Origin: an uncultured Alphaproteobacteria bacterium
Lineage (GTDB): Bacteria; Bacteroidota; Ignavibacteria; Palsa-1295
NCBI GenBank assembly: GCA_964404255.1
Contig: CAYOJJ010000001.1
Span: 243,639-307,638 of the forward strand
Direction of reading: 5' to 3'
DNA: 64,000 nt
Shown here in pieces: positions 1 to 64,000 of the stretch (positions are counted from its first letter, which is position 1; every line of letters begins with the position of its first letter). A model generated the notes under the pieces. It searched no databases and was not told the DNA's origin. It was given only the letters and a program-made list of their open reading frames with translations. The position numbers and the translations under genes are program-made.

Positions 1-775
1 GTGCCTTGTATTGGTTGAAGGAAAGATCATTCGCTCGCAGGTATTATTTCATTTCGATCAAAGTACCGGCAAAATGGAAGGTAATTGGGGCAATGACGAT
101 AACCCCGGTGAGACGCGCGGCATTGCCGACGAGCGGTGGGTCTATATGCGCGAGCGCTTTACTATCGGCGGAGAAAGTAAAGCTTCCATTGAAGTGTACT
201 CCGATATTGGTAAATTCCTCGAGCCATTCTTCAGGGGTTTGCCGGTAACGATTGCCGTCAGCGGTGCACAGAATTCTATTGCCTACTATGCCGATTTTAA
301 CCGCGTAGTAAATGTCTTCGGTCTTACCGATAAACATATCGCTATGCAGGCCGTCACCAAGCGCGGCCGCATCGGCCATGAAAAGAAAGCCTCGAATGAA
401 TACCTTGCCGATGCCGGGGTACATTACTACCTGTATAATATTCGTGAAGAGCCGCCGAAGCCGCTGGCTTGGGATATGGCGGTATTCGGGCTTACTCCGT
501 TTAATCTTTTCCTAAGCGCGCGGGTAGTTAATTATGACAAGGCAATAACTACCGAACTGGAAAAGCGGTTTGCTGCGGCAGGAGTGCCCATCTCCTTACA
601 GCATTACGATGAGGTCCTGCAGAATTACCTGACGAATATTATGCCGACCCTCACACTCGCTCAGGCTGAAGAGAATTACACGCGCTTCAAGAGTTTATAC
701 TTCCGCAACCATCCCGATCCAAGCGCCGAGCAGAAGATGAAGGACTATATTGCCCAGAAAAAACAAACTCCCTAA
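1..775 (+). CDS. 5'-truncated CDS (runs off window start): C-terminal soluble domain paralogous to the C-terminus of the GT-C-like membrane protein at 775-2679
   Basis: The frame is open from position 2 with no stop before the window edge. The TTG at 11 is only an ORF-caller start. 'GIADERWVYMRERF...PFFRGLP...GAQN.IAYYA.F...GLTD..IA.Q...RGRIGHEK' is near-identical to residues ~400-634 of the next gene ('GIADERWVYMRKRL...'). The stop TAA overlaps the next ATG (TAATG). Confidence 0.6.
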   Translation, partial: CLVLVEGKIIRSQVLFHFDQSTGKMEGNWGNDDNPGETRGIADERWVYMRERFTIGGESKASIEVYSDIGKFLEPFFRGLPVTIAVSGAQNSIAYYADFNRVVNVFGLTDKHIAMQAVTKRGRIGHEKKASNEYLADAGVHYYLYNIREEPPKPLAWDMAVFGLTPFNLFLSARVVNYDKAITTELEKRFAAAGVPISLQHYDEVLQNYLTNIMPTLTLAQAEENYTRFKSLYFRNHPDPSAEQKMKDYIAQKKQTP

Positions 776-2679
776 TGGCATCGCAACGCAAAAAACAAGC
801 GCCGGTAAAAAAAGAACCAGCCACCGCCAGATCTTCTTCGATCTATTTTTATATTGGCGCGCTGGCCTCCCTGGTGATGGGATTGTATCATGCTATTAAA
901 CTGAGTTGGGTTTGTGACGATGCCTTCATTACTTTCCGCTATGTAAAAAATTTTGTAGATGGTAATGGCATCGTCTATAATATCGGAGAGCGGGTTGAAG
1001 GCTATACCCATTTTCTGTGGTTGCTTATTCTTTCAGGCTGTCAATGGCTTGGCTTCGAGCAGGTGAATGCCAGTATGGTGGTCGGTATTATCTGCTTTGC
1101 AATTCTTCTGGTTCTCTATATTGCTATTTCTGCAAAAGAAGCCCGCAGCAAGGCATCGCTTACCATCGCTTTACCGCTTGCCGCTTTACTACTATCGTTG
1201 AATTATGATATGAATGTATGGGCAAGCGGAGGACTTGAGACAAGCCTTTATACGCTTCTGCTCTCATCAGCCTTTTATGTCTGGTTCTATTCGAATCTCT
1301 CACGGCCGTTAAAACTCATGGGCGTTGGAAAGCTCCTGACGCTTGCAACATTATCACGGCCCGAGGGTGCGCTTTTTATTATACTTGCCGTAGCGCTGCT
1401 TGCCATTTATGAGTTAAGACGTAAGCACGCTCTCTCTTCGCTTATTAAAGATCTCGGGCTGATGGTGCTGCCAGTAATTGTGATCGGTATTCCATATCTT
1501 CTATGGAAGTATAATTACTATGGCGATCTGCTTCCGAATACCTTTTATACAAAGAGCGCCGGTAGTTCGTATTTCGGTCAGGGGTTCTTTTATATCTGGC
1601 TATTCTTCCGGGTATATTTCACCTGTGGAATTGCGCTACTGGCTCTCGGTGTATATTCTCTGTATCGGCGAAACAAGCATTCGGGAGTAACGACTGGACT
1701 GCCTTCCGGTTCGCCGGTCATTACCGCTATCACTGCTATTACAGTTTATCTTATTTTGTATGTAGCGCAGGTCGGCGGCGATTTCATGTTTGCCCGCTTT
1801 ATCATTCCGATACTGCCGTTGATGTATTACCTCATCGAGCGCGGAATGTGGCAATTGACACAGGAGCGCAAAGCACTCGGCCTTTCACTTTCGGCACTCT
1901 TGCTGCTTGCACTTATCGGCGAAGATCATCTGCGCGAGAATGTGCTTCTTCACGTGGATGCGAAGAGCGGTGAGCAGATGGGTAATTGGGACGATAAAGG
2001 CGGCGGAGAAACGCATGGTATTGCCGACGAGCGGTGGGTCTATATGCGAAAGCGGCTGAATCTCAATGGAGTCGAACGAAGCTCGATGGATGCCTATTCT
2101 GAGATCGGACAATTCTATGAGCCGTTCTTTCGAGGCTTGCCGATCACCATTGAAATCAATGGCGCCCAGAATATGATCGCCTATTACGCCAATTTCCGAA
2201 CAGTGATCAATGAGTACGGACTTACCGATTCTTTCATCGCGCATCAGCCTATCAACCTGCGCGGTAGGATCGGCCATGAAAAGACTGCGCCGGATTCGTA
2301 CCTCGTCAAGCGGGGTGTTCAATTTCAGCTTTTCGGTATTGCACCGAAAAAACCCGATCAGATCTCTTACGACATGGTCGTCTTCGAATTACCGTATGGG
2401 TTATTTCAGGTCGCGCGTATGATCACCTACGACAAGGAAGTAATGGCTGAAGTCCAGAAGCGGTTTAATGCTGCCGGGTTGCATCCGATCATTCCGCATT
2501 ATGAGCGCATTCTGCCAAAATACGTCCGCGATATTATGCCGAAACTGCCGCTCGAACAAGTTGTCAACGATTATGGCGGCTTCAAACAACTATATCTAAA
2601 CCGCTATAAAGACACTGCTTCCGAACATGCTATTCAGGAGTATATAGAGAAAAAACAGAAACAAACACAAGTGAAATAA
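775..2679 (+). CDS. Polytopic membrane protein, GT-C-fold glycosyltransferase-like (DD motif after TM1), with a ~250 aa C-terminal soluble domain
   Basis: 634 aa with at least 10 hydrophobic helices in the N-terminal ~370 aa. 'SWVCDDAFITFRYVKNFVDGNGIVYNIGERVEGYTHFLWLLIL' follows the first TM. 'LSRPEGALF' and 'DLLPNTFYTKSAG' are shared with the paralog at 29355-30905. The C-terminal domain is shared with the upstream partial gene. Confidence 0.7.
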   Translation: MASQRKKQAPVKKEPATARSSSIYFYIGALASLVMGLYHAIKLSWVCDDAFITFRYVKNFVDGNGIVYNIGERVEGYTHFLWLLILSGCQWLGFEQVNASMVVGIICFAILLVLYIAISAKEARSKASLTIALPLAALLLSLNYDMNVWASGGLETSLYTLLLSSAFYVWFYSNLSRPLKLMGVGKLLTLATLSRPEGALFIILAVALLAIYELRRKHALSSLIKDLGLMVLPVIVIGIPYLLWKYNYYGDLLPNTFYTKSAGSSYFGQGFFYIWLFFRVYFTCGIALLALGVYSLYRRNKHSGVTTGLPSGSPVITAITAITVYLILYVAQVGGDFMFARFIIPILPLMYYLIERGMWQLTQERKALGLSLSALLLLALIGEDHLRENVLLHVDAKSGEQMGNWDDKGGGETHGIADERWVYMRKRLNLNGVERSSMDAYSEIGQFYEPFFRGLPITIEINGAQNMIAYYANFRTVINEYGLTDSFIAHQPINLRGRIGHEKTAPDSYLVKRGVQFQLFGIAPKKPDQISYDMVVFELPYGLFQVARMITYDKEVMAEVQKRFNAAGLHPIIPHYERILPKYVRDIMPKLPLEQVVNDYGGFKQLYLNRYKDTASEHAIQEYIEKKQKQTQVK

Positions 2680-2691
2680 CAAGTGGCTATA

Positions 2692-3177
2692 TTAATGATT
2701 CGTTATAGCAAATTTACCGATCGGTAACATCTTCCCAAAATGATTGAGTTGGATATAATATACTCCAAATGCAAAACTTGATACATCGAGTGTCAGCTTT
2801 CCTGTTTCAGGTATTAAAGCCTGAAAGACTTCACGCCCTAGCATATCTAAAATATGAATGGGATGCAGCAGATCATTGGATATGACATGGAGCACTGTAG
2901 AAGCAGGATTAGGAAAAATATAGGTCGCATTAACTATCCTCTCATAGGATTCAACATGAGATAGTTTTATTGAGCCTATAGATGTAGTGGCTGTATCTGT
3001 CTTATAATAAATAACTGTACCTGAATCTTGATTAGATAATACCCCAGAACAGACATATAAGATGGTATCCTCAGCGACGGGATGAGTTACCTGCCAGAGA
3101 AATTGTGCTCTTACTCCCACGTAGCTTAGGAGTAAGAGCGCTACAATTAAAAATAATACTCTACTCTTCACAATCAA
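2692..3177 (-). CDS. Small secreted protein with T9SS C-terminal sorting domain (Por secretion tail)
   Basis: Signal peptide MIVKSRVLFLIVALLLLSYVGVRAQ. C-terminal ~80 aa 'YIFPNPASTVLHVISNDL...YYIQL' resembles type-A T9SS CTDs. The region is low-GC. Confidence 0.7.
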   Translation of the reverse strand: MIVKSRVLFLIVALLLLSYVGVRAQFLWQVTHPVAEDTILYVCSGVLSNQDSGTVIYYKTDTATTSIGSIKLSHVESYERIVNATYIFPNPASTVLHVISNDLLHPIHILDMLGREVFQALIPETGKLTLDVSSFAFGVYYIQLNHFGKMLPIGKFAITNH

Positions 3178-3766
3178 ATGTATAGCATTGATTAAGTATC
3201 AATTGTCCATGAGGTTTTAAGCAATGAGTGTTTGGACCGATTACATCATAGCCACTCCATACCACTATTGGTTGATGAGTTATTTCATCACAATCGTACA
3301 TAGAGCTTTTTTCACAATAAGTACCTTCGCTGCATTGATCATATTCATACTCATTCGGTCCTGTCATAACTAATTTCCAGCAGATGGCTCTGTAGACAGC
3401 ACTGTTTATTCTTGCGTTACACGGATCAATAGCAGCCGGAATACTCGAAAGGAAATTAACCGCGTCTTTCATTAAATCCTGAGGATCTATGGGGTCGCAA
3501 TTGGAGTTTAACGGATCCGGAATAATTTGGAAGATAAAATACTGCCATTCGTTGGTTGGGCCTGTAGTAATCTCACGTGAACAAAAATTTACTATATATC
3601 CACAACCAGTAGTGCCATACATCAGATGTCTTGAAGCTGTGGTCCATGGTACAGAAGTAGGTTCTATATCGGTCGGGCATTGAGCTTCGGCTGTTAAAGA
3701 ATAGCCGAAAGACAACACCATCGAAAATAAAACCACCAAGAAGCTGACACGAAGTAAGATTTTCAT
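3161..3766 (-). CDS. Secreted cysteine-rich protein (~14 Cys), function unknown
   Basis: Signal peptide MKILLRVSFLVVLFSMVLSFGYSLTAEA. Many cysteines in CxxxC-like spacing. Overlaps the downstream T9SS-cargo gene by 17 nt on the same strand. AT-rich coding sequence. Confidence 0.6.
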   Translation of the reverse strand: MKILLRVSFLVVLFSMVLSFGYSLTAEAQCPTDIEPTSVPWTTASRHLMYGTTGCGYIVNFCSREITTGPTNEWQYFIFQIIPDPLNSNCDPIDPQDLMKDAVNFLSSIPAAIDPCNARINSAVYRAICWKLVMTGPNEYEYDQCSEGTYCEKSSMYDCDEITHQPIVVWSGYDVIGPNTHCLKPHGQLILNQCYTFDCEE

Positions 3767-3944
3767 AATTTTAGAGAATAAGTAAGTGAAAAGTGCATGT
3801 CTATTAGAGGAACAAGACTAATATACATGTAAAAAAGCAAACAGGTCATTATTTTTTTAATTCCCCATAAGATTTATTATATTATAAACTCAGGTACGGT
3901 ATTTCGTAGTTTTGTAATAACGTTTACGAACCACTTTTTACCTT

Positions 3945-4961
3945 ATGAATCCAATCAGCGGGTTATCGATCGGTATCATCATCGCCGCCTTCTTTTTCCT
4001 GATCTTTATTTTGTATATGGTCCCTCTCGGGCTTTGGATCACGGCCATTTCTTCGGGCGTTAAAGTCCGCATTTTCGGCGATCTTGTCGGGATGCGCTTT
4101 CGTAAAGTACCGCCGGATGTAATCGTGCGCTCGAAGATTACTGCTCAAAAAGCAGGTATTCCGGTGGATATTCCGCGTCTGGAAGCTCATTATCTTGCCG
4201 GCGGAAATGTTGTTAAAGTCGTGAATGCACTCATCAGCGCTCATAAAGCGAATATCGATCTCGATTTCGACCGCGCCGCCGCTATCGATCTTGCTGGCCG
4301 CGATGTACTCGAAGCCGTAAAGCTTTCTGTTAACCCGAAGGTTATCGAAACCCCGCCGGTGGCTGCTGTTGCAAAGAATGGTATTCAGGTGACGGCTGTC
4401 GCCCGTGTTACAATCCGCGCTAATATCGAGCGCCTTGTCGGTGGTGCCGGTGAAGCAACGATCCTGGCCCGTGTTGGCGAAGGTATTGTTACCACGATCG
4501 GTTCGAGCGAATCACATAAAGAAGTTCTTGAAAGCCCGGATAACATTTCCAAGACCGTACTGAATAAAGGCCTCGATTCCGGTACAGCCTATGAAATTCT
4601 TTCGATCGATATTGCGGACGTCGATGTCGGCCAGAATATCGGCGCTAAATTGCAGAGCGATCAGGCCGAAGCCGAACTGAAAATCGCCCGTGCTAAAGCC
4701 GAAGAGCGCCGCGCTTCTGCTATCGCTTACGAGCAGGAAATGAAAGCGAAGGTACAGGAAATGCGCGCCCGCGTTGTCGAGGCCGAAGCACAGATACCGA
4801 TGGCTATTTCCGAAGCTTTTCGTGGCGGCAAGCTCGGAGTAATGGATTATTACAATATGCAGAACGTCCAATCCGATACGGCAATGCGTAAGTCGATCGC
4901 CGAAAGCTCTTCGCCGGATATGGGTGCGATGGGCGGCGTCTCGACGACCGGTAATGCTTAA
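3945..4961 (+). CDS. floA: Flotillin-like protein FloA (UPF0365/YqfA family)
   Basis: An N-terminal TM followed by '[54 protein letters not shown]...[46 protein letters not shown]' matches the FloA family almost residue for residue. Confidence 0.9.
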
Positions 4962-5026
4962 GTACACCCGCACTGATTTAATAAAAACTTAACAGCTTTT
5001 TAAAAGCTCTGAGTAGTTACGATACC

Positions 5027-5707
5027 ATGAAATATTCCTATTTCATGGTATCGCTGTTTTTATGGGTAAGCTTATGCGGCTGTACTCATCATCCGGTTAT
5101 GGCCCCAACAGTATCGGATACCACAACTCCTGTTTCATTCTCTTACCAGGTGCTTCCTATTATCGAAAGCAGTTGCGGGGTTACGACCTGCCATGACGCC
5201 GGTACTCATCAGGCAGGATTAACTCTTTCTTCGTACGAAGCGATACGGGCACTGGTGCAGCCGGGAGATACAACCGGTAGTCTTCTCTATGAACGAATCA
5301 CGGCGAGCGATACTGCTCTTCGAATGCCGAAGGAGCCGGAGCTTACTCTTACGTCATTACAAAAAGTACTCTTGCGAAACTGGATCCTTCAGGGAGCGCC
5401 GAATTCCTCTGTTCCAACCGATACGATCGATACAACGCTTATTTCTTACAGGACGACTATCGCACCCATCTTTGAAATTCATTGCAGAGGCTGCCATAAT
5501 GAATTCGATCATGCCGGGCATTTCGATGCTACCAACATCGAACACCTACGCGCCTATGCCTCCGATGGCACGCTGCTTGGTGTGATCACCCATGAAAAAG
5601 ATTACCAACCGATGCCGCGCAATGCCGATACACTCGGACCGATGCTTTCAGCGGCTGATATTGCAAGAATACAAGCCTGGATAGATCGAGGCGCTTTAGA
5701 TAATTAG
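5027..5707 (+). CDS. Lipoprotein with two tandem PSCyt1-like (planctomycete cytochrome c-type) domains
   Basis: Lipobox 'VSLCGC'. Two repeats, each with a Cys-His motif ('CGVTTCH' is CX4CH; 'CRGCH' is CXXCH) followed by 'MP...L....L....WI..GAP' / 'MPRN...L...DIARIQAWIDRGA'. Confidence 0.6.
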   Translation: MKYSYFMVSLFLWVSLCGCTHHPVMAPTVSDTTTPVSFSYQVLPIIESSCGVTTCHDAGTHQAGLTLSSYEAIRALVQPGDTTGSLLYERITASDTALRMPKEPELTLTSLQKVLLRNWILQGAPNSSVPTDTIDTTLISYRTTIAPIFEIHCRGCHNEFDHAGHFDATNIEHLRAYASDGTLLGVITHEKDYQPMPRNADTLGPMLSAADIARIQAWIDRGALDN

Positions 5708-5719
5708 CTGTGAACTCCC

Positions 5720-7267
5720 TTATTGATACAGATCATTAAGCAACTGCTTTATGATTCTCTTTTGCTCGGGGGTAATGAGATAAAGAGCATTCAAGCTACT
5801 CGTTTTAATAGGGCTGAGACTATACGTTTGTCGATAGGCATCTATTAATTCACTCGAGGAAAGAAGATACAATTCTTCGGAGGCAAATACACTATCGGCC
5901 GGATAGCTAAAGGTGTTGATCTCTTTCCAATAATAGCCCATGTGCTCTTTATCGTAGGATAAGAACCGGGCATATTTATAACGCGGCTGCAATTCCTGCA
6001 TACATCTGGCGATCGAAGGCTCCGTCGAAGGATCGATCAGCACCATAGCGCTATCGTTGCGAATGCTCTGTATCAGTTTCATCGCGTCTTCCATCTCGGC
6101 TTCACCAGCTCTTAAACGTGCATTTGTCGATGAAAGGGTGGAAACAAGACGTAATGCAGCAGTTCGGATGCGTTCGCTGCTTGTACGATTAGCTTTTGCA
6201 AAGCTCGATTCTACCGGTAGTTGATAATAAGGGACGAAAAGAAAAAGCAGCAGGCTTACCACCGCAATGCTGCTAATTGTGCGAGAGGCATTGCGATAAT
6301 TGCTTACGATTGCTCGCACCGCTATCAATAGATAAGCCGGTGCAATAAGAAGAATATATCCCTTGGCATAATGCCGAAAGACGAAAAACAGGATAGCCGG
6401 TATAACCCAAATAAGTAGGGTTATCCATTGGCTTCGAATCGAGCGAACGGTTGCCGATGGCTTATAAAGTAAGAACCCGATCGAAGGCAAAACCACCCAC
6501 AATGCTATGCTCGCAAGGGTGGCAATATTTTGAGCAATGGTAGAATCGACCGTCGTAGTATCTACGAACAATAGCCAGTATGCTTTCCAACTGCCAACAG
6601 AATAGACCAGTGGCAATAACCAGATACACCAGCCAAGCACAAATGCAGCTACCACTATGCTACCGCTGCCCACATTCAGCTTCAGCTCGATTTTCCTCTT
6701 CCATAAGAGCCACAAGACCAATGGCAACAAGAAGACAATCGAGGACGGGCGAATACCGCCTGCAAGTCCGAGCAGCAATGCACCTACTGGCAAGCTTCGC
6801 TTAGTAATGGAATAAAAGGTATTAAAAATAACGAGCGAGCATGCAGCATCATACACATACATTTCACCCGTACATCCCTGATACATAAATACCGGGCAGG
6901 CCGCTAATAACAGCATCGCATACAGGCTCCCCTCAGCGCCCCATAATAACCGATAGGTTTTCCCAATGGCTGAAACCGCTATCATCATAAATATGGTATT
7001 GATGATCAGCAACGCTGTATGAGGCGATATGGGCAGTAACCGATAAAGGATATTCCATAGCAGAACGAGAATGGGATAGCCGGGAGAATGCGGCCGATAG
7101 TTACTCAGATCGAAACCATATCGAAGCGTTTGGCAGAAGTTGGCTGCATCCATAGTGGTCACGACCTTTTCTCCGAATAAAAGAACGATGGCGATTGGAG
7201 ATAGAATAACCAGCCACCTGAGCAGAGAGCGATCGGAGAATCTATTTTCTATGGAGTTCTCTTTCAC
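5720..7267 (-). CDS. Polytopic membrane protein, PMT/ArnT-like GT-C glycosyltransferase family (GT39/83-like) with C-terminal soluble domain
   Basis: 515 aa. The N-terminal ~350 aa are multi-TM with 'LRYGFDLSNYRPHSPGYPILVLLW'. The hydrophilic C-terminal ~150 aa are distinct from the 775-2679 family. Confidence 0.5.
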   Translation of the reverse strand: MKENSIENRFSDRSLLRWLVILSPIAIVLLFGEKVVTTMDAANFCQTLRYGFDLSNYRPHSPGYPILVLLWNILYRLLPISPHTALLIINTIFMMIAVSAIGKTYRLLWGAEGSLYAMLLLAACPVFMYQGCTGEMYVYDAACSLVIFNTFYSITKRSLPVGALLLGLAGGIRPSSIVFLLPLVLWLLWKRKIELKLNVGSGSIVVAAFVLGWCIWLLPLVYSVGSWKAYWLLFVDTTTVDSTIAQNIATLASIALWVVLPSIGFLLYKPSATVRSIRSQWITLLIWVIPAILFFVFRHYAKGYILLIAPAYLLIAVRAIVSNYRNASRTISSIAVVSLLLFLFVPYYQLPVESSFAKANRTSSERIRTAALRLVSTLSSTNARLRAGEAEMEDAMKLIQSIRNDSAMVLIDPSTEPSIARCMQELQPRYKYARFLSYDKEHMGYYWKEINTFSYPADSVFASEELYLLSSSELIDAYRQTYSLSPIKTSSLNALYLITPEQKRIIKQLLNDLYQ

Positions 7268-7274
7268 CTATTGA

Positions 7275-8672
7275 TTGTTTGATACAAAGATACCACTAAC
7301 CGCAACGCTGCAGAACACTCTTATGCTTATCCGCTCTATCTCCGGGCTTCGTGGCATCACTACTTCGGAATCGGGATTGACCGATGAAGTCGTGACCAAC
7401 TACGCCGTCTCTTTTGCTACTATGGTTAATAATACCGGTAAGATCGCCATCGGCTACGATGGGCGCCAGGGTGGGAAGCGGCTCTATGATCTGGTCTGTA
7501 AGGCGATCTGCGATGCCGGCTGTTCGGTCGTTGCTCTTGGGATGGTGCCGACGCCAACGGTAATGTTCGCGGCAGAAAAGAATGCCGATATTCTCGGCGG
7601 TATCTCTGTAACGGCAAGCCACAACCCCCAGCAATGGAACGGAATGAAGTTCATCAATCACGATGGCCTCTTTCTCGATGCCGAAGAGAATAATCATTTA
7701 TGGAGTATTGTCGATGAATCGAAATGGAAACATCCGCTTCATAAAGGCGAGATGCTCGAAGGGTCTTCCGTCGTAACGGCGCATCTGGATTCGGTACTTT
7801 CTATTCCTTTTCTTGCCCTCGAAGCGATCAAAGCTCGTACCTTTCGCGTTGTACTCGATACTGTTAATGCCAGCGGTTCGTTCATTCAACAAGAGTTATT
7901 GGAAAAGCTCGGTGTGGCGGAAGTGATCGCCATAGCGTGCGACGGCTCGGGGATCTTCCCTCATATTCCCGAGCCAATTCCTGAAAATCTTTCTTCGCTG
8001 TGCCTTGCCGTGCAGGCTCATAAAGCCGATCTCGGTATTGCGATCGATCCCGATGCCGATCGCTGCGTCCTGATAACCGAAACCGGTGAACCGTTTATCG
8101 AAGAGAATACGATCGTTCTTGCCGTCGAAGAAGTATTGAGTAATAGCGAAGCCGGAGCGGCAGTAGTAGTTAATCTTTCTACCACACGCGCTGTCGAAGA
8201 TATTGCCAATGAATACAAAGCAGTAGTGCACCGCACACCGGTCGGCGAGATCAACGTAGCACAGAAGATGCTCGAAACACTCTCTACCATCGGTGGCGAA
8301 GGCTCGGGCGGGGTGATCTATCCGCGAGTACATACTGGCAGAGATTCACTCGTTGCCGTCGCACTGGCCCTCAGTAACCTTTCACGAAGCGGCATGACGC
8401 TTTCCGAAAAGAAGCGCTCCCTGCCACATTATGAAATAGTAAAAGCAAAACGCACGTTATCGGATCGCTCCGAAGTATGGCCGGCCCTGCAGGCAATTAA
8501 AGAAAAGCTACTCCCGGTTATGACCGGCTGCAACGAAGACGACGGCCTGCGTATGGAATTTGGCAACAAATGGCTCCACGTCCGCGCCTCCAACACCGAG
8601 CCCATCATGCGTTTCATAGCCGAGGCCCCGACTAAAGAAGAAGCCGAAAAACTCATCGCAGAGGCCCAATAA
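7275..8672 (+). CDS. Alpha-D-phosphohexomutase (phosphoglucosamine mutase / phosphomannomutase family)
   Basis: Active-site serine motif 'GISVTASHNPQQWNGMKF'. 'SGLRGI' near the N-terminus; the true start may be the internal Met at 7323 ('MLIRSISGLRGI'). 'DPDADR' metal-binding loop. Confidence 0.85.
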   Translation: MFDTKIPLTATLQNTLMLIRSISGLRGITTSESGLTDEVVTNYAVSFATMVNNTGKIAIGYDGRQGGKRLYDLVCKAICDAGCSVVALGMVPTPTVMFAAEKNADILGGISVTASHNPQQWNGMKFINHDGLFLDAEENNHLWSIVDESKWKHPLHKGEMLEGSSVVTAHLDSVLSIPFLALEAIKARTFRVVLDTVNASGSFIQQELLEKLGVAEVIAIACDGSGIFPHIPEPIPENLSSLCLAVQAHKADLGIAIDPDADRCVLITETGEPFIEENTIVLAVEEVLSNSEAGAAVVVNLSTTRAVEDIANEYKAVVHRTPVGEINVAQKMLETLSTIGGEGSGGVIYPRVHTGRDSLVAVALALSNLSRSGMTLSEKKRSLPHYEIVKAKRTLSDRSEVWPALQAIKEKLLPVMTGCNEDDGLRMEFGNKWLHVRASNTEPIMRFIAEAPTKEEAEKLIAEAQ

Positions 8673-8696
8673 CACCATAAAATCAGGGCTTTATTT

Positions 8697-9617
8697 TTGC
8701 CGAAACCTTTCGGGTGGTTTTTGCATATTAGAGGGTTACGCGTGAGTTTTTTACGTAATATCTTCAGACCCGGCGCCTACGAGCAGACTCCCGAGGATAA
8801 AACTATCCAGCAGGAGCTTATTTCGCACGGTCGCATTCCGGAGCACGTCGCCATTATTATGGATGGTAACGGCCGCTGGGCCGAAGAGCGCAATTTCCCG
8901 CGGGCAGTCGGCCATCAGGCCGGTATTGCAAGCGTCCGCGATATAACGCGCGCCTCGCGCGAACTCGGTATCCGCTACGTGACGCTCTATGCCTTTAGCA
9001 CCGAGAACTGGAAGCGCCCCCGCAAAGAAGTAGCCATGCTCATGCGCCTGCTTCGCAAGATGCTCCATGAAGAGCTTGAGGAAATGTGCGATAACGGGGT
9101 ACGCCTTGCCACCATCGGCCAAACCAATTCGCTGCCGAAGGAAGTACAGCAGGATCTTTTTGCCGCCATTGAAAAGACAGCCCATAATACCCGCCTGACG
9201 CTTACGCTCGCTCTTTCGTATTCGGGCCGGTGGGACCTGGTACGAGCCATGCAACTGATGGCGCTCGATATCCGGCGCGGAAAGCTTTCTCCCGAAGATG
9301 TCAACGATACGCTCGTTAAATCGTATCTTACTACTTCTACGATGCCCGATCCGGACCTGATGATCCGTACGTCCGGCGAAATGCGGCTCTCGAATTTTCT
9401 CCTCTGGGAAATGGCCTATAGCGAAATTTATGTGACGAAAGTGTTCTGGCCGGAATTCCGCCGTGAGCACTTATATGAGGCCATTCAGAATTACCAAAGC
9501 CGCGAACGCCGTTTCGGCATGACCGGCGCCCAGCTCAAGGCCAAAGACGATGTACCCCCCGAGCATTCTTCGTATGTAAAACAAATCGTCGGCGCATTGA
9601 CGAAAGGAAAGCGCTGA
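8697..9617 (+). CDS. uppS: Isoprenyl transferase (undecaprenyl diphosphate synthase)
   Basis: 'HVAIIMDGNGRWA', 'YVTLYAFSTENWKRP' and 'IRTSGEMRLSNFLLWEMAYSE' are hallmark UPP synthase motifs. The N-terminus as called is long; the real start is probably downstream. Confidence 0.9.
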   Translation: MPKPFGWFLHIRGLRVSFLRNIFRPGAYEQTPEDKTIQQELISHGRIPEHVAIIMDGNGRWAEERNFPRAVGHQAGIASVRDITRASRELGIRYVTLYAFSTENWKRPRKEVAMLMRLLRKMLHEELEEMCDNGVRLATIGQTNSLPKEVQQDLFAAIEKTAHNTRLTLTLALSYSGRWDLVRAMQLMALDIRRGKLSPEDVNDTLVKSYLTTSTMPDPDLMIRTSGEMRLSNFLLWEMAYSEIYVTKVFWPEFRREHLYEAIQNYQSRERRFGMTGAQLKAKDDVPPEHSSYVKQIVGALTKGKR

Positions 9618-9640
9618 TCTATTGCTCTCATCCCAAACTA

Positions 9641-12067
9641 ATGACTTTTTTCCGCTTGCCTAAGCCAGGTACTTTCATTGCCATCGTATTGGCCGCTCTG
9701 GTTGCTATCGCTGCCCCGCTTCGCGCCCAGGCGCCGGTAGAGCAGCAATATCTTATCATGGGTATTACGGTCGAGGGTAATCAATCCGGTAATGCCGAGA
9801 CGATCATCTCGCAGAGTATGCTGCGAAAAGGCATGAAATTCACGATGCCGAGCAGTGAGATCAGCCGGGCTATCGAGCGCTTGTGGGACCAGAATATTTA
9901 TTCCGATGTCCATATCGATGCTGCAAGGCTCGAACCACAGACCGATGGAACGATCGGCGTCTATATGACCATCAAAGTAAAAGAGTTTTCCCGGGTCGAT
10001 TCGGTGATCATCGAAGGCAACAAGCATCTTTCCAAGACCGATATTGATAAAGCCTACTCCTTCTATAAGAATGAATTTCTCCGCCCCTGGGATATCGATA
10101 ATGCCAAGCAGAAGATCAAAGCGGCCTATATTAAAGAAGGATATAATTTCGTAGAGATCACCGATGAAACGGTGCCGAAAGACGATGGTACGAATAAAGT
10201 GCTGTTATACCTGCATATCAACGAAGGCACCGAAGTAACCGTCCGTCATATCGATTTCACCGGTAACGATAAAATGTCCGCCGGCGATCTTCGCGGCGCC
10301 ATGGACGATACTCATGAAAAGCGCTGGTATAAGATCTTCACGAGCGGCTCGTTCGACGAAAAGAAGTATAATGAAGATAAGCAGAAAGTCCTGGCGCTTT
10401 ACCGATCCAAAGGCTTTCGCGATGCTACCATTCTTTCCGATACGGTATGGGTTACTAACGGTTCGGACCTGAACATCCTTATTAAAGTTTACGAAGGCGC
10501 GCAGTATTATATCCGCAATCTTGCCGTTGTCGGCAATGAAGTCTTTACCGAAGAAGAAGTCCGCCGGGCTATTGGATTTAGAAAAGGCGATCTCTATAAT
10601 CTCGAACGCTTCGATCTTAATTTAAAGGGGCCGACTCAGGATTTCAATGACGTGGGTTCGCTCTATTATGACCGCGGTTATCTCGCCAATGTCAATAAAG
10701 ATGAGACCGTTGTAGCTCCCGACTCCGTTGATATTACCGTTCGCATTCAGGAAGGCAAACGTCATTACTTCCGTAATATCGAGATTAATGGCAATACCAA
10801 GACAAAAGACTTTGTGATCCGCCGCGAGCTGTATACGCGCCCGGGCGATCCCTTCAGCCGCTCGGCGATCATCCGTTCACTTCGCCAGCTCGCGCAGCTC
10901 AATTATTTCAATCAGGAAAAATTGCAGCCGGATGTACGCCCCGTTGCCGATGCCACGCAATTCGACGTCACCTATAATCTTGAAGAAAAATCGAGCGATA
11001 CTTTTAATGCTTCGATCGGCTATGGTGGTGCGTTGGGGCTTACGGGCTCTGTCGGTGTATCGTTCAATAACTTCGATATTGCCGATCCTCTGCATGGTGG
11101 CGCTGGGCAGGTATTTTCCGTTTCGGCAGAATTCGGCCAGCAAAGCTACCGTACGCTTTCGCTAAGTTTCACGGAGCCATGGTTATTCCAGGAGCCGACC
11201 TCGTTCGGGTTTTCGATCTTCAATACGCAGAGCTTCATTTATTTCGAGCAAAAGGTTACCGGCGCTTCGATCTCCGTCGGCCGCCGTTTCCGCTGGCCGG
11301 ATGATTTCTTCCGCGGCGATTGGTCGATCTCCGGTCTTCATACTGATATCGTCAATGGTGGCGGCTACTATTCGACGGGCGTGAACGATGAGTTGAGCTT
11401 GCAACAGGTGATTTCGCGTAACTCGATTGACGATCCGCTATTCCCGGGTACGGGCTCGGAATTCTCTTTCCTGAGCAAGATCGCTTACCTTCCGCCGAAA
11501 GTGGTTGCTCCGAATATTGCAGCAAACTATTACCGCCTCGGACTTACCACCAAATTTTATAATACGCTTTTTAGCTTCAACCCGACAAATAAATTCGTTC
11601 TTGCAACCACCGGCGAGATTGGCCAGCTTGGAAATGTTTCCGGCTCGCCGTTCATTCCGCCGCAGAATAGATTTGTCATGGGTGGTTCGGGTTTAACGAG
11701 CGGCTTTGTGACGATACCGTTACGCGGCTATGACGATGCCTCTATCGGCTCGCATCATGCAACCGGTTCTACATTTGCACAAGGTGGTAATGCATATATG
11801 CGCTTTGCGGCAGAGCTTCGTTTTCAGATCGCTCGCGAACCGATCCCGATCTTCATCAATCTCTTTGGTGAAGCCGGAGATGTGTGGGAAGATTTCTCTC
11901 ACGCCGATCCCTTTAACTTAAAACGCTCGCTTGGTATCGGCGCCCGGTTACAGGTCCCGGCGGTTGGCCTTATTGGTATCGATGAAGCCTATGGCTTCGA
12001 TAACGTCATACCGTTCGGTACCCCGAGCGGCTGGCATACGCACTTCCAGTTCGGTAAGTTCTTCTAA
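9641..12067 (+). CDS. bamA: Outer membrane protein assembly factor BamA
   Basis: 808 aa with a signal peptide and repeated POTRA-like modules ('IEGN', 'FRKGD.YN'). A C-terminal beta-barrel ends in '...FQFGKFF'. Confidence 0.9.
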   Translation: MTFFRLPKPGTFIAIVLAALVAIAAPLRAQAPVEQQYLIMGITVEGNQSGNAETIISQSMLRKGMKFTMPSSEISRAIERLWDQNIYSDVHIDAARLEPQTDGTIGVYMTIKVKEFSRVDSVIIEGNKHLSKTDIDKAYSFYKNEFLRPWDIDNAKQKIKAAYIKEGYNFVEITDETVPKDDGTNKVLLYLHINEGTEVTVRHIDFTGNDKMSAGDLRGAMDDTHEKRWYKIFTSGSFDEKKYNEDKQKVLALYRSKGFRDATILSDTVWVTNGSDLNILIKVYEGAQYYIRNLAVVGNEVFTEEEVRRAIGFRKGDLYNLERFDLNLKGPTQDFNDVGSLYYDRGYLANVNKDETVVAPDSVDITVRIQEGKRHYFRNIEINGNTKTKDFVIRRELYTRPGDPFSRSAIIRSLRQLAQLNYFNQEKLQPDVRPVADATQFDVTYNLEEKSSDTFNASIGYGGALGLTGSVGVSFNNFDIADPLHGGAGQVFSVSAEFGQQSYRTLSLSFTEPWLFQEPTSFGFSIFNTQSFIYFEQKVTGASISVGRRFRWPDDFFRGDWSISGLHTDIVNGGGYYSTGVNDELSLQQVISRNSIDDPLFPGTGSEFSFLSKIAYLPPKVVAPNIAANYYRLGLTTKFYNTLFSFNPTNKFVLATTGEIGQLGNVSGSPFIPPQNRFVMGGSGLTSGFVTIPLRGYDDASIGSHHATGSTFAQGGNAYMRFAAELRFQIAREPIPIFINLFGEAGDVWEDFSHADPFNLKRSLGIGARLQVPAVGLIGIDEAYGFDNVIPFGTPSGWHTHFQFGKFF

Positions 12068-12073
12068 GAGAAC

Positions 12074-13192
12074 CTACTTCATTTCCACAACCGTATTCGT
12101 TAGATCGCCGAGCATTTCGATAGAGCAGGTTACTGTATCGCCGATCGTGAGCCAGCGGTTATCATAGACCTTCGAACCGTTCAATTCTAAGAAGCAGCCG
12201 GTGCCGACGGTGCCGGAGCCGATCACATCTCCCGGATATAAAGTTACGCCATAGCTCGCGCGTTCGATGATCTGGGCAAACGTCCAGTTCATATCTTTAA
12301 GATTGCCCCTTGAGATTTCTTCATTGCCAATACGGAAGGTCATCGTCAGATCATACCGCTCTCCGTTCGGGCCCGGAATACGACGCGGGGCCAGTTCATC
12401 ACGAGTTACAAGCCAGGGGCCGATCGCTGTTGCAAAATCCTTTCCTTTCGCCGGACCAAGCGAAAGCTTCATTTCTTCCATCTGCAAATAACGCGCACTC
12501 CAATCGTTCATGATCGTGTAGCCGAAGATATAGTCGTCTGCTTCTGAGGCTTTGATGTTGCGGCCTTCTTTGCCGATCACGATAGCGGCTTCGAGTTCGA
12601 AATCAAGCTTCTTTAAATGCTCGGGCATTACCTCCATGGGGCCCGGTCCGATCACCGCCTGATGATTAGTAAAATAAAAGACCGGAAAAAGATCGAACTC
12701 CGGTATCATTTCCACTCCGCGGTTTCTTCTGGCGGCTTCGACGTGCTGACGGAAGGCATAGCCATCGCGCATGGAAGTCGGGCGCGGCACCGGAGCGAGT
12801 AACGGTACTTCGTTTACATCGCCGACCCTGAGCTTCATAGTATCGAGTTCGGAATCGGTTTTTGCCATACACCAGGCAAAGACTTCCTTGGCCGATGCTT
12901 TAGCCGGTTCTCCAAGACAAAGAAAGGTAATGATATCGGATGGCAAGGGAGTAATATGCGAATTGCCTTTTGCCATTCCATAGGCGAATGAAGCCATCGC
13001 GAGATCGACAATACTATTTCCGACCAAAAATCCGAGGCGTCCTTTCGGTGAGAATGGCAGTTTCGGCTGCTGGGCTTTGAGCTTATCCTGCTCCTTCTTA
13101 AGTTCTACCGCTATACCCTGATGTTCGGAGCCTGGGAAATCTTCTTTTAAATACGTTACGAATTTCATTGTCTTGATCAGATTATTGTACAA
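12074..13192 (-). CDS. Fumarylacetoacetate hydrolase (FAH) family protein
   Basis: 'GDVIGSGTVGTGCFLELNG' and 'GYTIMNDWSARYLQ' are FAH-fold signatures. The start is probably the second Met (MKFVTYL). Confidence 0.75.
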   Translation of the reverse strand: MYNNLIKTMKFVTYLKEDFPGSEHQGIAVELKKEQDKLKAQQPKLPFSPKGRLGFLVGNSIVDLAMASFAYGMAKGNSHITPLPSDIITFLCLGEPAKASAKEVFAWCMAKTDSELDTMKLRVGDVNEVPLLAPVPRPTSMRDGYAFRQHVEAARRNRGVEMIPEFDLFPVFYFTNHQAVIGPGPMEVMPEHLKKLDFELEAAIVIGKEGRNIKASEADDYIFGYTIMNDWSARYLQMEEMKLSLGPAKGKDFATAIGPWLVTRDELAPRRIPGPNGERYDLTMTFRIGNEEISRGNLKDMNWTFAQIIERASYGVTLYPGDVIGSGTVGTGCFLELNGSKVYDNRWLTIGDTVTCSIEMLGDLTNTVVEMK

Positions 13193-13256
13193 AAATACGG
13201 CGGTGGGAGTAAAATAACCGATAGAATCAGTTATTTAGATTCTATTAAAGAAGAAG

Positions 13257-13646
13257 ATGAAAACGACAAGCATTATAAGTATCCTGGCAGTACTACTGAT
13301 CGGCTGTACTTCGAAGAACGATGCACCACAGCCTACGCATAACGACTCGATTATTACGGCTCCTATAGCTCCGGCAAAAGATACAACGGTCCAGGCGCCG
13401 GCCGATCCTGCTACCGGCTTACTTATCGATCATGCCCGCATGCGAACACCTCAGCATGATAAGCTCCTCGAACGCTTTAAGCCGTCTGAGGTCGTGCAGA
13501 TCTACCATGATTTCAAACCGCTTCGCAAACCGGGTATCACCAAAGAGCAAGTAGATACGTACCTGAAGCAGAAGAATATTACACTCGATGAATTAACGGC
13601 CGTGCTGGAGGAAGGCGATCTCCTCGGCTGGAACAAAACAAAATAA
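13257..13646 (+). CDS. Small lipoprotein, unknown function
   Basis: Signal peptide plus lipobox 'LLIGCTS'. 129 aa. Confidence 0.5.
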   Translation: MKTTSIISILAVLLIGCTSKNDAPQPTHNDSIITAPIAPAKDTTVQAPADPATGLLIDHARMRTPQHDKLLERFKPSEVVQIYHDFKPLRKPGITKEQVDTYLKQKNITLDELTAVLEEGDLLGWNKTK

Positions 13647-13647
13647 T

Positions 13648-14541
13648 ATGACGGCTGCAAAACGGAGCGGCTCCTGGTATGTGATCGTTGCGGCGCTTCT
13701 CTGGAGCACGGGCGGCTTCTTTATCAAGGATGTATCGCTCGATGGCTTCGGAGTTTCGCTTTGGCGCAGTCTCTTTGCTTCACTCACACTATTCATTATT
13801 TTCAGGCTTCGGATCGCGAAGAAAGAGAGCACCCGGGCCGGAGGCTGGTTTAGCTGGCGAACCATCGGTACGGCATTGGTCTATTCCGGATTACTCATTT
13901 TATTCGTGCTGGCCACCAAACTCACGACCAGCGCGAATGCTATCTTCCTGCAGTACACGGCGCCGATCTATGTCTTATTTTTCGAGCCGATCATTTCCAG
14001 ATCGAAGATCAAACGCGGCGATATAGTTGCGGTACTAATTACGATCTCGGCAATGGGGCTATTCTTCGTCGGGAAGTTCGATACCAGCTCCACCCTCGGC
14101 AATACGCTGGCGTTATTAAGTGGTGTTTGTTTCGCTGCTTATGCACTGCTATTAAAACATGAAAAGACCGATGAGCAGATGAGGTGGCAATCGGTTATCG
14201 TCGGTCATGGTATAATCGTACTGCTGATGCTGATACTTTGGGGAATGGGAGTAACGAATCCTGTTCCTCATGCTGCAAAGGAGCTGTTCGAACTGGCATA
14301 TCTCGGTATTTTCCAGATCGGCGTTGCGTATGCCTTATTCACAACGGGCATTCATTACATTCGGGCGCTCGATGCTTTGCTTTTATCGATGATCGAGCCG
14401 GTGCTCAATCCGGTATGGGTGTTCATCGGTATCGGCGAAACACCGACGTTCTGGGCAATCGTCGGCGGAGCCATTATCCTTACCGTCTCGGCCGTAAGAA
14501 CCTATCGTGAAGGCAAAGCGGATTTAGTACCCGCCGAATAA
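13648..14541 (+). CDS. EamA/DMT-family transporter
   Basis: Ten predicted TM helices in a two-fold repeat, typical of the drug/metabolite transporter superfamily. Confidence 0.7.
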   Translation: MTAAKRSGSWYVIVAALLWSTGGFFIKDVSLDGFGVSLWRSLFASLTLFIIFRLRIAKKESTRAGGWFSWRTIGTALVYSGLLILFVLATKLTTSANAIFLQYTAPIYVLFFEPIISRSKIKRGDIVAVLITISAMGLFFVGKFDTSSTLGNTLALLSGVCFAAYALLLKHEKTDEQMRWQSVIVGHGIIVLLMLILWGMGVTNPVPHAAKELFELAYLGIFQIGVAYALFTTGIHYIRALDALLLSMIEPVLNPVWVFIGIGETPTFWAIVGGAIILTVSAVRTYREGKADLVPAE

Positions 14542-15516
14542 CTGAATAACATAGTAAGCTCCGCCTGCAATAGCAGCCGAAGCGGGGATTGTTAGTACCC
14601 ACGCCCACACAATTCTTGTAGCAACTCCCCAGCGAACCGCCGAAGCGCGCTTCAACGATCCTACGCCAACAATAGCACCGGTGATCGTATGAGTGGTAGA
14701 GACCGGAATACCGGCAGCAGCCGAACCAAGTAACGTAACGGCGGCGGCAGTCTCTGCCGAAAATCCGCCGATCGGCTTTAGCGCAGTGATCTTCATTCCC
14801 ATCGTTTTAACGATACGCCAGCCTCCGGAAAGCGTACCGAGACCGATCGCAGCATGAGCGGCCAGGATAACCCACATCGGAATATCGAAGGTTGGAATCA
14901 GCTTATTCGCAAAGAGCACTCCGGCAATAATGCCCATCGTTTTCTGTGCATCGTTAGTCCCATGGCCAAGGGAATAGGCCGCCGCACTAAAAAGCTGTCC
15001 GCGTCGAAACCACTTATCAACCGTGAATGGCGATTGCCTTCTGACAAGATAGGAAACACCGAACATCAGAAAGAACCCAAGCACCATTCCGATAAGCGGC
15101 GATAGGACGATAAAGAGCAAGGTCTTTATCCAACCTGACGCTATGACCACACTCAACGTCCCACTCTTAGCAACTGCTGCACCGGCATAGGCGCCAATGA
15201 GTGCATGGGAAGAGCTTGTTGGCAAGCCGAGCCACCAGGTAATAAGATCCCAGGCAATAGCGCCGATAAGCCCTGCGAGGATCACGTACGAGGTAACGAC
15301 CGATATATCGATCATACCGGATCCGATCGTCTTTGCAACACCCGTTCCAAACCCAAAGGCTGCAACGAAGTTAAAGAATGCTGCCCATAGCACTGCCTGC
15401 CCCGGGGTTAAGACTCTCGTCGATACAACTGTTGCGATCGAATTAGCTGCATCGTGAAAGCCATTGATATAATCGAAGATCAGCGCGATCGCGATTACGA
15501 TAATTACTAACGTCAT
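14524..15516 (-). CDS. pit: Inorganic phosphate transporter, PiT family
   Basis: 'GFHDAANSIATVVSTRVL' and a second repeat 'GTNDAQKTMGII'. Overlaps the convergent EamA gene by 18 nt. Confidence 0.9.
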   Translation of the reverse strand: MTLVIIVIAIALIFDYINGFHDAANSIATVVSTRVLTPGQAVLWAAFFNFVAAFGFGTGVAKTIGSGMIDISVVTSYVILAGLIGAIAWDLITWWLGLPTSSSHALIGAYAGAAVAKSGTLSVVIASGWIKTLLFIVLSPLIGMVLGFFLMFGVSYLVRRQSPFTVDKWFRRGQLFSAAAYSLGHGTNDAQKTMGIIAGVLFANKLIPTFDIPMWVILAAHAAIGLGTLSGGWRIVKTMGMKITALKPIGGFSAETAAAVTLLGSAAAGIPVSTTHTITGAIVGVGSLKRASAVRWGVATRIVWAWVLTIPASAAIAGGAYYVIQLFGGY

Positions 15517-15531
15517 ACTGCTCGCTTCTGC

Positions 15532-16185
15532 TTAGGCGTACTTAATGACGACACTTTCGATCAGGTTGGCGACATGCTCGCACCGATCGATCGCCTCTTC
15601 GATATCGCTGAGGATCTCCTTGAGCTTGATAAGCATGATCGGGTCTTTTTGTTCGCGAAAGAGACGGGCAATGGCATTATGATAAATATCGTCGCCGGCA
15701 TTTTCACACGTATTGACGTGCTCGCAAAGCGTTTTGATGCGGGCGACGTGCTCGGTCTTCAACCCACTTAACATGGGTACTGCTTCGCTGAGATCTTTTA
15801 CCGCACTGCAGAGCGTATCGGAAAGATCGCGGAATTCGTTCGGGAAGACGGTGACTTCATATAAAACGGTTCGAAGCGCCACATCCTCCATGAGGTCGAG
15901 GATGTCGTCGAGCCGGGCCGCAAGAGCGTGGATATCTTCGCGGTCGATGGGGGTAATAAACGTCTGGGAGACGTCATTAAAAATGTCATGGGTGATCAGA
16001 TCGCCGCGGTGTTCGGCATCTTCGATCTGGGAGATAAGGATCTTACGCTCCGATTCGCTTGAGGCATCGAGCAGTTTTCGCAGATTCTGCGCTGCCGATT
16101 CAATATTACCTACATTCGCGGTAAAGAGATCGAAAAAACGGTTCTCTTTCGGTAATAGCCTGCTCAGGAACGATACAAAGCCCAT
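15532..16185 (-). CDS. DUF47 (PhoU-like, TIGR00153) protein partnering Pit
   Basis: 217 aa helical protein immediately upstream of pit on the same strand. This is the conserved DUF47-Pit pair. Confidence 0.75.
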   Translation of the reverse strand: MGFVSFLSRLLPKENRFFDLFTANVGNIESAAQNLRKLLDASSESERKILISQIEDAEHRGDLITHDIFNDVSQTFITPIDREDIHALAARLDDILDLMEDVALRTVLYEVTVFPNEFRDLSDTLCSAVKDLSEAVPMLSGLKTEHVARIKTLCEHVNTCENAGDDIYHNAIARLFREQKDPIMLIKLKEILSDIEEAIDRCEHVANLIESVVIKYA

Positions 16186-16276
16186 AAGTTAAATAATAAA
16201 TACGAAATTATTATGGCAAAATTATGAAAATTTTACCTACTTATGGGCAGAAACTATAAAAAGGCGGTTTTGACCG

Positions 16277-17002
16277 TCAGTCTTCTTTGGAAAGGATCGA
16301 TTCCGTTGATTGGTGCTTAAGCATTTTTGCCTCGACGATAAAAATAACGTCTTCGGCAATATTGGTCGCATGGTCAGCCAGACGCTCGACATGGCGAAGC
16401 AGACCCATTGCATGGGCAGCCGGCTCGATCTGAAGCGGATCGCGCTTCATTTCATCGATCAGAATATCGAAAGCCCGGTGGGCAGCTTTATCGATGGCAT
16501 CTTCGCGGTCGAACAGTGTGCGGGCAAGATTTGCATCGTTATTAATAAAGGCATCAAAGGCGAGTCGCGAAGTGCGATGGGCTTCTTCGATCATCGTCTT
16601 TAAGCCGGTACGTTCGAGCATATCGATCTGGCCTTCGAGCGCTTCGGTGCGCTCGGCAATGTTGACGGCAATATCGCCAATGCGCTCGAATTCGGAGTCG
16701 ATCCGCATGGCGGCGATAAGCTTGCGAAGATCGGTTGCTACCGGCTGGGTGAGCGCGAGAATACGCTGGCAAAGGGCATCGACCATCAGATCGTATTCGT
16801 TGACGCGCGTTTCCCGTTTAATGACAAAGCGGGCCGATTCATGATCGCCCGTCAGTACGGCACGCGAAGCAAGTTCGATTTGCTCATCGACAAGCGATCC
16901 CATCCTGATAAGCAGGGCACGAAGCTTATCGAGTTCATCCTCAAAATGGCGGTGGACCCGTGAGGCGGCGGCTTGAAATTCTCCGATACTATCTATACTC
17001 AT
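16277..17002 (-). CDS. phoU: Phosphate signalling complex protein PhoU
   Basis: Two PhoU repeats ('ERIGD.A.NIAE' and 'ERLADHATNIAEDVIF'). Confidence 0.9.
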   Translation of the reverse strand: MSIDSIGEFQAAASRVHRHFEDELDKLRALLIRMGSLVDEQIELASRAVLTGDHESARFVIKRETRVNEYDLMVDALCQRILALTQPVATDLRKLIAAMRIDSEFERIGDIAVNIAERTEALEGQIDMLERTGLKTMIEEAHRTSRLAFDAFINNDANLARTLFDREDAIDKAAHRAFDILIDEMKRDPLQIEPAAHAMGLLRHVERLADHATNIAEDVIFIVEAKMLKHQSTESILSKED

Positions 17003-17022
17003 GGTGGTTTATCTCCTACAGC

Positions 17023-17868
17023 TTATCCGAAACGTCCGGTGATGTAATCTTCGGTTTGTTTTTTTACAGGTTTGGTGAACATATCGCGGGTATCGCCGGC
17101 TTCGATGAGTTCGCCAAGATAGAAAAAGGCGGTGACATCGCTTACACGGGCGGCCTGCTGCATATTATGTGTTACGATAGCGATCGTATAATTATGCTTG
17201 AGTTCGAAAATAAGCTCTTCGATCTTTGCCGTGCTGATCGGGTCGAGAGCGCTGGCCGGCTCATCCATTAATAATACTTCCGGGCTCGTTGCGAGGGCAC
17301 GCGCTATACAAAGACGCTGCTGCTGGCCGCCGGAAAGCCCAAGGGCCGAGTGGTGCAGGCGGTCTTTTACTTCTTCCCACAGTGCCGATTGCTGCAAACT
17401 GCGCTCGACGAGTTCATTAAGCGTCTGCTTATTTTTCTCCCCCAAAATTTTCGGGCCATAGGCAACATTCTCCCAGATCGACTTCGGAAACGGGTTCGAT
17501 TTCTGGAAGACCATCCCGACGCGTTTGCGAAGCTCGACGACATCAAGGCGAGAATCGTAGATATTCACCCCATCGATAACTGCATCGCCGGTGATCTTGC
17601 AGCCGACGATCGTATCGTTCATGCGATTGAGTGTGCGAAGGTATGTCGATTTTCCACATCCCGAAGGGCCAATGAATGCCGTGACGCGGTTCGTTGGGAT
17701 ATCGAGCGTTATATCGCGCAAGGCATGCTTTTCCCCATAAAAGAGGTTAAGGTTTTTTGTCGAGACTTTTACCGAGTGGTACATATTGCTTTGTTCATGG
17801 CTCGTAACCGGTGCCACTTTATCAACGCGCACCTGAGGCGTTTGTTCCTGAGCTACTGGTTCTAACAT
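17023..17868 (-). CDS. pstB: Phosphate ABC transporter ATP-binding protein
   Basis: Walker A 'GPSGCGKST', signature '[15 protein letters not shown]', Walker B '[11 protein letters not shown]'. Confidence 0.95.
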
Positions 17869-17881
17869 CTCTTCCTATCTC

Positions 17882-18844
17882 CTATCCTAATTGTTGCTTG
17901 TTTCTTAAGCGCGACCGTAAGATCACCGCAACCAAATTCAGCGAGAACGTCAATGCCAGAAGCACCAGCGTCGTCGCATATTGCAGTGGTATGGTTTTAT
18001 CGACATTTGCCGACTGAGTAGCCAATACATAAATATGATACCCAAGATGCATAAACTGATGAGAGAGCGACGAGGGTATCTGGGGTAAAAAGAAGGCCGC
18101 TCCGGTAAAGAGGATCGGCGCGACTTCACCGGCGCCGCGGCTGATTGCCAGGATCATGCCGGTAAGAATGCCGGACATCGAGCTTGGCAATACGATCTTG
18201 CGAATCGTCTGCAATCTGGTTGCCCCGAGAGCAAGTGAAGCATCTCGCCACTCTCTCGGTACATTGCGAATTGCTTCTTCGACCGAGACGATCACGACCG
18301 GCATGGTTAGCAAGCCCATCGTCATCGAAGCCCAGAGAATATTCGGCTGCCCCCAGACAAGGGTGCCGGGATTAGCAATCGAATCGATTCCTTTGCCAAC
18401 GAACTGCACAAAGAAACCGAGACCGAATAACCCGAAGACGATCGAAGGGATACTGGCAAGCGTATTGACAGCGAATCTGATAGCCCGGGCAAAGATCGAA
18501 GTTGGCTTTGCATATTCGGAAAGATAGATCGCCGTGATCGTACCGAGCGGTACTGCCATCAGCGACATCAATAAGGTCATTAGTACCGTACCGATGATAG
18601 CCGGATAGATACCACCTTCCATCATACCTTCCTTCGGAGCTTCCGTCAGAAATTCCCAGGTAAGATGATCCCATCCTCCGATAACGACCGTTACGATGAT
18701 CGTAATGACGATCGCAACAATAATAAGTGCAGCAGCACCGGTCAATCCTCCGGAAAGACCGCCAAGCAGCCGTCGCTTCAGCGAGGCGCTTGCCAACAGG
18801 CTGTTATCGGCCCTGGATGCGTTTAATGAGACGCTTACGGACAT
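17882..18844 (-). CDS. pstA: Phosphate ABC transporter permease PstA
   Basis: EAA-type permease motif region 'EEAIRNVPREWRDASLALGATRLQTI.K.VLP'. Confidence 0.9.
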   Translation of the reverse strand: MSVSVSLNASRADNSLLASASLKRRLLGGLSGGLTGAAALIIVAIVITIIVTVVIGGWDHLTWEFLTEAPKEGMMEGGIYPAIIGTVLMTLLMSLMAVPLGTITAIYLSEYAKPTSIFARAIRFAVNTLASIPSIVFGLFGLGFFVQFVGKGIDSIANPGTLVWGQPNILWASMTMGLLTMPVVIVSVEEAIRNVPREWRDASLALGATRLQTIRKIVLPSSMSGILTGMILAISRGAGEVAPILFTGAAFFLPQIPSSLSHQFMHLGYHIYVLATQSANVDKTIPLQYATTLVLLALTFSLNLVAVILRSRLRNKQQLG

Positions 18845-20408
18845 AGAATTCTACCAGTGCATTAAGTAAGAATGTGAAGACGAATAGCAACGCACCAATT
18901 AAGAAAAGAATGGTGTAGTGCTGATCGCCAAAAACTACTTCCGCCATTTCCGCGCCGATCGTTGCAGCGAAGGTGCGGACGGGCTCGAAAGGGTTTGCAC
19001 TTGAAAGCGAAGCATTACCGGTTGCCATCAGGGCGATCATCGTTTCGCCGAACGCACGGCCAAAGCCCAGAATGATCGCAGCAAAGACACCGGGTATCGC
19101 TGATGGTAATACGACACGAAAAGCTGTTTGCCACTTTGTAGCTCCAAGCGCCGTACTGGCATCGCGTAATTGCTGAGGCACTGCCGTTAAGGCATCTTCG
19201 CTGATGGTATAAATGATCGGGATAATGGCAAAGCTCATCGCAATACCACCGACAAAAGCATTGAGCCGGAATTGGTATCCGAAGATACTTTGCAAAACCG
19301 TTGCCATGACGATGAGTGCAAAGAAGCCGACGACAACACTTGGAAGGCCGGCCAGGAGTTCGATGATCGGCTTCAGTGTCTCGCGAGCCCATTTCGGGGC
19401 AAAGGTACTCGTGAAGATCGCAGCAAGAATAGCAAGGGGCGCTCCGAAGAGGATAGAAAGCAATGTTACTTTGAGCGTACCAATAAATAAGGGTACGAAT
19501 CCGAATTTCGGGACGGTAGAAACGGGCTGCCAATTAGTGCCAAAAAATAGCGAGGAGAAATCGGTCGCATGAGCACGTTCAGTGGAATCGCGTTTCTCTT
19601 TTGCAGCAGCGCTATCGGCTTCTGCTTTCGATGCAAGAAGGCTCGCCGAATCTATTGCGGCAACTACCGGCGTGGACGAGACGCTATCCTTGCGAACCAC
19701 TGCCGTCGATTTTTGTCCGGGAATAGTAGCAACACCTCCCTTTTCATCGGCGAACGGATCATAGACTTCCTGCTCCACTTTGCCATCGCCGGTTGTCGTA
19801 AAGACTTTGCCTTTCTTTGGCTCATTCGATGCGGTAGGTTTAGCTTTAGCAGTAGTATCTTTTACCGCGGCAAGCGGAGCTGCTTTCTTTGCCGGAGCTT
19901 TCTTAACTTCTTCTACTGCTTCCTTCTTTACTTCTTTTTTAGGAGCTTCTTCTTTTTTTGCATTGGGGGTATTATCGGCCGCAGGAGTATCCTCGGCAAA
20001 CGGGTCGTACACTTCCTGTTCTACCGTGCCACCATTTTTGGTAAGCTCTTTCTTTTTACCGCTTGCATCTATTTTCACGGTAATATCGGTGCCTTTTATA
20101 CCTTCCTTCGATTTAATAACACCGACGGTTTTCATCGAAGAGAATGCCGTATCTGCTGGAGATACTTTTACAGAAGTATCTGCCTTCGCGGTTGCAGCGA
20201 CGTGGCTTGAATCGGCAACCGTAACCACTTCCGGTTTCGAGGGTCCGAAAAATACCGGAGAAGCTTCGCGAAAGACGAAGACGAAGATCAGTATGATCGC
20301 GGCAAAAGAAACGAACGAAAGGATACGAATCAATGCTTCGATAACCTGTTCGCCGATGCGTTTCTTTTTACCGAGCGTCAGAGGCTTCGGTGGATTGATT
20401 GGTGACAT
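18804..20408 (-). CDS. pstC: Phosphate ABC transporter permease PstC with ~230 aa lysine-rich, repeat-containing insertion after TM1
   Basis: The C-terminal ~290 aa is canonical PstC ('LRDASTALGATKWQTAFRVVLP'). The N-terminal half has one TM, then low-complexity 'KKEEAPKKEVKKEAVEEVKKAPAKKAA' and a duplicated 'VEQEVYDPFA(E/D)' unit. Confidence 0.85.
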   Translation of the reverse strand: MSPINPPKPLTLGKKKRIGEQVIEALIRILSFVSFAAIILIFVFVFREASPVFFGPSKPEVVTVADSSHVAATAKADTSVKVSPADTAFSSMKTVGVIKSKEGIKGTDITVKIDASGKKKELTKNGGTVEQEVYDPFAEDTPAADNTPNAKKEEAPKKEVKKEAVEEVKKAPAKKAAPLAAVKDTTAKAKPTASNEPKKGKVFTTTGDGKVEQEVYDPFADEKGGVATIPGQKSTAVVRKDSVSSTPVVAAIDSASLLASKAEADSAAAKEKRDSTERAHATDFSSLFFGTNWQPVSTVPKFGFVPLFIGTLKVTLLSILFGAPLAILAAIFTSTFAPKWARETLKPIIELLAGLPSVVVGFFALIVMATVLQSIFGYQFRLNAFVGGIAMSFAIIPIIYTISEDALTAVPQQLRDASTALGATKWQTAFRVVLPSAIPGVFAAIILGFGRAFGETMIALMATGNASLSSANPFEPVRTFAATIGAEMAEVVFGDQHYTILFLIGALLFVFTFLLNALVEFYVRKRLIKRIQGR

Positions 20409-20512
20409 TATGATACATCCTTAATATGGTGACTGTAGTAAAAAGTCGTACCCGGAGAGCTTGCCGATCTATGCGGAGTGCTCTCCGGGATACGTATGTC
20501 ACCACAAAAAAG

Positions 20513-21355
20513 TTAGCGAACCGGGAAAAACCCTTCGTTCTTTACGACAGCCTGGCCATCCGGTCCGAGGATCCACTTGATGTATTCCTGCAGTGTGCCG
20601 GTGGGCTTCTGACGTAAGTAAATGTATAAGAAGCGGGTGATCGGGTAATTACCGGTCTTTACATTTTCTTCGGTTGGCTTATAAGCAGTACCGGAAGCTT
20701 CGATCTTCACGGCACATTCTTTAATACCTTTTGCATAGCCGGCACCGCCATATCCGATACCATTCACATCGCGCTTGACGGCGTTCACGACAGCAGCAGT
20801 ACCCGGAAGGGTCTGCGTGGAGCTGGCATAATCTTCATCGTTGAGTACGCGCTCTTTGAAGAACGAGTAGGTACCCGAGCTATTCTCACGACCGTAAAGA
20901 ATGATCGGAGCATCGGAGCCGCCAACTTCTTTCCAGTTCTTGATCTGGCCGGTATAGATACCTTTGAGCTGGGCAAAGCTGAGTTCGGTTACCGGATTGC
21001 CTTCGTTAAGATACACCGTAAGACCGTCCTTAGCAGTACGAATTTCAATACCGGTCGAGCCATAGCGTTCGCGGAGTTTGAGCTTCTCGGCATCTTTCAT
21101 CGGGCGCGATGCATCGCAGACATCGATTGTGCCGTTGATAAGAGCGCTGATGCCCGTGCCCGATCCGCCGCCATTCACCTGGATATTGACACCCGGATGT
21201 TCCTTCATATACTTTTCAGCCCAGCGCTGAGCGAGCTGAACCATGGTATCCGAGCCTTTGACGGTGATCGTCTCTGCCGGTGCGAAAACGAAGCCAACTG
21301 CTGCTGCAAAAAGGGCTGCAACAACGGTCAATTTCGCAATTAAAGAGGTTTTCAT
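20513..21355 (-). CDS. pstS: Phosphate ABC transporter substrate-binding protein
   Basis: Signal peptide and PBP-fold motifs ('VKGSDTM', 'GGGSGTG', 'ASRPMKD'). Confidence 0.9.
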   Translation of the reverse strand: MKTSLIAKLTVVAALFAAAVGFVFAPAETITVKGSDTMVQLAQRWAEKYMKEHPGVNIQVNGGGSGTGISALINGTIDVCDASRPMKDAEKLKLRERYGSTGIEIRTAKDGLTVYLNEGNPVTELSFAQLKGIYTGQIKNWKEVGGSDAPIILYGRENSSGTYSFFKERVLNDEDYASSTQTLPGTAAVVNAVKRDVNGIGYGGAGYAKGIKECAVKIEASGTAYKPTEENVKTGNYPITRFLYIYLRQKPTGTLQEYIKWILGPDGQAVVKNEGFFPVR

Positions 21356-21394
21356 ATTCTAAATTCCTTTACTTTCAGTTCTTGTATCCTATGA

Positions 21395-23035
21395 TTAAAA
21401 TTTGTATTGCATACGGAAGGTGAAGCGATCGTCGTGAGCATCGGCAACCGTTGCAACAACCGGGGCAGCAGCAGTACCACCATTTTTGGTGAATTCTTCG
21501 GTGGTCGGATGATCCCAGTCAAGCATAAGGCGCATCGAGCCCGAAATAAAGATATTAAGATCGACCGAAATAGTATTGGTAGCAAGGTCTCCACCAAAAC
21601 CATTGTTTGCCTGAACACCTTTAAGTGTGGTGCCGGTAGTACCGTTAACAGCAAAGATATCGGTACCTTTTACATCCGTATTCGGGTCATACATTTCGTA
21701 GCGAAGCGCTAATTGAAGGTTATCGCCAAGGTTCTGTACGAGCATTGCATAGAAGCCCATGACATTTTTGATAACCGTCGAAGCAACCGGTGCTCCGAGC
21801 GCATCGGCATCGGCTTTGGAGAATAAGTATGCCGAACCGTAGAAAGGAACATGGCCGGTATAAAGCTCACCCTTGATGATCGAGCCGCCGAAAGGCAGTA
21901 CCGATAAGTAAACTTGTGCATCGGCACCAAACAGGGAGCGATTTGACTCAAGGAAGGTATTGTTCTGGAGATTAAAGCTATGAGTGGTCTTCGGATTATC
22001 ACTCTTATGAAGTTGTAAAGCACCGTTAGTACCATCATACTTTGCGACGATATCCGAAGGCTCGGTAATACCACCCATAGAGATAGAGCCACCGATATCG
22101 AAGCTCAACTCATCGCTTACCATAAAAGGAATACGCAAATGACCGATGATTTCCTTTGCCGGCTGGCCAATGACAGCGCTGCTTGCAAGAGCAATTTTGC
22201 CGGTACCTACACCGCCACTACCGCTCATTGGTGTTCCGCTGTTGAACGTACCACCTGGCAATCCTCCCTGAGTAAATAACTGGAGAGCGCCTTCTTTTGC
22301 AACGGCAGTATTCACACTTGCCTGGAATGCAGAATCTGCACCGGCAGCAACGTAAGAATTCTGTCCGATCGGAGCAGAAGTGAAACCAGCTTTATTGTTA
22401 GCGCCGGGCAGAAAGCCTGAAGGACCTGTTCCAAAATTGTCTGATCCATTGAAAAGACCAATTTCGAGCAACGGCTTAATATCACCGAAGGTCGGGTTAT
22501 AAGCAACCTGCAAGCCGAGATCGCGCTCGCCGTTAAAGAAACGGTTTTCAAAAAGCGAACGCTCGGTGACTTCGCGGGCGCTTGAAGAGTAAGCGATTTC
22601 ATAACCGAAGGGGCGGTTCATTGCACCCATGGTGAAGGTAAGGTCTTTTGTAGCATACCAATCGGCGAAGACTTCTTTCATTACAAGGCCGTTTTCCGTA
22701 ATATCCGGATAAACGGTTGCACCGATACTTCCGGCTTTATGAACGAATTTAACGCGGCCACGACGAATACTAAAGGCGTTTCTGTTATTAGCAGCCGAAG
22801 CAAGAGAATCGCCATCCTGCCACTGCCACTGTGGCTGGACATATCCGCTGATCTTCAGCTTCGTAAGGCTATTCACAGTGTTTTCAAGTTCGGTTACGCG
22901 GTCAGCGACACCATCGACTTTACCGGAAAGCTCCGATACTTTTTCGTCGGCGGTTTGCGCCAGCGCCGTGCCTTGGCAGGCGACAACGAGGAGAGTCAAG
23001 AACGAAAGGGTCGTTCTAAGTTTCTTTGATAGCAT
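21395..23035 (-). CDS. Outer-membrane porin, phosphate-selective porin O/P-like, with N-terminal coiled-coil segment
   Basis: Signal peptide, then 'VSELSGKVDGVADRVTELENTVNSL' (coiled coil), beta-strand-rich body, terminal '...FRMQYKF'. Heads the pst operon. Confidence 0.7.
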   Translation of the reverse strand: MLSKKLRTTLSFLTLLVVACQGTALAQTADEKVSELSGKVDGVADRVTELENTVNSLTKLKISGYVQPQWQWQDGDSLASAANNRNAFSIRRGRVKFVHKAGSIGATVYPDITENGLVMKEVFADWYATKDLTFTMGAMNRPFGYEIAYSSSAREVTERSLFENRFFNGERDLGLQVAYNPTFGDIKPLLEIGLFNGSDNFGTGPSGFLPGANNKAGFTSAPIGQNSYVAAGADSAFQASVNTAVAKEGALQLFTQGGLPGGTFNSGTPMSGSGGVGTGKIALASSAVIGQPAKEIIGHLRIPFMVSDELSFDIGGSISMGGITEPSDIVAKYDGTNGALQLHKSDNPKTTHSFNLQNNTFLESNRSLFGADAQVYLSVLPFGGSIIKGELYTGHVPFYGSAYLFSKADADALGAPVASTVIKNVMGFYAMLVQNLGDNLQLALRYEMYDPNTDVKGTDIFAVNGTTGTTLKGVQANNGFGGDLATNTISVDLNIFISGSMRLMLDWDHPTTEEFTKNGGTAAAPVVATVADAHDDRFTFRMQYKF

Positions 23036-23156
23036 TGGTTTTTAAGCGTGAAAAAATAGATAATCGGATGCAAAATTACCCGATGCACATTAGATAAGTG
23101 TTACTGTAAAATTACCAAATTATTAAGTAGATAAAAATCCTGTAATATATTGATAA

Positions 23157-23573
23157 TTATAAATCTAACGGGCCTGCCTGTGTATCGGAAATGACTTGTA
23201 TTTTCGAAATATCTCTGATAAATACAGTGCGGACAGCATGATCGTGGAGCTCATATCCCGTCCACGATTTGGAATCCCCGGTAATACCTATAGCATTATC
23301 GACCTTGATACCCTGTAAATAAAACGTGTACACTTCTCCGTAGATCGTCGTTGCTTCGAGTTTCGTTTTAGGGGTCACCGCAAGACGATACATTTTGCCG
23401 TCTTCACCAAGAACAGTGATCTTTGTTACGACATTATCCTGATAATCCCACTTGATCTTTTCGGCAGGAAACCGCTTTTGCATGTCAGCATCGGGCAGCC
23501 CATACGTGTATAAATGCTGGCAGGAGCCAAGCAGCAAGGCAAGAACTACAACGATAGCAGCATTTTTTTTCAC
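23157..23573 (-). CDS. Lipoprotein, unknown function
   Basis: Lipobox 'LLLGSCQ'. 138 aa. Confidence 0.5.
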   Translation of the reverse strand: MKKNAAIVVVLALLLGSCQHLYTYGLPDADMQKRFPAEKIKWDYQDNVVTKITVLGEDGKMYRLAVTPKTKLEATTIYGEVYTFYLQGIKVDNAIGITGDSKSWTGYELHDHAVRTVFIRDISKIQVISDTQAGPLDL

Positions 23574-23762
23574 TTCTGCATACTACAGCGGAAAGCTCGC
23601 CTATGTTCCGTTGGTAATAATTTCTTAATATTTCGGTTATGCGGAGGCCTCCCTCAAGAGTTGCAGAAAGTTAATGATTCGGAGGAAATTTCCCTTTCCA
23701 ACACGTTGTTTTCCTGAGCTACGCCGAATTACGGTTTGGCAATACTTTACCTTGCACGCTTC

Positions 23763-25784
23763 ATGGCCAAGAAAAAGCTCTCAACCGAAGAAATAGATTG
23801 GATCGCCGTTGCCCGTACGGTTCTCACCTCCCGGGCTATTGACCGCATCGAAGAAACCGAGCTCGTCCCGGCCGGCCTGGTAACCTATCAGTTTTCCGCC
23901 CGTGGCCACGATATGATCCAGGCCATTCTTTCCGATAGGCTTTCGCATCCGCATGACGGAGCCACTGTCTATTATCGTTCGCGTCCGTTCGTACTTGGGC
24001 AGGGACTTACCGCCGAAGAATCGATGGCCGCTTCGATGGCCCGCTCCGGTGGCGTACATGGCGGCCGCGACATCGGCGTCGTACATTTTCTGCGCTCACG
24101 CGGAAAGGCAACAGTACTTCCGGCTTCCGGTGATGTCGGTGCACAGTATTCGCCGGCTATCGGCTGGGCGCAATCGGTCCAGTACTATGCTAATGAATTA
24201 AAGGACGAATCATATCAAGGAGCAATCGCCGTAGCGCTTGGCGGCGATGGTTCGGTAGCTGCCAATGGATTCTGGGCTGCACTCAATGTAGCTACGACGC
24301 AAAAGCTTCCGCTGCTATTCTTCATTGAGAATAACGGCTATGGTATTTCCGTCACCGGAGATTTCCAAACTCCCGGAGCGAATATTGCAAAGAATCTTGC
24401 TTCCTTCGGTAATTTAAAAATATGGGATGGCGATGGTACCGATCCGCAAAAAGCTTCTGCTCTGATCAATGAGGCAGTAGAGTACGTGCGTCAGTGGAAG
24501 GGACCAGGATTAATTCATTTGACGGTACCGCGTCTTGAAGGTCATTCCTTCGTCGATACTCAAAGTTATAAGCCGAAAGAATTACTGGAGAAAGAGCGCG
24601 CCAGCGATCCGCTCGAAAAGCTGAAGAAGTATATGATCGGCAAGGCGCTCAGCGCCAAGCAATGGGAGGATCTGGAAAGACAGGTAGAGCAAGAAGTAAA
24701 TGCTGCTCGTGACAAAGCAAAGGCTTCTCCAGCCCCGGATGTATCGACGGTTACCGAGCATGTCTTCTCTTCCAATAAAGTAACGATCGTTACGACCAAA
24801 GAAGAAGGCGTCCGTATGAACATGCAGGATGCTGTTCGTAAAACGCTGGAAGTTGAACTGGCAAGGAATCCGAAGCTGCTTATTTTTGGTGAAGATGTCG
24901 GCGCAAAAGGTGGCGTCCATGGTGCTACCGTTGACTTACAAGTAAAGTTTGGTAAAGAGCGTGTCTTCGATACTTCGCTTTCTGAAGAAGGTATTATCGG
25001 TCGTTCGGTAGGTATGGCGTTTGCAGGATTGAAGCCAGTACCGGAAATTCAATTTAGAAAATACGCCGATCCGGCAACCGAGCAGATCAATGATGCCGGT
25101 ACGGTACGCTGGCGTACGAAATCACAATTCACGGCAGGAATGGTAATTCGTATTCCGGCAGGCTTTGCAAAAAAGACGGGCGATCCCTGGCACTCGGTAT
25201 CGGGTGAAGCGGCCTTCGCTCATCAGATCGGTTGGTGCATTGCTTTCCCATCGAATGCGGAAGATGCCGTCGGTTTATTACGCACCGCGCTTCGCAGTGA
25301 TGACCCCACATTCTTCTTCGAACACCGTGCACTGCTCGATACGCCGCAAGGCCGTACTCCTTACCCCGGCGACGAATTCATGGTGCCGTTTGGCAAAGCT
25401 CGTGTAGTAAAAGAAGGCCGTGATGCAACGATCGTTACCTGGGGCGCAATGGTATCACGCTCGGTTGAAGCCGTAGAAGCGCTCGGCGCTTCAGTTGAAA
25501 TTCTCGATCTTCGTACCATCGTGCCGTGGGATAAAGAAGCGGTATTAGCATCAGTTCGCAAGACCAATCGCGTGATCGTTATCTGTGAAGACAACTGGAC
25601 GGCAAACTTCGCGGCCGAAGTCTGCTCCACGATTATGCAGGAAGTTTTCGATTCGCTCGATGCACCGGTCGAACGTCTTTCTACAATCGATGTACCAATC
25701 CCTTACAATGTCGGCCTAATGGATGCCGTGCTTCCGGGAGTCGATATGATCCGCACTGCTGTTTCAAAATTGCTTGCATATTAA
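23763..25784 (+). CDS. Fused E1 alpha/beta subunit of a TPP-dependent 2-oxoacid (pyruvate/branched-chain) dehydrogenase
   Basis: N-terminal half E1-alpha ('GGDGSVAANGFWAALNVA', 'LPLLFFIENNGYGIS'), C-terminal half E1-beta (transketolase-like 'GEDVGAKGGV', 'EEGIIGRSVGMA'). The called TTG at 23736 is less likely than the ATG at 23763 (MAKKKLS). Confidence 0.85.
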   Translation: MAKKKLSTEEIDWIAVARTVLTSRAIDRIEETELVPAGLVTYQFSARGHDMIQAILSDRLSHPHDGATVYYRSRPFVLGQGLTAEESMAASMARSGGVHGGRDIGVVHFLRSRGKATVLPASGDVGAQYSPAIGWAQSVQYYANELKDESYQGAIAVALGGDGSVAANGFWAALNVATTQKLPLLFFIENNGYGISVTGDFQTPGANIAKNLASFGNLKIWDGDGTDPQKASALINEAVEYVRQWKGPGLIHLTVPRLEGHSFVDTQSYKPKELLEKERASDPLEKLKKYMIGKALSAKQWEDLERQVEQEVNAARDKAKASPAPDVSTVTEHVFSSNKVTIVTTKEEGVRMNMQDAVRKTLEVELARNPKLLIFGEDVGAKGGVHGATVDLQVKFGKERVFDTSLSEEGIIGRSVGMAFAGLKPVPEIQFRKYADPATEQINDAGTVRWRTKSQFTAGMVIRIPAGFAKKTGDPWHSVSGEAAFAHQIGWCIAFPSNAEDAVGLLRTALRSDDPTFFFEHRALLDTPQGRTPYPGDEFMVPFGKARVVKEGRDATIVTWGAMVSRSVEAVEALGASVEILDLRTIVPWDKEAVLASVRKTNRVIVICEDNWTANFAAEVCSTIMQEVFDSLDAPVERLSTIDVPIPYNVGLMDAVLPGVDMIRTAVSKLLAY

Positions 25785-25799
25785 ATTCTCAAACCACCC

Positions 25800-26348
25800 A
25801 TGGATAGACTCGTAGCCATCAATTCAGTCGAAGATATTTTTCCGCAGTATCGCAATACGCCGATTGGCAAGTTGCTCGAGTATCACGATCTTAATCGCGA
25901 TCTCGATCCCATAACTGCGCCGCAATTACTTATCGGTATGTGCATGGATAACCGCAAGCACTTGCGTATCCCTGATAACTTCTCGTATATCATCCGTACC
26001 GGCGGCGCGAATCTGCGCTATAGCGAATTCAAAGTATCGTATGCATTAGCAGTCGGCAATGTACATCACATCGCTCTTATCGGCCATACCAATTGCGGCA
26101 TGGTGCATTTGGTCGATAGGAAAGAAGCGTTCATTAAGGGCCTTATCGAATCGGCCGGATGGGATCGTGCCCATGCCGAAGCGCACTTCGATCAATACGC
26201 ACCGATGTTCGAGATCGGTAATGAAATAGATTTCGTCCTTTCCGAAGCCAAGCGCTTGCGTACGCAATACCCTAAGATCATGGTTGCTCCGATGATCTAC
26301 AGAGTCGAAGATAATCGCATCTACCTTGTCAAAGAATCGGCCGAGTGA
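25800..26348 (+). CDS. Beta-class carbonic anhydrase-like protein
   Basis: 'CMDNR' and 'GHTNCG' match beta-CA zinc-ligand motifs (CxDxR / HxxC). Confidence 0.7.
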   Translation: MDRLVAINSVEDIFPQYRNTPIGKLLEYHDLNRDLDPITAPQLLIGMCMDNRKHLRIPDNFSYIIRTGGANLRYSEFKVSYALAVGNVHHIALIGHTNCGMVHLVDRKEAFIKGLIESAGWDRAHAEAHFDQYAPMFEIGNEIDFVLSEAKRLRTQYPKIMVAPMIYRVEDNRIYLVKESAE

Positions 26349-28583
26349 TCAGACGCTTCCGAGGTATTCGAACTGGTACGTTTCGGAGATTCTGAATACC
26401 TGAATGGCTCCGGAACAATCTTTGAAATAGAAGATCGTAGATGGTGAAGCCTTTCCATCGAGGCCAACTCCATCTATGACTCCGTACTTATTAAGCGCCT
26501 GCGCTTTTACGATCTGCTTCACATGATCGTCGGCAAGCTTTTTTGCCGCGACCTCTAATTGCCCCTGCATCCAGCCATAGAAAGCACCCGCACCAATATT
26601 TATACCGGCGCTTGCCAATCCATTAGCAATTCCAACAGCAATACTTTCTCCTTTTGCCATTGCCTCGGCAACAGCGGAAGTTACTTCACCAATGTTCTCG
26701 GCAACATCAGTGATCAGATCGAGATCGGATGAAGAAACATTGGATTGCGGATTCGCTTTGATCCAGGCTTGAAAGGCATGAAGAGCATTGGTATCCTGAA
26801 CTATGCATAGCGCCACATCTTCCGGAATACCGATCTTGGAAAGAGCCGCTGCCATTTTTTGCAGCACTGCCCGGTGAGCTGCGGCCAGAGCAGCCTTCTT
26901 CTGCTGTTGTTCTTTCAGGTGTTGTTGGTACTCCTGCTGCCTTATACGTGCAAACCGCTCCTCCTCTTGCTGGCTGACTGTTGCAACCGCCGCTCTGGCA
27001 GTCCGGGCATAATAGGCAAGCTGGGTCACCCAATTATCGCACGATTGGCAAATGCTCAACCCTCTAAGCCAGGAAGGATCGCCGCCGGAATTCTTTGCTA
27101 TGGCATCATCGAGGCTTTTTTGCATCGACTGCCGCATCTTTATAACCCGGCCGATGGAATTCTGTAAAGTGGTGATCGCCTCGGCGATCCTGTAATCGTT
27201 ACGTCCGATATTTTTTAAGGAATCGAGAAGCTGACGCATCGAATCGATCGAAGCATCGAGATGACGCAGGCATTCTTTAGAGGATGTAACGATCTGTTCG
27301 AGGCGCTCGGTCTCTTCGGTCTGTTCGTGTAAAAGTTCGGAGCATTCTTTGGTGAGACGGTCTATCGTCGAGCGATGAGATTCAGCATCCGAGATGGCAT
27401 GAGAAAGAGCATTGCTGAAATTGAATTTCATAAGTACCGATTCAACAATCGAAAGCGAGTCGGAGATAGCTCTATATACTTTATACGCCTTTGCCGCTTC
27501 CTGCTCCATGCTATCGGCAATTCTTCTATATTCAAAGCCGCCATCGGCTGAGGCAATGTACTTTCCGAAAAACTTTCTTTGCAAAAATTGATACGCCTGC
27601 TCCAGTGAATCGAAACGTTTACGTTGCTGCTTCAGGCTATCGATGCGGTGTTGCAGCGAATCGCGATACGCCGTAAAATGCTGAATATTTTGTTCATCGG
27701 TCTGAAGATCTTTTTTATATTCTTCAATCTGAGTTTTAATCTTATCGCAGGGCCCGGGCTCAGTATTCCCATCGGCAATCGTAACCGTTGAAGGAAGTGA
27801 GGCGAGGCGTTCACCTTCGGGTGTGATAAGGGTTACTTTCCAGATATAGGTTTTAGTAGGCGAAGGGATGATGCCCGTAATATTCGTCGTCGGCAGTGTC
27901 ATCGAAGGTGCAGTCGTTTGCTCGCGCAACGCAATGCCGCTCGAGGAGAATTGGGCCGTAGAAGTTTGCCCGGGTATTATGGGGATGATCTCAAACTCAT
28001 AGCGGTTCGCTCCGCTCATCGAGGGAGCGGCCATCCAGGTAAAGGTGATCGCTCCAATGCTGGTAGTATCTCCATTGGCAGGGGTGATAAGTATCGGGGC
28101 GGTAGCAGCTATGATCTTCGTGACGGCACAATCGCTTGAAAGCAAAGTAGTGCCGGTAGAAGGTGTGCTGCCCACTACCTGCACCGAGGCGCAGATCGTA
28201 TAGATACCATCCGGCAGTGTTCCGCTTCGCTGGGTTGTGGATGCCGTTGCGCCGAAGAACTCGATAGCAGAAAATTGGATCGCATCACTTCCGTGGATAA
28301 TAGTGCTTCCGGGCTGAAGTGTAATGACGACCCCGGCATTATCCCGAACTTTGGCAATGAGTTCACCATCTCGGGTAAGCGTGGCGCCTATCCTTGCCGA
28401 TATAGAATGAGTAGTAGGGTTCAAAAGCGAAAGGGTGATCGCGGCAGGGTCGCTTTGCCAATCGGAGAGATGGTTACTTACAGTCGGTGCAACGATTACA
28501 TGAATTGCCGGCTGCTGGGCCCGGCTTCGCTGGCCGACCAAAAACAGTACGGCCAGCAAGATGAGATGGATAGTGTATTTCAT
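26349..28583 (-). CDS. Large secreted protein: two N-terminal beta-sandwich (Ig/FN3-like) modules, ~350 aa coiled-coil, C-terminal Gly/Ala-rich globular domain; unknown function
   Basis: Signal peptide MKYTIHLILLAVLFLVGQRSRAQQ. 'ITFTWMAAPS...YEFEI' is FN3-like. A long heptad-like Q/E/R/L-rich stretch. 'IAVGIANGLASAGINIGAGAFYGWMQG' is a glycine-zipper-like segment. Confidence 0.6.
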   Translation of the reverse strand: MKYTIHLILLAVLFLVGQRSRAQQPAIHVIVAPTVSNHLSDWQSDPAAITLSLLNPTTHSISARIGATLTRDGELIAKVRDNAGVVITLQPGSTIIHGSDAIQFSAIEFFGATASTTQRSGTLPDGIYTICASVQVVGSTPSTGTTLLSSDCAVTKIIAATAPILITPANGDTTSIGAITFTWMAAPSMSGANRYEFEIIPIIPGQTSTAQFSSSGIALREQTTAPSMTLPTTNITGIIPSPTKTYIWKVTLITPEGERLASLPSTVTIADGNTEPGPCDKIKTQIEEYKKDLQTDEQNIQHFTAYRDSLQHRIDSLKQQRKRFDSLEQAYQFLQRKFFGKYIASADGGFEYRRIADSMEQEAAKAYKVYRAISDSLSIVESVLMKFNFSNALSHAISDAESHRSTIDRLTKECSELLHEQTEETERLEQIVTSSKECLRHLDASIDSMRQLLDSLKNIGRNDYRIAEAITTLQNSIGRVIKMRQSMQKSLDDAIAKNSGGDPSWLRGLSICQSCDNWVTQLAYYARTARAAVATVSQQEEERFARIRQQEYQQHLKEQQQKKAALAAAHRAVLQKMAAALSKIGIPEDVALCIVQDTNALHAFQAWIKANPQSNVSSSDLDLITDVAENIGEVTSAVAEAMAKGESIAVGIANGLASAGINIGAGAFYGWMQGQLEVAAKKLADDHVKQIVKAQALNKYGVIDGVGLDGKASPSTIFYFKDCSGAIQVFRISETYQFEYLGSV

Positions 28584-28705
28584 AGCGATAGTGAATTTAA
28601 TACCGTATAAACGTCCGAACTCTCATTGATGTGACTTTCATCGGTATCGAAGCGTTATACCGCTATTGTAATGGAGTTAGCATCATTGTTTTTTGAGGAG
28701 AAAAT

Positions 28706-29353
28706 ATGAAGATCGCAGTATTCGGTACGGGGATGGTAGGTAATACGATCGGCTCTAAATTAGTGAGCCTCGGTCATGAAGTAATGATGGGTTCGCGCAC
28801 GGCAACAAATGAAAAAGCGGCGGCCTGGGTTGCTGCCAATGGGGCCAATGCTTCGGCAGGTACGTATTCCGATGCCGCTGCTTATGGTGAGATCGTGTTC
28901 AATTGTACGAACGGCGCCGGCTCGCTCGATGCCCTTCGTGCGGCCAGTGCTTCGAATCTCAGCGGTAAGATCATCGTCGATATTTCTAATCCGCTTGATT
29001 TTTCTAAGGGTATGCCACCTTCGTTGTTTGTCTGCAATACCGATTCACTTGCCGAGCAAATCCAGAAGGAATTTCCAAGTGCAAAAGTCGTGAAGACACT
29101 TAATACCGTCAATTGTAATCTCATGGTCAATCCTTCATTGGTTAAGGGCGATCATGATATGATGTATTGCGGTAACGATGCCGATGCAAAAGCGCAGGTA
29201 AAAGAAATCCTTACCGGCTGGTTCGGCTGGAAGCACACCCTCGATCTTGGTGATCTCACTGGCGCTCGTGGGATGGAGATGTGGCTGCCGTTATGGTTAA
29301 AGCTATGGGGAGCAGTCGGTAGTCCGAACTTCAATTTGCATATTGCAAAATAA
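28706..29353 (+). CDS. NADP-binding Rossmann protein, F420-dependent NADP reductase (Npd)-like family
   Basis: 'MKIAVFGTGMVGNTIGSKL...GHEVMMGSR' is a dinucleotide-binding motif. 215 aa. Confidence 0.6.
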   Translation: MKIAVFGTGMVGNTIGSKLVSLGHEVMMGSRTATNEKAAAWVAANGANASAGTYSDAAAYGEIVFNCTNGAGSLDALRAASASNLSGKIIVDISNPLDFSKGMPPSLFVCNTDSLAEQIQKEFPSAKVVKTLNTVNCNLMVNPSLVKGDHDMMYCGNDADAKAQVKEILTGWFGWKHTLDLGDLTGARGMEMWLPLWLKLWGAVGSPNFNLHIAK

Positions 29354-29354
29354 G

Positions 29355-30905
29355 CTACGGATTTCGCTCATAGATCTCAAAGACGCCTTCGGTACTTATA
29401 TAATGGTACTGCTCTCTGAAGTGATTATCTGCCTGCAGTTGCGTATTATAATTATCCGTTGAAGATGCAGCTAGTGTTGCCGCTTCATTACAACTGGCGC
29501 TAAGCAGCAGCACATAATTAGGACGTTTATCTATAACATATTCTGCATCGAATGTTTTGCCGGCCTTTCGGTCGCGGGCGATCTTTTTATCCATTAGTCC
29601 ATTTAGATCGAGTAACCTAATCGAAGGATTTCGAAAACCGATCAACCCTGCCTCACCGGTTGCCACCACCGCTGTATCATGGATATGCTCTTTTACCCAG
29701 CTTGCAGCAGCTTCATGATCGATCGTCGAATGACCGATGATCCTCGAGAATCCTGTTTCCATTGATAGGTGCTGACCGCGAAGCGTTACCCGTTCGATAA
29801 AAATAGTACAGAGGGAAAGAAACACACAGATAGTCATGGCAAGCACGGGCCGTGCAAAGAACCTTGTCCCGCCCCGAAACCTGAAAAAGAAGGAGCGAAG
29901 CCCGATAGTACTAAGTATAATGAGTATCGGGGCAATAGGAATAAGAAAGCGAAAGCCCGGCATCCAATCGCCACTCGAGTAGATAGTAAATACCGAAGCG
30001 GTACCAATGAATAATAAGCAGCTCACCAAAAAGCGGTGTCGATAGGTCGGCTCCGTAAATGAGAACGGTATCACAAATAATAATGGCCCGCATAAGCCAC
30101 CAAAACAGGCAAGCAAATACTTGAATCCTAAGATATAGGCTTTTATACCGCCGCCTGTTTTGGCGTAGAACGTATTAGGCAACAGATCGTGGTAGAGCGA
30201 CCATCTCCAGGTAATAAGTATTACCATAAGCAATAGATACGGGAGGAAGCAGTATCGTATCATTCTCAGTTTTTTTCCTGAAAGAATAAAGAGATATGCC
30301 ATAATGATGAGAGCAAATAGGGGCGCTTCGGGACGAACATAAGATGCGAGACCAAAAAATACTGCGAGGGAAAGATAATAACCGGGAGGAACAAGTTCTT
30401 TCGTTACTAATTGTTCGAGGATATAAGCGATCGATAAATAGAAGAAGGCGACCATTGTCATTTCCAATGCTCCGCAGCTCCAGAGGATAAAGGCCGAGCA
30501 CGAAGAGAGCGAGAGCACGGCAAGGGAGGCGTAAACCGTCTGATATAGGTCGCCGCGAAATAACCTTCTTGTGAAGATGAATAGTAGTACAATAGTCGCT
30601 AATCCAAAGAAATAGCTAAGGCCTTTTGCAGCCCAGAGCAGCCCTGCCTCACTTCGGGCGAGACCGGTATATTTTATTGCGGCGATCAATACTACCCACA
30701 AGGGATCGGAAAAACCTTCCACATATTCACCCGCATTATAGACAAACCCATTTCCCGAGGCGACATTATCGGCTACCCGCAGGGAAATAAAAATATCGTC
30801 AACTCCGAAGTTTATATAGTCGATCGTTTGTATCACGATCAATACACTGCTTAACCCCAGAAGAAGGACGACAAGCACGGACCGAGCCTTCCATTGAACC
30901 TTCAT
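29355..30905 (-). CDS. Polytopic membrane protein, GT-C-like, paralog of 775-2679
   Basis: 'GVDDIFISLRVADNVASGNGFVYNAGEYVEGFSDPLWVVLIA', 'RPEAPLF' and 'DLLPNTFYAKTGG' align with the 775-2679 motifs. The C-terminal soluble domain is distantly similar. Confidence 0.7.
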   Translation of the reverse strand: MKVQWKARSVLVVLLLGLSSVLIVIQTIDYINFGVDDIFISLRVADNVASGNGFVYNAGEYVEGFSDPLWVVLIAAIKYTGLARSEAGLLWAAKGLSYFFGLATIVLLFIFTRRLFRGDLYQTVYASLAVLSLSSCSAFILWSCGALEMTMVAFFYLSIAYILEQLVTKELVPPGYYLSLAVFFGLASYVRPEAPLFALIIMAYLFILSGKKLRMIRYCFLPYLLLMVILITWRWSLYHDLLPNTFYAKTGGGIKAYILGFKYLLACFGGLCGPLLFVIPFSFTEPTYRHRFLVSCLLFIGTASVFTIYSSGDWMPGFRFLIPIAPILIILSTIGLRSFFFRFRGGTRFFARPVLAMTICVFLSLCTIFIERVTLRGQHLSMETGFSRIIGHSTIDHEAAASWVKEHIHDTAVVATGEAGLIGFRNPSIRLLDLNGLMDKKIARDRKAGKTFDAEYVIDKRPNYVLLLSASCNEAATLAASSTDNYNTQLQADNHFREQYHYISTEGVFEIYERNP

Positions 30906-31088
30906 AGTGAATTCTGATTATCGTCTTAACACACTACTGGAGCAACCCAGGCTCATTCGGAAAGTTGTCGATCAGTCCAGGTCATTAATCTATCCCCATA
31001 GTATTCTATGATGTCCCAAAGATAAGTTTTCCCTTCGCGGAGAAAATATCGTATTTTTGAGATCTGTTAACAAGCACCTCACTCAACG

Positions 31089-32531
31089 ATGAAACGCTCT
31101 GCCCTTGCTCTGTTTCTGTTACTGCCGCTGGTTGTCTTCGCTCAGCATAATGACGAAGCCACCGACCGCACCGAAAAATACTTCGATCATATTCGTTCGA
31201 CCGAATCCGAATTGACCACTTTCTTTCAGGCGATGCCGAAAGGCGGCGACCTGCATAATCACTTCACGGGCGCCATTTTCCCTGAAGAATATTATGATAT
31301 TGCCCGCGATAGCGGCTTCTATGTGAATCTAAATACTTTTTCTCTGTATGCTCCGCAGACCAACTCCTACGACCCCGGTGTCGTAAAAATTAAAACCTAT
31401 ACCGGGCCGGTCGATATTCGCACTAACCTTATCGAGAACTGGTCGATCAGGAATTATACATCCTCCGAAGGCGCTCCGGACGATTTTTTCTTTTCGACAT
31501 TCGGCAAATTCGGCGCCCTCGTGCCTGGAAACGAGACCAAGTATTTGATGAACCTAAAGAAGCGCTATATCTCCGAGAATATTCAGTATCTCGAAACGAT
31601 GTTCCTTCGGGCTACTTACGATCATACTAATAAAGCGCTCGTCGGATATTTAAGCAGCAAGGATGCCGATCTCGAAAAGATTCAGGCCGTTCATGATAAA
31701 GCAGCGCTTTATAAAGTACTCGATGAGATCTATTCCGAACTTACAACAAAGTACTCTTTTACCGATGTGGCAAATTCCTTTTCACAAAATGTAAAAAGCT
31801 TGTATGCGAAGTCGGCTCTGCCGAATGGCGCCGATAGCGCACTCGAGCTTCGCTTCCTCAATTACTGCTCGCGTACTTTGCCGCCTTCCGATGTGTTCGG
31901 CCAGCTAGTACTGAGCTTTCTTTCCTGTGATAATGAGCTTATCGTTGGCGTAAATATTGTGGCGCCGGAAAATAACCCGACCTCGATGCAGGATTACTGG
32001 CTGCATACCATGTACTTTGCTTATCTGCACGAGAAATTCCCGCAGGTAAAATATTCTATGCATGCCGGAGAGCTGACAATGAATCAGGTGAAGCCGGAAG
32101 ACCTGCATTGGCATATCCGCCAGGCAGTGCTTGAAGCCGGGGCGAACCGCATCGGTCATGGAGTCGATCTTCCTTTTGAGCGCGATTGCCTCGCACTACT
32201 CGATACAATGGCCGCGCGAAAAACCGCCATTGAGATCAATCTTACCTCTAATGAATTTATTCTTGGTGTAAAAGATGGCTTTCACCCCTTCCCGCTGTAT
32301 TTCAGCCACCATGTACCTATTGTTATCAGCACCGATGATGCCGGTATCCTCAGAACTAATCATACCGATCAATTCGTCCTACTTGCAAAAAGGTATTCCG
32401 AGGTGAAGTATAAGGATATTAAGCAGTTCGTCTACAATAGTATCGACTACAGTTTCATGCCCGATGCGAAAAAGAAGACGCTGCATACAAAGCTCGATCA
32501 GAAATTCACGGCCTTCGAAAAACAATTCTGA
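31089..32531 (+). CDS. Secreted adenosine/adenine deaminase-family metallohydrolase (ADGF-like architecture)
   Basis: Signal peptide MKRSALALFLLLPLVVFAQ. 'MHAGE', 'NRIGHGVDL' and 'ISTDDAGI' match ADA catalytic motifs. Confidence 0.75.
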   Translation: MKRSALALFLLLPLVVFAQHNDEATDRTEKYFDHIRSTESELTTFFQAMPKGGDLHNHFTGAIFPEEYYDIARDSGFYVNLNTFSLYAPQTNSYDPGVVKIKTYTGPVDIRTNLIENWSIRNYTSSEGAPDDFFFSTFGKFGALVPGNETKYLMNLKKRYISENIQYLETMFLRATYDHTNKALVGYLSSKDADLEKIQAVHDKAALYKVLDEIYSELTTKYSFTDVANSFSQNVKSLYAKSALPNGADSALELRFLNYCSRTLPPSDVFGQLVLSFLSCDNELIVGVNIVAPENNPTSMQDYWLHTMYFAYLHEKFPQVKYSMHAGELTMNQVKPEDLHWHIRQAVLEAGANRIGHGVDLPFERDCLALLDTMAARKTAIEINLTSNEFILGVKDGFHPFPLYFSHHVPIVISTDDAGILRTNHTDQFVLLAKRYSEVKYKDIKQFVYNSIDYSFMPDAKKKTLHTKLDQKFTAFEKQF

Positions 32532-32540
32532 CCGTAAATA

Positions 32541-32572
32541 AAAAGAGCCGCTTGTAGCGGCTCTTTTATTAT
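32541..32572. terminator. Bidirectional rho-independent terminator between convergent adenosine-deaminase and M42 peptidase genes
   Basis: 'aaataaaaAGAGCCGCTtgtAGCGGCTCTtttatt': a perfect 9-bp stem flanked by A- and T-tracts. Confidence 0.8.
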
Positions 32573-32583
32573 TCAACCTATCG

Positions 32584-33654
32584 TCACGGTCTGAAATCCA
32601 TCTTGCCATTTAGAGCAAGAATGAATTCTGTTAATAGATTCACACAATGATCGATGTCATTTAAGTCCAGCACTTCGACCGAGGAGTGCAGGTAGCGGGT
32701 CGCCGGGCTCAGGACATTGATCGGAATACCGGAGCGGGCCTGGCTGATGGGGTCGGCATCGGTTGAAGTATGGCCGTTATCGACCTCGACCTGATACGGA
32801 ATATTTTTATCGACGGCCGTCTTAATCATGAGGTCGCTGATCTTGCGATTATTACGAATACCGCGTGAGATCACTGCACCTTTGGAAACATCGACCTGTC
32901 CCCATAATTCTTTCGAGATACCGGGAGAATCCGTAGCAGGAGTAACATCGAGTGCTACGGCAAGTGTGGGGTTCAAGTGATACCCCGCCTGACCGGCACC
33001 CCAGACCCCTGTCTCTTCCTGAATGGAGCTTACACCATAGACGGTAGCCTTAAGTTCATTACGGCGGCCATGTAAATTCTTCAATACTTCGGCTACGATA
33101 TAAATGCCAATTCTATTGTCGAAACAGCGGGCGGTGGCACGGGTATCGATGAGGCGGTTATACCCTTCGCCATAGATCGCCACATCACCGATAGCAACAT
33201 ACTTCTCGGCTTCTTCTCTGTTGGTTGCACCAATATCGATCCAGACATCGGTATAGGTGATCTTCTTTGCGCCGCTATCGTCCTTCATGTGATGCGGGGC
33301 TGTGCGGCCGACAACTCCGTGCACTACTCCACCGGTCTTCGAGGAGAAGATACGTACTCGGTGAGATGGTAGAATTGCCGGATCGACACCACCTACGCGA
33401 GAGACATACAAAAATCCGTCGGAATTGATATAGCGGATGACAAGGCCGATCTCATCGGCATGACCGACGATCAGAATAGAAATATCTTCCGTGCCTTTGA
33501 GCGTTGCAATGTTATTGCCGTGACCAATGACCTCGATCGAATCCGAGTACGGCTTAACGGCATCGCGCCAGAGGCTCTGCACATTCTCTTCGTAGTTCGA
33601 GACACCCGGCGTTTCAATAAGTTTTTGTAGGAATTGCTCCTGTGATTGATTCAT
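32584..33654 (-). CDS. M42 family metallo-aminopeptidase
   Basis: 'ILIVGHADEIGLVIRYINSDGFLYVSRVGGVDP' is a typical M42/FrvX signature. Confidence 0.85.
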   Translation of the reverse strand: MNQSQEQFLQKLIETPGVSNYEENVQSLWRDAVKPYSDSIEVIGHGNNIATLKGTEDISILIVGHADEIGLVIRYINSDGFLYVSRVGGVDPAILPSHRVRIFSSKTGGVVHGVVGRTAPHHMKDDSGAKKITYTDVWIDIGATNREEAEKYVAIGDVAIYGEGYNRLIDTRATARCFDNRIGIYIVAEVLKNLHGRRNELKATVYGVSSIQEETGVWGAGQAGYHLNPTLAVALDVTPATDSPGISKELWGQVDVSKGAVISRGIRNNRKISDLMIKTAVDKNIPYQVEVDNGHTSTDADPISQARSGIPINVLSPATRYLHSSVEVLDLNDIDHCVNLLTEFILALNGKMDFRP

Positions 33655-33781
33655 CTATTGTTCTCATAAAAATGTATCGCATGGTTAACGCTCGTTTACC
33701 GAGAGAGTTTCCCCCGCAATTTCCCAGAACTTGTAGATGGTAACAGAGGGATTGCTATCGCGTATGTTTGTAGAGACGACC

Positions 33782-34531
33782 ATGAGAACATTTTCTATTT
33801 TTATCGGCGCGCTGCTCTGCAGCCTCGTTCTTCCGTTACGCGATACGCTTTGTTTTTCAACTCCTGACCCGACCCATTTCCGTCTGCTGCTGACAACCGA
33901 TTCCAATGCCGGCGGGCGCCACCTCGATGTCTGGACCGTACTTCCACAAGCGAACGATCCTAAACATCCGAACCTTGCTTTTATTAATGCGAAGGTGTAT
34001 ATCGATGGAATAGCTTTACCGGTCAATGATGGTACGGGCGGGCAGGTTAATTTTAAGGATGGGCATGTACCGGATTCGGTCACTATTCTTGTCGTTCAGG
34101 GAAAAGATTCTGCGTTGTTCAGGCTTCCTATCCCCCATTCGATGATGGAGCTGCGGCCGGTAGTTCATCGGTCTTCGATCGCTACCTACATCAATATCAT
34201 TCAGCGACAACTCGGGCCGAGCGATGAAGCCGACGTCTTTTTTTCCATTCCCCCGGATGATAAAAATCCCCATCTTCCGGCACGATTGAAAGCTACCCGG
34301 CACTCGGTAGAACTTGCTCCGAGCAGAGGAACACCCGGCGATATCCATTCCGAATTCTATGCCGTCCCGGCAAAACTCGATACGGGATCATATCTTTTAC
34401 AAATTACGGTCGATAATGGAATAACGGCCATTTCCCCTTTTAGATCTTCCGTTAAAAAGGAGCGGCAGCCGGTGTTCGAATCAGTGGCTATAACCCATAC
34501 AGAAAAAACTATTACTCTTGTAGATCCCTAA
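33782..34531 (+). CDS. Secreted hypothetical protein
   Basis: The probable start is MRTFSIFIGALLCSLVL (signal peptide). No recognisable motif. Confidence 0.45.
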   Translation: MRTFSIFIGALLCSLVLPLRDTLCFSTPDPTHFRLLLTTDSNAGGRHLDVWTVLPQANDPKHPNLAFINAKVYIDGIALPVNDGTGGQVNFKDGHVPDSVTILVVQGKDSALFRLPIPHSMMELRPVVHRSSIATYINIIQRQLGPSDEADVFFSIPPDDKNPHLPARLKATRHSVELAPSRGTPGDIHSEFYAVPAKLDTGSYLLQITVDNGITAISPFRSSVKKERQPVFESVAITHTEKTITLVDP

Positions 34532-34584
34532 CACAGCTCCATAGAGAGCATCAGCGCGTTCTAAAGCATTGTACATTGTAAGCC

Positions 34585-35091
34585 TTATCGCTTTTCAAAA
34601 TTCAGCGACGCAGAGTTCATGCAATAGCGAAGGCCGGTCGGCTTTGGACCGTCATCGAAGACATGACCAAGGTGAGCGCCGCAATTCGAGCACACTACTT
34701 CCGTACGCTCCATACCATAGCTGTTATCCGATCTATTGACTACCGCTTTTTCATTGATAGGTTTATAAAAACTCGGCCAGCCGGTCCCGGATTCGAACTT
34801 CGTTTTTGAATCGAAGAGCTTCTGCCCGCAGACAATACATGTGTACGTACCGTCTTCATGATTATCCCAGTACTTGCCGGTATACGCTCGCTCGGTGCCT
34901 TGCTCCTGGGTAACGTTATATTGTTCGGGTGTGAGGCGTTTACGTAGTTCGCTTTGGCTGAAGGTTTTGCGCGGCCTGAACTTCATCGAATCGGCAGTAC
35001 TATTTCCTGCAGTAGATTTTCCGCAGGAAGAGGATGATCCAAGTACGGCAATCAAACCGATGATAATGAGTAATACGCGAGTCGCTTTCAT
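34585..35091 (-). CDS. msrB: Peptide-methionine (R)-S-oxide reductase MsrB, lipoprotein (periplasmic) form
   Basis: Lipobox 'GSSSSC'. SelR motifs 'CGWPSF' and '[21 protein letters not shown]'. Confidence 0.9.
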
Positions 35092-35156
35092 ATTCTTATT
35101 AATTTTGTAGTAGATACAACGTCTTATCGTTGCCAGATTTAATAGTACGAGCAGTT

Positions 35157-35819
35157 ATGAAAACAGTTGCAGTCATTCTCTCAGGATGCGGCTACCTCGA
35201 TGGAGCCGAGATCCGCGAATCCGTCGCCACCTTATTGGCGCTTGCCAAACGCAAAGCCACGGTGCATATCTTTGCGCCCGATGCACCACAGACCGTTGTT
35301 ACGAATCACTTAAGTGCGAAAGCTACCCCGGAGACACGTAATATGCTTATCGAAGCAGCCCGCATTGCCCGGGGAAAGATCAGCCCGCTTTCCGAACTTC
35401 CCGATCTCGATTACGATGCCATGATCCTGCCCGGCGGCTTTGGGGTTGCAAAAAACCTTTGTACGTTCGCTAACGATGGCGCTGCCGGCAAGATCCTCTT
35501 TCCCGAACTCGAACGCGATATAAAGGGAATGTATCAGGATGGCAGGCCGATCGGAGCTATTTGCATTTCTCCCGCTCTTATAGCTCTTGCCCTAAAAGGA
35601 GAGAAGCTGGAATTGACCCTTGGCGCCGATAATGGCGCTGCCGACGAAATAAGAAAGCTTGGCCATACCCACATTGTTACTACTCCTTCAGAGATCCATA
35701 TCGACGAAGCCCACAAGATCGTTACGACCCCGGCTTATATGTATGACGATGCCGCGATCGACGAAGTTTTTACCGGTATCGATGCCCTGGTCGAAGCAGT
35801 GCTCTCAATGACGCATTAA
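35157..35819 (+). CDS. elbB: DJ-1/PfpI-family glyoxalase ElbB
   Basis: 'MKTVAVILSGCGYLDGAEIRE' and 'AICISPALIA' match ElbB. The start is at the internal Met of the called ORF. Confidence 0.8.
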   Translation: MKTVAVILSGCGYLDGAEIRESVATLLALAKRKATVHIFAPDAPQTVVTNHLSAKATPETRNMLIEAARIARGKISPLSELPDLDYDAMILPGGFGVAKNLCTFANDGAAGKILFPELERDIKGMYQDGRPIGAICISPALIALALKGEKLELTLGADNGAADEIRKLGHTHIVTTPSEIHIDEAHKIVTTPAYMYDDAAIDEVFTGIDALVEAVLSMTH

Positions 35820-36847
35820 AAATTCTTCGAAGTAAATTCGGGAGCGGCAACTTCGATGGGCGGAAGATCGATAAGATCGAACGCATCGATCTTTTCAAGA
35901 TCGAGTACGCTCGTCCCGTCGTCATCGGTTGAAATAGCCGAGACGAATTTTGCTCCGTAAATAATCTCATTGTGAACGTATGAGCTGCGGGAATAGACCG
36001 TCTGCGAATACGTCTCATCGTACGCTTTAATCTGCACCATCACTTCCGAATCTCCGGCGATGATCTCTTCGCGCGTATAACCGAAGAGCGGGCTGGCTTC
36101 GCTGATTGGATGAACGATCGTCCAACTCGATGCCAGGACACTTACCCGTTGCAATTCCAGCGGCAAGGTATAAAATTTTCTCGATAATCCTCCGCTTTCC
36201 GAAAGCTCATTACGCGAGAGAATCATCAAGGCTTCGAGCTCGATAAGCTGGTTACGCCTGCCATTGGCCAGACGCACCATTACCCCCCGGCCTCCTTTAT
36301 AGGGAGCAACGACGGCTGTCTTACTATAAATAATATTTGCATCCGGATGCGAAAAGCGCCCATATAATAAACCGGTAGCCATCGCAAAAGAAAGCAGGCC
36401 GAGCATTGATTCTATGGCCGCCACCAGGCTCGTTGAAAAACCTACTGGGCTAATACGCCCATAACCGAGGGTCGTCAGTGTTTGAGTACTAAAGAAGAAC
36501 GCTTCGCTGAATTGATCGAAGAAGGTATCGCCGATCATACCATGCAAATGCTCTACCCCGAGCAAATAATAAAGAATGGCAAAAACAAGATTTGTGGCGA
36601 TAAATACAATAAAGAGCATCAGGAAGAACTTGCTCCATCTCATTGTCACGAGCGAGTGAAAAGAGTTATTGAAGAAGTTCTGGCGCTCGCCGATGCGGCG
36701 TACATTAAATGTTCCATCCTGCCGGACCAGGCGTTGGCCACTATAGGTCGGACGCGTACCGAAGCCAAGCTCCGCCGCTTCGGCAGGCTTTTGGCCGTCG
36801 TGTTGTTTTGGGCGCAACAATACTCTATTCTTCGATCGGTAAATCAT
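35816..36847 (-). CDS. Inward-rectifier-type K+ channel (KirBac-like)
   Basis: Selectivity filter 'TTLGYG' between two TMs. The cytoplasmic beta-rich domain 'RLANGRRNQLIE...HPISEASPLFGYT' resembles KirBac1.1 'RAANARQNVIAE...HVIDESSPLFGET'. Confidence 0.85.
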   Translation of the reverse strand: MIYRSKNRVLLRPKQHDGQKPAEAAELGFGTRPTYSGQRLVRQDGTFNVRRIGERQNFFNNSFHSLVTMRWSKFFLMLFIVFIATNLVFAILYYLLGVEHLHGMIGDTFFDQFSEAFFFSTQTLTTLGYGRISPVGFSTSLVAAIESMLGLLSFAMATGLLYGRFSHPDANIIYSKTAVVAPYKGGRGVMVRLANGRRNQLIELEALMILSRNELSESGGLSRKFYTLPLELQRVSVLASSWTIVHPISEASPLFGYTREEIIAGDSEVMVQIKAYDETYSQTVYSRSSYVHNEIIYGAKFVSAISTDDDGTSVLDLEKIDAFDLIDLPPIEVAAPEFTSKNF

Positions 36848-36852
36848 TGTCG

Positions 36853-37263
36853 TTACTTTGCTTCGGTTTCTCCTTCTTTAAAGACAAGCGAGGCGGAATT
36901 GATGCAGTACCGTAAATGTGTGGGCGGCGGCCCGTCATCGAAGACATGGCCAAGATGCGCGCCACAGGTAGCGCAGGTAATTTCTTTACGGTACATTCCG
37001 AAAGATAAATCGACGGATTCTTTAATGGCTACATCCTTCGTCGGCTGGTAAAAACTCGGCCAGCCGCAGCCGGATTCGAATTTTGCTTCCGAGGCAAAAA
37101 GCGGCGTATCGCAGACCACGCAGTGATATATGCCCTTCTTGTGGTTATTCCAATACTCCCCGGTGAAGGCTCGTTCGGTACCTTTTTCCTGGGTCACATG
37201 ATATTGCATCGGCGTCAGGCGCTCTCTGAGCTCCTCATCGCTAAAAATCTTCTTGGTTTCCAT
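36853..37263 (-). CDS. msrB: Peptide-methionine (R)-S-oxide reductase MsrB (cytoplasmic form)
   Basis: 'CGWPSFYQP' and '[24 protein letters not shown]'. No signal peptide. 5 nt upstream of the Kir gene on the same strand. Confidence 0.9.
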
Positions 37264-37397
37264 TTGGGTGGTAATTCAGTAGCCTACATAGTACGAATAT
37301 ACCACCGAAGCGTTACAAGCCGCTTATACTGTGAAAGAGGCCCCGTTTCTTTATTTGTACTGTTCGGAAAGGCCGTTTTGGACTTCTTATAAATAAC

Positions 37398-37433
37398 AAC
37401 TCCTTCCCTCTTGTGCGAAAGAAGGAAGGAGTT
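37398..37433 (-). terminator. Putative terminator hairpin downstream of the BNR/T9SS gene
   Basis: 13-bp arms AACTCCTTCCCTC / GAAGGAAGGAGTT (1 mismatch), 10-nt loop. On the minus strand it is followed by GTTATTTATAAG. Confidence 0.4.
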
Positions 37434-37459
37434 AATTAAGAAATTAACGACGTATCAGA

Positions 37460-38686
37460 TCAATTTATCAATAATTTCCCATGCCCCATCTGCTTATTAC
37501 CCTCTGAAACTCCCTCCCAGAAATATACCCCGTTTGAAAGCGAGGCCATGGAAACTTCATGCTGGCCCTGCAGGTCTTTTTGCAGGACTTTGCGACCGAG
37601 ATTATCATAGATCGCTATCGAATTCATTCCGGCATCTTCGGCCAGGTGCAGTACCTTTCCGGCATCGATACCAGCAACCATCTCGCGCTCGGAAGAAGGG
37701 ATATAGACCGATTCCTGTGGTGTATTTATGAACAGTACTCCGTTCTGGCCACCAACGAGTTCTTTGCCATCCGGCGAAAGCGCCATCATGGTAAATACCT
37801 GGTCTTTATTATAATAATCTGTTTTCCAGCTTTCACCGCCATCGGTACTTTTTACGATGCGCCCGTTTTGATTCACGGCGTACCCCGTATTGTTATCGTG
37901 AAAATCAATAGCGATGAACACACTGCTATCAGTGCCTTCATAAACCCGTTTCCAGCTATTGCCGCCATCAACTGTTTTATAGATGGCATCCTGGCCATCG
38001 GAGCCGGCATAGAAGCCTGTGCGATCATCGAGAAACTTCAACCCCCCAATGCTTCTGGTTTGATCGAAATCTTTAAGCAGCGACCAGCTCAAACCACCAT
38101 CGGTCGATTTATAGATCTTATCGGCAAGACTGGGAATAAAACCGCCTGCGGCATAACCGGTCATCGCATTAGGAAAATTTAAGTATCGATACACCAGTGT
38201 ATCGTTACCGGTATCCGCCGCTTTCCAAAATTTTCCGGCATTAACTGTTTTAATAATAAGGCCGTTAAACCCGCAGGCAACTATAGTATCAACCCCCAGT
38301 TGCTTTACCGCATATAATCCGAGCGAAGAAGAGAAATTAATATTATTCCAATTATCGCCGCCATCGAATGACTGCATGAGCAGTGCACAACCGCAGGTCG
38401 GATCATAACCCGCTACATAGGCTACATCTTTCGAGATAGAACTGACACCGAATAAAAAATAATCGTCAACCACACCCCAAATATCCTTGAAGTGCATCCC
38501 CCCATCGGTCGATTTGAAGATAGTAACATTTCCATTTCCCCAGGCGCTCAGGTAGGCGGTCATGGTATCGCCAAAAGCTCCGCCATAATAACTTTGGGGT
38601 AACGGCGCTCCCAACGAATGCCATTGCGATTCGGCGGCAGTGCTGACAAGCAGCAGACAAAGAGAAAAAAGTACCGATGTTTTCAT
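37460..38686 (-). CDS. Secreted BNR/Asp-box repeat protein with T9SS C-terminal sorting domain
   Basis: Start at MKTSVLFSLCLLL (signal peptide). Repeated 'S(T)xDGGxxW(F)K' Asp-boxes (at least 5). The C-terminal ~80 aa look like a T9SS CTD. Confidence 0.75.
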   Translation of the reverse strand: MKTSVLFSLCLLLVSTAAESQWHSLGAPLPQSYYGGAFGDTMTAYLSAWGNGNVTIFKSTDGGMHFKDIWGVVDDYFLFGVSSISKDVAYVAGYDPTCGCALLMQSFDGGDNWNNINFSSSLGLYAVKQLGVDTIVACGFNGLIIKTVNAGKFWKAADTGNDTLVYRYLNFPNAMTGYAAGGFIPSLADKIYKSTDGGLSWSLLKDFDQTRSIGGLKFLDDRTGFYAGSDGQDAIYKTVDGGNSWKRVYEGTDSSVFIAIDFHDNNTGYAVNQNGRIVKSTDGGESWKTDYYNKDQVFTMMALSPDGKELVGGQNGVLFINTPQESVYIPSSEREMVAGIDAGKVLHLAEDAGMNSIAIYDNLGRKVLQKDLQGQHEVSMASLSNGVYFWEGVSEGNKQMGHGKLLIN

Positions 38687-38922
38687 GATGTTCCTCGTGA
38701 TGATTCGAATGATCGATGATAACCGAACGATATACACTCCCTGCCGGGGAAGCATAGGATATATCGAAACTATACCTGTTGATATACTCCACGAGGAATA
38801 ACTGGATTCAGCAACTCCTTCTCAGGAATTGCTTATCAGACAAGCACAAAAGGAATGAGCAAAAACCGATAAAAAACGAGGAATAAATCTATTGGAATCA
38901 ATATATTTCGATCCCCAATTTA

Positions 38923-39300
38923 TTATAAACCTGACCAATGGTAAGCAATAATGGTGCCGGTAGTATTGATGGTAAAACTGCGTTCAACCGTTTTTGAATG
39001 TTTCGTCGGACGGGAAATATGAGTCCTTCCCCAGCTATCATACCAGACATATCCCGGAGATGAAGAAGACTGGGTATAACGATAGGTAAGCTCGCGAGAA
39101 CCATCCATTGTTTTGTAGGTCCGGTTGGGAGCGCCCCAACGGGCGACAAGATCGGTCTCGGATTTACCAACCCAGCTTTTCATTGCCGTTTCAATTTCTT
39201 CGCGGCGCGCTGCTTCGGAGGGGCCACAGCTATTTACGGTAATAGCAGCTAATAGAATTAATAAAAATAGACGTACCGATAGAATGGAATTCTTATTCAT
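38923..39300 (-). CDS. Small exported protein/lipoprotein, unknown function
   Basis: Signal peptide with 'TVNSCGP'. 125 aa. Confidence 0.5.
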   Translation of the reverse strand: MNKNSILSVRLFLLILLAAITVNSCGPSEAARREEIETAMKSWVGKSETDLVARWGAPNRTYKTMDGSRELTYRYTQSSSSPGYVWYDSWGRTHISRPTKHSKTVERSFTINTTGTIIAYHWSGL

Positions 39301-39302
39301 AC

Positions 39303-39737
39303 TTACTTTGACGGATATTTCTTTTTCATTCCCTGATAAGCGGTACGTACTATCTGGGAAAGGACTTTCTCATCGACATCGGAAAGTTTCGTAATGTACA
39401 AACACCCTTTGCTCATCTTATGCTTCCCAAGTTTTTCGAGAAGGGTATCGAGCAATCCGCTGCCGGCCATGACATAAAATGTCATCTTCCCTTTGCGCGG
39501 AGAAAACCCAACGAGCGGCGCATCACCTTCACGGCCGCTTTCATAGACATAGTGATAGGATCCAAAACCAATAATAGCAGGTCCCCACATCACCGCCTTT
39601 TCGCCGGTGGCTTCTTTCATAAGTTTCAAAGCCTTCTTGCTATCGGCACGCTGCGCCTCATCTTCCACCGAGTTGATAAAATCCGTTACACTGGCTTTGG
39701 TTGCGACCGTTTGGTTTTCGTTCTTCTTTGCCATCAA
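39303..39737 (-). CDS. DUF1801 (YdhG/YjdN-like) domain protein
   Basis: 144 aa. 'VTDFINSVEDEAQRADSKKALKLMKEATGEKAVMWGPAIIGFG' has the DUF1801 pattern. Confidence 0.55.
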   Translation of the reverse strand: MMAKKNENQTVATKASVTDFINSVEDEAQRADSKKALKLMKEATGEKAVMWGPAIIGFGSYHYVYESGREGDAPLVGFSPRKGKMTFYVMAGSGLLDTLLEKLGKHKMSKGCLYITKLSDVDEKVLSQIVRTAYQGMKKKYPSK

Positions 39738-40255
39738 CGTTCTAAAAAATAGGTTTTGAATTCCTGCAGTTCTTTGAGTTCTTCTTCAATATATTTTTCG
39801 AAGAGTATATCCCCAACTTGGGGTCGCAAGGAAGAGATTCCCGTGTCTATAAGCCGAAATCCCTGTTCGGTCAAGAGCACATTATCATATTGCTTACCAG
39901 ATGAAACCGATCGGGAAATATGACGGTGTACAAAGTTTGAAGTATGTAGCTGCTCTATCTTCTTCTCAAATTCTTTAAATAGTACTTCTCGCTTCTCCAC
40001 TTCATAGCTGCGATAATCAAGCGGATATAATCTCTCCATGACAAGCATCTCCGCATTACTTGCTTCATGCACATCGAGCCGAATAAACTTTACTACCAGA
40101 CCATTAATACTATTAGCGAGCTTCATTTTCTCGGCTTCGGAGCCGATATCGCTTCTGGTATCACCACTAAAAAGCTTCCCACACTCGGTATCCGAGAGGG
40201 CGACAACCACATTGTTCTCGCCCGATGAAAGCCGGTGCTGGTAATACCTCGTCAT
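39734..40255 (-). CDS. Minimal protein-kinase-like (PKL) fold protein
   Basis: 173 aa. 'FVHRHISRS...NVLL' resembles the catalytic-loop pattern HRDxxxxN; 'LIDTG' is DFG-like; 'VVKF' is a candidate ATP-lysine strand. Overlaps the DUF1801 gene by 4 nt. Confidence 0.45.
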   Translation of the reverse strand: MTRYYQHRLSSGENNVVVALSDTECGKLFSGDTRSDIGSEAEKMKLANSINGLVVKFIRLDVHEASNAEMLVMERLYPLDYRSYEVEKREVLFKEFEKKIEQLHTSNFVHRHISRSVSSGKQYDNVLLTEQGFRLIDTGISSLRPQVGDILFEKYIEEELKELQEFKTYFLER

Positions 40256-40259
40256 AGCA

Positions 40260-42452
40260 TTATCTTACAACCTCAAGCAATATCTCCGCAATATCTTTTA
40301 CTTTGACATCGTCGGTGCGTTCTTTGGTTTTTACACCGTCGGTCATCATCGTCATGCAGAAGGGGCAGGCCGAAGCAATTGTATTGGCTTCTGTGGAGAG
40401 GGCTTCCTCCGTACGTTCGATATTGATGCGCTTGCCTTGGGTCTCTTCCATCCACATCTGTCCGCCGCCGGCGCCGCAGCAGAGACCCTTAGATTGGTTA
40501 CGCGGCATTTCGATGATCTCAAGGCCCGGAATCGATTCGAGCGTAGCGCGCGGTGCATCGTAAATATCATTCGAGCGGCCGAGATAGCAGGAATCGTGAT
40601 AGGTCACGCGCTCTTCAAGATCTTTGGTGATCTTTAAGTCGCCTTTTGCAAGTAACTCGGCTACGTATTCGGTGTGGTGAACGACATCGTAGTTACCGCC
40701 GAAATCACCCCACTCATTTTTGATCGCATTGAAGCAGTGCGGGCACGTCGTAACGACCTTCTTAATATTATACCTATTAAGCGTCTCGACGTTCTCTTTA
40801 ATAAGCATTTGTGCGAGATACTCATTGCCCATACGACGAGCCGGGTCGCCAGTGCACTTTTCTTCTGTGCCGAGAATCTTGAAATTAATACCGGCGATCT
40901 GCATTAATTCTGAAAAAGCGCGGGAGATGCTCTTCGCACGAGCATCGAACGAACCGGCACAGCCAACCCAGAAGAGCACGAGGTCTTCTTTCTTCGGAGC
41001 GCCACGTTCTTCATAGGAAGCCATTGTTTCAATACCCAGTCCATCGGCCCAATCGGCGCGCTCGCTCGGGCTGAAAGCCCACGGCGAGAAATTATTTTCC
41101 ATCGAGCTGAAGGCCGGCTGTAATTCCGGCGGGAAGTTCGCTTCCATCATCACGAGGTTACGGCGCAGATCGACAATCTCATCAACGTGCTCAATCGTTA
41201 CCGGGCATTCCTGCATACAAGCCTGGCAGGTGGTACACTGCCAAAGCATTTCAGCCGGAATATAATCGCCGATAAAATTCTTTGCATCGACTTCCTCTGT
41301 ACTCATCTTTGCCTTTGCACCAAGCAAACCACCGGCTTTGGCAGGAGCAACCGTTGCAGCAGGTTCGGCATGGTGGTGGCCATGGGGATCGGCAGGCGTG
41401 GCATTCTGGCCCGGCATATTGACAGACTTGCCAGAGTAGCTTCCGCCTCTCCAGGCGGCCTGCATACCGTCTTCCCAGGAATCGAAACCAAACTTATTTT
41501 CGGCTACCAGGTGCGGAGCCTTATCGAGCATACGCTGATGCGTTGCAATGATGATCCATTTTGGATCAAGAATTTTTCCCGTCGTATTTGCCGGACAGAC
41601 TGAAGTACAACGGCCGCAATGCGTACAAGTATCGCCATCGAAAAGCTGCTTCCAGGTCAGATCTTCTATATCTTTAGCACCATACTGTGTCAGCGTTTCA
41701 TCTTCGAAGTTGATGGGCTTCAGATAATTCTTGCGGCGAAGATCGGAAAAGAACACGTTGGGGATACTCGTCATTACATGCAAGTGCTTCGAGTATGGGA
41801 GGTAATTCATGAAGCCAAGCACACCAAGTATATGCACCCACCAGAATACTTCGCCCATCGTTGCCGTCTTATGACAAGGGCAAAGCATACCGGCTATATA
41901 AGAAGCTACCGGACGAACTTCGCCGTGATACATGCCCCCGGTTGCAATGCGCGAGGCATTCGTCATCATCAATGAAAGGACGATGAGTGTAATAGCATAG
42001 AGCACGACCTGGGCATCCACCTGCTCATGCTTATCGCCTTGCAGGCGCTTTACTTTGCTAACCAGACGACGCCAGAGCGCAACGATCACCGATAAGAAAA
42101 TTAAGACGACAAAGATATCCTGCGAAACCGTAATGACGGGATAAATAGGGCCGAGGAATGAAAGCGAGAAATGGCCAAGGAGACCTTCGCCGATCGATTC
42201 GATAACGGCGGCAAGCAATACTAAAAAGCCCCAAAAGATAAACGCATGAACCGGACCAGCAACCGGGTCGCGAAAGATCTTTGTCTGTCCGATGGCAATG
42301 ACCAGCGTCCGGCGCAAACGCTCGACGAGGTTATCGAAGCGGTTCGTCCATTTGCCGATACGCAGGAAGTCGATCAGCCTGCGGCTATTATAGAAGACGC
42401 CGCCAAAGGCCGCCAAAAGCACAACAAGGAATACGATCGTTTTTACGGTCAT
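40260..42452 (-). CDS. Membrane-anchored Fe-S oxidoreductase, fused HdrE-like (b-type heme TM domain) + HdrD/GlpC-like (2x[4Fe-4S] + 2 CCG domains)
   Basis: N-terminal 5-6 TMs with conserved His. 'CTHCGRCTSVCP' and 'CTTCQACMQECP' are ferredoxin motifs. 'CAGSFD', 'CPHCFNAI', 'CCGAGGG' and 'CPFCMTMM' are CCG cysteine-rich domains. His-rich linker 'PHGHHHAEP'. Confidence 0.75.
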   Translation of the reverse strand: MTVKTIVFLVVLLAAFGGVFYNSRRLIDFLRIGKWTNRFDNLVERLRRTLVIAIGQTKIFRDPVAGPVHAFIFWGFLVLLAAVIESIGEGLLGHFSLSFLGPIYPVITVSQDIFVVLIFLSVIVALWRRLVSKVKRLQGDKHEQVDAQVVLYAITLIVLSLMMTNASRIATGGMYHGEVRPVASYIAGMLCPCHKTATMGEVFWWVHILGVLGFMNYLPYSKHLHVMTSIPNVFFSDLRRKNYLKPINFEDETLTQYGAKDIEDLTWKQLFDGDTCTHCGRCTSVCPANTTGKILDPKWIIIATHQRMLDKAPHLVAENKFGFDSWEDGMQAAWRGGSYSGKSVNMPGQNATPADPHGHHHAEPAATVAPAKAGGLLGAKAKMSTEEVDAKNFIGDYIPAEMLWQCTTCQACMQECPVTIEHVDEIVDLRRNLVMMEANFPPELQPAFSSMENNFSPWAFSPSERADWADGLGIETMASYEERGAPKKEDLVLFWVGCAGSFDARAKSISRAFSELMQIAGINFKILGTEEKCTGDPARRMGNEYLAQMLIKENVETLNRYNIKKVVTTCPHCFNAIKNEWGDFGGNYDVVHHTEYVAELLAKGDLKITKDLEERVTYHDSCYLGRSNDIYDAPRATLESIPGLEIIEMPRNQSKGLCCGAGGGQMWMEETQGKRINIERTEEALSTEANTIASACPFCMTMMTDGVKTKERTDDVKVKDIAEILLEVVR

Positions 42453-42522
42453 ATAAAATAGCTAAACTCGAAAGGGCAAAAATACGCGATTTAGGGCCAG
42501 CGCTTGGTTATCGCGCCTTGGC

Positions 42523-43347
42523 TTATTGAATTGAAGCAAAAAACGCCAGAATGATAATGCCGGCCAGTATTCTATAAATACCAAAACCCACAAATGAGTG
42601 ATGGCGCACATACCCGATAAGCCAACGAACTACTACCAGGGCGGAGATAAATGCCATTACAAACCCGATACCGAGCGTCGAGAACATTTCGCTCGTAAGC
42701 AAATGGCGGTACTTCACCAATTCATAACCACTGGCCGCAATCATCACCGGAAAGCTAAGCAGGAAGCTGAATTCCGTTGCCGATTCTCGGCTCATACCAC
42801 CGGCATAACCACCCATGATCGTCGCACCGGAGCGTGAGACGCCCGGAATAAGCGAAAGTACCTGCGAAAACCCTACGATCCAGGCATCGCGCATACTCAT
42901 CGAATGCAGGTCTCTTCTGCTGCCGCGGCGAGCCATAATCATTTCTATTGTGATCATTATAACCCCGCCGATAATAAGGCTCAGTGCCACCGTTGTTGGA
43001 GAAAAAAGATAGTCTTTGATCTGCTTATGAAATAAAAAGCCGATGGCGGCAGCCGGAAGGAAAGCTATGATCAAATGAGAGCGCAGATTTCCCGAAAAAG
43101 AACGAGCCTCTCTTGCAATAAGCGCCTTCCATAGCCGTTTACGATACAAGAAGCCGATCGCAAGAATAGCTCCGAGCTGGATAACGACCTCGAATAGTTC
43201 GGCCTGATCGGGGTTTGAAAGCATTTTCTGGAAGCCCAGCAAATGATCGAAAACGATCAGATGCCCGGTCGAAGAAACGGGGATGAATTCGGTCAGGCCC
43301 TCGACAAGGCCCAAAATGAGCGATTGGATCCAGATCGGAAACGGCAT
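42523..43347 (-). CDS. uppP: Undecaprenyl-diphosphatase
   Basis: 'GLVEGLTEFIPVSSTGHLI' and 'SRSGATIMGG' are BacA/UppP motifs. Confidence 0.9.
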   Translation of the reverse strand: MPFPIWIQSLILGLVEGLTEFIPVSSTGHLIVFDHLLGFQKMLSNPDQAELFEVVIQLGAILAIGFLYRKRLWKALIAREARSFSGNLRSHLIIAFLPAAAIGFLFHKQIKDYLFSPTTVALSLIIGGVIMITIEMIMARRGSRRDLHSMSMRDAWIVGFSQVLSLIPGVSRSGATIMGGYAGGMSRESATEFSFLLSFPVMIAASGYELVKYRHLLTSEMFSTLGIGFVMAFISALVVVRWLIGYVRHHSFVGFGIYRILAGIIILAFFASIQ

Positions 43348-43523
43348 TATCCTTGCAATTGAAAGTGCAAACTTACGGATTGCCCACTTACCGAGGTAGT
43401 AAAGCAGGTAAAACTCACCATCACTGCCCGCTAAAGCATACCGCCATGGGCTAAACCTTCTCGACTGCTTCGGCGTTTTCGACGGCTACTTTATACGCAC
43501 CTATTACACTAAGACCAATTTAG

Positions 43524-45350
43524 ATGAATTCCTCACGTACGACCATGATGGGCATAGGCCTGATCCTGGTAGTTCTTTTCGGCTGGATGATCTGGAATCA
43601 GCCAAAGCGCGTTCCACCGCCACCGCCGAAACCTGCTGCACCGGCAGCGGTCGATACGGCGAAGCATACCGCCACCCCTGCTCAGGCGCCCGCCGAGCTT
43701 TCTTCAACTGTTTTTCAGGCCGATAGCAGCTCGGCGCCGAGTTCTAAATTCGTCGAAACGCCGCTCGTCAGCGCTGTCGTTTCCTCGCATGGTGGTAACG
43801 TCGTAAGCTGGGTCTTAAAACAGTATAAGACCTTCCAGCATACTCCGCTCGAACTTGTCGATCATAATACTCATTCCGGCGATGTGAATTTGGTCTTCGT
43901 TGCGAGCGATGGTAAGAAAGTCTCGACCAAAGACCTTCATTTCACGATCGAAGATAATAGCCAGAAAACGCTTGGCTACCATGACTCAGTAACGATCCGA
44001 ATGATGGCAACGGTCGATTCGCTCGGCTCGATCGAAAAGCTCATTCGTATTTATTCCGATAAATACCTCCTGCGCGTCGAATATAAGCTTCATAATTTAA
44101 ACTCGAAGATCGCCGGCTACCGGTATACCCTGGCTGTCGATAATCCGATACCTTATAATGAAGCTCATTCCGAAGAAGAGTCTGCTTCGGCCAATGCTGC
44201 TGTGATGACTAAATCTGGTATCGAAACGATCGATGCCAATAAGAACGATAAAGTCGAGCAGAAATCTTTTACCGGCGATGTGGAATTCGTCTCGGCTCGC
44301 ACTAAGTATTTCCTCGGTGCGCTCATCCCCCGCTATCCGCGTCCGGTGGGCAGCGATATTACCGGCACTTCCCATGCTGTTGGCGAGAATGGACGAGTGG
44401 AGAGTTACACGTTGAATGTTTCTATCCCTATCGCTTCACTGGCGAAGGATTCAATGGCAGTCGAGTATTATCTCGGCCCATTGGAATACGATCGTGTTTC
44501 TTCGATCGATCCACCACTTAACGATGTAATGGATTTCGGATGGAGATTCCTCGTTCGCCCGATAAGCGTCTATGTTCTCTTCCCATTCATTATGTGGCTC
44601 CATAGCTTTATTGCTAACTGGGGTCTGGTAATCATCGTCTTCTCGATCGCTGTAAAGCTTGCAACGATGCCCTTCTCCCGCAGCCAGATGGCCGCGATGA
44701 GAAAGATGCAGGCCTTACAGCCGCTGATGAATGACATCCGCGACAAGCACAAAGAGGATCCAAAAAAACAGCAGGAAGAAACCTTTGCGCTTTATAAAAC
44801 ATACGGCGTAAACCCTGCTGGTGGCTGCTTACCATTATTACTGCAGATGCCGGTACTCTTTGCTCTGTATGCAGTGCTTCGTAATGTTATTGAACTTCGC
44901 CAGGCGCCGTTCTTTGGCTGGATCACCGATCTTTCCTTGCCGGATGCACTTATTAAATTTGGTACACATATACCGATCCTCGGCGAACAGCTTTCCGGAC
45001 TTACGTTATTAATGGGCGCTACAATGCTCATTCAGTCGGTCTTTCAGACGACCGATCCGCGCCAGAAGACAATGGCCTACATTATGCCGATCTTCATGAC
45101 GGTGCTCTTTAATAATTTGCCGTCCGGTGTGGCATTGTACTATTTCATGTTCAACCTCTTCGGTATTGCACAGCAGCTCTACAATAAGAAATTCCTGCCG
45201 CCGCTCGATCTCGAAGAATTGAAGAAGAATGCCAAGAATAAAAAAGGCTTCATGTCGAAAATGCAGGAAATGGAAAAAACTGCCCGCGAACAGCGCCAGA
45301 ATGCAATGGCCGGAAAGACTCAGCCACCAAGCCGCAAGAAAAAAGGCTGA
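43524..45350 (+). CDS. yidC: Membrane protein insertase YidC
   Basis: N-terminal TM, a large periplasmic domain, and C-terminal 5-TM core 'WGLVIIVFSIAVKLATMPFS...GGCLPLLLQMPVLFALY' with a positively charged tail. Confidence 0.9.
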   Translation: MNSSRTTMMGIGLILVVLFGWMIWNQPKRVPPPPPKPAAPAAVDTAKHTATPAQAPAELSSTVFQADSSSAPSSKFVETPLVSAVVSSHGGNVVSWVLKQYKTFQHTPLELVDHNTHSGDVNLVFVASDGKKVSTKDLHFTIEDNSQKTLGYHDSVTIRMMATVDSLGSIEKLIRIYSDKYLLRVEYKLHNLNSKIAGYRYTLAVDNPIPYNEAHSEEESASANAAVMTKSGIETIDANKNDKVEQKSFTGDVEFVSARTKYFLGALIPRYPRPVGSDITGTSHAVGENGRVESYTLNVSIPIASLAKDSMAVEYYLGPLEYDRVSSIDPPLNDVMDFGWRFLVRPISVYVLFPFIMWLHSFIANWGLVIIVFSIAVKLATMPFSRSQMAAMRKMQALQPLMNDIRDKHKEDPKKQQEETFALYKTYGVNPAGGCLPLLLQMPVLFALYAVLRNVIELRQAPFFGWITDLSLPDALIKFGTHIPILGEQLSGLTLLMGATMLIQSVFQTTDPRQKTMAYIMPIFMTVLFNNLPSGVALYYFMFNLFGIAQQLYNKKFLPPLDLEELKKNAKNKKGFMSKMQEMEKTAREQRQNAMAGKTQPPSRKKKG

Positions 45351-45374
45351 TCTAAAAAAATCTATTTATAAAAA

Positions 45375-45399
45375 GGCTGGTATATACCGGCCTTTTTTT
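45375..45399. terminator. Rho-independent terminator downstream of yidC (A-tract on left, T-tract on right; possibly bidirectional)
   Basis: 'aaaaaGGCTGGtatataCCGGCCttttttt': a 6-bp GC stem with one G-U pair, then T7. Confidence 0.6.
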
Positions 45400-45406
45400 A
45401 TGTATG

Positions 45407-45865
45407 CTATTTTCTATACTGGATAAGAATGCTTAGCGAGCGATCCTTCGTATATTCAAGCTCAATAGCATAAGAATTCATGGTGAAGCAAGTCTTTGTA
45501 GGTACTTTCTGTCTGACCCTCTTATAACGATTATCAAGAACCGTAACGAGAGAATCAAATAGTTGTGTTGTGGCGGAATCTGAACTCCAGGAAAAACGAT
45601 CGAGTATATTATTTTTCTCAAATACCGATAGCATATATCTCCCGCCGATTTTAAACCAACGAACCGCATCCTGAAAAAAAAGTAGGTCTGGGTTTCCCGT
45701 AGAATACCAGTGTTTTACCGTTAGAGTCGTTAAAATCTCCTTGTGCAATAGGTGTAACGGTTTCTATTTTTTTGGAATCACATCTAATGTAAAGGCTACA
45801 TCATCCGAGTACCTGTCGGAGCAAAAACATAGCGCCCCTATTAAATATATAATTACTAATTTCAT
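45407..45865 (-). pseudogene. Exported protein gene interrupted by in-frame TAG (45764-45766)
   Basis: The ATG at 45865 gives MKLVIIYLIGALCFCSDRYSDDVAFTLDVIPKK, then TAG. The same frame continues '..KPLHL(L)HKEILTTLTVKHWYSTGN...' to 45407. The called ORF 45407-45748 starts at TTG in that frame. AT-rich. Confidence 0.45.
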
Positions 45866-45889
45866 TATTAAAGACTATTCTTCAAATAT

Positions 45890-45906
45890 AGCACTTAGTA
45901 AGTGCT
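45890..45906. promoter_or_regulatory. 17-bp perfect palindrome AGCACTTAgTAAGTGCT about 40 bp upstream of mnmE
   Basis: Read directly from the sequence: 8-bp arms and a 1-nt centre. Lies in the AT-rich leader. Confidence 0.4.
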
Positions 45907-45946
45907 GACACCCTACTATTAGTAATCGTGTTCTTGTTAAGCTACA

Positions 45947-47242
45947 ATGTCGCTTACAACGCTGACTGATACGATCTGCGCGCTTTCTACCCCGCTTGGT
46001 ACGAGTGCGCTAGCAACGCTCCGGCTTTCCGGTGCGGATGCGATCGTTATTGCTGCAAAATGCTTGCAATCACCTGAGCGTCTCATTACTGCACTTGGTG
46101 GTGAATCTATTTATTCCACTATTAAAGATATTACGGGCGGACATATCGATGATGTCGTGCTTTCGGTCTGGAGAGCGCCGCGTTCGTATACCGGCGAGGA
46201 CATTGTTGAATTTCATACCCATGGTTCTCCGGTCATAACCGATCTCTTGCAAAGGCAGCTCATCGCCCATGGGGCGCGGCTTGCAGAGGCAGGCGAGTTT
46301 TCGCGCCGGGCCTTTATGAATGGTAAGCAATCGCTGCAGGAGCTGGAGCGAACGCTAATGAGGCTCGATGCATCGAGCGAGGATTCGCTTTCGAAAATAG
46401 AGCCATTATTGCAAGCAAAGTTTGATAGATTACGCGAAGTATATGACGATTGCATTTCATTACTTGCGCAGGTAAATGCAGAAATAGATTTTGGTGAATC
46501 AGATCAGGTGGAGCTTTCGGGATTCGCTGCACAGATGGGAGCCATACGCCACAAGCTTTCCGAGCTTGTGGCCCGATCGGTAAATCAGCAATTAAATAAA
46601 GGCTATTTTTCTGTTGTGCTCACAGGGCCGCCGAACGTCGGCAAGAGCAGTCTCTTTAATGCTCTTATTCGCTATGAGCGCAGCATCGTCAGCGATATTG
46701 CCGGTACGACCCGCGATTACATCGAAGCCTTTGTGATGCTTGAGGGGTTTAAAGTGAAGATCATCGATACGGCGGGGTTAAGGGACTCGGCAGATTCTAT
46801 CGAAAGCCGGGGTATCGCCCTCGGAAAAGATATTGCAGAAAAGGCTGATATTGAGCTTCGTATGACCGACCCTGCAACGAGATCCGTGCGTGCAGCAACC
46901 GGACAAATTCTTGTTCATAATAAGTGCGATCTCGATGGATTTAGCGATGGCATTGCTATATCCACGGTAACCGGTCAGGGAATGAAAGAGCTTATATCAT
47001 TGATAAAGAATGAGATAGCTGCTATTGACCAGGGACGTACCAGCTATAACATAGCTGAAACGGAACTTGCCACGATAGAATCGGTTCGGCAAAGACTCAA
47101 TAATTCATTGATAAACAAAGAGTTATCCTTAATTGCCGAAGATCTTCGCTTTTCGGCCGATGCCATTGCATCGTTGCTTGGGTTTCGCATTACAGATGAT
47201 AATTTAAATTATATTTTTACAAAAATGTGTATTGGTAAATAA
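45947..47242 (+). CDS. mnmE: tRNA modification GTPase MnmE
   Basis: N-terminal 'TICALSTPLGTSALATLRLSG'. G-domain 'GPPNVGKSSLFNAL' and 'DTAGLR'. C-terminal 'CIGK'. Confidence 0.9.
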   Translation: MSLTTLTDTICALSTPLGTSALATLRLSGADAIVIAAKCLQSPERLITALGGESIYSTIKDITGGHIDDVVLSVWRAPRSYTGEDIVEFHTHGSPVITDLLQRQLIAHGARLAEAGEFSRRAFMNGKQSLQELERTLMRLDASSEDSLSKIEPLLQAKFDRLREVYDDCISLLAQVNAEIDFGESDQVELSGFAAQMGAIRHKLSELVARSVNQQLNKGYFSVVLTGPPNVGKSSLFNALIRYERSIVSDIAGTTRDYIEAFVMLEGFKVKIIDTAGLRDSADSIESRGIALGKDIAEKADIELRMTDPATRSVRAATGQILVHNKCDLDGFSDGIAISTVTGQGMKELISLIKNEIAAIDQGRTSYNIAETELATIESVRQRLNNSLINKELSLIAEDLRFSADAIASLLGFRITDDNLNYIFTKMCIGK

Positions 47243-47286
47243 ATAGGATATATTTATTTACTATTTATACATTATAATCAGACAAC

Positions 47287-47300
47287 GTTCCACGTGGAAC
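47287..47300. promoter_or_regulatory. 14-bp perfect palindrome GTTCCACGTGGAAC overlapping the GTG start of mnmG
   Basis: Read from the sequence. The core TTCCACGTGGAA recurs only at 49116-49127. Confidence 0.5.
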
Positions 47301-49114
47301 ATTACATTGCAGATATTATAGTGGTTGGTGGCGGCCATGCCGGTATTGAGGCAGCGGCTGCAGCTTACCGTATGGGGCTGAAGGTCCGGCTCCTGAGTCT
47401 GCACGCCGATAAAGTTGGAGAGCTTTCCTGCAATCCCGCAATAGGTGGTACTGCAAAAGGTCAGGTTGTTAAGGAAATAGATGCACTGGGCGGGCTCATG
47501 GGTAGGATTACCGATGAAGCCGGCTTGCACTTTAGAATGCTTAACCGTTCTAAAGGCCCGGCTATTTGGTCTCCACGGGCTCAGGTTTCGAGGAGCCAGT
47601 ATCCCTTAATTGCTCAGCGAGTACTAAAAGAGTTAGACCCCGAAATGATCCTCGAAGCAAACGTCCAGAAAATCTGGATAGAGCAGGGGACAGTAAAGGG
47701 AGTCGTTCTTTCCGATGGTACCAAGTATGGGGCAAAGGCTGTAATTATCTGTGCCGGTACCTTTCTCAATGGGGTAATGCATACCGGCCTTACCAAGACC
47801 ATTGGTGGCCGATACGGCGAAGAACCAACCAGCTTAAGAACTGAGCCGGAAGGTGCACTTTCCCTCGTATCATATCGGCTTAAGACGGGGACTCCTCCCA
47901 GAATTTCTCTTAAGAGTATCGATACTGCCTCCCTTGAAATACAGGAAGGCGATCCTAATCCCGTAGCTTTTTCTTCCAAGACCACCTCCGAAGTAGCTAA
48001 TAAGATCCATTGCTACATCACCTATACCTCAGAGGTAACTCATAACGAGCTTGCCAAAGGCTTTGCCGAATCTCCAATGTTTACGGGGAAGATCCAGGGC
48101 AAAGGACCCCGGTATTGCCCCTCGATCGAAGATAAGGTAACCCGTTTTCCGGATAAGCTCCAGCACCATCTCTTCCTTGAACCAGAGGAAGAAGATGGAA
48201 ATGTGGTCTATGTCAATGGATTTTCTACCAGTCTGCCGGCTGAAGTTCAGGTAGCTGCGCTGAAGACAGTGCCCGGTCTTGAAAATGTGGTAATGCTCAG
48301 ACCAGGCTATGCTGTCGAGTATGATTACTTCCCGGCCTTTCAGCTATATCATACCCTTGAATCTAAATCTGTCTCCGGGCTTTACTTTGCCGGTCAGGTA
48401 AATGGCACTTCAGGTTATGAGGAAGCCGGCGCTCAGGGATTGGTAGCCGGAGTAAATGCTGCGGCTAAGCTAAAAGGCTTACCTGAATTTATCCTTGGCA
48501 GGGACGAAGCTTATATAGGGGTACTGGTTGACGATCTTATTAATAAAGTGCAGGAAGAACCCTACCGTCTTTTTACTGCCAGTGCCGAGCATCGGCTAAT
48601 CCTCAGGCAGGATAATGCCGATATCCGTCTCAGTAAAAAAGCTTATGAATATGGTCTTATCGATCATGAGACCTATACTGAAGTCTGTAATAAAAAAGAA
48701 TCAATAGATAAGCTTATCTATTGGACTGAGACTACCAGGGTACCCTCGTTACAAAATGCTGAGCTTAAGCAGAGCATAAAAGCCCAGATGGTTTCCGGAG
48801 GTATATCTATAGAGAAGTACTTAGCAGAACTGGAGAATCCTTTTAATGATCTTAACCAAGCCGTTCTTGAAGGAGCGTCCATCGAGATCAAGTACGAAGG
48901 TTATATTAAGCAGCATAGGAACCAGATCGAGCGGATGCATATCCAGGAGCAGAAAAAAATACCCCATAGTTTTTCTTTCAGATCGCTTAAAGCGTTGAGC
49001 AGCGAAGCACGGGAAATTCTTGAAAAAGTGCGACCAGAGACAATAGGGCAAGCATCACGTTTGCCGGGTGTGGCTCCAACCGATCTAACCATCCTGATCG
49101 GATCACTTAAATAA
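47294..49114 (+). CDS. mnmG: tRNA uridine-5-carboxymethylaminomethyl synthesis enzyme MnmG (GidA)
   Basis: FAD-binding '[15 protein letters not shown]'. Conserved '[20 protein letters not shown]' and 'GxAPTDL' C-terminus. Confidence 0.9.
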
Positions 49115-49128
49115 TTTCCACGTGGAAA
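49115..49128. promoter_or_regulatory. 14-bp perfect palindrome TTTCCACGTGGAAA 1 nt after the mnmG stop
   Basis: Read from the sequence. Shares its 12-bp core with the palindrome at the mnmG start. Confidence 0.5.
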
Positions 49129-49162
49129 ATAAAAGTTAAAAGAACAAATAATTATATAGTTT

Positions 49163-50071
49163 ATGTCAGAGCTTTTTAACGAGCTTAATTCTCTTTCTAC
49201 CGAGCAGCGCAACCCCAGATCGATGAATCTTGATTCGATGACAACCAGACAGATCCTCGAATTAATAAACGATGAAGATGCAAAGGTAGCAATGGCGGTA
49301 CGAGTAGAGCTTCCCTACATCGAACGTGTGGTCGAGCGGCTGGTAAGCGTTCTTGGAAATGGCGGCCGTCTGTTCTATGTCGGCGCCGGGACGAGCGGCA
49401 GAATGGGTGTGATCGATGCGGCTGAGTGTCCGCCTACGTTCGGTACCAGCCCCGCCCAGATCCAGGCAATTATAGCCGGCGGCAAAGACGCCGTCTTCCG
49501 TTCTCAGGAAGGAGCGGAGGATAATGCTGAAAAAGGGGCGCTTGAAATTGCCCTGCAGCGCTGCAGTGAAAAAGATATGGTCATCGGTATTGCGGCGAGC
49601 AAGCGCACTCCGTTCGTCCTTGGCGCTCTGAAGAAGGCGTCAGAACTAGGCTCCGCGGCAGTGCTCATTACTACGAACCCAAGAGAATCGGTCGATACCG
49701 GTTATCTTTTCGAAGCGATCTGCCCCGTTGTCGGTCCGGAAGTACTGATGGGATCTACAAGAATGAAATCGGCAGTGGCGCAAAAGATGATCCTAACCAT
49801 GGTCACAACGACGACAATGGTACGGCTTGGAAAAGTCTATGAAAATATGATGGTCGATCTCCAGCTTACCAATCAAAAATTAGCAGAACGGGCGAAGAAA
49901 ATCATTATGATCGCTACCGGAGTTGAATACGAAAAAGCAGCAGAACTCTTAAAAGCAAGCGGCAACCACGTAAAAAGCGCGATTGTAATGCATTATAAAG
50001 GAGTCACGGTAAACGAAGCAAAACAACTCATCGCCAATTCGAATGGTTTTGTACGTGGGGCAATGAGCTAA
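49163..50071 (+). CDS. murQ: N-acetylmuramic acid 6-phosphate etherase
   Basis: SIS-domain motifs 'GRLFYVGAGTSGRMGVIDAAECPPTFG' and 'GSTRMKSAVAQKMILTMV'. Confidence 0.9.
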   Translation: MSELFNELNSLSTEQRNPRSMNLDSMTTRQILELINDEDAKVAMAVRVELPYIERVVERLVSVLGNGGRLFYVGAGTSGRMGVIDAAECPPTFGTSPAQIQAIIAGGKDAVFRSQEGAEDNAEKGALEIALQRCSEKDMVIGIAASKRTPFVLGALKKASELGSAAVLITTNPRESVDTGYLFEAICPVVGPEVLMGSTRMKSAVAQKMILTMVTTTTMVRLGKVYENMMVDLQLTNQKLAERAKKIIMIATGVEYEKAAELLKASGNHVKSAIVMHYKGVTVNEAKQLIANSNGFVRGAMS

Positions 50072-50245
50072 GTCCTTCTAATAAAGAAAATATCCACAGG
50101 TTTGTCTCCCCATTTTATTGATAACTCGGTATTTGGATTATTTCCAAGGTTATCCACTTTCTGCGTGCAACTTTGGGATTTATGCCGTGTTGAAATAAAT
50201 AAGGAAGTATTCTTCAAACTTTAACTAAAGCTATCCTAACTTAAG

Positions 50246-50833
50246 GTGGCTGAACTCTTAGAAACGGTGGAAAAGCGCAAGGCGGGTTCGAACGAACAGG
50301 ACCAGGCGCTCGAGCTGCAACTGCTTCGCGAATTCAAGGAAGGAAAGCGCGAGGCTTTTACGCAGCTATACCTACGGTATCGCCAGCGGGTCTATGCGTA
50401 TTGTCTGAGAATGCTTGGTAATGCCGATGAAGCGGAAGACTTATTCCAGGAGGTCTTTATCCGTGTCTGGCAGCGGGCTTACCAGTTCACCGAAGAACGA
50501 AGCCTCTCCGGATGGATCTTTACCATCGCTCATAACTTGTGCCTCAATCGTATCCGCGATCGTAAAGAGCATTCTTCGATCGACGATTACTCCGATCTGG
50601 CAGCCGAAACACCGGCCTTCGGAGAAGATTGGGCAGAACGGATTCAATCGGCACTCGAGCAGGTACCGCCCGAAAACCGGGAGCCCTTCGTGCTCTTCGA
50701 GTACCAGGGGCTAACCTATCAGGAGATCGCCGAAGTTATGAAACTCACGATCGCCGCGGTCAAGAGCAGAATTTACCGCGCCCGCGAAGAGCTGAGAAAA
50801 ATTTTAGAACCCTATTATAGAGAAGAAATATAA
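50246..50833 (+). CDS. ECF-type RNA polymerase sigma-70 factor
   Basis: Region 2 'LFQEVFIRVWQ' and region 4 'REPFVLFEYQGLTYQEIAEVMKLTIAAVKSRIYRAREEL'. Confidence 0.9.
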   Translation: MAELLETVEKRKAGSNEQDQALELQLLREFKEGKREAFTQLYLRYRQRVYAYCLRMLGNADEAEDLFQEVFIRVWQRAYQFTEERSLSGWIFTIAHNLCLNRIRDRKEHSSIDDYSDLAAETPAFGEDWAERIQSALEQVPPENREPFVLFEYQGLTYQEIAEVMKLTIAAVKSRIYRAREELRKILEPYYREEI

Positions 50834-50873
50834 TAACGATATAGAGCTACAGGAAAGAGGTAATTCATAGGTT

Positions 50874-52202
50874 ATGGAAATGGATATCATGACAATACAG
50901 CTTCAGGAATTTCTCGACGGAAGTTTGCCGCCCGAGCAGGAAGCTGAATTGCTGCACCGGTTATCGGTCTCGCCGGAGCGGAGAAATTTGCTGCGCAGCT
51001 ATATGAAGCAGCAGGCGGTCATCAGCACCGACCGTGCTTCGATCGCCGTGCCGTATGCAACCGAGCAAAAATTATGGGCGGCGCTTGCTGCTCTTCCACC
51101 GGCTGCGGCACCGGTTATTCCTGCTGCAACTTCCGTTGCTCCTATTGCCGCTACTTCGGTATTCTTCAAAGTAGCTGCTGTTGCCCTGGTCTCTGCTATC
51201 GTTGGCCTGGGCTCCGGATATTTTCTCTGGCATAGCGAAGGTGCTACCTCAGCAGCAGGTAAAACGATTGTTCCCGGACCGGTTGCAGAGCTTGCCCCGG
51301 CCGCTTCTTCTACCACGTCTGCCACTACTACTCTTACGGACAACGGTACCAGCCATACCGTTTTAGCGAATGCCTCACGTCCGGCAATTATTTCCCAGAA
51401 CCACTCTATTGTATCTCAGTCATACGAAGCGCCCCTGCCAACCCTTGAGATCGCTTCGGTTCCGTTGGTTAATGACCCGATGCATCTCAATGGTTCGACT
51501 CGTACCATCCCGGAAGGATCCTATTTCCTTCCGGCTTCGGTACAGATTCGCGATCCGTATGGAGTGCAATACAATCGCCCTGCCCTCGGTGGCAGCGCCG
51601 AAGTTCGTGAACAAGGATTTCTCGAACGCTTCGACCTGCAGGTTCATGAAGCGGTTGGAAAACAATTTCCAAACACCACGGCAACCAATACCTCTTACCC
51701 TATTATTATCAATTCCGATGTTCAGTTAAAATATATGCTGAATCAGGATTTCTGGGTCGGAGTAGGAGTAGGTACTTCAAATGTAACGCAAAAGAAATTG
51801 AGTAAGGCTTTGATCGATGATGGCAATCCGTTAGCAGGATATACTATTGTCAGTGATCTGGTCCACGAGCAAACGAATTGGGTAGGCGCATCGCTCGAAT
51901 ACCGGATACCGGTCAGTTCAAGAGTCGCTATTGCTGCTAATGCAGGTATTGCCGCTTCTTCGCTCGGACCGATTTACAGTTCGGAGATAGGTGCCCGCTT
52001 CGATGTCTCGACCCAGATCGGTATTTTGGCCGGAGTTCGGGGAACGATGGTTTATAGCAGTGCTACCCAGCAGTATGAAGCGGTTAAAGCGGAAATTCTG
52101 CAAACAAAAAGTCCTTCGCCTACAAGCGTAGGACCGGATGTTAGTAAAAATAACCCGAACTATAACCTGGAGCTTTCGACGGGAATCTATTTTCACTTTT
52201 AA
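50874..52202 (+). CDS. Anti-sigma-like single-pass membrane protein with beta-rich C-terminal domain
   Basis: The N-terminal ~60 aa is an anti-sigma-type helical domain. TM 'VFFKVAAVALVSAIVGLGSGYFLW'. Ala/Thr/Ser linker. The C-terminal ~170 aa has an alternating hydrophobic pattern and ends 'GIYFHF'. Confidence 0.6.
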   Translation: MEMDIMTIQLQEFLDGSLPPEQEAELLHRLSVSPERRNLLRSYMKQQAVISTDRASIAVPYATEQKLWAALAALPPAAAPVIPAATSVAPIAATSVFFKVAAVALVSAIVGLGSGYFLWHSEGATSAAGKTIVPGPVAELAPAASSTTSATTTLTDNGTSHTVLANASRPAIISQNHSIVSQSYEAPLPTLEIASVPLVNDPMHLNGSTRTIPEGSYFLPASVQIRDPYGVQYNRPALGGSAEVREQGFLERFDLQVHEAVGKQFPNTTATNTSYPIIINSDVQLKYMLNQDFWVGVGVGTSNVTQKKLSKALIDDGNPLAGYTIVSDLVHEQTNWVGASLEYRIPVSSRVAIAANAGIAASSLGPIYSSEIGARFDVSTQIGILAGVRGTMVYSSATQQYEAVKAEILQTKSPSPTSVGPDVSKNNPNYNLELSTGIYFHF

Positions 52203-52259
52203 TAGATTTCCATTGTAGAAGGTAAGTTTTGTAGTGTTCATATTTCCAAAGGGACGACT

Positions 52260-52985
52260 GTGAAAACGTTTCTGTTACTTCTGACGCTCGGCACGATGCT
52301 CGCTTCATGCGCGGTGAGTACCGAACCGGAATTATCGAGCAATCCCCAGGCTTATGAGTACTTCTTTCCCCAATCTGTTGGGGATCAATATGTCTATTCC
52401 GAAGGGACTGCCCCTTCGGCTTCCGATACGACAACGTATCAATCACGGCTTGTCGATGCCAATATCGGCAGCTACATGCAACTTATTAGCACTGTACCTT
52501 CTAACCAGCAGGCATCTCCGGTGCTCTATTATTTCAAGGTAGAGCAGGCGAAAAATGTCGGCAGTCAATGTATCCTTTCCTCGAAAGGCTCATCCGATAG
52601 AGGGCTGGTAGTTTTACAAGGTGATCTTTCGATCGGCTCATTCTGGAATGCCGATTCCGCGGGTTCAATAGTTGCAACAGTTGTCGGCCGGTATGTCGAT
52701 TATTTCTCACCTGGCGCCTCGGAAGTATATCATGATGTAGTAGTAGTAAAATATATAGATAGTACTACTACAGATGGAAGCTATATTGTCCGCTTTTTTG
52801 CCCGGGACTACGGTCTTATCCTCGAACGGACAGTGCTTGCGAATGCTTCCGAAGTATTGAATCTGCAATTACTCAAGAAATTATCGGCCGATGGCTCCGG
52901 ATCGGGAAATCCGAAGCATGATCCCTGGTATGACGTTCACGGACGCTATATCATGCGACAGGCCAACGACGACCAAATTAAATGA
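52260..52985 (+). CDS. Lipoprotein, unknown function
   Basis: GTG start. 'MKTFLLLLTLGTMLASC' lipobox. Confidence 0.55.
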   Translation: MKTFLLLLTLGTMLASCAVSTEPELSSNPQAYEYFFPQSVGDQYVYSEGTAPSASDTTTYQSRLVDANIGSYMQLISTVPSNQQASPVLYYFKVEQAKNVGSQCILSSKGSSDRGLVVLQGDLSIGSFWNADSAGSIVATVVGRYVDYFSPGASEVYHDVVVVKYIDSTTTDGSYIVRFFARDYGLILERTVLANASEVLNLQLLKKLSADGSGSGNPKHDPWYDVHGRYIMRQANDDQIK

Positions 52986-52992
52986 TTTTTCA

Positions 52993-53022
52993 AAGGCGGG
53001 GTACCAGACCCGCCTTTTTTGT
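52993..53022 (+). terminator. Rho-independent terminator
   Basis: 'aaaGGCGGGgtaccagaCCCGCCtttttt'. Confidence 0.7.
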
Positions 53023-53150
53023 CACAAGCTTGCCCCCCGCAGACGTTATCCGATCAGAGGTAGTGTCGCCTTGTAATGCCCGGACCCCGAGGAACAGACT
53101 CCGAGGGCCGCGGTAGTAGTGTTAAAAGTATTGTCTAATTCGAAAAATCT

Positions 53151-54695
53151 ATGAAACGTTATGCTGTGCAATTACTCCCCGTTTTAGTACTGCTATTATG
53201 TTCGCTGCGAGTAAATGCCCAGATACCGCGGCAATTGAGTTATCAGGGTGTGCTGGCCGATGGCTCAGGAAATCTCGTACCAGATGGTAATCATACGCTC
53301 CAGGTAAAACTATACGAAAGCTCGACCGGAGGAACAGCCATCTTTACCGAAACCCAGACCGTACCTGTTGTAAAAGGCTTGTTCAATCTTATTATCGGTA
53401 GTTCAACGCCGTTGCCCGGCACTATAGGATTTGATAAAGCCTACTTTATCGGCGTATCCGTCGATGGCGGCTCTGAGCTTAGCCCGAGAACGGCCCTCGT
53501 TGCTTCTGCGTATGCAATCCACGCTGCTTACGCCGATGTTGCCGGTAGTGTAGTTGGCGGAAGTGGCAATAGCGGCGTCCTATCGGTAAATGGACTTAGC
53601 GGAACAGTGCAGATCGTCGGTGCCGGAGCAACGACCGTTAATAAAGATGCCGGCACAAATACGATCACCATCAGTTCGAGCGGTGGTTCGGGAGCAAGCG
53701 GCATTCAGGGCGTACAAAGCCCCGATGGTACGATCGCCATTACCAACCCGAACGGCCCTTCGGCAACGCTATCGCTTGCCGATAATTCTGTTACCACAAA
53801 AAAAGTAGCCGATAGCTCGATTACTTCACGAAAACTTGCAACAGGAATAATACCGACCGAACTACCGCCAACAGGCGGAGCCGGTGGCGATTTGAACGGT
53901 ATCTATCCGAATCCGAGTGTTGCCAAGATCCAGGGCTATGCCGTTGCGGCTAACCTTCCTCAAAATGGTGATGTACTGCGCTGGGATGGTATTAATAGCA
54001 ATTGGACACCCGGCAGCGTTACGTTATCGCTTCCCTTCTCGGCAACCGATAACTCCGCCAATAATCCTTCGATCAGCGTTACGAATTCCGGCGGGAATAC
54101 AGCCATTGCCGGCACAGGAACGATCGGCCTTTCGGGAAGCAGCAGCGACAATACTAACGGCGCCGGTGTGCTTGGTACCGGCGGAAAGTACGGCGTTCAA
54201 GGCAGCTCTTCAAATGGCTCCGGTGTATTCGGCAGTTCGTCACTCAATAACGGAAAAGGAGTTGAAGGTGTCGCGAACAGCGGAGCCGATGCTGCCGGTG
54301 TTGCGGGTTCGAGCACGAGTGGTGTTGGTGTGAAAGCCTCTTATTCCGGACAAAGCGCCAGTGGAAATGCACTGCAAATCGATAATGGTTATATTAAGCT
54401 TAGCGGCAGTACCCGTACGGCTTATACCCATACGATAACGGCAAATAATCTCGCCGCTGGAGCTCAATGGTCAACCTTTTTGAATTATCCCGGCATGGCT
54501 GCAACGGATATTGTTATAGTTACTCATTGCCTGGTTAATAATGCTTTGAAAAAGAATCTTGGTGCCGGATTAACCGATGGCTTAGGGTATGGCGTCTCCT
54601 GGAATGCCGCGTTTAACCGGTGGGAAATTTATAATGAAGACCAGGCTACGATCATGCCGCTTGGCGAAAAGTTCTTTGTGCTCGTGATCAAATAA
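53151..54695 (+). CDS. Secreted Gly/Ser-rich surface protein, tail-fibre-like
   Basis: Signal peptide. The N-terminal 'IPRQLSYQGVLADGSGNLVPDGNHTLQVKLYES.TGGTAIFTETQTV.VVKGLFNLIIG' module recurs in Bacteroidota fibre-like proteins. Long G/S/T/N-rich middle ('SGGSGASGIQGV', 'GSSSNGSGVFGSSSLNNGKGVEGV'). Confidence 0.6.
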   Translation: MKRYAVQLLPVLVLLLCSLRVNAQIPRQLSYQGVLADGSGNLVPDGNHTLQVKLYESSTGGTAIFTETQTVPVVKGLFNLIIGSSTPLPGTIGFDKAYFIGVSVDGGSELSPRTALVASAYAIHAAYADVAGSVVGGSGNSGVLSVNGLSGTVQIVGAGATTVNKDAGTNTITISSSGGSGASGIQGVQSPDGTIAITNPNGPSATLSLADNSVTTKKVADSSITSRKLATGIIPTELPPTGGAGGDLNGIYPNPSVAKIQGYAVAANLPQNGDVLRWDGINSNWTPGSVTLSLPFSATDNSANNPSISVTNSGGNTAIAGTGTIGLSGSSSDNTNGAGVLGTGGKYGVQGSSSNGSGVFGSSSLNNGKGVEGVANSGADAAGVAGSSTSGVGVKASYSGQSASGNALQIDNGYIKLSGSTRTAYTHTITANNLAAGAQWSTFLNYPGMAATDIVIVTHCLVNNALKKNLGAGLTDGLGYGVSWNAAFNRWEIYNEDQATIMPLGEKFFVLVIK

Positions 54696-54720
54696 CTATA
54701 AGGTCGAAAGTACGAAGTAG

Positions 54721-54760
54721 AAAGGCGGCTCATTCCCCGGCCGCCTTTCGTGTTATTTGG
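54721..54760 (+). terminator. Rho-independent terminator
   Basis: 'AAAGGCGGCtcattccccgGCCGCCTTTcgtgttattt'. Confidence 0.55.
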
Positions 54761-54834
54761 AGTTGCCAAAACCTGCAAATCCTTGCCTTCCTTCGGTTTC
54801 GTTCTTATTTTTGTTGTCTTACGTTCATGAACGA

Positions 54835-55740
54835 ATGGGAGAATTACTACAGCAATTAGTTAATGGCATCTCGCTCGGCGCAATTTATGCGCTTATTGCT
54901 TTGGGCTATACGATGATCTACGGTGTGCTCCGATTCATCAACTTTGCCCATGGGGATGTCTTTATGGTCGGTGCGTTCTCCGGGTATTTCGTTGCCAATG
55001 CCGTCAGCCGTGTACTGCCGATCGGCGGTGTGCCGGCGGCTATCATCGTCTTTGTTGCTGCGATGGTGATCTGCGCCCTGCTTGGAGCTACGATAGAATA
55101 CCTTGCCTATCGCCCGTTACGTTCGCGGCCAAAGCTTACTGTGCTTATTACGGCCATTGGAGTTTCATTATTCCTCGAGTACCTTTCGCAGTTGCTCTTC
55201 GGTGCTACCCCTCGTGGTTTTCCGGAGATCATTTCCAATGCGCCGTTCATTAAGACGAGCTATCTGACGATCAATATCATCGGAGCCGTTGTCATTGTTA
55301 CTTCTATCGCCCTGATGATAACACTTCGGATCATCGTTATGAAGACGAAGATCGGAACGGCGATGCGCGCAGTCAGCCATAACCAGGCAGCGGCAAGCCT
55401 CATGGGTATTAATATCTCGAAGGTCATTACCTTTACCTTTATGACGGGCAGCGCTCTCGCTGCGGCCGGTGGTGTGCTCTATGCGGCGCAATATCCGAGT
55501 ATCGATCCCCTGATGGGCATTCTGCCGGGCTTAAAGGCATTCGTTGCGGCAGTACTCGGCGGCATTGGCAGCATTACCGGTGCGGCGCTCGGTGGGATGC
55601 TTATCGGTGTCGTAGAAAGTTTTATCGGAGGGACGTTCTTATCGACCTATCGTGATGCGATCGTCTTTGCTATTCTTATCGGTATCCTGATCTTCAAGCC
55701 AAGCGGTATCATGGGTAGAAACGAGGTAGAGAAAGTCTGA
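54835..55740 (+). CDS. livH: Branched-chain amino acid ABC transporter permease (LivH-type)
   Basis: 'MGELLQQLVNGISLGAIYALIALGYTMIYGVLRFINFAHGD' is the LivH N-terminal signature. The called upstream TTG extension lies over the terminator and is unlikely. Confidence 0.85.
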   Translation: MGELLQQLVNGISLGAIYALIALGYTMIYGVLRFINFAHGDVFMVGAFSGYFVANAVSRVLPIGGVPAAIIVFVAAMVICALLGATIEYLAYRPLRSRPKLTVLITAIGVSLFLEYLSQLLFGATPRGFPEIISNAPFIKTSYLTINIIGAVVIVTSIALMITLRIIVMKTKIGTAMRAVSHNQAAASLMGINISKVITFTFMTGSALAAAGGVLYAAQYPSIDPLMGILPGLKAFVAAVLGGIGSITGAALGGMLIGVVESFIGGTFLSTYRDAIVFAILIGILIFKPSGIMGRNEVEKV

Positions 55741-56717
55741 TGAAACCGCAGATTAGCTTCCTGCTTATCTTTGCCGCTCTGGCCGGCCTATCGTTTATTA
55801 CGGGCCAGCTCGATCCCTATTACTTTACCATCGTAATGTTTATCGGGATAAACATTACGATGGCGACGAGCCTGAATCTTATTAATGGATTCACCGGGCA
55901 ATTCTCACTGGGTCATGCAGGCTTTATGGGTGTGGGTGCGTATGTTTCCGCAATAGTCTCGACTTTCCTTACTACCCATGGTCTTCAGGCACAGGGAATG
56001 AGCGGCGATATTGCATTGCTCATCTCGCTGCTTATCGGCGGAGCTGTCGCGGCCCTGACCGGCCTTGCCGTTGGAATCCCGAGTTTACGGTTGAAGGGCG
56101 ATTACCTTGCTATCGTTACGCTCGGCTTCAATGAGATTATCCGTGTAATAATCCAGAATGTCGATTTCAAGATCGGCCATACGAGCTATGTCGGTGGTGC
56201 GAGAGGGTTTGCCGTACCTCAGCTTGCAAGCTTTTTGTGGGTCTATGGTATTGCGCTGGTTGCCGTCTATTTCGTAGAGAACCTGGTGAATTCTACCTAT
56301 GGTCGTGGGTTCCTTGCCGTGCGAGATGATGAAGTTGCTGCCGAAGCAATGGGAGTCAATACCACCACGTTCAAAGTACGGGCGTTTGTGATCGGCTCCT
56401 TCTTTGCCGGTATCGGTGGTGGGCTCTTTGCTCATTTCATCCAGTATATTACGCCGGATAATTTTACCTTCCTGAAGTCGATCGAGATCGTCGTCATGGT
56501 CATTCTCGGTGGTATGGGTTCAACCTATGGAGTTATCCTTGCCGCGATCCTGCTGACGATCCTGCCGGAAGCGCTACGGGAATTCAGCGAATATCGAATG
56601 ATCATTTATTCGCTGATGCTTATTATCCTGATGATCCTGCGCCCGCAAGGCCTCTTCGGCAATTCGACGATCAATAAGCTCTTCACCAGAAAAAAATCTT
56701 CTACCGCTAACGCCTGA
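55740..56717 (+). CDS. livM: Branched-chain amino acid ABC transporter permease (LivM-type)
   Basis: 'GQFSLGHAGFMGVGAYVSA' and 'LRLKGDYLAIVTLGFNEII'. Confidence 0.85.
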   Translation: MKPQISFLLIFAALAGLSFITGQLDPYYFTIVMFIGINITMATSLNLINGFTGQFSLGHAGFMGVGAYVSAIVSTFLTTHGLQAQGMSGDIALLISLLIGGAVAALTGLAVGIPSLRLKGDYLAIVTLGFNEIIRVIIQNVDFKIGHTSYVGGARGFAVPQLASFLWVYGIALVAVYFVENLVNSTYGRGFLAVRDDEVAAEAMGVNTTTFKVRAFVIGSFFAGIGGGLFAHFIQYITPDNFTFLKSIEIVVMVILGGMGSTYGVILAAILLTILPEALREFSEYRMIIYSLMLIILMILRPQGLFGNSTINKLFTRKKSSTANA

Positions 56718-56720
56718 TCT

Positions 56721-57227
56721 ATGGAACGGTTGTATTCGCCCTGGCGCAGTGCCTATATCGATACCTTCAAAGGCAAAGCACCGGCAAAAGACGAGTGCAT
56801 TTTCTGTTCGGCGCTTACTTCGAATCAGGATGAGGAACGCCTGATGATCTACCGGGGGAACGAAGCGTTTGCGATCATGAATCTCTATCCGTATAATAGC
56901 GGCCACCTGATGATCGTCCCCAACCGGCATACGGCAGATTTTGCCGGGCTCACCGAAAGCGAGCTTGCTGAATGTATGAAGCTCCTGCAAACCGCCCAGA
57001 AAGCGCTGATCGCCATGTCGGCTCCTCATGGCTATAATATCGGAATGAATCTTGGCCGAGGCGGAGGGGCGGGTATCGACGACCACCTGCACTGGCACAT
57101 CGTTCCACGATGGAACGGCGATACCAACTTTATGCCAACCATTGCCGATGTTAAAATGGTCTCCGAAGATATGCAGCGCCAACGCAAAGAATTAGCGACA
57201 TTATTTGCAGATATTCTGGGTTCTTGA
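56721..57227 (+). CDS. HIT-family nucleotide hydrolase/transferase
   Basis: Histidine triad 'HLHWHIVPR'. 'CIFC'. Confidence 0.8.
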   Translation: MERLYSPWRSAYIDTFKGKAPAKDECIFCSALTSNQDEERLMIYRGNEAFAIMNLYPYNSGHLMIVPNRHTADFAGLTESELAECMKLLQTAQKALIAMSAPHGYNIGMNLGRGGGAGIDDHLHWHIVPRWNGDTNFMPTIADVKMVSEDMQRQRKELATLFADILGS

Positions 57228-57286
57228 GTGTAACTTTTGGCTCCCCGGGCTGGTTATTTTTTTAGTTAAAACATACTCGTGATTCT

Positions 57287-58099
57287 ATGAAGCTTCGTTA
57301 CTTATTTGTTCTGGTGTTCCTATTATGCTCCTCGGCTCCCCTATGGGCAATCACTACCGCTATCGATACCGTCTGGATCGATACCGTAAAATTTAAATAT
57401 CCGGATAAGCTGCCATTTCCAACCGATATGTACGGTAAGGCGGATAATCATTTCGTGCAATTGGACGGACAGAAATATAACAGCCCCTATTTCGATATAG
57501 ATTTTCGCCGGGCCGACGGCTCTTACCTGCCGATAAAAGCTAATTCCACGGTCATTATTTGGGCTAAGAAAGACCTGAATGTAGATACTTCCGGGGCGCA
57601 GATCACATTCAATAAATTCGATCTTGGCGGTACGCTCGTTTCGACCGATGCTATTATTCTTAACGATGGCATCAATGTAATAACCGTACCAGCAGAGGAT
57701 TATGAATATATCGAACTTTCCCTGACCGTTAATCCCAACGTGGGTACCGTTGGAAAAAGTTATTTCTTCGATGCTATTGCTATAGTCGAAGATACCTCGC
57801 GCCCGAGCTCCAGTGTTCCACGTACGGGATCAGCGCTATCGAATAGCGGCCTTCGCTCAAATTATCCGAATCCGTTTGAAGCAATGACTACGGTAAATTA
57901 TACTATCGAACAAGGTGGTAGTATCGAGCTTGCTGTTGTCGATCTTACCGGTACCGAGCATACCCGAATCAGCCTCGGGTATCAAAACGAAGGAGCCCAT
58001 GAAGCCGAACTGCATTTTAGCGATCATGGAATGTACTTTGCCCGTCTCTATAAAGATGGTGTACCGTATGGAAATGTACTAAAGATCGTTTCCAAGTAA
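57287..58099 (+). CDS. Secreted protein with T9SS C-terminal sorting domain
   Basis: Signal peptide MKLRYLFVLVFLLCSSAPLWA. C-terminal 'NYPNPFEAMTTVNYTIEQGGSIELAVVDLTGTE...YFARL...K' is a T9SS CTD. Confidence 0.75.
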   Translation: MKLRYLFVLVFLLCSSAPLWAITTAIDTVWIDTVKFKYPDKLPFPTDMYGKADNHFVQLDGQKYNSPYFDIDFRRADGSYLPIKANSTVIIWAKKDLNVDTSGAQITFNKFDLGGTLVSTDAIILNDGINVITVPAEDYEYIELSLTVNPNVGTVGKSYFFDAIAIVEDTSRPSSSVPRTGSALSNSGLRSNYPNPFEAMTTVNYTIEQGGSIELAVVDLTGTEHTRISLGYQNEGAHEAELHFSDHGMYFARLYKDGVPYGNVLKIVSK

Positions 58100-58120
58100 A
58101 AGGATTGTTCGTAAAAAAGA

Positions 58121-58161
58121 AGTCGCAAGTTCACTCCTAAAGAGCTTGCGACTTTTTTTAT
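58121..58161 (+). terminator. Rho-independent terminator
   Basis: 'AGTCGCAAGttcactcctaaagagCTTGCGACTttttttta'. Confidence 0.75.
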
Positions 58162-58167
58162 CCCTTT

Positions 58168-59601
58168 ATGAGTACTGCTCTCGTCTGGCTCAGAAGAAAC
58201 CTGCGAGTAACGGATAACCGGGTACTTGCAACGGCTATTGGCACTCATGATGAAGTTATCCCTGCCTATATTTGGGATACCTACCGCCCGCTTAATCGCT
58301 GCCCGAACCGGCTTGGTTTTATCGTTGAATCGGTTGCCGATCTTAGCGAGAGTGTTGCTATTGCCGGTTCGAAGCTCATTGTTCGCCGCGGACGAGTGCA
58401 GGAAGAGCTTGCAGTCCTTGCAAAAGAATGTACTGCTTCGACCGTCTATGCCGATACAAATTACGAGCCATACGAACTTGAGCGCGATGAAGCTTGTGCG
58501 AAAGCGCTCTCAGCTATTGGCATCGAACTCCGGTATATAAAAGATACCGTACTTTTTGAATCAACGGAAGTAAGAACAAAAGAAGGCAGGCCCTATACTG
58601 TCTTTACTCCCTTTAAGCGGACGCTACTCGATCGATTAGATTCTGCTTCGGAGGAAGCGATAGTACCAAGGAATCTCAAAGCCCCGGAGAATATCAGGAG
58701 TTATTCTTCGCATACACCACCCGATCTTACAGCGCTCGATCAGAGTAACGTATCGCTAAGCAGATCGCAATTAGGAGGTTCGACAAGGGCGCAAGAGCGA
58801 TGGGAAATGTTTAAGAAGGGGGGCCTAAAGAACTACCGTAACGATCGTGACCGCCTTGACCTCGATGGCACTTCTATGCTTTCGCCGCATATTAAATTTG
58901 GTACGATCTCGGTCCGGCAGTTAGCCCGCGAAGCGCTTGCTCTTTCAAAAAAAGCGGAATACAAAGAAGGAGCAGAAACCTATATCAGCGAATTGCTCTG
59001 GCGCGAATTCTATTATTCCATTCTTACAGAATTTCCTTACGTTGCAACTTCAGCGTTTCAGAAAAAGTACGATGGTCTTAAATGGCAGAAAAATGAAGCA
59101 TATCTTGAAGCATGGAAAGCAGGCAAGACGGGCTTCCCGATCGTCGATGCCGGTATGCGGCAATTACTCGAGACCGGGTGGATGCATAATCGCGCACGGA
59201 TGATCGTCGCTTCCTTTCTGACCAAAGACTTATTAATTAATTGGCAGGAAGGTGAGCTGCACTTTATGTGGTACCTGACCGATGGTGATATTGCCCAGAA
59301 CAATGGCGGCTGGCAGTGGTCGGCTTCTATCGGTACGGATGCCCAACCCTATTACCGGATCTTCAACCCTTATTTACAATCGAGGAAATTTGATCCTAAT
59401 GGAGAATACATCCGCCGATACGTACCGGAGCTTCGTTCGCTGCCGAATTCTCTTATTCATGAGCCGCATTTGATGACAGAATTCGATCAGGCCGAATACC
59501 AGTGCCGCCTTGGTGAAAATTATCCCTATCCTATTGTCGATCATTCCAAGCAACGCGATAAAGCAAAAGCGATGTTTGAAGCCCTGAAAGAACGAGTATG
59601 A
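58168..59601 (+). CDS. phr: Deoxyribodipyrimidine photolyase (CPD photolyase/cryptochrome family)
   Basis: 'LVWLRRNLRVTDN' at the N-terminus. FAD-binding 'GWMHNRARMIVASFLTKDL' and 'GGWQWSAS'. Confidence 0.85.
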   Translation: MSTALVWLRRNLRVTDNRVLATAIGTHDEVIPAYIWDTYRPLNRCPNRLGFIVESVADLSESVAIAGSKLIVRRGRVQEELAVLAKECTASTVYADTNYEPYELERDEACAKALSAIGIELRYIKDTVLFESTEVRTKEGRPYTVFTPFKRTLLDRLDSASEEAIVPRNLKAPENIRSYSSHTPPDLTALDQSNVSLSRSQLGGSTRAQERWEMFKKGGLKNYRNDRDRLDLDGTSMLSPHIKFGTISVRQLAREALALSKKAEYKEGAETYISELLWREFYYSILTEFPYVATSAFQKKYDGLKWQKNEAYLEAWKAGKTGFPIVDAGMRQLLETGWMHNRARMIVASFLTKDLLINWQEGELHFMWYLTDGDIAQNNGGWQWSASIGTDAQPYYRIFNPYLQSRKFDPNGEYIRRYVPELRSLPNSLIHEPHLMTEFDQAEYQCRLGENYPYPIVDHSKQRDKAKAMFEALKERV

Positions 59602-59816
59602 CATTCCGACAACTCATCCCGAGACTGGCGCTTATCCTGGTATTTCTGGCCGGGGCGGCCTTTACCTATATCGAGAGCACCTATATGCGCGATCATGCCG
59701 CTTCGCTCGGGCAAAAAGGAGATAGTGTAACCTTTTGGATGTGGTTCTACCGGATCCTGGCCATGGTTTTTTTCTTTGCCGCCTCGTTTTTTGCCGGCTC
59801 CATCTTCAGGAGATGA
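59598..59816 (+). CDS. Small 2-TM membrane protein
   Basis: 72 aa. Its ATGA overlaps the photolyase stop. Confidence 0.4.
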   Translation: MTFRQLIPRLALILVFLAGAAFTYIESTYMRDHAASLGQKGDSVTFWMWFYRILAMVFFFAASFFAGSIFRR

Positions 59817-59872
59817 AAACTTATAGCCCGATTTTGCGGTTTAGAAAGCCTACTTAGTATTAGAAACGACTT

Positions 59873-59974
59873 ATGGTAATCTTCTTCTTATTTATGCTCG
59901 CCGGAATGGTAGGTATCACTTATATCTGCTACAAGGACGTTCTCGCCGATAAGAAAAAAGCAGCAAAATAAGGC
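59873..59974 (+). CDS. Possible 33-aa single-TM micro-protein (MVIFFLFMLAGMVGITYICYKDVLADKKKAAK)
   Basis: ATG-initiated ORF below the track cutoff. Hydrophobic core plus a basic tail. Confidence 0.25.
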
Positions 59975-59977
59975 TTT

Positions 59978-60358
59978 TTATACCGGGATAAGTCCCAGGC
60001 AGCCGCATACTATTGCTATTGCAACGGCTCGCTTAACGATTGTATTGCGTTTTTGGCGGTCCAACTTTTTATATAACTCATCGACTACCGGCAGTCTTTT
60101 CAAGTTTATTTCCTGAGTACCCGCGGTTGCATTTGCGACACAAAAATGCTCTTTTACCTGCATAATATTTAGTGCCGTGGCATACCCAAAGAGGAAACCG
60201 ATAATAAATCGTATCGGCATCGAAAACCCGGCATAGTACGAAAGCCCAAGTGCTATAATCCCACCAATGCCGGCAATGTAAGCAAGCACCCGACGGTAGG
60301 ATACCCCTTTCGCATCGATATTACACTCGCCTGGTTTATAGATAAATGCTTCGTTCAT
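59978..60358 (-). CDS. Small integral membrane protein, unknown function
   Basis: 126 aa with about 3 TMs. The start overlaps the namZ stop. Confidence 0.45.
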   Translation of the reverse strand: MNEAFIYKPGECNIDAKGVSYRRVLAYIAGIGGIIALGLSYYAGFSMPIRFIIGFLFGYATALNIMQVKEHFCVANATAGTQEINLKRLPVVDELYKKLDRQKRNTIVKRAVAIAIVCGCLGLIPV

Positions 60359-61602
60359 TAATATAGCAAATACTTCTTTCGCTTAGTACGGAAAGCGGCA
60401 ACTTGCGGTTTCCAGTTATTGATGAGCGCTGTAACTTCATCCCCGCTGCTATGGATCGAAACATGAGTAAAGAGCTTCAATACATCATCGCAGCCCGTTA
60501 CTTTTTCGAACATTCGTTTTGAAGAAAAGGCTACGGCATCGAAGGCTTTTTTAAACGCAGTATCGCTTAGGAGTGAATAAAAGATCTTGAACTGGCAGCT
60601 ATAAAGATCGGGTATATTCAGTATATCCTTGGGCAAAATTATTTTCACACCATTATAGGTTTTTAGCGAATCTGCATAAGGGATGGTAAATGATTCTGTA
60701 ATAAGCGAGAAGCCATTGAACGAGATCGTTGCTTCGGAAAGCAGCCGATCGCTTGTGACAAGCCGCGACCCCAACCGCAGAAATGGTAAATCAGAACCAA
60801 CACCGACCGAAAGCGTGCCAAGCTCACCGATCGCTCCACACATAGCACATCCCACAGCACTTTCGAAGGTAGGGATGTTCGGGCTGGGGGCGACCCATTT
60901 CAAACCGGTTTCCGGCCAAAGCGTATAACGACCCCATTTCTGCATTGTAATTACCGATAGTTTTAATTTATTGGCAGCATTGAACCAGCGCTCGCCTTTT
61001 GCCATCTTAGCCAGTTCACCAAGTGTCATGCCATGAATATATGGTATCGGGACTTGGCCAACGAACGAGCGAAGGGTCGTATCGAGCACATTCCCTTCAA
61101 TGCGTGTACCTCCCAAGGGATTAGGCCGATCGAGTACGATGAATTCAACCTTCTGCTCTGCTGCTGCCTCCATTGCAAGGATCATCGTGGAAAGATAGGT
61201 ATAGGCTCGCACACCAATATCCTGAAGATCGAAAACCACGGCGGTTACACCTTTGAGCATTTTCTTCGTTGGCTTGCGGGTAGAGCCATAAAGCGAATAA
61301 ACCGGGATGCCATTGTACTTCTCTATTTTATCGCTTTCAACTCCGGCCTTGCGAGTACCGTTTAAGCCATGTTCAGGCGTTAATAACGCAACCAGCGTAC
61401 AGCCTTTTTGCTTAAGCAGTACATCGGCGGCAAACTTGCCATCGGAGGAAACAGAAGTCTGGTTACAAATCAGGGCGATCTTCTTCCCTTTAAGCAAAGA
61501 AGCATCGCCTGAAACTACATCGAGACCGGTACGCACCGAAGCAAATAGCGGCACCGATACCAACAGCATTATAAATAAAAAAAAGCTACGCATGGGGTTC
61601 AC
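60358..61602 (-). CDS. namZ: Exo-beta-N-acetylmuramidase NamZ (DUF1343)
   Basis: Signal peptide. 'ALLTPEHGLNG', 'DLQDIGVRAYTY' and 'VLDRPNPLGG' are DUF1343 signatures. Confidence 0.8.
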   Translation of the reverse strand: MNPMRSFFLFIMLLVSVPLFASVRTGLDVVSGDASLLKGKKIALICNQTSVSSDGKFAADVLLKQKGCTLVALLTPEHGLNGTRKAGVESDKIEKYNGIPVYSLYGSTRKPTKKMLKGVTAVVFDLQDIGVRAYTYLSTMILAMEAAAEQKVEFIVLDRPNPLGGTRIEGNVLDTTLRSFVGQVPIPYIHGMTLGELAKMAKGERWFNAANKLKLSVITMQKWGRYTLWPETGLKWVAPSPNIPTFESAVGCAMCGAIGELGTLSVGVGSDLPFLRLGSRLVTSDRLLSEATISFNGFSLITESFTIPYADSLKTYNGVKIILPKDILNIPDLYSCQFKIFYSLLSDTAFKKAFDAVAFSSKRMFEKVTGCDDVLKLFTHVSIHSSGDEVTALINNWKPQVAAFRTKRKKYLLY

Positions 61603-61664
61603 AAGCTTCGTGTAACAATAGATAATTCATAGCGTTCTATTAGTAGCGAATTTTTATCATCCCA

Positions 61665-62339
61665 ATGACCAAACATATCGTAGCCTTCGGCGGCGGAGCA
61701 TTTTACCAGAACAATGAGCTATCGGTACTCGATAAGTATTTGCTCAAACTCACGAAAAAGAAAAAACCAAATGTTTCGCTGATACCTACTGCCAGTGGCG
61801 ATGCGCTTAGCATTATCCAACGCTTTTATGGCGCTTATACAAAAGAGGTCTGTAAACCAACACACCTGAGTTTATTCCGCCGGGAAATTACCAATCTCGA
61901 AAAGTATATTCTTTCCCAGGATCTTATTTTTGTCAGCGGAGGAAATACGGTAAATATGCTGGCCCTTTGGCGGCAATGGGATCTTGACATACTACTCTAC
62001 AAAGCCTGGCAGAAGGGTATTGTCCTTGCCGGTTCGAGCGCCGGGGCGATTTGCTGGTTCGAAAGCGGGACTACTGATTCCTACGGACCGATACTAAAAC
62101 CTATGCAGGGAGCGCTTGGCTTTTTGAAAGGCTCGTTCACCCCCCACGTCTCCTCAGAAAAAACGAGACTCGGCATTTGCAAGGCATCCATTAAATCAGG
62201 TGCAATAGATGAAGGATATGCTGTTGACGATCATGTTGCCTTACATTTTAGAAATGAGAAGCTATATAAAGTATTACGTGCTAATCCCAAAGGCAAAGCA
62301 CGTTATGTTACAAAATCGAAAGTACAGTTATTAAAGTAG
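61665..62339 (+). CDS. S51-family peptidase (PepE/cyanophycinase-like, class I glutamine amidotransferase-like fold)
   Basis: 'VAFGGGAF' and 'AGSSAGAICWFE' (catalytic Ser). Confidence 0.7.
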   Translation: MTKHIVAFGGGAFYQNNELSVLDKYLLKLTKKKKPNVSLIPTASGDALSIIQRFYGAYTKEVCKPTHLSLFRREITNLEKYILSQDLIFVSGGNTVNMLALWRQWDLDILLYKAWQKGIVLAGSSAGAICWFESGTTDSYGPILKPMQGALGFLKGSFTPHVSSEKTRLGICKASIKSGAIDEGYAVDDHVALHFRNEKLYKVLRANPKGKARYVTKSKVQLLK

Positions 62340-62341
62340 AA

Positions 62342-63877
62342 TTACACGATCCGCTTTCTCATGCGGGCGACAGGGATATTCATCTGCTCGCGGTATTTAG
62401 CTACGGTACGACGGGCCAGATCGTAGCCGGCATTTTTAAGCATCTCAGCCAGCTCGTCATCAGTAAGCGGCTTCATTGGGTTCTCGTCGGAGATCAATTC
62501 TTTTATTCTTGCCTTGACTACTTTATTCGAGACCAGTTCGGCATTCTCTCCACCTTCATCGCCGCCTTCGAGCGGGATGGCTTCGCTGAAGAAATATTTC
62601 AACTCATAGACGCCATAATCGCATTGGCAGTATTTACCGTTAACGACACGGCAGATTGTCGAGATATCCATGGAGATATCATCGGCAATATTCTTGTAGA
62701 TCATCGGCTTCAGGAATTTCTCTCCATTGAGGAAGAATTCTTTTTGGCGGGCAACAATAGCCTGCATTACATTTAATAACGTCTTTCGGCGTTGATAATA
62801 AGCAAGGACAAAAGCCTTAGCCGCTTCGAACTTCTTATTAATAAAATCGCGGGCATCGTCGGAGAGCGGGCGGGGATTTACTACCCCTTTACTTTTCTTC
62901 GTAAGCTCTTTATAAGAGGAATTGATCCTGATCGAAGGCACCCCGCGTTCGTTGAGCGTAATGACAAACTCTTTACCTTCAGGAGTTTTTTCGATATAAA
63001 AATCCGGAGTGATATAGCGGCGGGTTTCGCTTGCTGTTCCCGAAGGAGCGCCGGGCTTTGGGTTCATGCGCTGGATAAGATCGAGGGCCGGCTTGAGGTC
63101 CGGCAATTTCAGCTTCAGCTTCTTAGCCAGTACCTGGTAATTCTTTTTAATAAAAAGCTCGAAATGCTCGCGAATGATCTCGAGCGCCATCTTATGGGCT
63201 TCGTTGTGATCACTATGGGCTTCAAGCTGTACAAGCAAGCATTCCTGCAGTGTGCGCGATGCAATGCCGATAGGGTCGAGGCGCTGAATACGCTTTAGCA
63301 AGCGCTCCGGCTCAAGCGCTGCATAATCTTCACCGTAATAGATCGAAGTATCCTGGACGATCTGCTCCAGCGGTACGCGTAAATACCCATCTTCATCGAG
63401 CGAACCGACGATCTCTTCGGCCAGTACTTTTAAGCGAGGGCTGAGATTGAGCAGGGAAAGCTGGGAGATCAGCGCTTCGGTAAGCGTCTCTTCGGCGACC
63501 TGGCCACGGTCTTCGCGCTCTTCATCCTCACTATAGTTATTCGAACGAGGAGCCTTATACCCTTCAAGCTCATCGTTCATAAAATCTTCTAAGGTATAAT
63601 CGTTATCGCGCTCAGGAGCTTCGGTCTCTTGTTGGTCGCGGGTGACGGGAGATTCTTCGGAAGGAGTGGAGGCGATAATACTCGTTTCAATGGAGGTATT
63701 GAGCGTATCTTCCGGAAGCTGATCTTCCGGCATTTCTTCGAGCATCGGATTTTCTTCGAGCTCTTCTTTTATACGCTCTTCAAGCTGGGCGGCGGGAAGT
63801 TGAAGCAATTTGAGATACTGCACCTGCACGGGGGTGAGGCGCTGATGTAACCCAAGCCGTTGCTTCAGTTGAAGCAT
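62342..63877 (-). CDS. rpoN: RNA polymerase sigma-54 factor
   Basis: N-terminal Gln/Leu-rich activator-interaction region 'MLQLKQRLGLHQRLTPVQVQYLKLLQLP'. C-terminal RpoN box 'ARRTVAKYREQMNIPVARMRK'. Confidence 0.9.
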   Translation of the reverse strand: MLQLKQRLGLHQRLTPVQVQYLKLLQLPAAQLEERIKEELEENPMLEEMPEDQLPEDTLNTSIETSIIASTPSEESPVTRDQQETEAPERDNDYTLEDFMNDELEGYKAPRSNNYSEDEEREDRGQVAEETLTEALISQLSLLNLSPRLKVLAEEIVGSLDEDGYLRVPLEQIVQDTSIYYGEDYAALEPERLLKRIQRLDPIGIASRTLQECLLVQLEAHSDHNEAHKMALEIIREHFELFIKKNYQVLAKKLKLKLPDLKPALDLIQRMNPKPGAPSGTASETRRYITPDFYIEKTPEGKEFVITLNERGVPSIRINSSYKELTKKSKGVVNPRPLSDDARDFINKKFEAAKAFVLAYYQRRKTLLNVMQAIVARQKEFFLNGEKFLKPMIYKNIADDISMDISTICRVVNGKYCQCDYGVYELKYFFSEAIPLEGGDEGGENAELVSNKVVKARIKELISDENPMKPLTDDELAEMLKNAGYDLARRTVAKYREQMNIPVARMRKRIV

Positions 63878-64000
63878 TTACTATACTATTCCTCCCTAAC
63901 CAATGTAACAAAAATCATACCATAAGCAGATTGCTTATGGAGTAAAAAAATTCCGCGATATCAAAGGATCGCGGAATTCAACACAACATCAAAGAGAATC

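Follow-up and report, generated by a model that had tools for sequence, protein, structure and literature searches.

Palindromes at the two ends of mnmG in an uncultured Kapaibacterium-like genome are probable chromosomal parS sites, one intact and one weakened

Background

ParB dimers nucleate on parS; on binding CTP they close into clamps that move off the site and along adjacent DNA. The nucleoprotein complex formed in this way is moved by ParA and also loads SMC, by which newly replicated origin regions are separated and organised (PMC7333895, PMC13438810). A single good parS is often enough (PMC7333895). The parS consensus is a 16-bp inverted repeat, TGTTNCACGTGNAACA, and it is usual practice to accept sites with up to two mismatches to it (PMC10197239). 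According to a review, the consensus is TGTTNCACGTGAAACA in Bacillus subtilis, Corynebacterium and others; that of Myxococcus xanthus, TGTTCCACGTGGAACG, includes exactly the 12-mer TTCCACGTGGAA that is the subject of this work (PMC7022226). The standard B. subtilis parS of ParB biochemistry is TGTTCCACGTGAAACA.

The number of sites and their surroundings vary among the systems described. B. subtilis has 10 parS sites, 8 of them in the ori domain, while M. xanthus has 22 with a large cluster near parAB. The genetic organisation of the origin region is conserved, and gidAB-parAB is linked to oriC; in Pseudomonas aeruginosa the parS sites lie 10-20 kb from gidAB-parAB and not at the borders of gidA (PMC13438810). 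Firmicutes also have Noc, a paralogue specific to them, with its own site, NBS (ATTTCCCGGGAAAT). We searched the literature for parS at mnmG (gidA) borders and found no paper; the scope of this search did not take in the survey of Livny et al. 2007 (J Bacteriol 189:8693), which is said to be the key one of parS distribution. Nor did we find a paper on ParB/parS in Ignavibacteriota or Kapabacteria.

Results

Two rare palindromes enclose a single gene

The window, by which we mean the whole 64-kb stretch of DNA analysed here, holds mnmG between two short palindromes (Table 1). The original prediction had placed perfect 14-bp palindromes at both ends of this gene, and their coordinates and sequences were reproduced. 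The upstream one, GTTCCACGTGGAAC, occupies 47287-47300, and its right half holds the GTG start codon of mnmG (47294-47296). The downstream one, TTTCCACGTGGAAA, occupies 49115-49128, its first base being directly 3' of the TAA stop codon (49112-49114). The 16-bp forms listed in Table 1 are these palindromes with one more base on each side. The claim that the shared 12-mer is found nowhere else in 64 kb also holds: TTCCACGTGGAA has two exact copies, at 47288-47299 and 49116-49127, and there was no copy in 100 dinucleotide-preserving shuffles of the window. Hence the coincidence of two copies at the ends of one gene is real and far beyond chance.

If up to two mismatches to the 12-mer are allowed, the window contains 5 matches against 1.99 expected, and the remaining three are unrelated. 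The hexamer CACGTG is not enriched by itself (4 observed, 7.9 expected), which means that the signal sits in the full palindrome. When the 64 kb were scanned with the 16-mer TGTTNCACGTGNAACA, three or fewer mismatches were found at the two mnmG-flanking sites only, 1.8 kb apart; the rest of the window never did better than 4 mismatches.

Table 1. The two palindromic sites and the genes around them in the window
Feature	Position	Strand	Remarks
Upstream site, probable parS, CGTTCCACGTGGAACA	47286..47301	.	15/16 vs TGTTNCACGTGNAACA; 14-bp core perfect palindrome; overlaps mnmG GTG start
Downstream site, probable degenerate parS-like, ATTTCCACGTGGAAAA	49114..49129	.	13/16 vs TGTTNCACGTGNAACA; 12-bp core intact; G2->T, C15->A
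mnmG/gidA, bracketed by both sites	47294..49114	+	606 codons; Pfam GIDA 2.9e-143 and GIDA C-terminal domains
mnmE (trmE), upstream neighbour	45947..47242	+	Pfam TrmE_N, MMR_HSR1, MnmE_helical
yidC	43524..45350	+	Pfam 60KD_IMP, YidC_periplas; origin-linked yidC-mnmE-mnmG group
murQ-like SIS-domain gene, downstream neighbour	49163..50071	+	Pfam SIS, GKRP_SIS_N

With its one mismatch the upstream site passes the two-mismatch threshold for parS, while the downstream site has three and, taken alone, misses it. The sites also differ in their 7-bp arms (GTTNCAC): both upstream arms have G at position 1 and neither downstream arm (TTTCCAC) does.

Comparison with parS and NBS sites of known systems

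The two sites share with those of B. subtilis the 16-bp inverted repeat, the CACGTG centre, the GTTNCAC arms, a copy number that is low within the 64 kb, and the classical ori-linked neighbours. They differ in that the arms in the window are both of the GTTCCAC variant, one site lies over a start codon, and parAB is not nearby. With M. xanthus the locus has in common the exact 12-mer and the symmetric C/G at positions 5 and 12, but the window has two sites around mnmG and no parAB. The GTTCCAC arm is that of parS1-4 in P. aeruginosa; as for GTTCCAC half-sites like those of P. aeruginosa, the window holds 7 copies of GTTYCAC, without apparent excess. The downstream site resembles NBS in lacking G at position 1 of its 14-bp core. 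Unlike NBS, it has the CACGTG centre typical of parS, with A at position 6, and its position 1 is T rather than A; no Noc was found in the analysis of the window.

Genes and origin context of the window

By Pfam analysis of all 58 substantial ORFs the gene order is bacA on the minus strand, then yidC, a small ORF on the minus strand, mnmE, mnmG, the murQ-like gene and an ECF sigma factor. The spacer between mnmE and mnmG is 51 nt long and contains the left arm of the upstream site; that between mnmG and the murQ-like gene is 48 nt long and contains the downstream site. At about 43.4 kb the genes turn from the minus to the plus strand, and cumulative GC skew is lowest at about 44-46 kb. Strand switch and skew minimum are weak evidence of an origin, since over 64 kb skew is confounded with gene strand; together with the yidC-mnmE-mnmG group they suggest an origin-proximal location. 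No dnaA, parA, parB or smc was found in the 64-kb window (Pfam on the 58 ORFs, and phmmer). A scan of the 64 kb for DnaA boxes gave 8 one-mismatch boxes and no cluster, and did not locate oriC.

The original prediction had also remarked on the codon usage of mnmG. The direction of that remark is right, as mnmG, with a GC3 of 0.448, stands 8th from the bottom among 58 ORFs (mean 0.509 +/- 0.064; z = -0.96) and AGA/AGG codons are more frequent among its codons for Arg (11/27 against 150/917, or 16%, in the other ORFs; rank 5/58). The effect is weak and overall usage is no outlier. The AGA/AGG excess has a Fisher p of 0.003 uncorrected and fails Bonferroni correction over 58 ORFs (0.0027 x 58 = ~0.16); it is real yet modest. 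The overall codon-usage distance of mnmG ranks 23/58, within the range of the window, and the GC3 of mnmE, 0.453, is near that of mnmG.

Conservation of the sites in relatives

With the MnmG of the window as query we collected 80 loci from species-representative genomes. The nearest are Candidatus Kapaibacterium MAGs with 63-74% amino-acid identity, and the others come from Ignavibacteriota, Bacteroidota, Calditrichota, Zixibacteria, Nitrospira and further groups. A second set of 80 metagenome loci was fetched independently; this metagenome scan gave no relative above 73% amino-acid identity. The original prediction had named absence of the motif from the mnmG flanks of close relatives as one way to refute it; the sites were found at these flanks in several phyla.

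Eighteen of the 80 genome loci contain the exact 12-mer, nearly always at an mnmG end. The wider count used sites with at most two mismatches to the 16-mer and scored those no more than 150 nt away from the start or the stop of mnmG. By this measure the genome set has a site at the start in 71 loci, at the stop in 41 and at both in 36. Near mnmG ends there are 135 sites in 47.9 kb, a density of 2.82 per kb; elsewhere, 1.42 Mb contain 26 sites, which makes 0.018 per kb. The metagenome set reproduces this result, with 55 loci for the start, 40 for the stop and 25 for both, and with 2.27 per kb near mnmG ends against 0.038 per kb elsewhere. In the two sets pooled, 126/160 loci have a parS-like site at the start of mnmG by the 150-nt measure, and 81/160 have one at the stop. 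Over 2.5 Mb of relatives' loci, the density at mnmG ends is 60-150 times that elsewhere. Relatives carry 1-4 copies with variable spacing, some of them within the mnmG coding region, and their flanking bases fill out the 16-bp consensus (TGTTCCACGTGGAACA / TGTTCCACGTGAAACA).

The spacers around mnmG in the Kapaibacterium clade are AT-rich and poorly conserved. Within them TTCCACGTGGAACA is invariant in 7/7 upstream sequences while its flanks vary, and the downstream core CCACGTGGAA is invariant in the alignment of the clade. An invariant palindrome in variable spacers is a classic phylogenetic footprint. No mnmG start other than the GTG within the palindrome is conserved across the clade, so that the first three codons (GTG GAA CAY/CAR) are under dual constraint. 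Gene order is conserved too: mnmE is 5' of mnmG in 115/160 loci and murQ is 3' of it in 69/160, and the 8/8 Kapaibacterium-type loci have mnmE-mnmG-murQ.

In two Nitrospira loci (L077, L079) the same 16-mers are found both some 100 nt 3' of mnmG and just 5' of parA-parB. The genes 3' of these 16-mers encode ParA-type ATPase domains and ParB_N, HTH_ParB and ParB_C domains. The order mnmG-(rsmG)-parA-parB, parS sites included, is a textbook one. In a locus from Zixibacteria (L069) parA-parB adjoin mnmG too. The FCB-group loci have no parAB in the 10-kb flanks examined, though parS stays with mnmG.

Upstream and downstream sites compared

In the upstream site both arms are intact GTTCCAC. In the downstream one both are TTTCCAC, which amounts to an exchange of the outer G/C pair (G2, C15) for T and A. 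Work on ParB in other bacteria shows that these positions matter. In the Caulobacter ParB-parS co-crystal the invariant R173 hydrogen-bonds "guanine 1"; parS and the Noc site NBS are told apart by two positions, of which this is one (PMC7383237). In ChIP-seq of P. aeruginosa, position 1 of the half-site GtTcCAc is strictly conserved and each mismatch lowers affinity (PMC5961200). Among the 131 sites with the 12-bp core TTYCACGTGRAA in the 80 genome loci, G2 is kept in 117 and C15 in 126, and there is no site (0) in which both are replaced.

Since the downstream site has lost both of the outer G/C that ParB contacts, it is probably weak or decaying. The change C15->A is common to the three closest sequences (the window, L001 and L081), whose left arms are unlike one another (ATTTCCAC, TGTGCCAC and TGTTCCAC). 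Erosion of a parS within this sub-lineage is therefore the best reading of the downstream site. It would derive from the second parS that is located 3' of mnmG in relatives. That its 14 bp are perfectly symmetric is probably due to two changes which arose independently and agree by chance. It may retain weak residual ParB binding, or none at all. The upstream site, in agreement with the consensus and kept by strong purifying selection, is most likely a functional site for the nucleation and loading of ParB-CTP clamps.

Discussion

We are confident, if short of certain, that both palindromes are parS, the centromere-like chromosomal element of ParB (Spo0J), and that the upstream one is likely functional and the downstream one weakened or decaying. 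The basis of this identification is the identity of the motif, its rarity in the window, its conservation, the way in which it keeps to mnmG in several phyla, and its place next to parAB in the Nitrospira loci. That ParB binds the sites, is loaded there as a clamp and serves segregation in this organism we infer by analogy, and a cognate ParB is assumed. The explanation is a known one and the feature an ordinary one: parS is an element already known, and the lineage in which we meet it is uncultured and Kapaibacterium-like.

Several other explanations deserve mention. One suggestion of the original prediction was sites for a dimeric regulator, possibly with looping. If this were a dedicated transcription factor other than ParB that regulates mnmG, the palindromes would be its paired operators. 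Two sites do enclose one gene, and the position of the upstream one is operator-like, covering the start codon 8 nt 3' of a TATAAT hexamer (47273-47278). That hexamer, however, is not conserved in relatives. Moreover, over 14-16 bp the motif does not differ from parS, it is common to several phyla, and in the Nitrospira loci the same 16-mer also stands 5' of parA. The variable number and spacing of copies in relatives, some after stop codons or inside the mnmG coding region, do not suit an operator pair either, and by Pfam there is no regulator gene beside mnmG, save the ECF sigma factor 1.1 kb downstream. We therefore regard a dedicated operator pair as very unlikely. What survives of the idea is that these would be sites of a dimeric DNA-binding protein with a possible bridging of DNA; what falls, the motif being canonical parS, is a pair of operators specific to one gene. 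An element acting at the RNA level has even less to recommend it. Both copies are probably transcribed, and since they are palindromic and identical over 12 nt, the 5' and 3' copies could pair and circularise the mnmG mRNA, or each could form a small hairpin for control of translation or termination. But the hairpins are weak and like those of shuffled sequence (-6.2 kcal/mol, z = -1.35; -4.4 kcal/mol, z = -0.92), and the downstream site has no T-run and no terminator call. In a promoter and terminator scan the number of sites was not above that of shuffled sequence, and an Rfam scan of 43-51 kb gave nothing at the palindromes and sub-threshold matches at the yidC terminator only. About half of the relatives' loci have one site only. 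Of 102 good sites from relatives, 26 are non-complementary at positions 5 and 12, 18 of the 102 having a C/A mismatch, and compensatory variation is absent. It is the sequence that is conserved and not the pairing, and variation at these N positions fits recognition of a degenerate position by a protein and not a hairpin. We give this explanation very little credence.

Could the repeats be footprints of mobile DNA? Att-like sites or repeats left by an insertion of mnmG, or repeats enabling its inversion or excision, would account for identical sequences at both ends of the gene, and the somewhat lower GC3 and higher AGA/AGG content of mnmG compared with the average ORF might be quoted in favour. 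This suggestion of the original prediction is contradicted by the data. The order mnmE-mnmG-murQ in all of the Kapaibacterium-type loci, and mnmE-mnmG in most of the 160, together with a codon usage that is within the range of the window and like that of mnmE, leaves no sign of insertion. In addition, Pfam finds no adjacent integrase or transposase, and the sites persist across divergence at the level of phyla. A recombination footprint is accordingly highly improbable. CACGTG is a typical type II recognition palindrome, so a target of restriction-modification or methylation may come to mind, as may a DNA uptake sequence or a dispersed repeat that happens to lie near mnmG. Yet CACGTG falls below its expected count in the window, the 12-mer has no further copy in it, and in the relatives' loci the sites are concentrated at mnmG ends by the factor given above. 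To a dispersed motif of this kind we attach practically no probability.

If the palindromes are parS, the studied systems suggest the following course of events. ParB dimers would bind at 47286-47301, close into CTP-dependent sliding clamps and spread over adjacent DNA. ParA would then move the ParB complex, which may load SMC, and the outcome would be a segregated and organised origin-proximal region. An additional effect can be imagined. The upstream site lies over the start codon, and our terminator scan found no terminator-like site between mnmE and mnmG, so that occupancy by ParB could also dampen mnmG expression. This is speculation by analogy. A case of the kind is known from P. aeruginosa, in which ParB at the intergenic parS3 and parS4 represses adjacent promoters (PMC5521831).

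In Ignavibacteriota, Bacteroidota, Calditrichota and others, sites bracket mnmG within tens of nt of its start and stop, even in loci whose 10-kb flanks no longer contain parAB. In the Kapaibacterium clade parS is fused to the mnmG start codon. This tight linkage of parS to the ends of mnmG across phyla, with the start-codon fusion in one clade, is the comparative residue of most interest. One may ask whether the ancient bracketing is functional and not merely historical. We consider this improbable, though worth stating. The upstream site covers the start codon and probably also the point where transcription begins, so that ParB clamped there could be a repressor or roadblock. Expression of a tRNA-modification enzyme, the product of mnmG, would then be coupled to the state of the partition complex or to the replication cycle. 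Alternatively, the paired sites could be the boundaries of a loop bridged by ParB.

As parS, the two sites would show where the partition (centromere) locus of an uncultured Kapaibacterium-like genome lies, and probably also where its origin-proximal domain is. An intact upstream site next to an eroding downstream one would make a small natural example of parS turnover. Marking parS in this way aids the orientation of MAG assemblies and the prediction of oriC. Since parS borders mnmG in most of the 160 loci, including lineages in which parAB is more than 10 kb away, the flanks of mnmG are a reliable place to search for parS in the FCB group.

Surroundings of the mnmG region in the window

A gap of roughly 600 bp, rich in A and T, lies between yidC and mnmE (45350-45946), and the minimum of the cumulative GC skew coincides with it. 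From the yidC terminator to mnmE its sole ORF is one of 113 aa (45407-45748, minus strand), which is atypical in composition (GC 0.39) and without a Pfam match. Consensus DnaA boxes are absent from this gap. The only paired DnaA-box-like sequences of the window, each with one mismatch, occur downstream of the murQ-like gene, in the spacer that precedes the ECF sigma gene, at a distance of 60 bp from each other.

Elsewhere in the window, two MsrB (SelR) paralogues are located on either side of a K+ channel gene and a 229-aa ORF. Two further ORFs (2692-3766, minus strand) are low in GC (0.375-0.40), and their codon usage deviates most within the window; a C-terminal sorting domain for type IX secretion (Por_Secre_tail) is present in one of them. 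These two ORFs may be recent acquisitions.

Features of the window and of relatives' mnmG loci (L-numbers; positions in each locus's own coordinates)
Feature	Locus	Position	Strand	Remark
MsrB (SelR) genes, paralogous	window	34585-35091 and 36853-37263	both minus	
229-aa ORF	window	35130-35819		between MsrB genes; no Pfam match
Inward-rectifier-type K+ channel gene	window	35816-36847		between MsrB genes
Strong intrinsic terminator	window	45370-45397		after yidC; 12-bp stem
One-mismatch DnaA boxes ATATCCACA, TTATCCACT	window	50090-50098, 50150-50158		murQ/ECF sigma gene spacer
Tandem parS-like array	L065	8562-8679		spacing ~34 bp
Tandem parS-like array	L040	1715-1804		spacing 36-38 bp
Intragenic parS	L028	11347		within mnmG CDS
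Intragenic parS	L029	11356		within mnmG CDS
Intragenic parS	L059	8852		within mnmG CDS

parS sites at mnmG

A perfect TATAAT hexamer (47273-47278) stands 8 nt 5' of the upstream parS, so that transcription might begin at the edge of the site. If it does, the mnmG mRNA would be nearly leaderless. Comparison of upstream regions among the Kapaibacterium relatives revealed no conservation of this hexamer.

Among relatives the sites differ in number and placement. L065 and L040 have a tandem array of 3-4 parS-like sites directly 5' of mnmG. The mnmG coding sequence of L028, L029 and L059 itself contains a parS, at the same point each time: ~+1375 nt, counted from the start, with ~500 nt left to the stop. 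This site stands in for the downstream intergenic one or is present besides it. The Melioribacter-type loci (L027, L030, L033, L037, L046, L052 and L056) carry upstream of mnmG, mostly in two copies, the variant TGTTTCATGTGAAACA, whose centre is asymmetric, being CATGTG instead of CACGTG. This variant may represent a change of the ParB target that is specific to the lineage.
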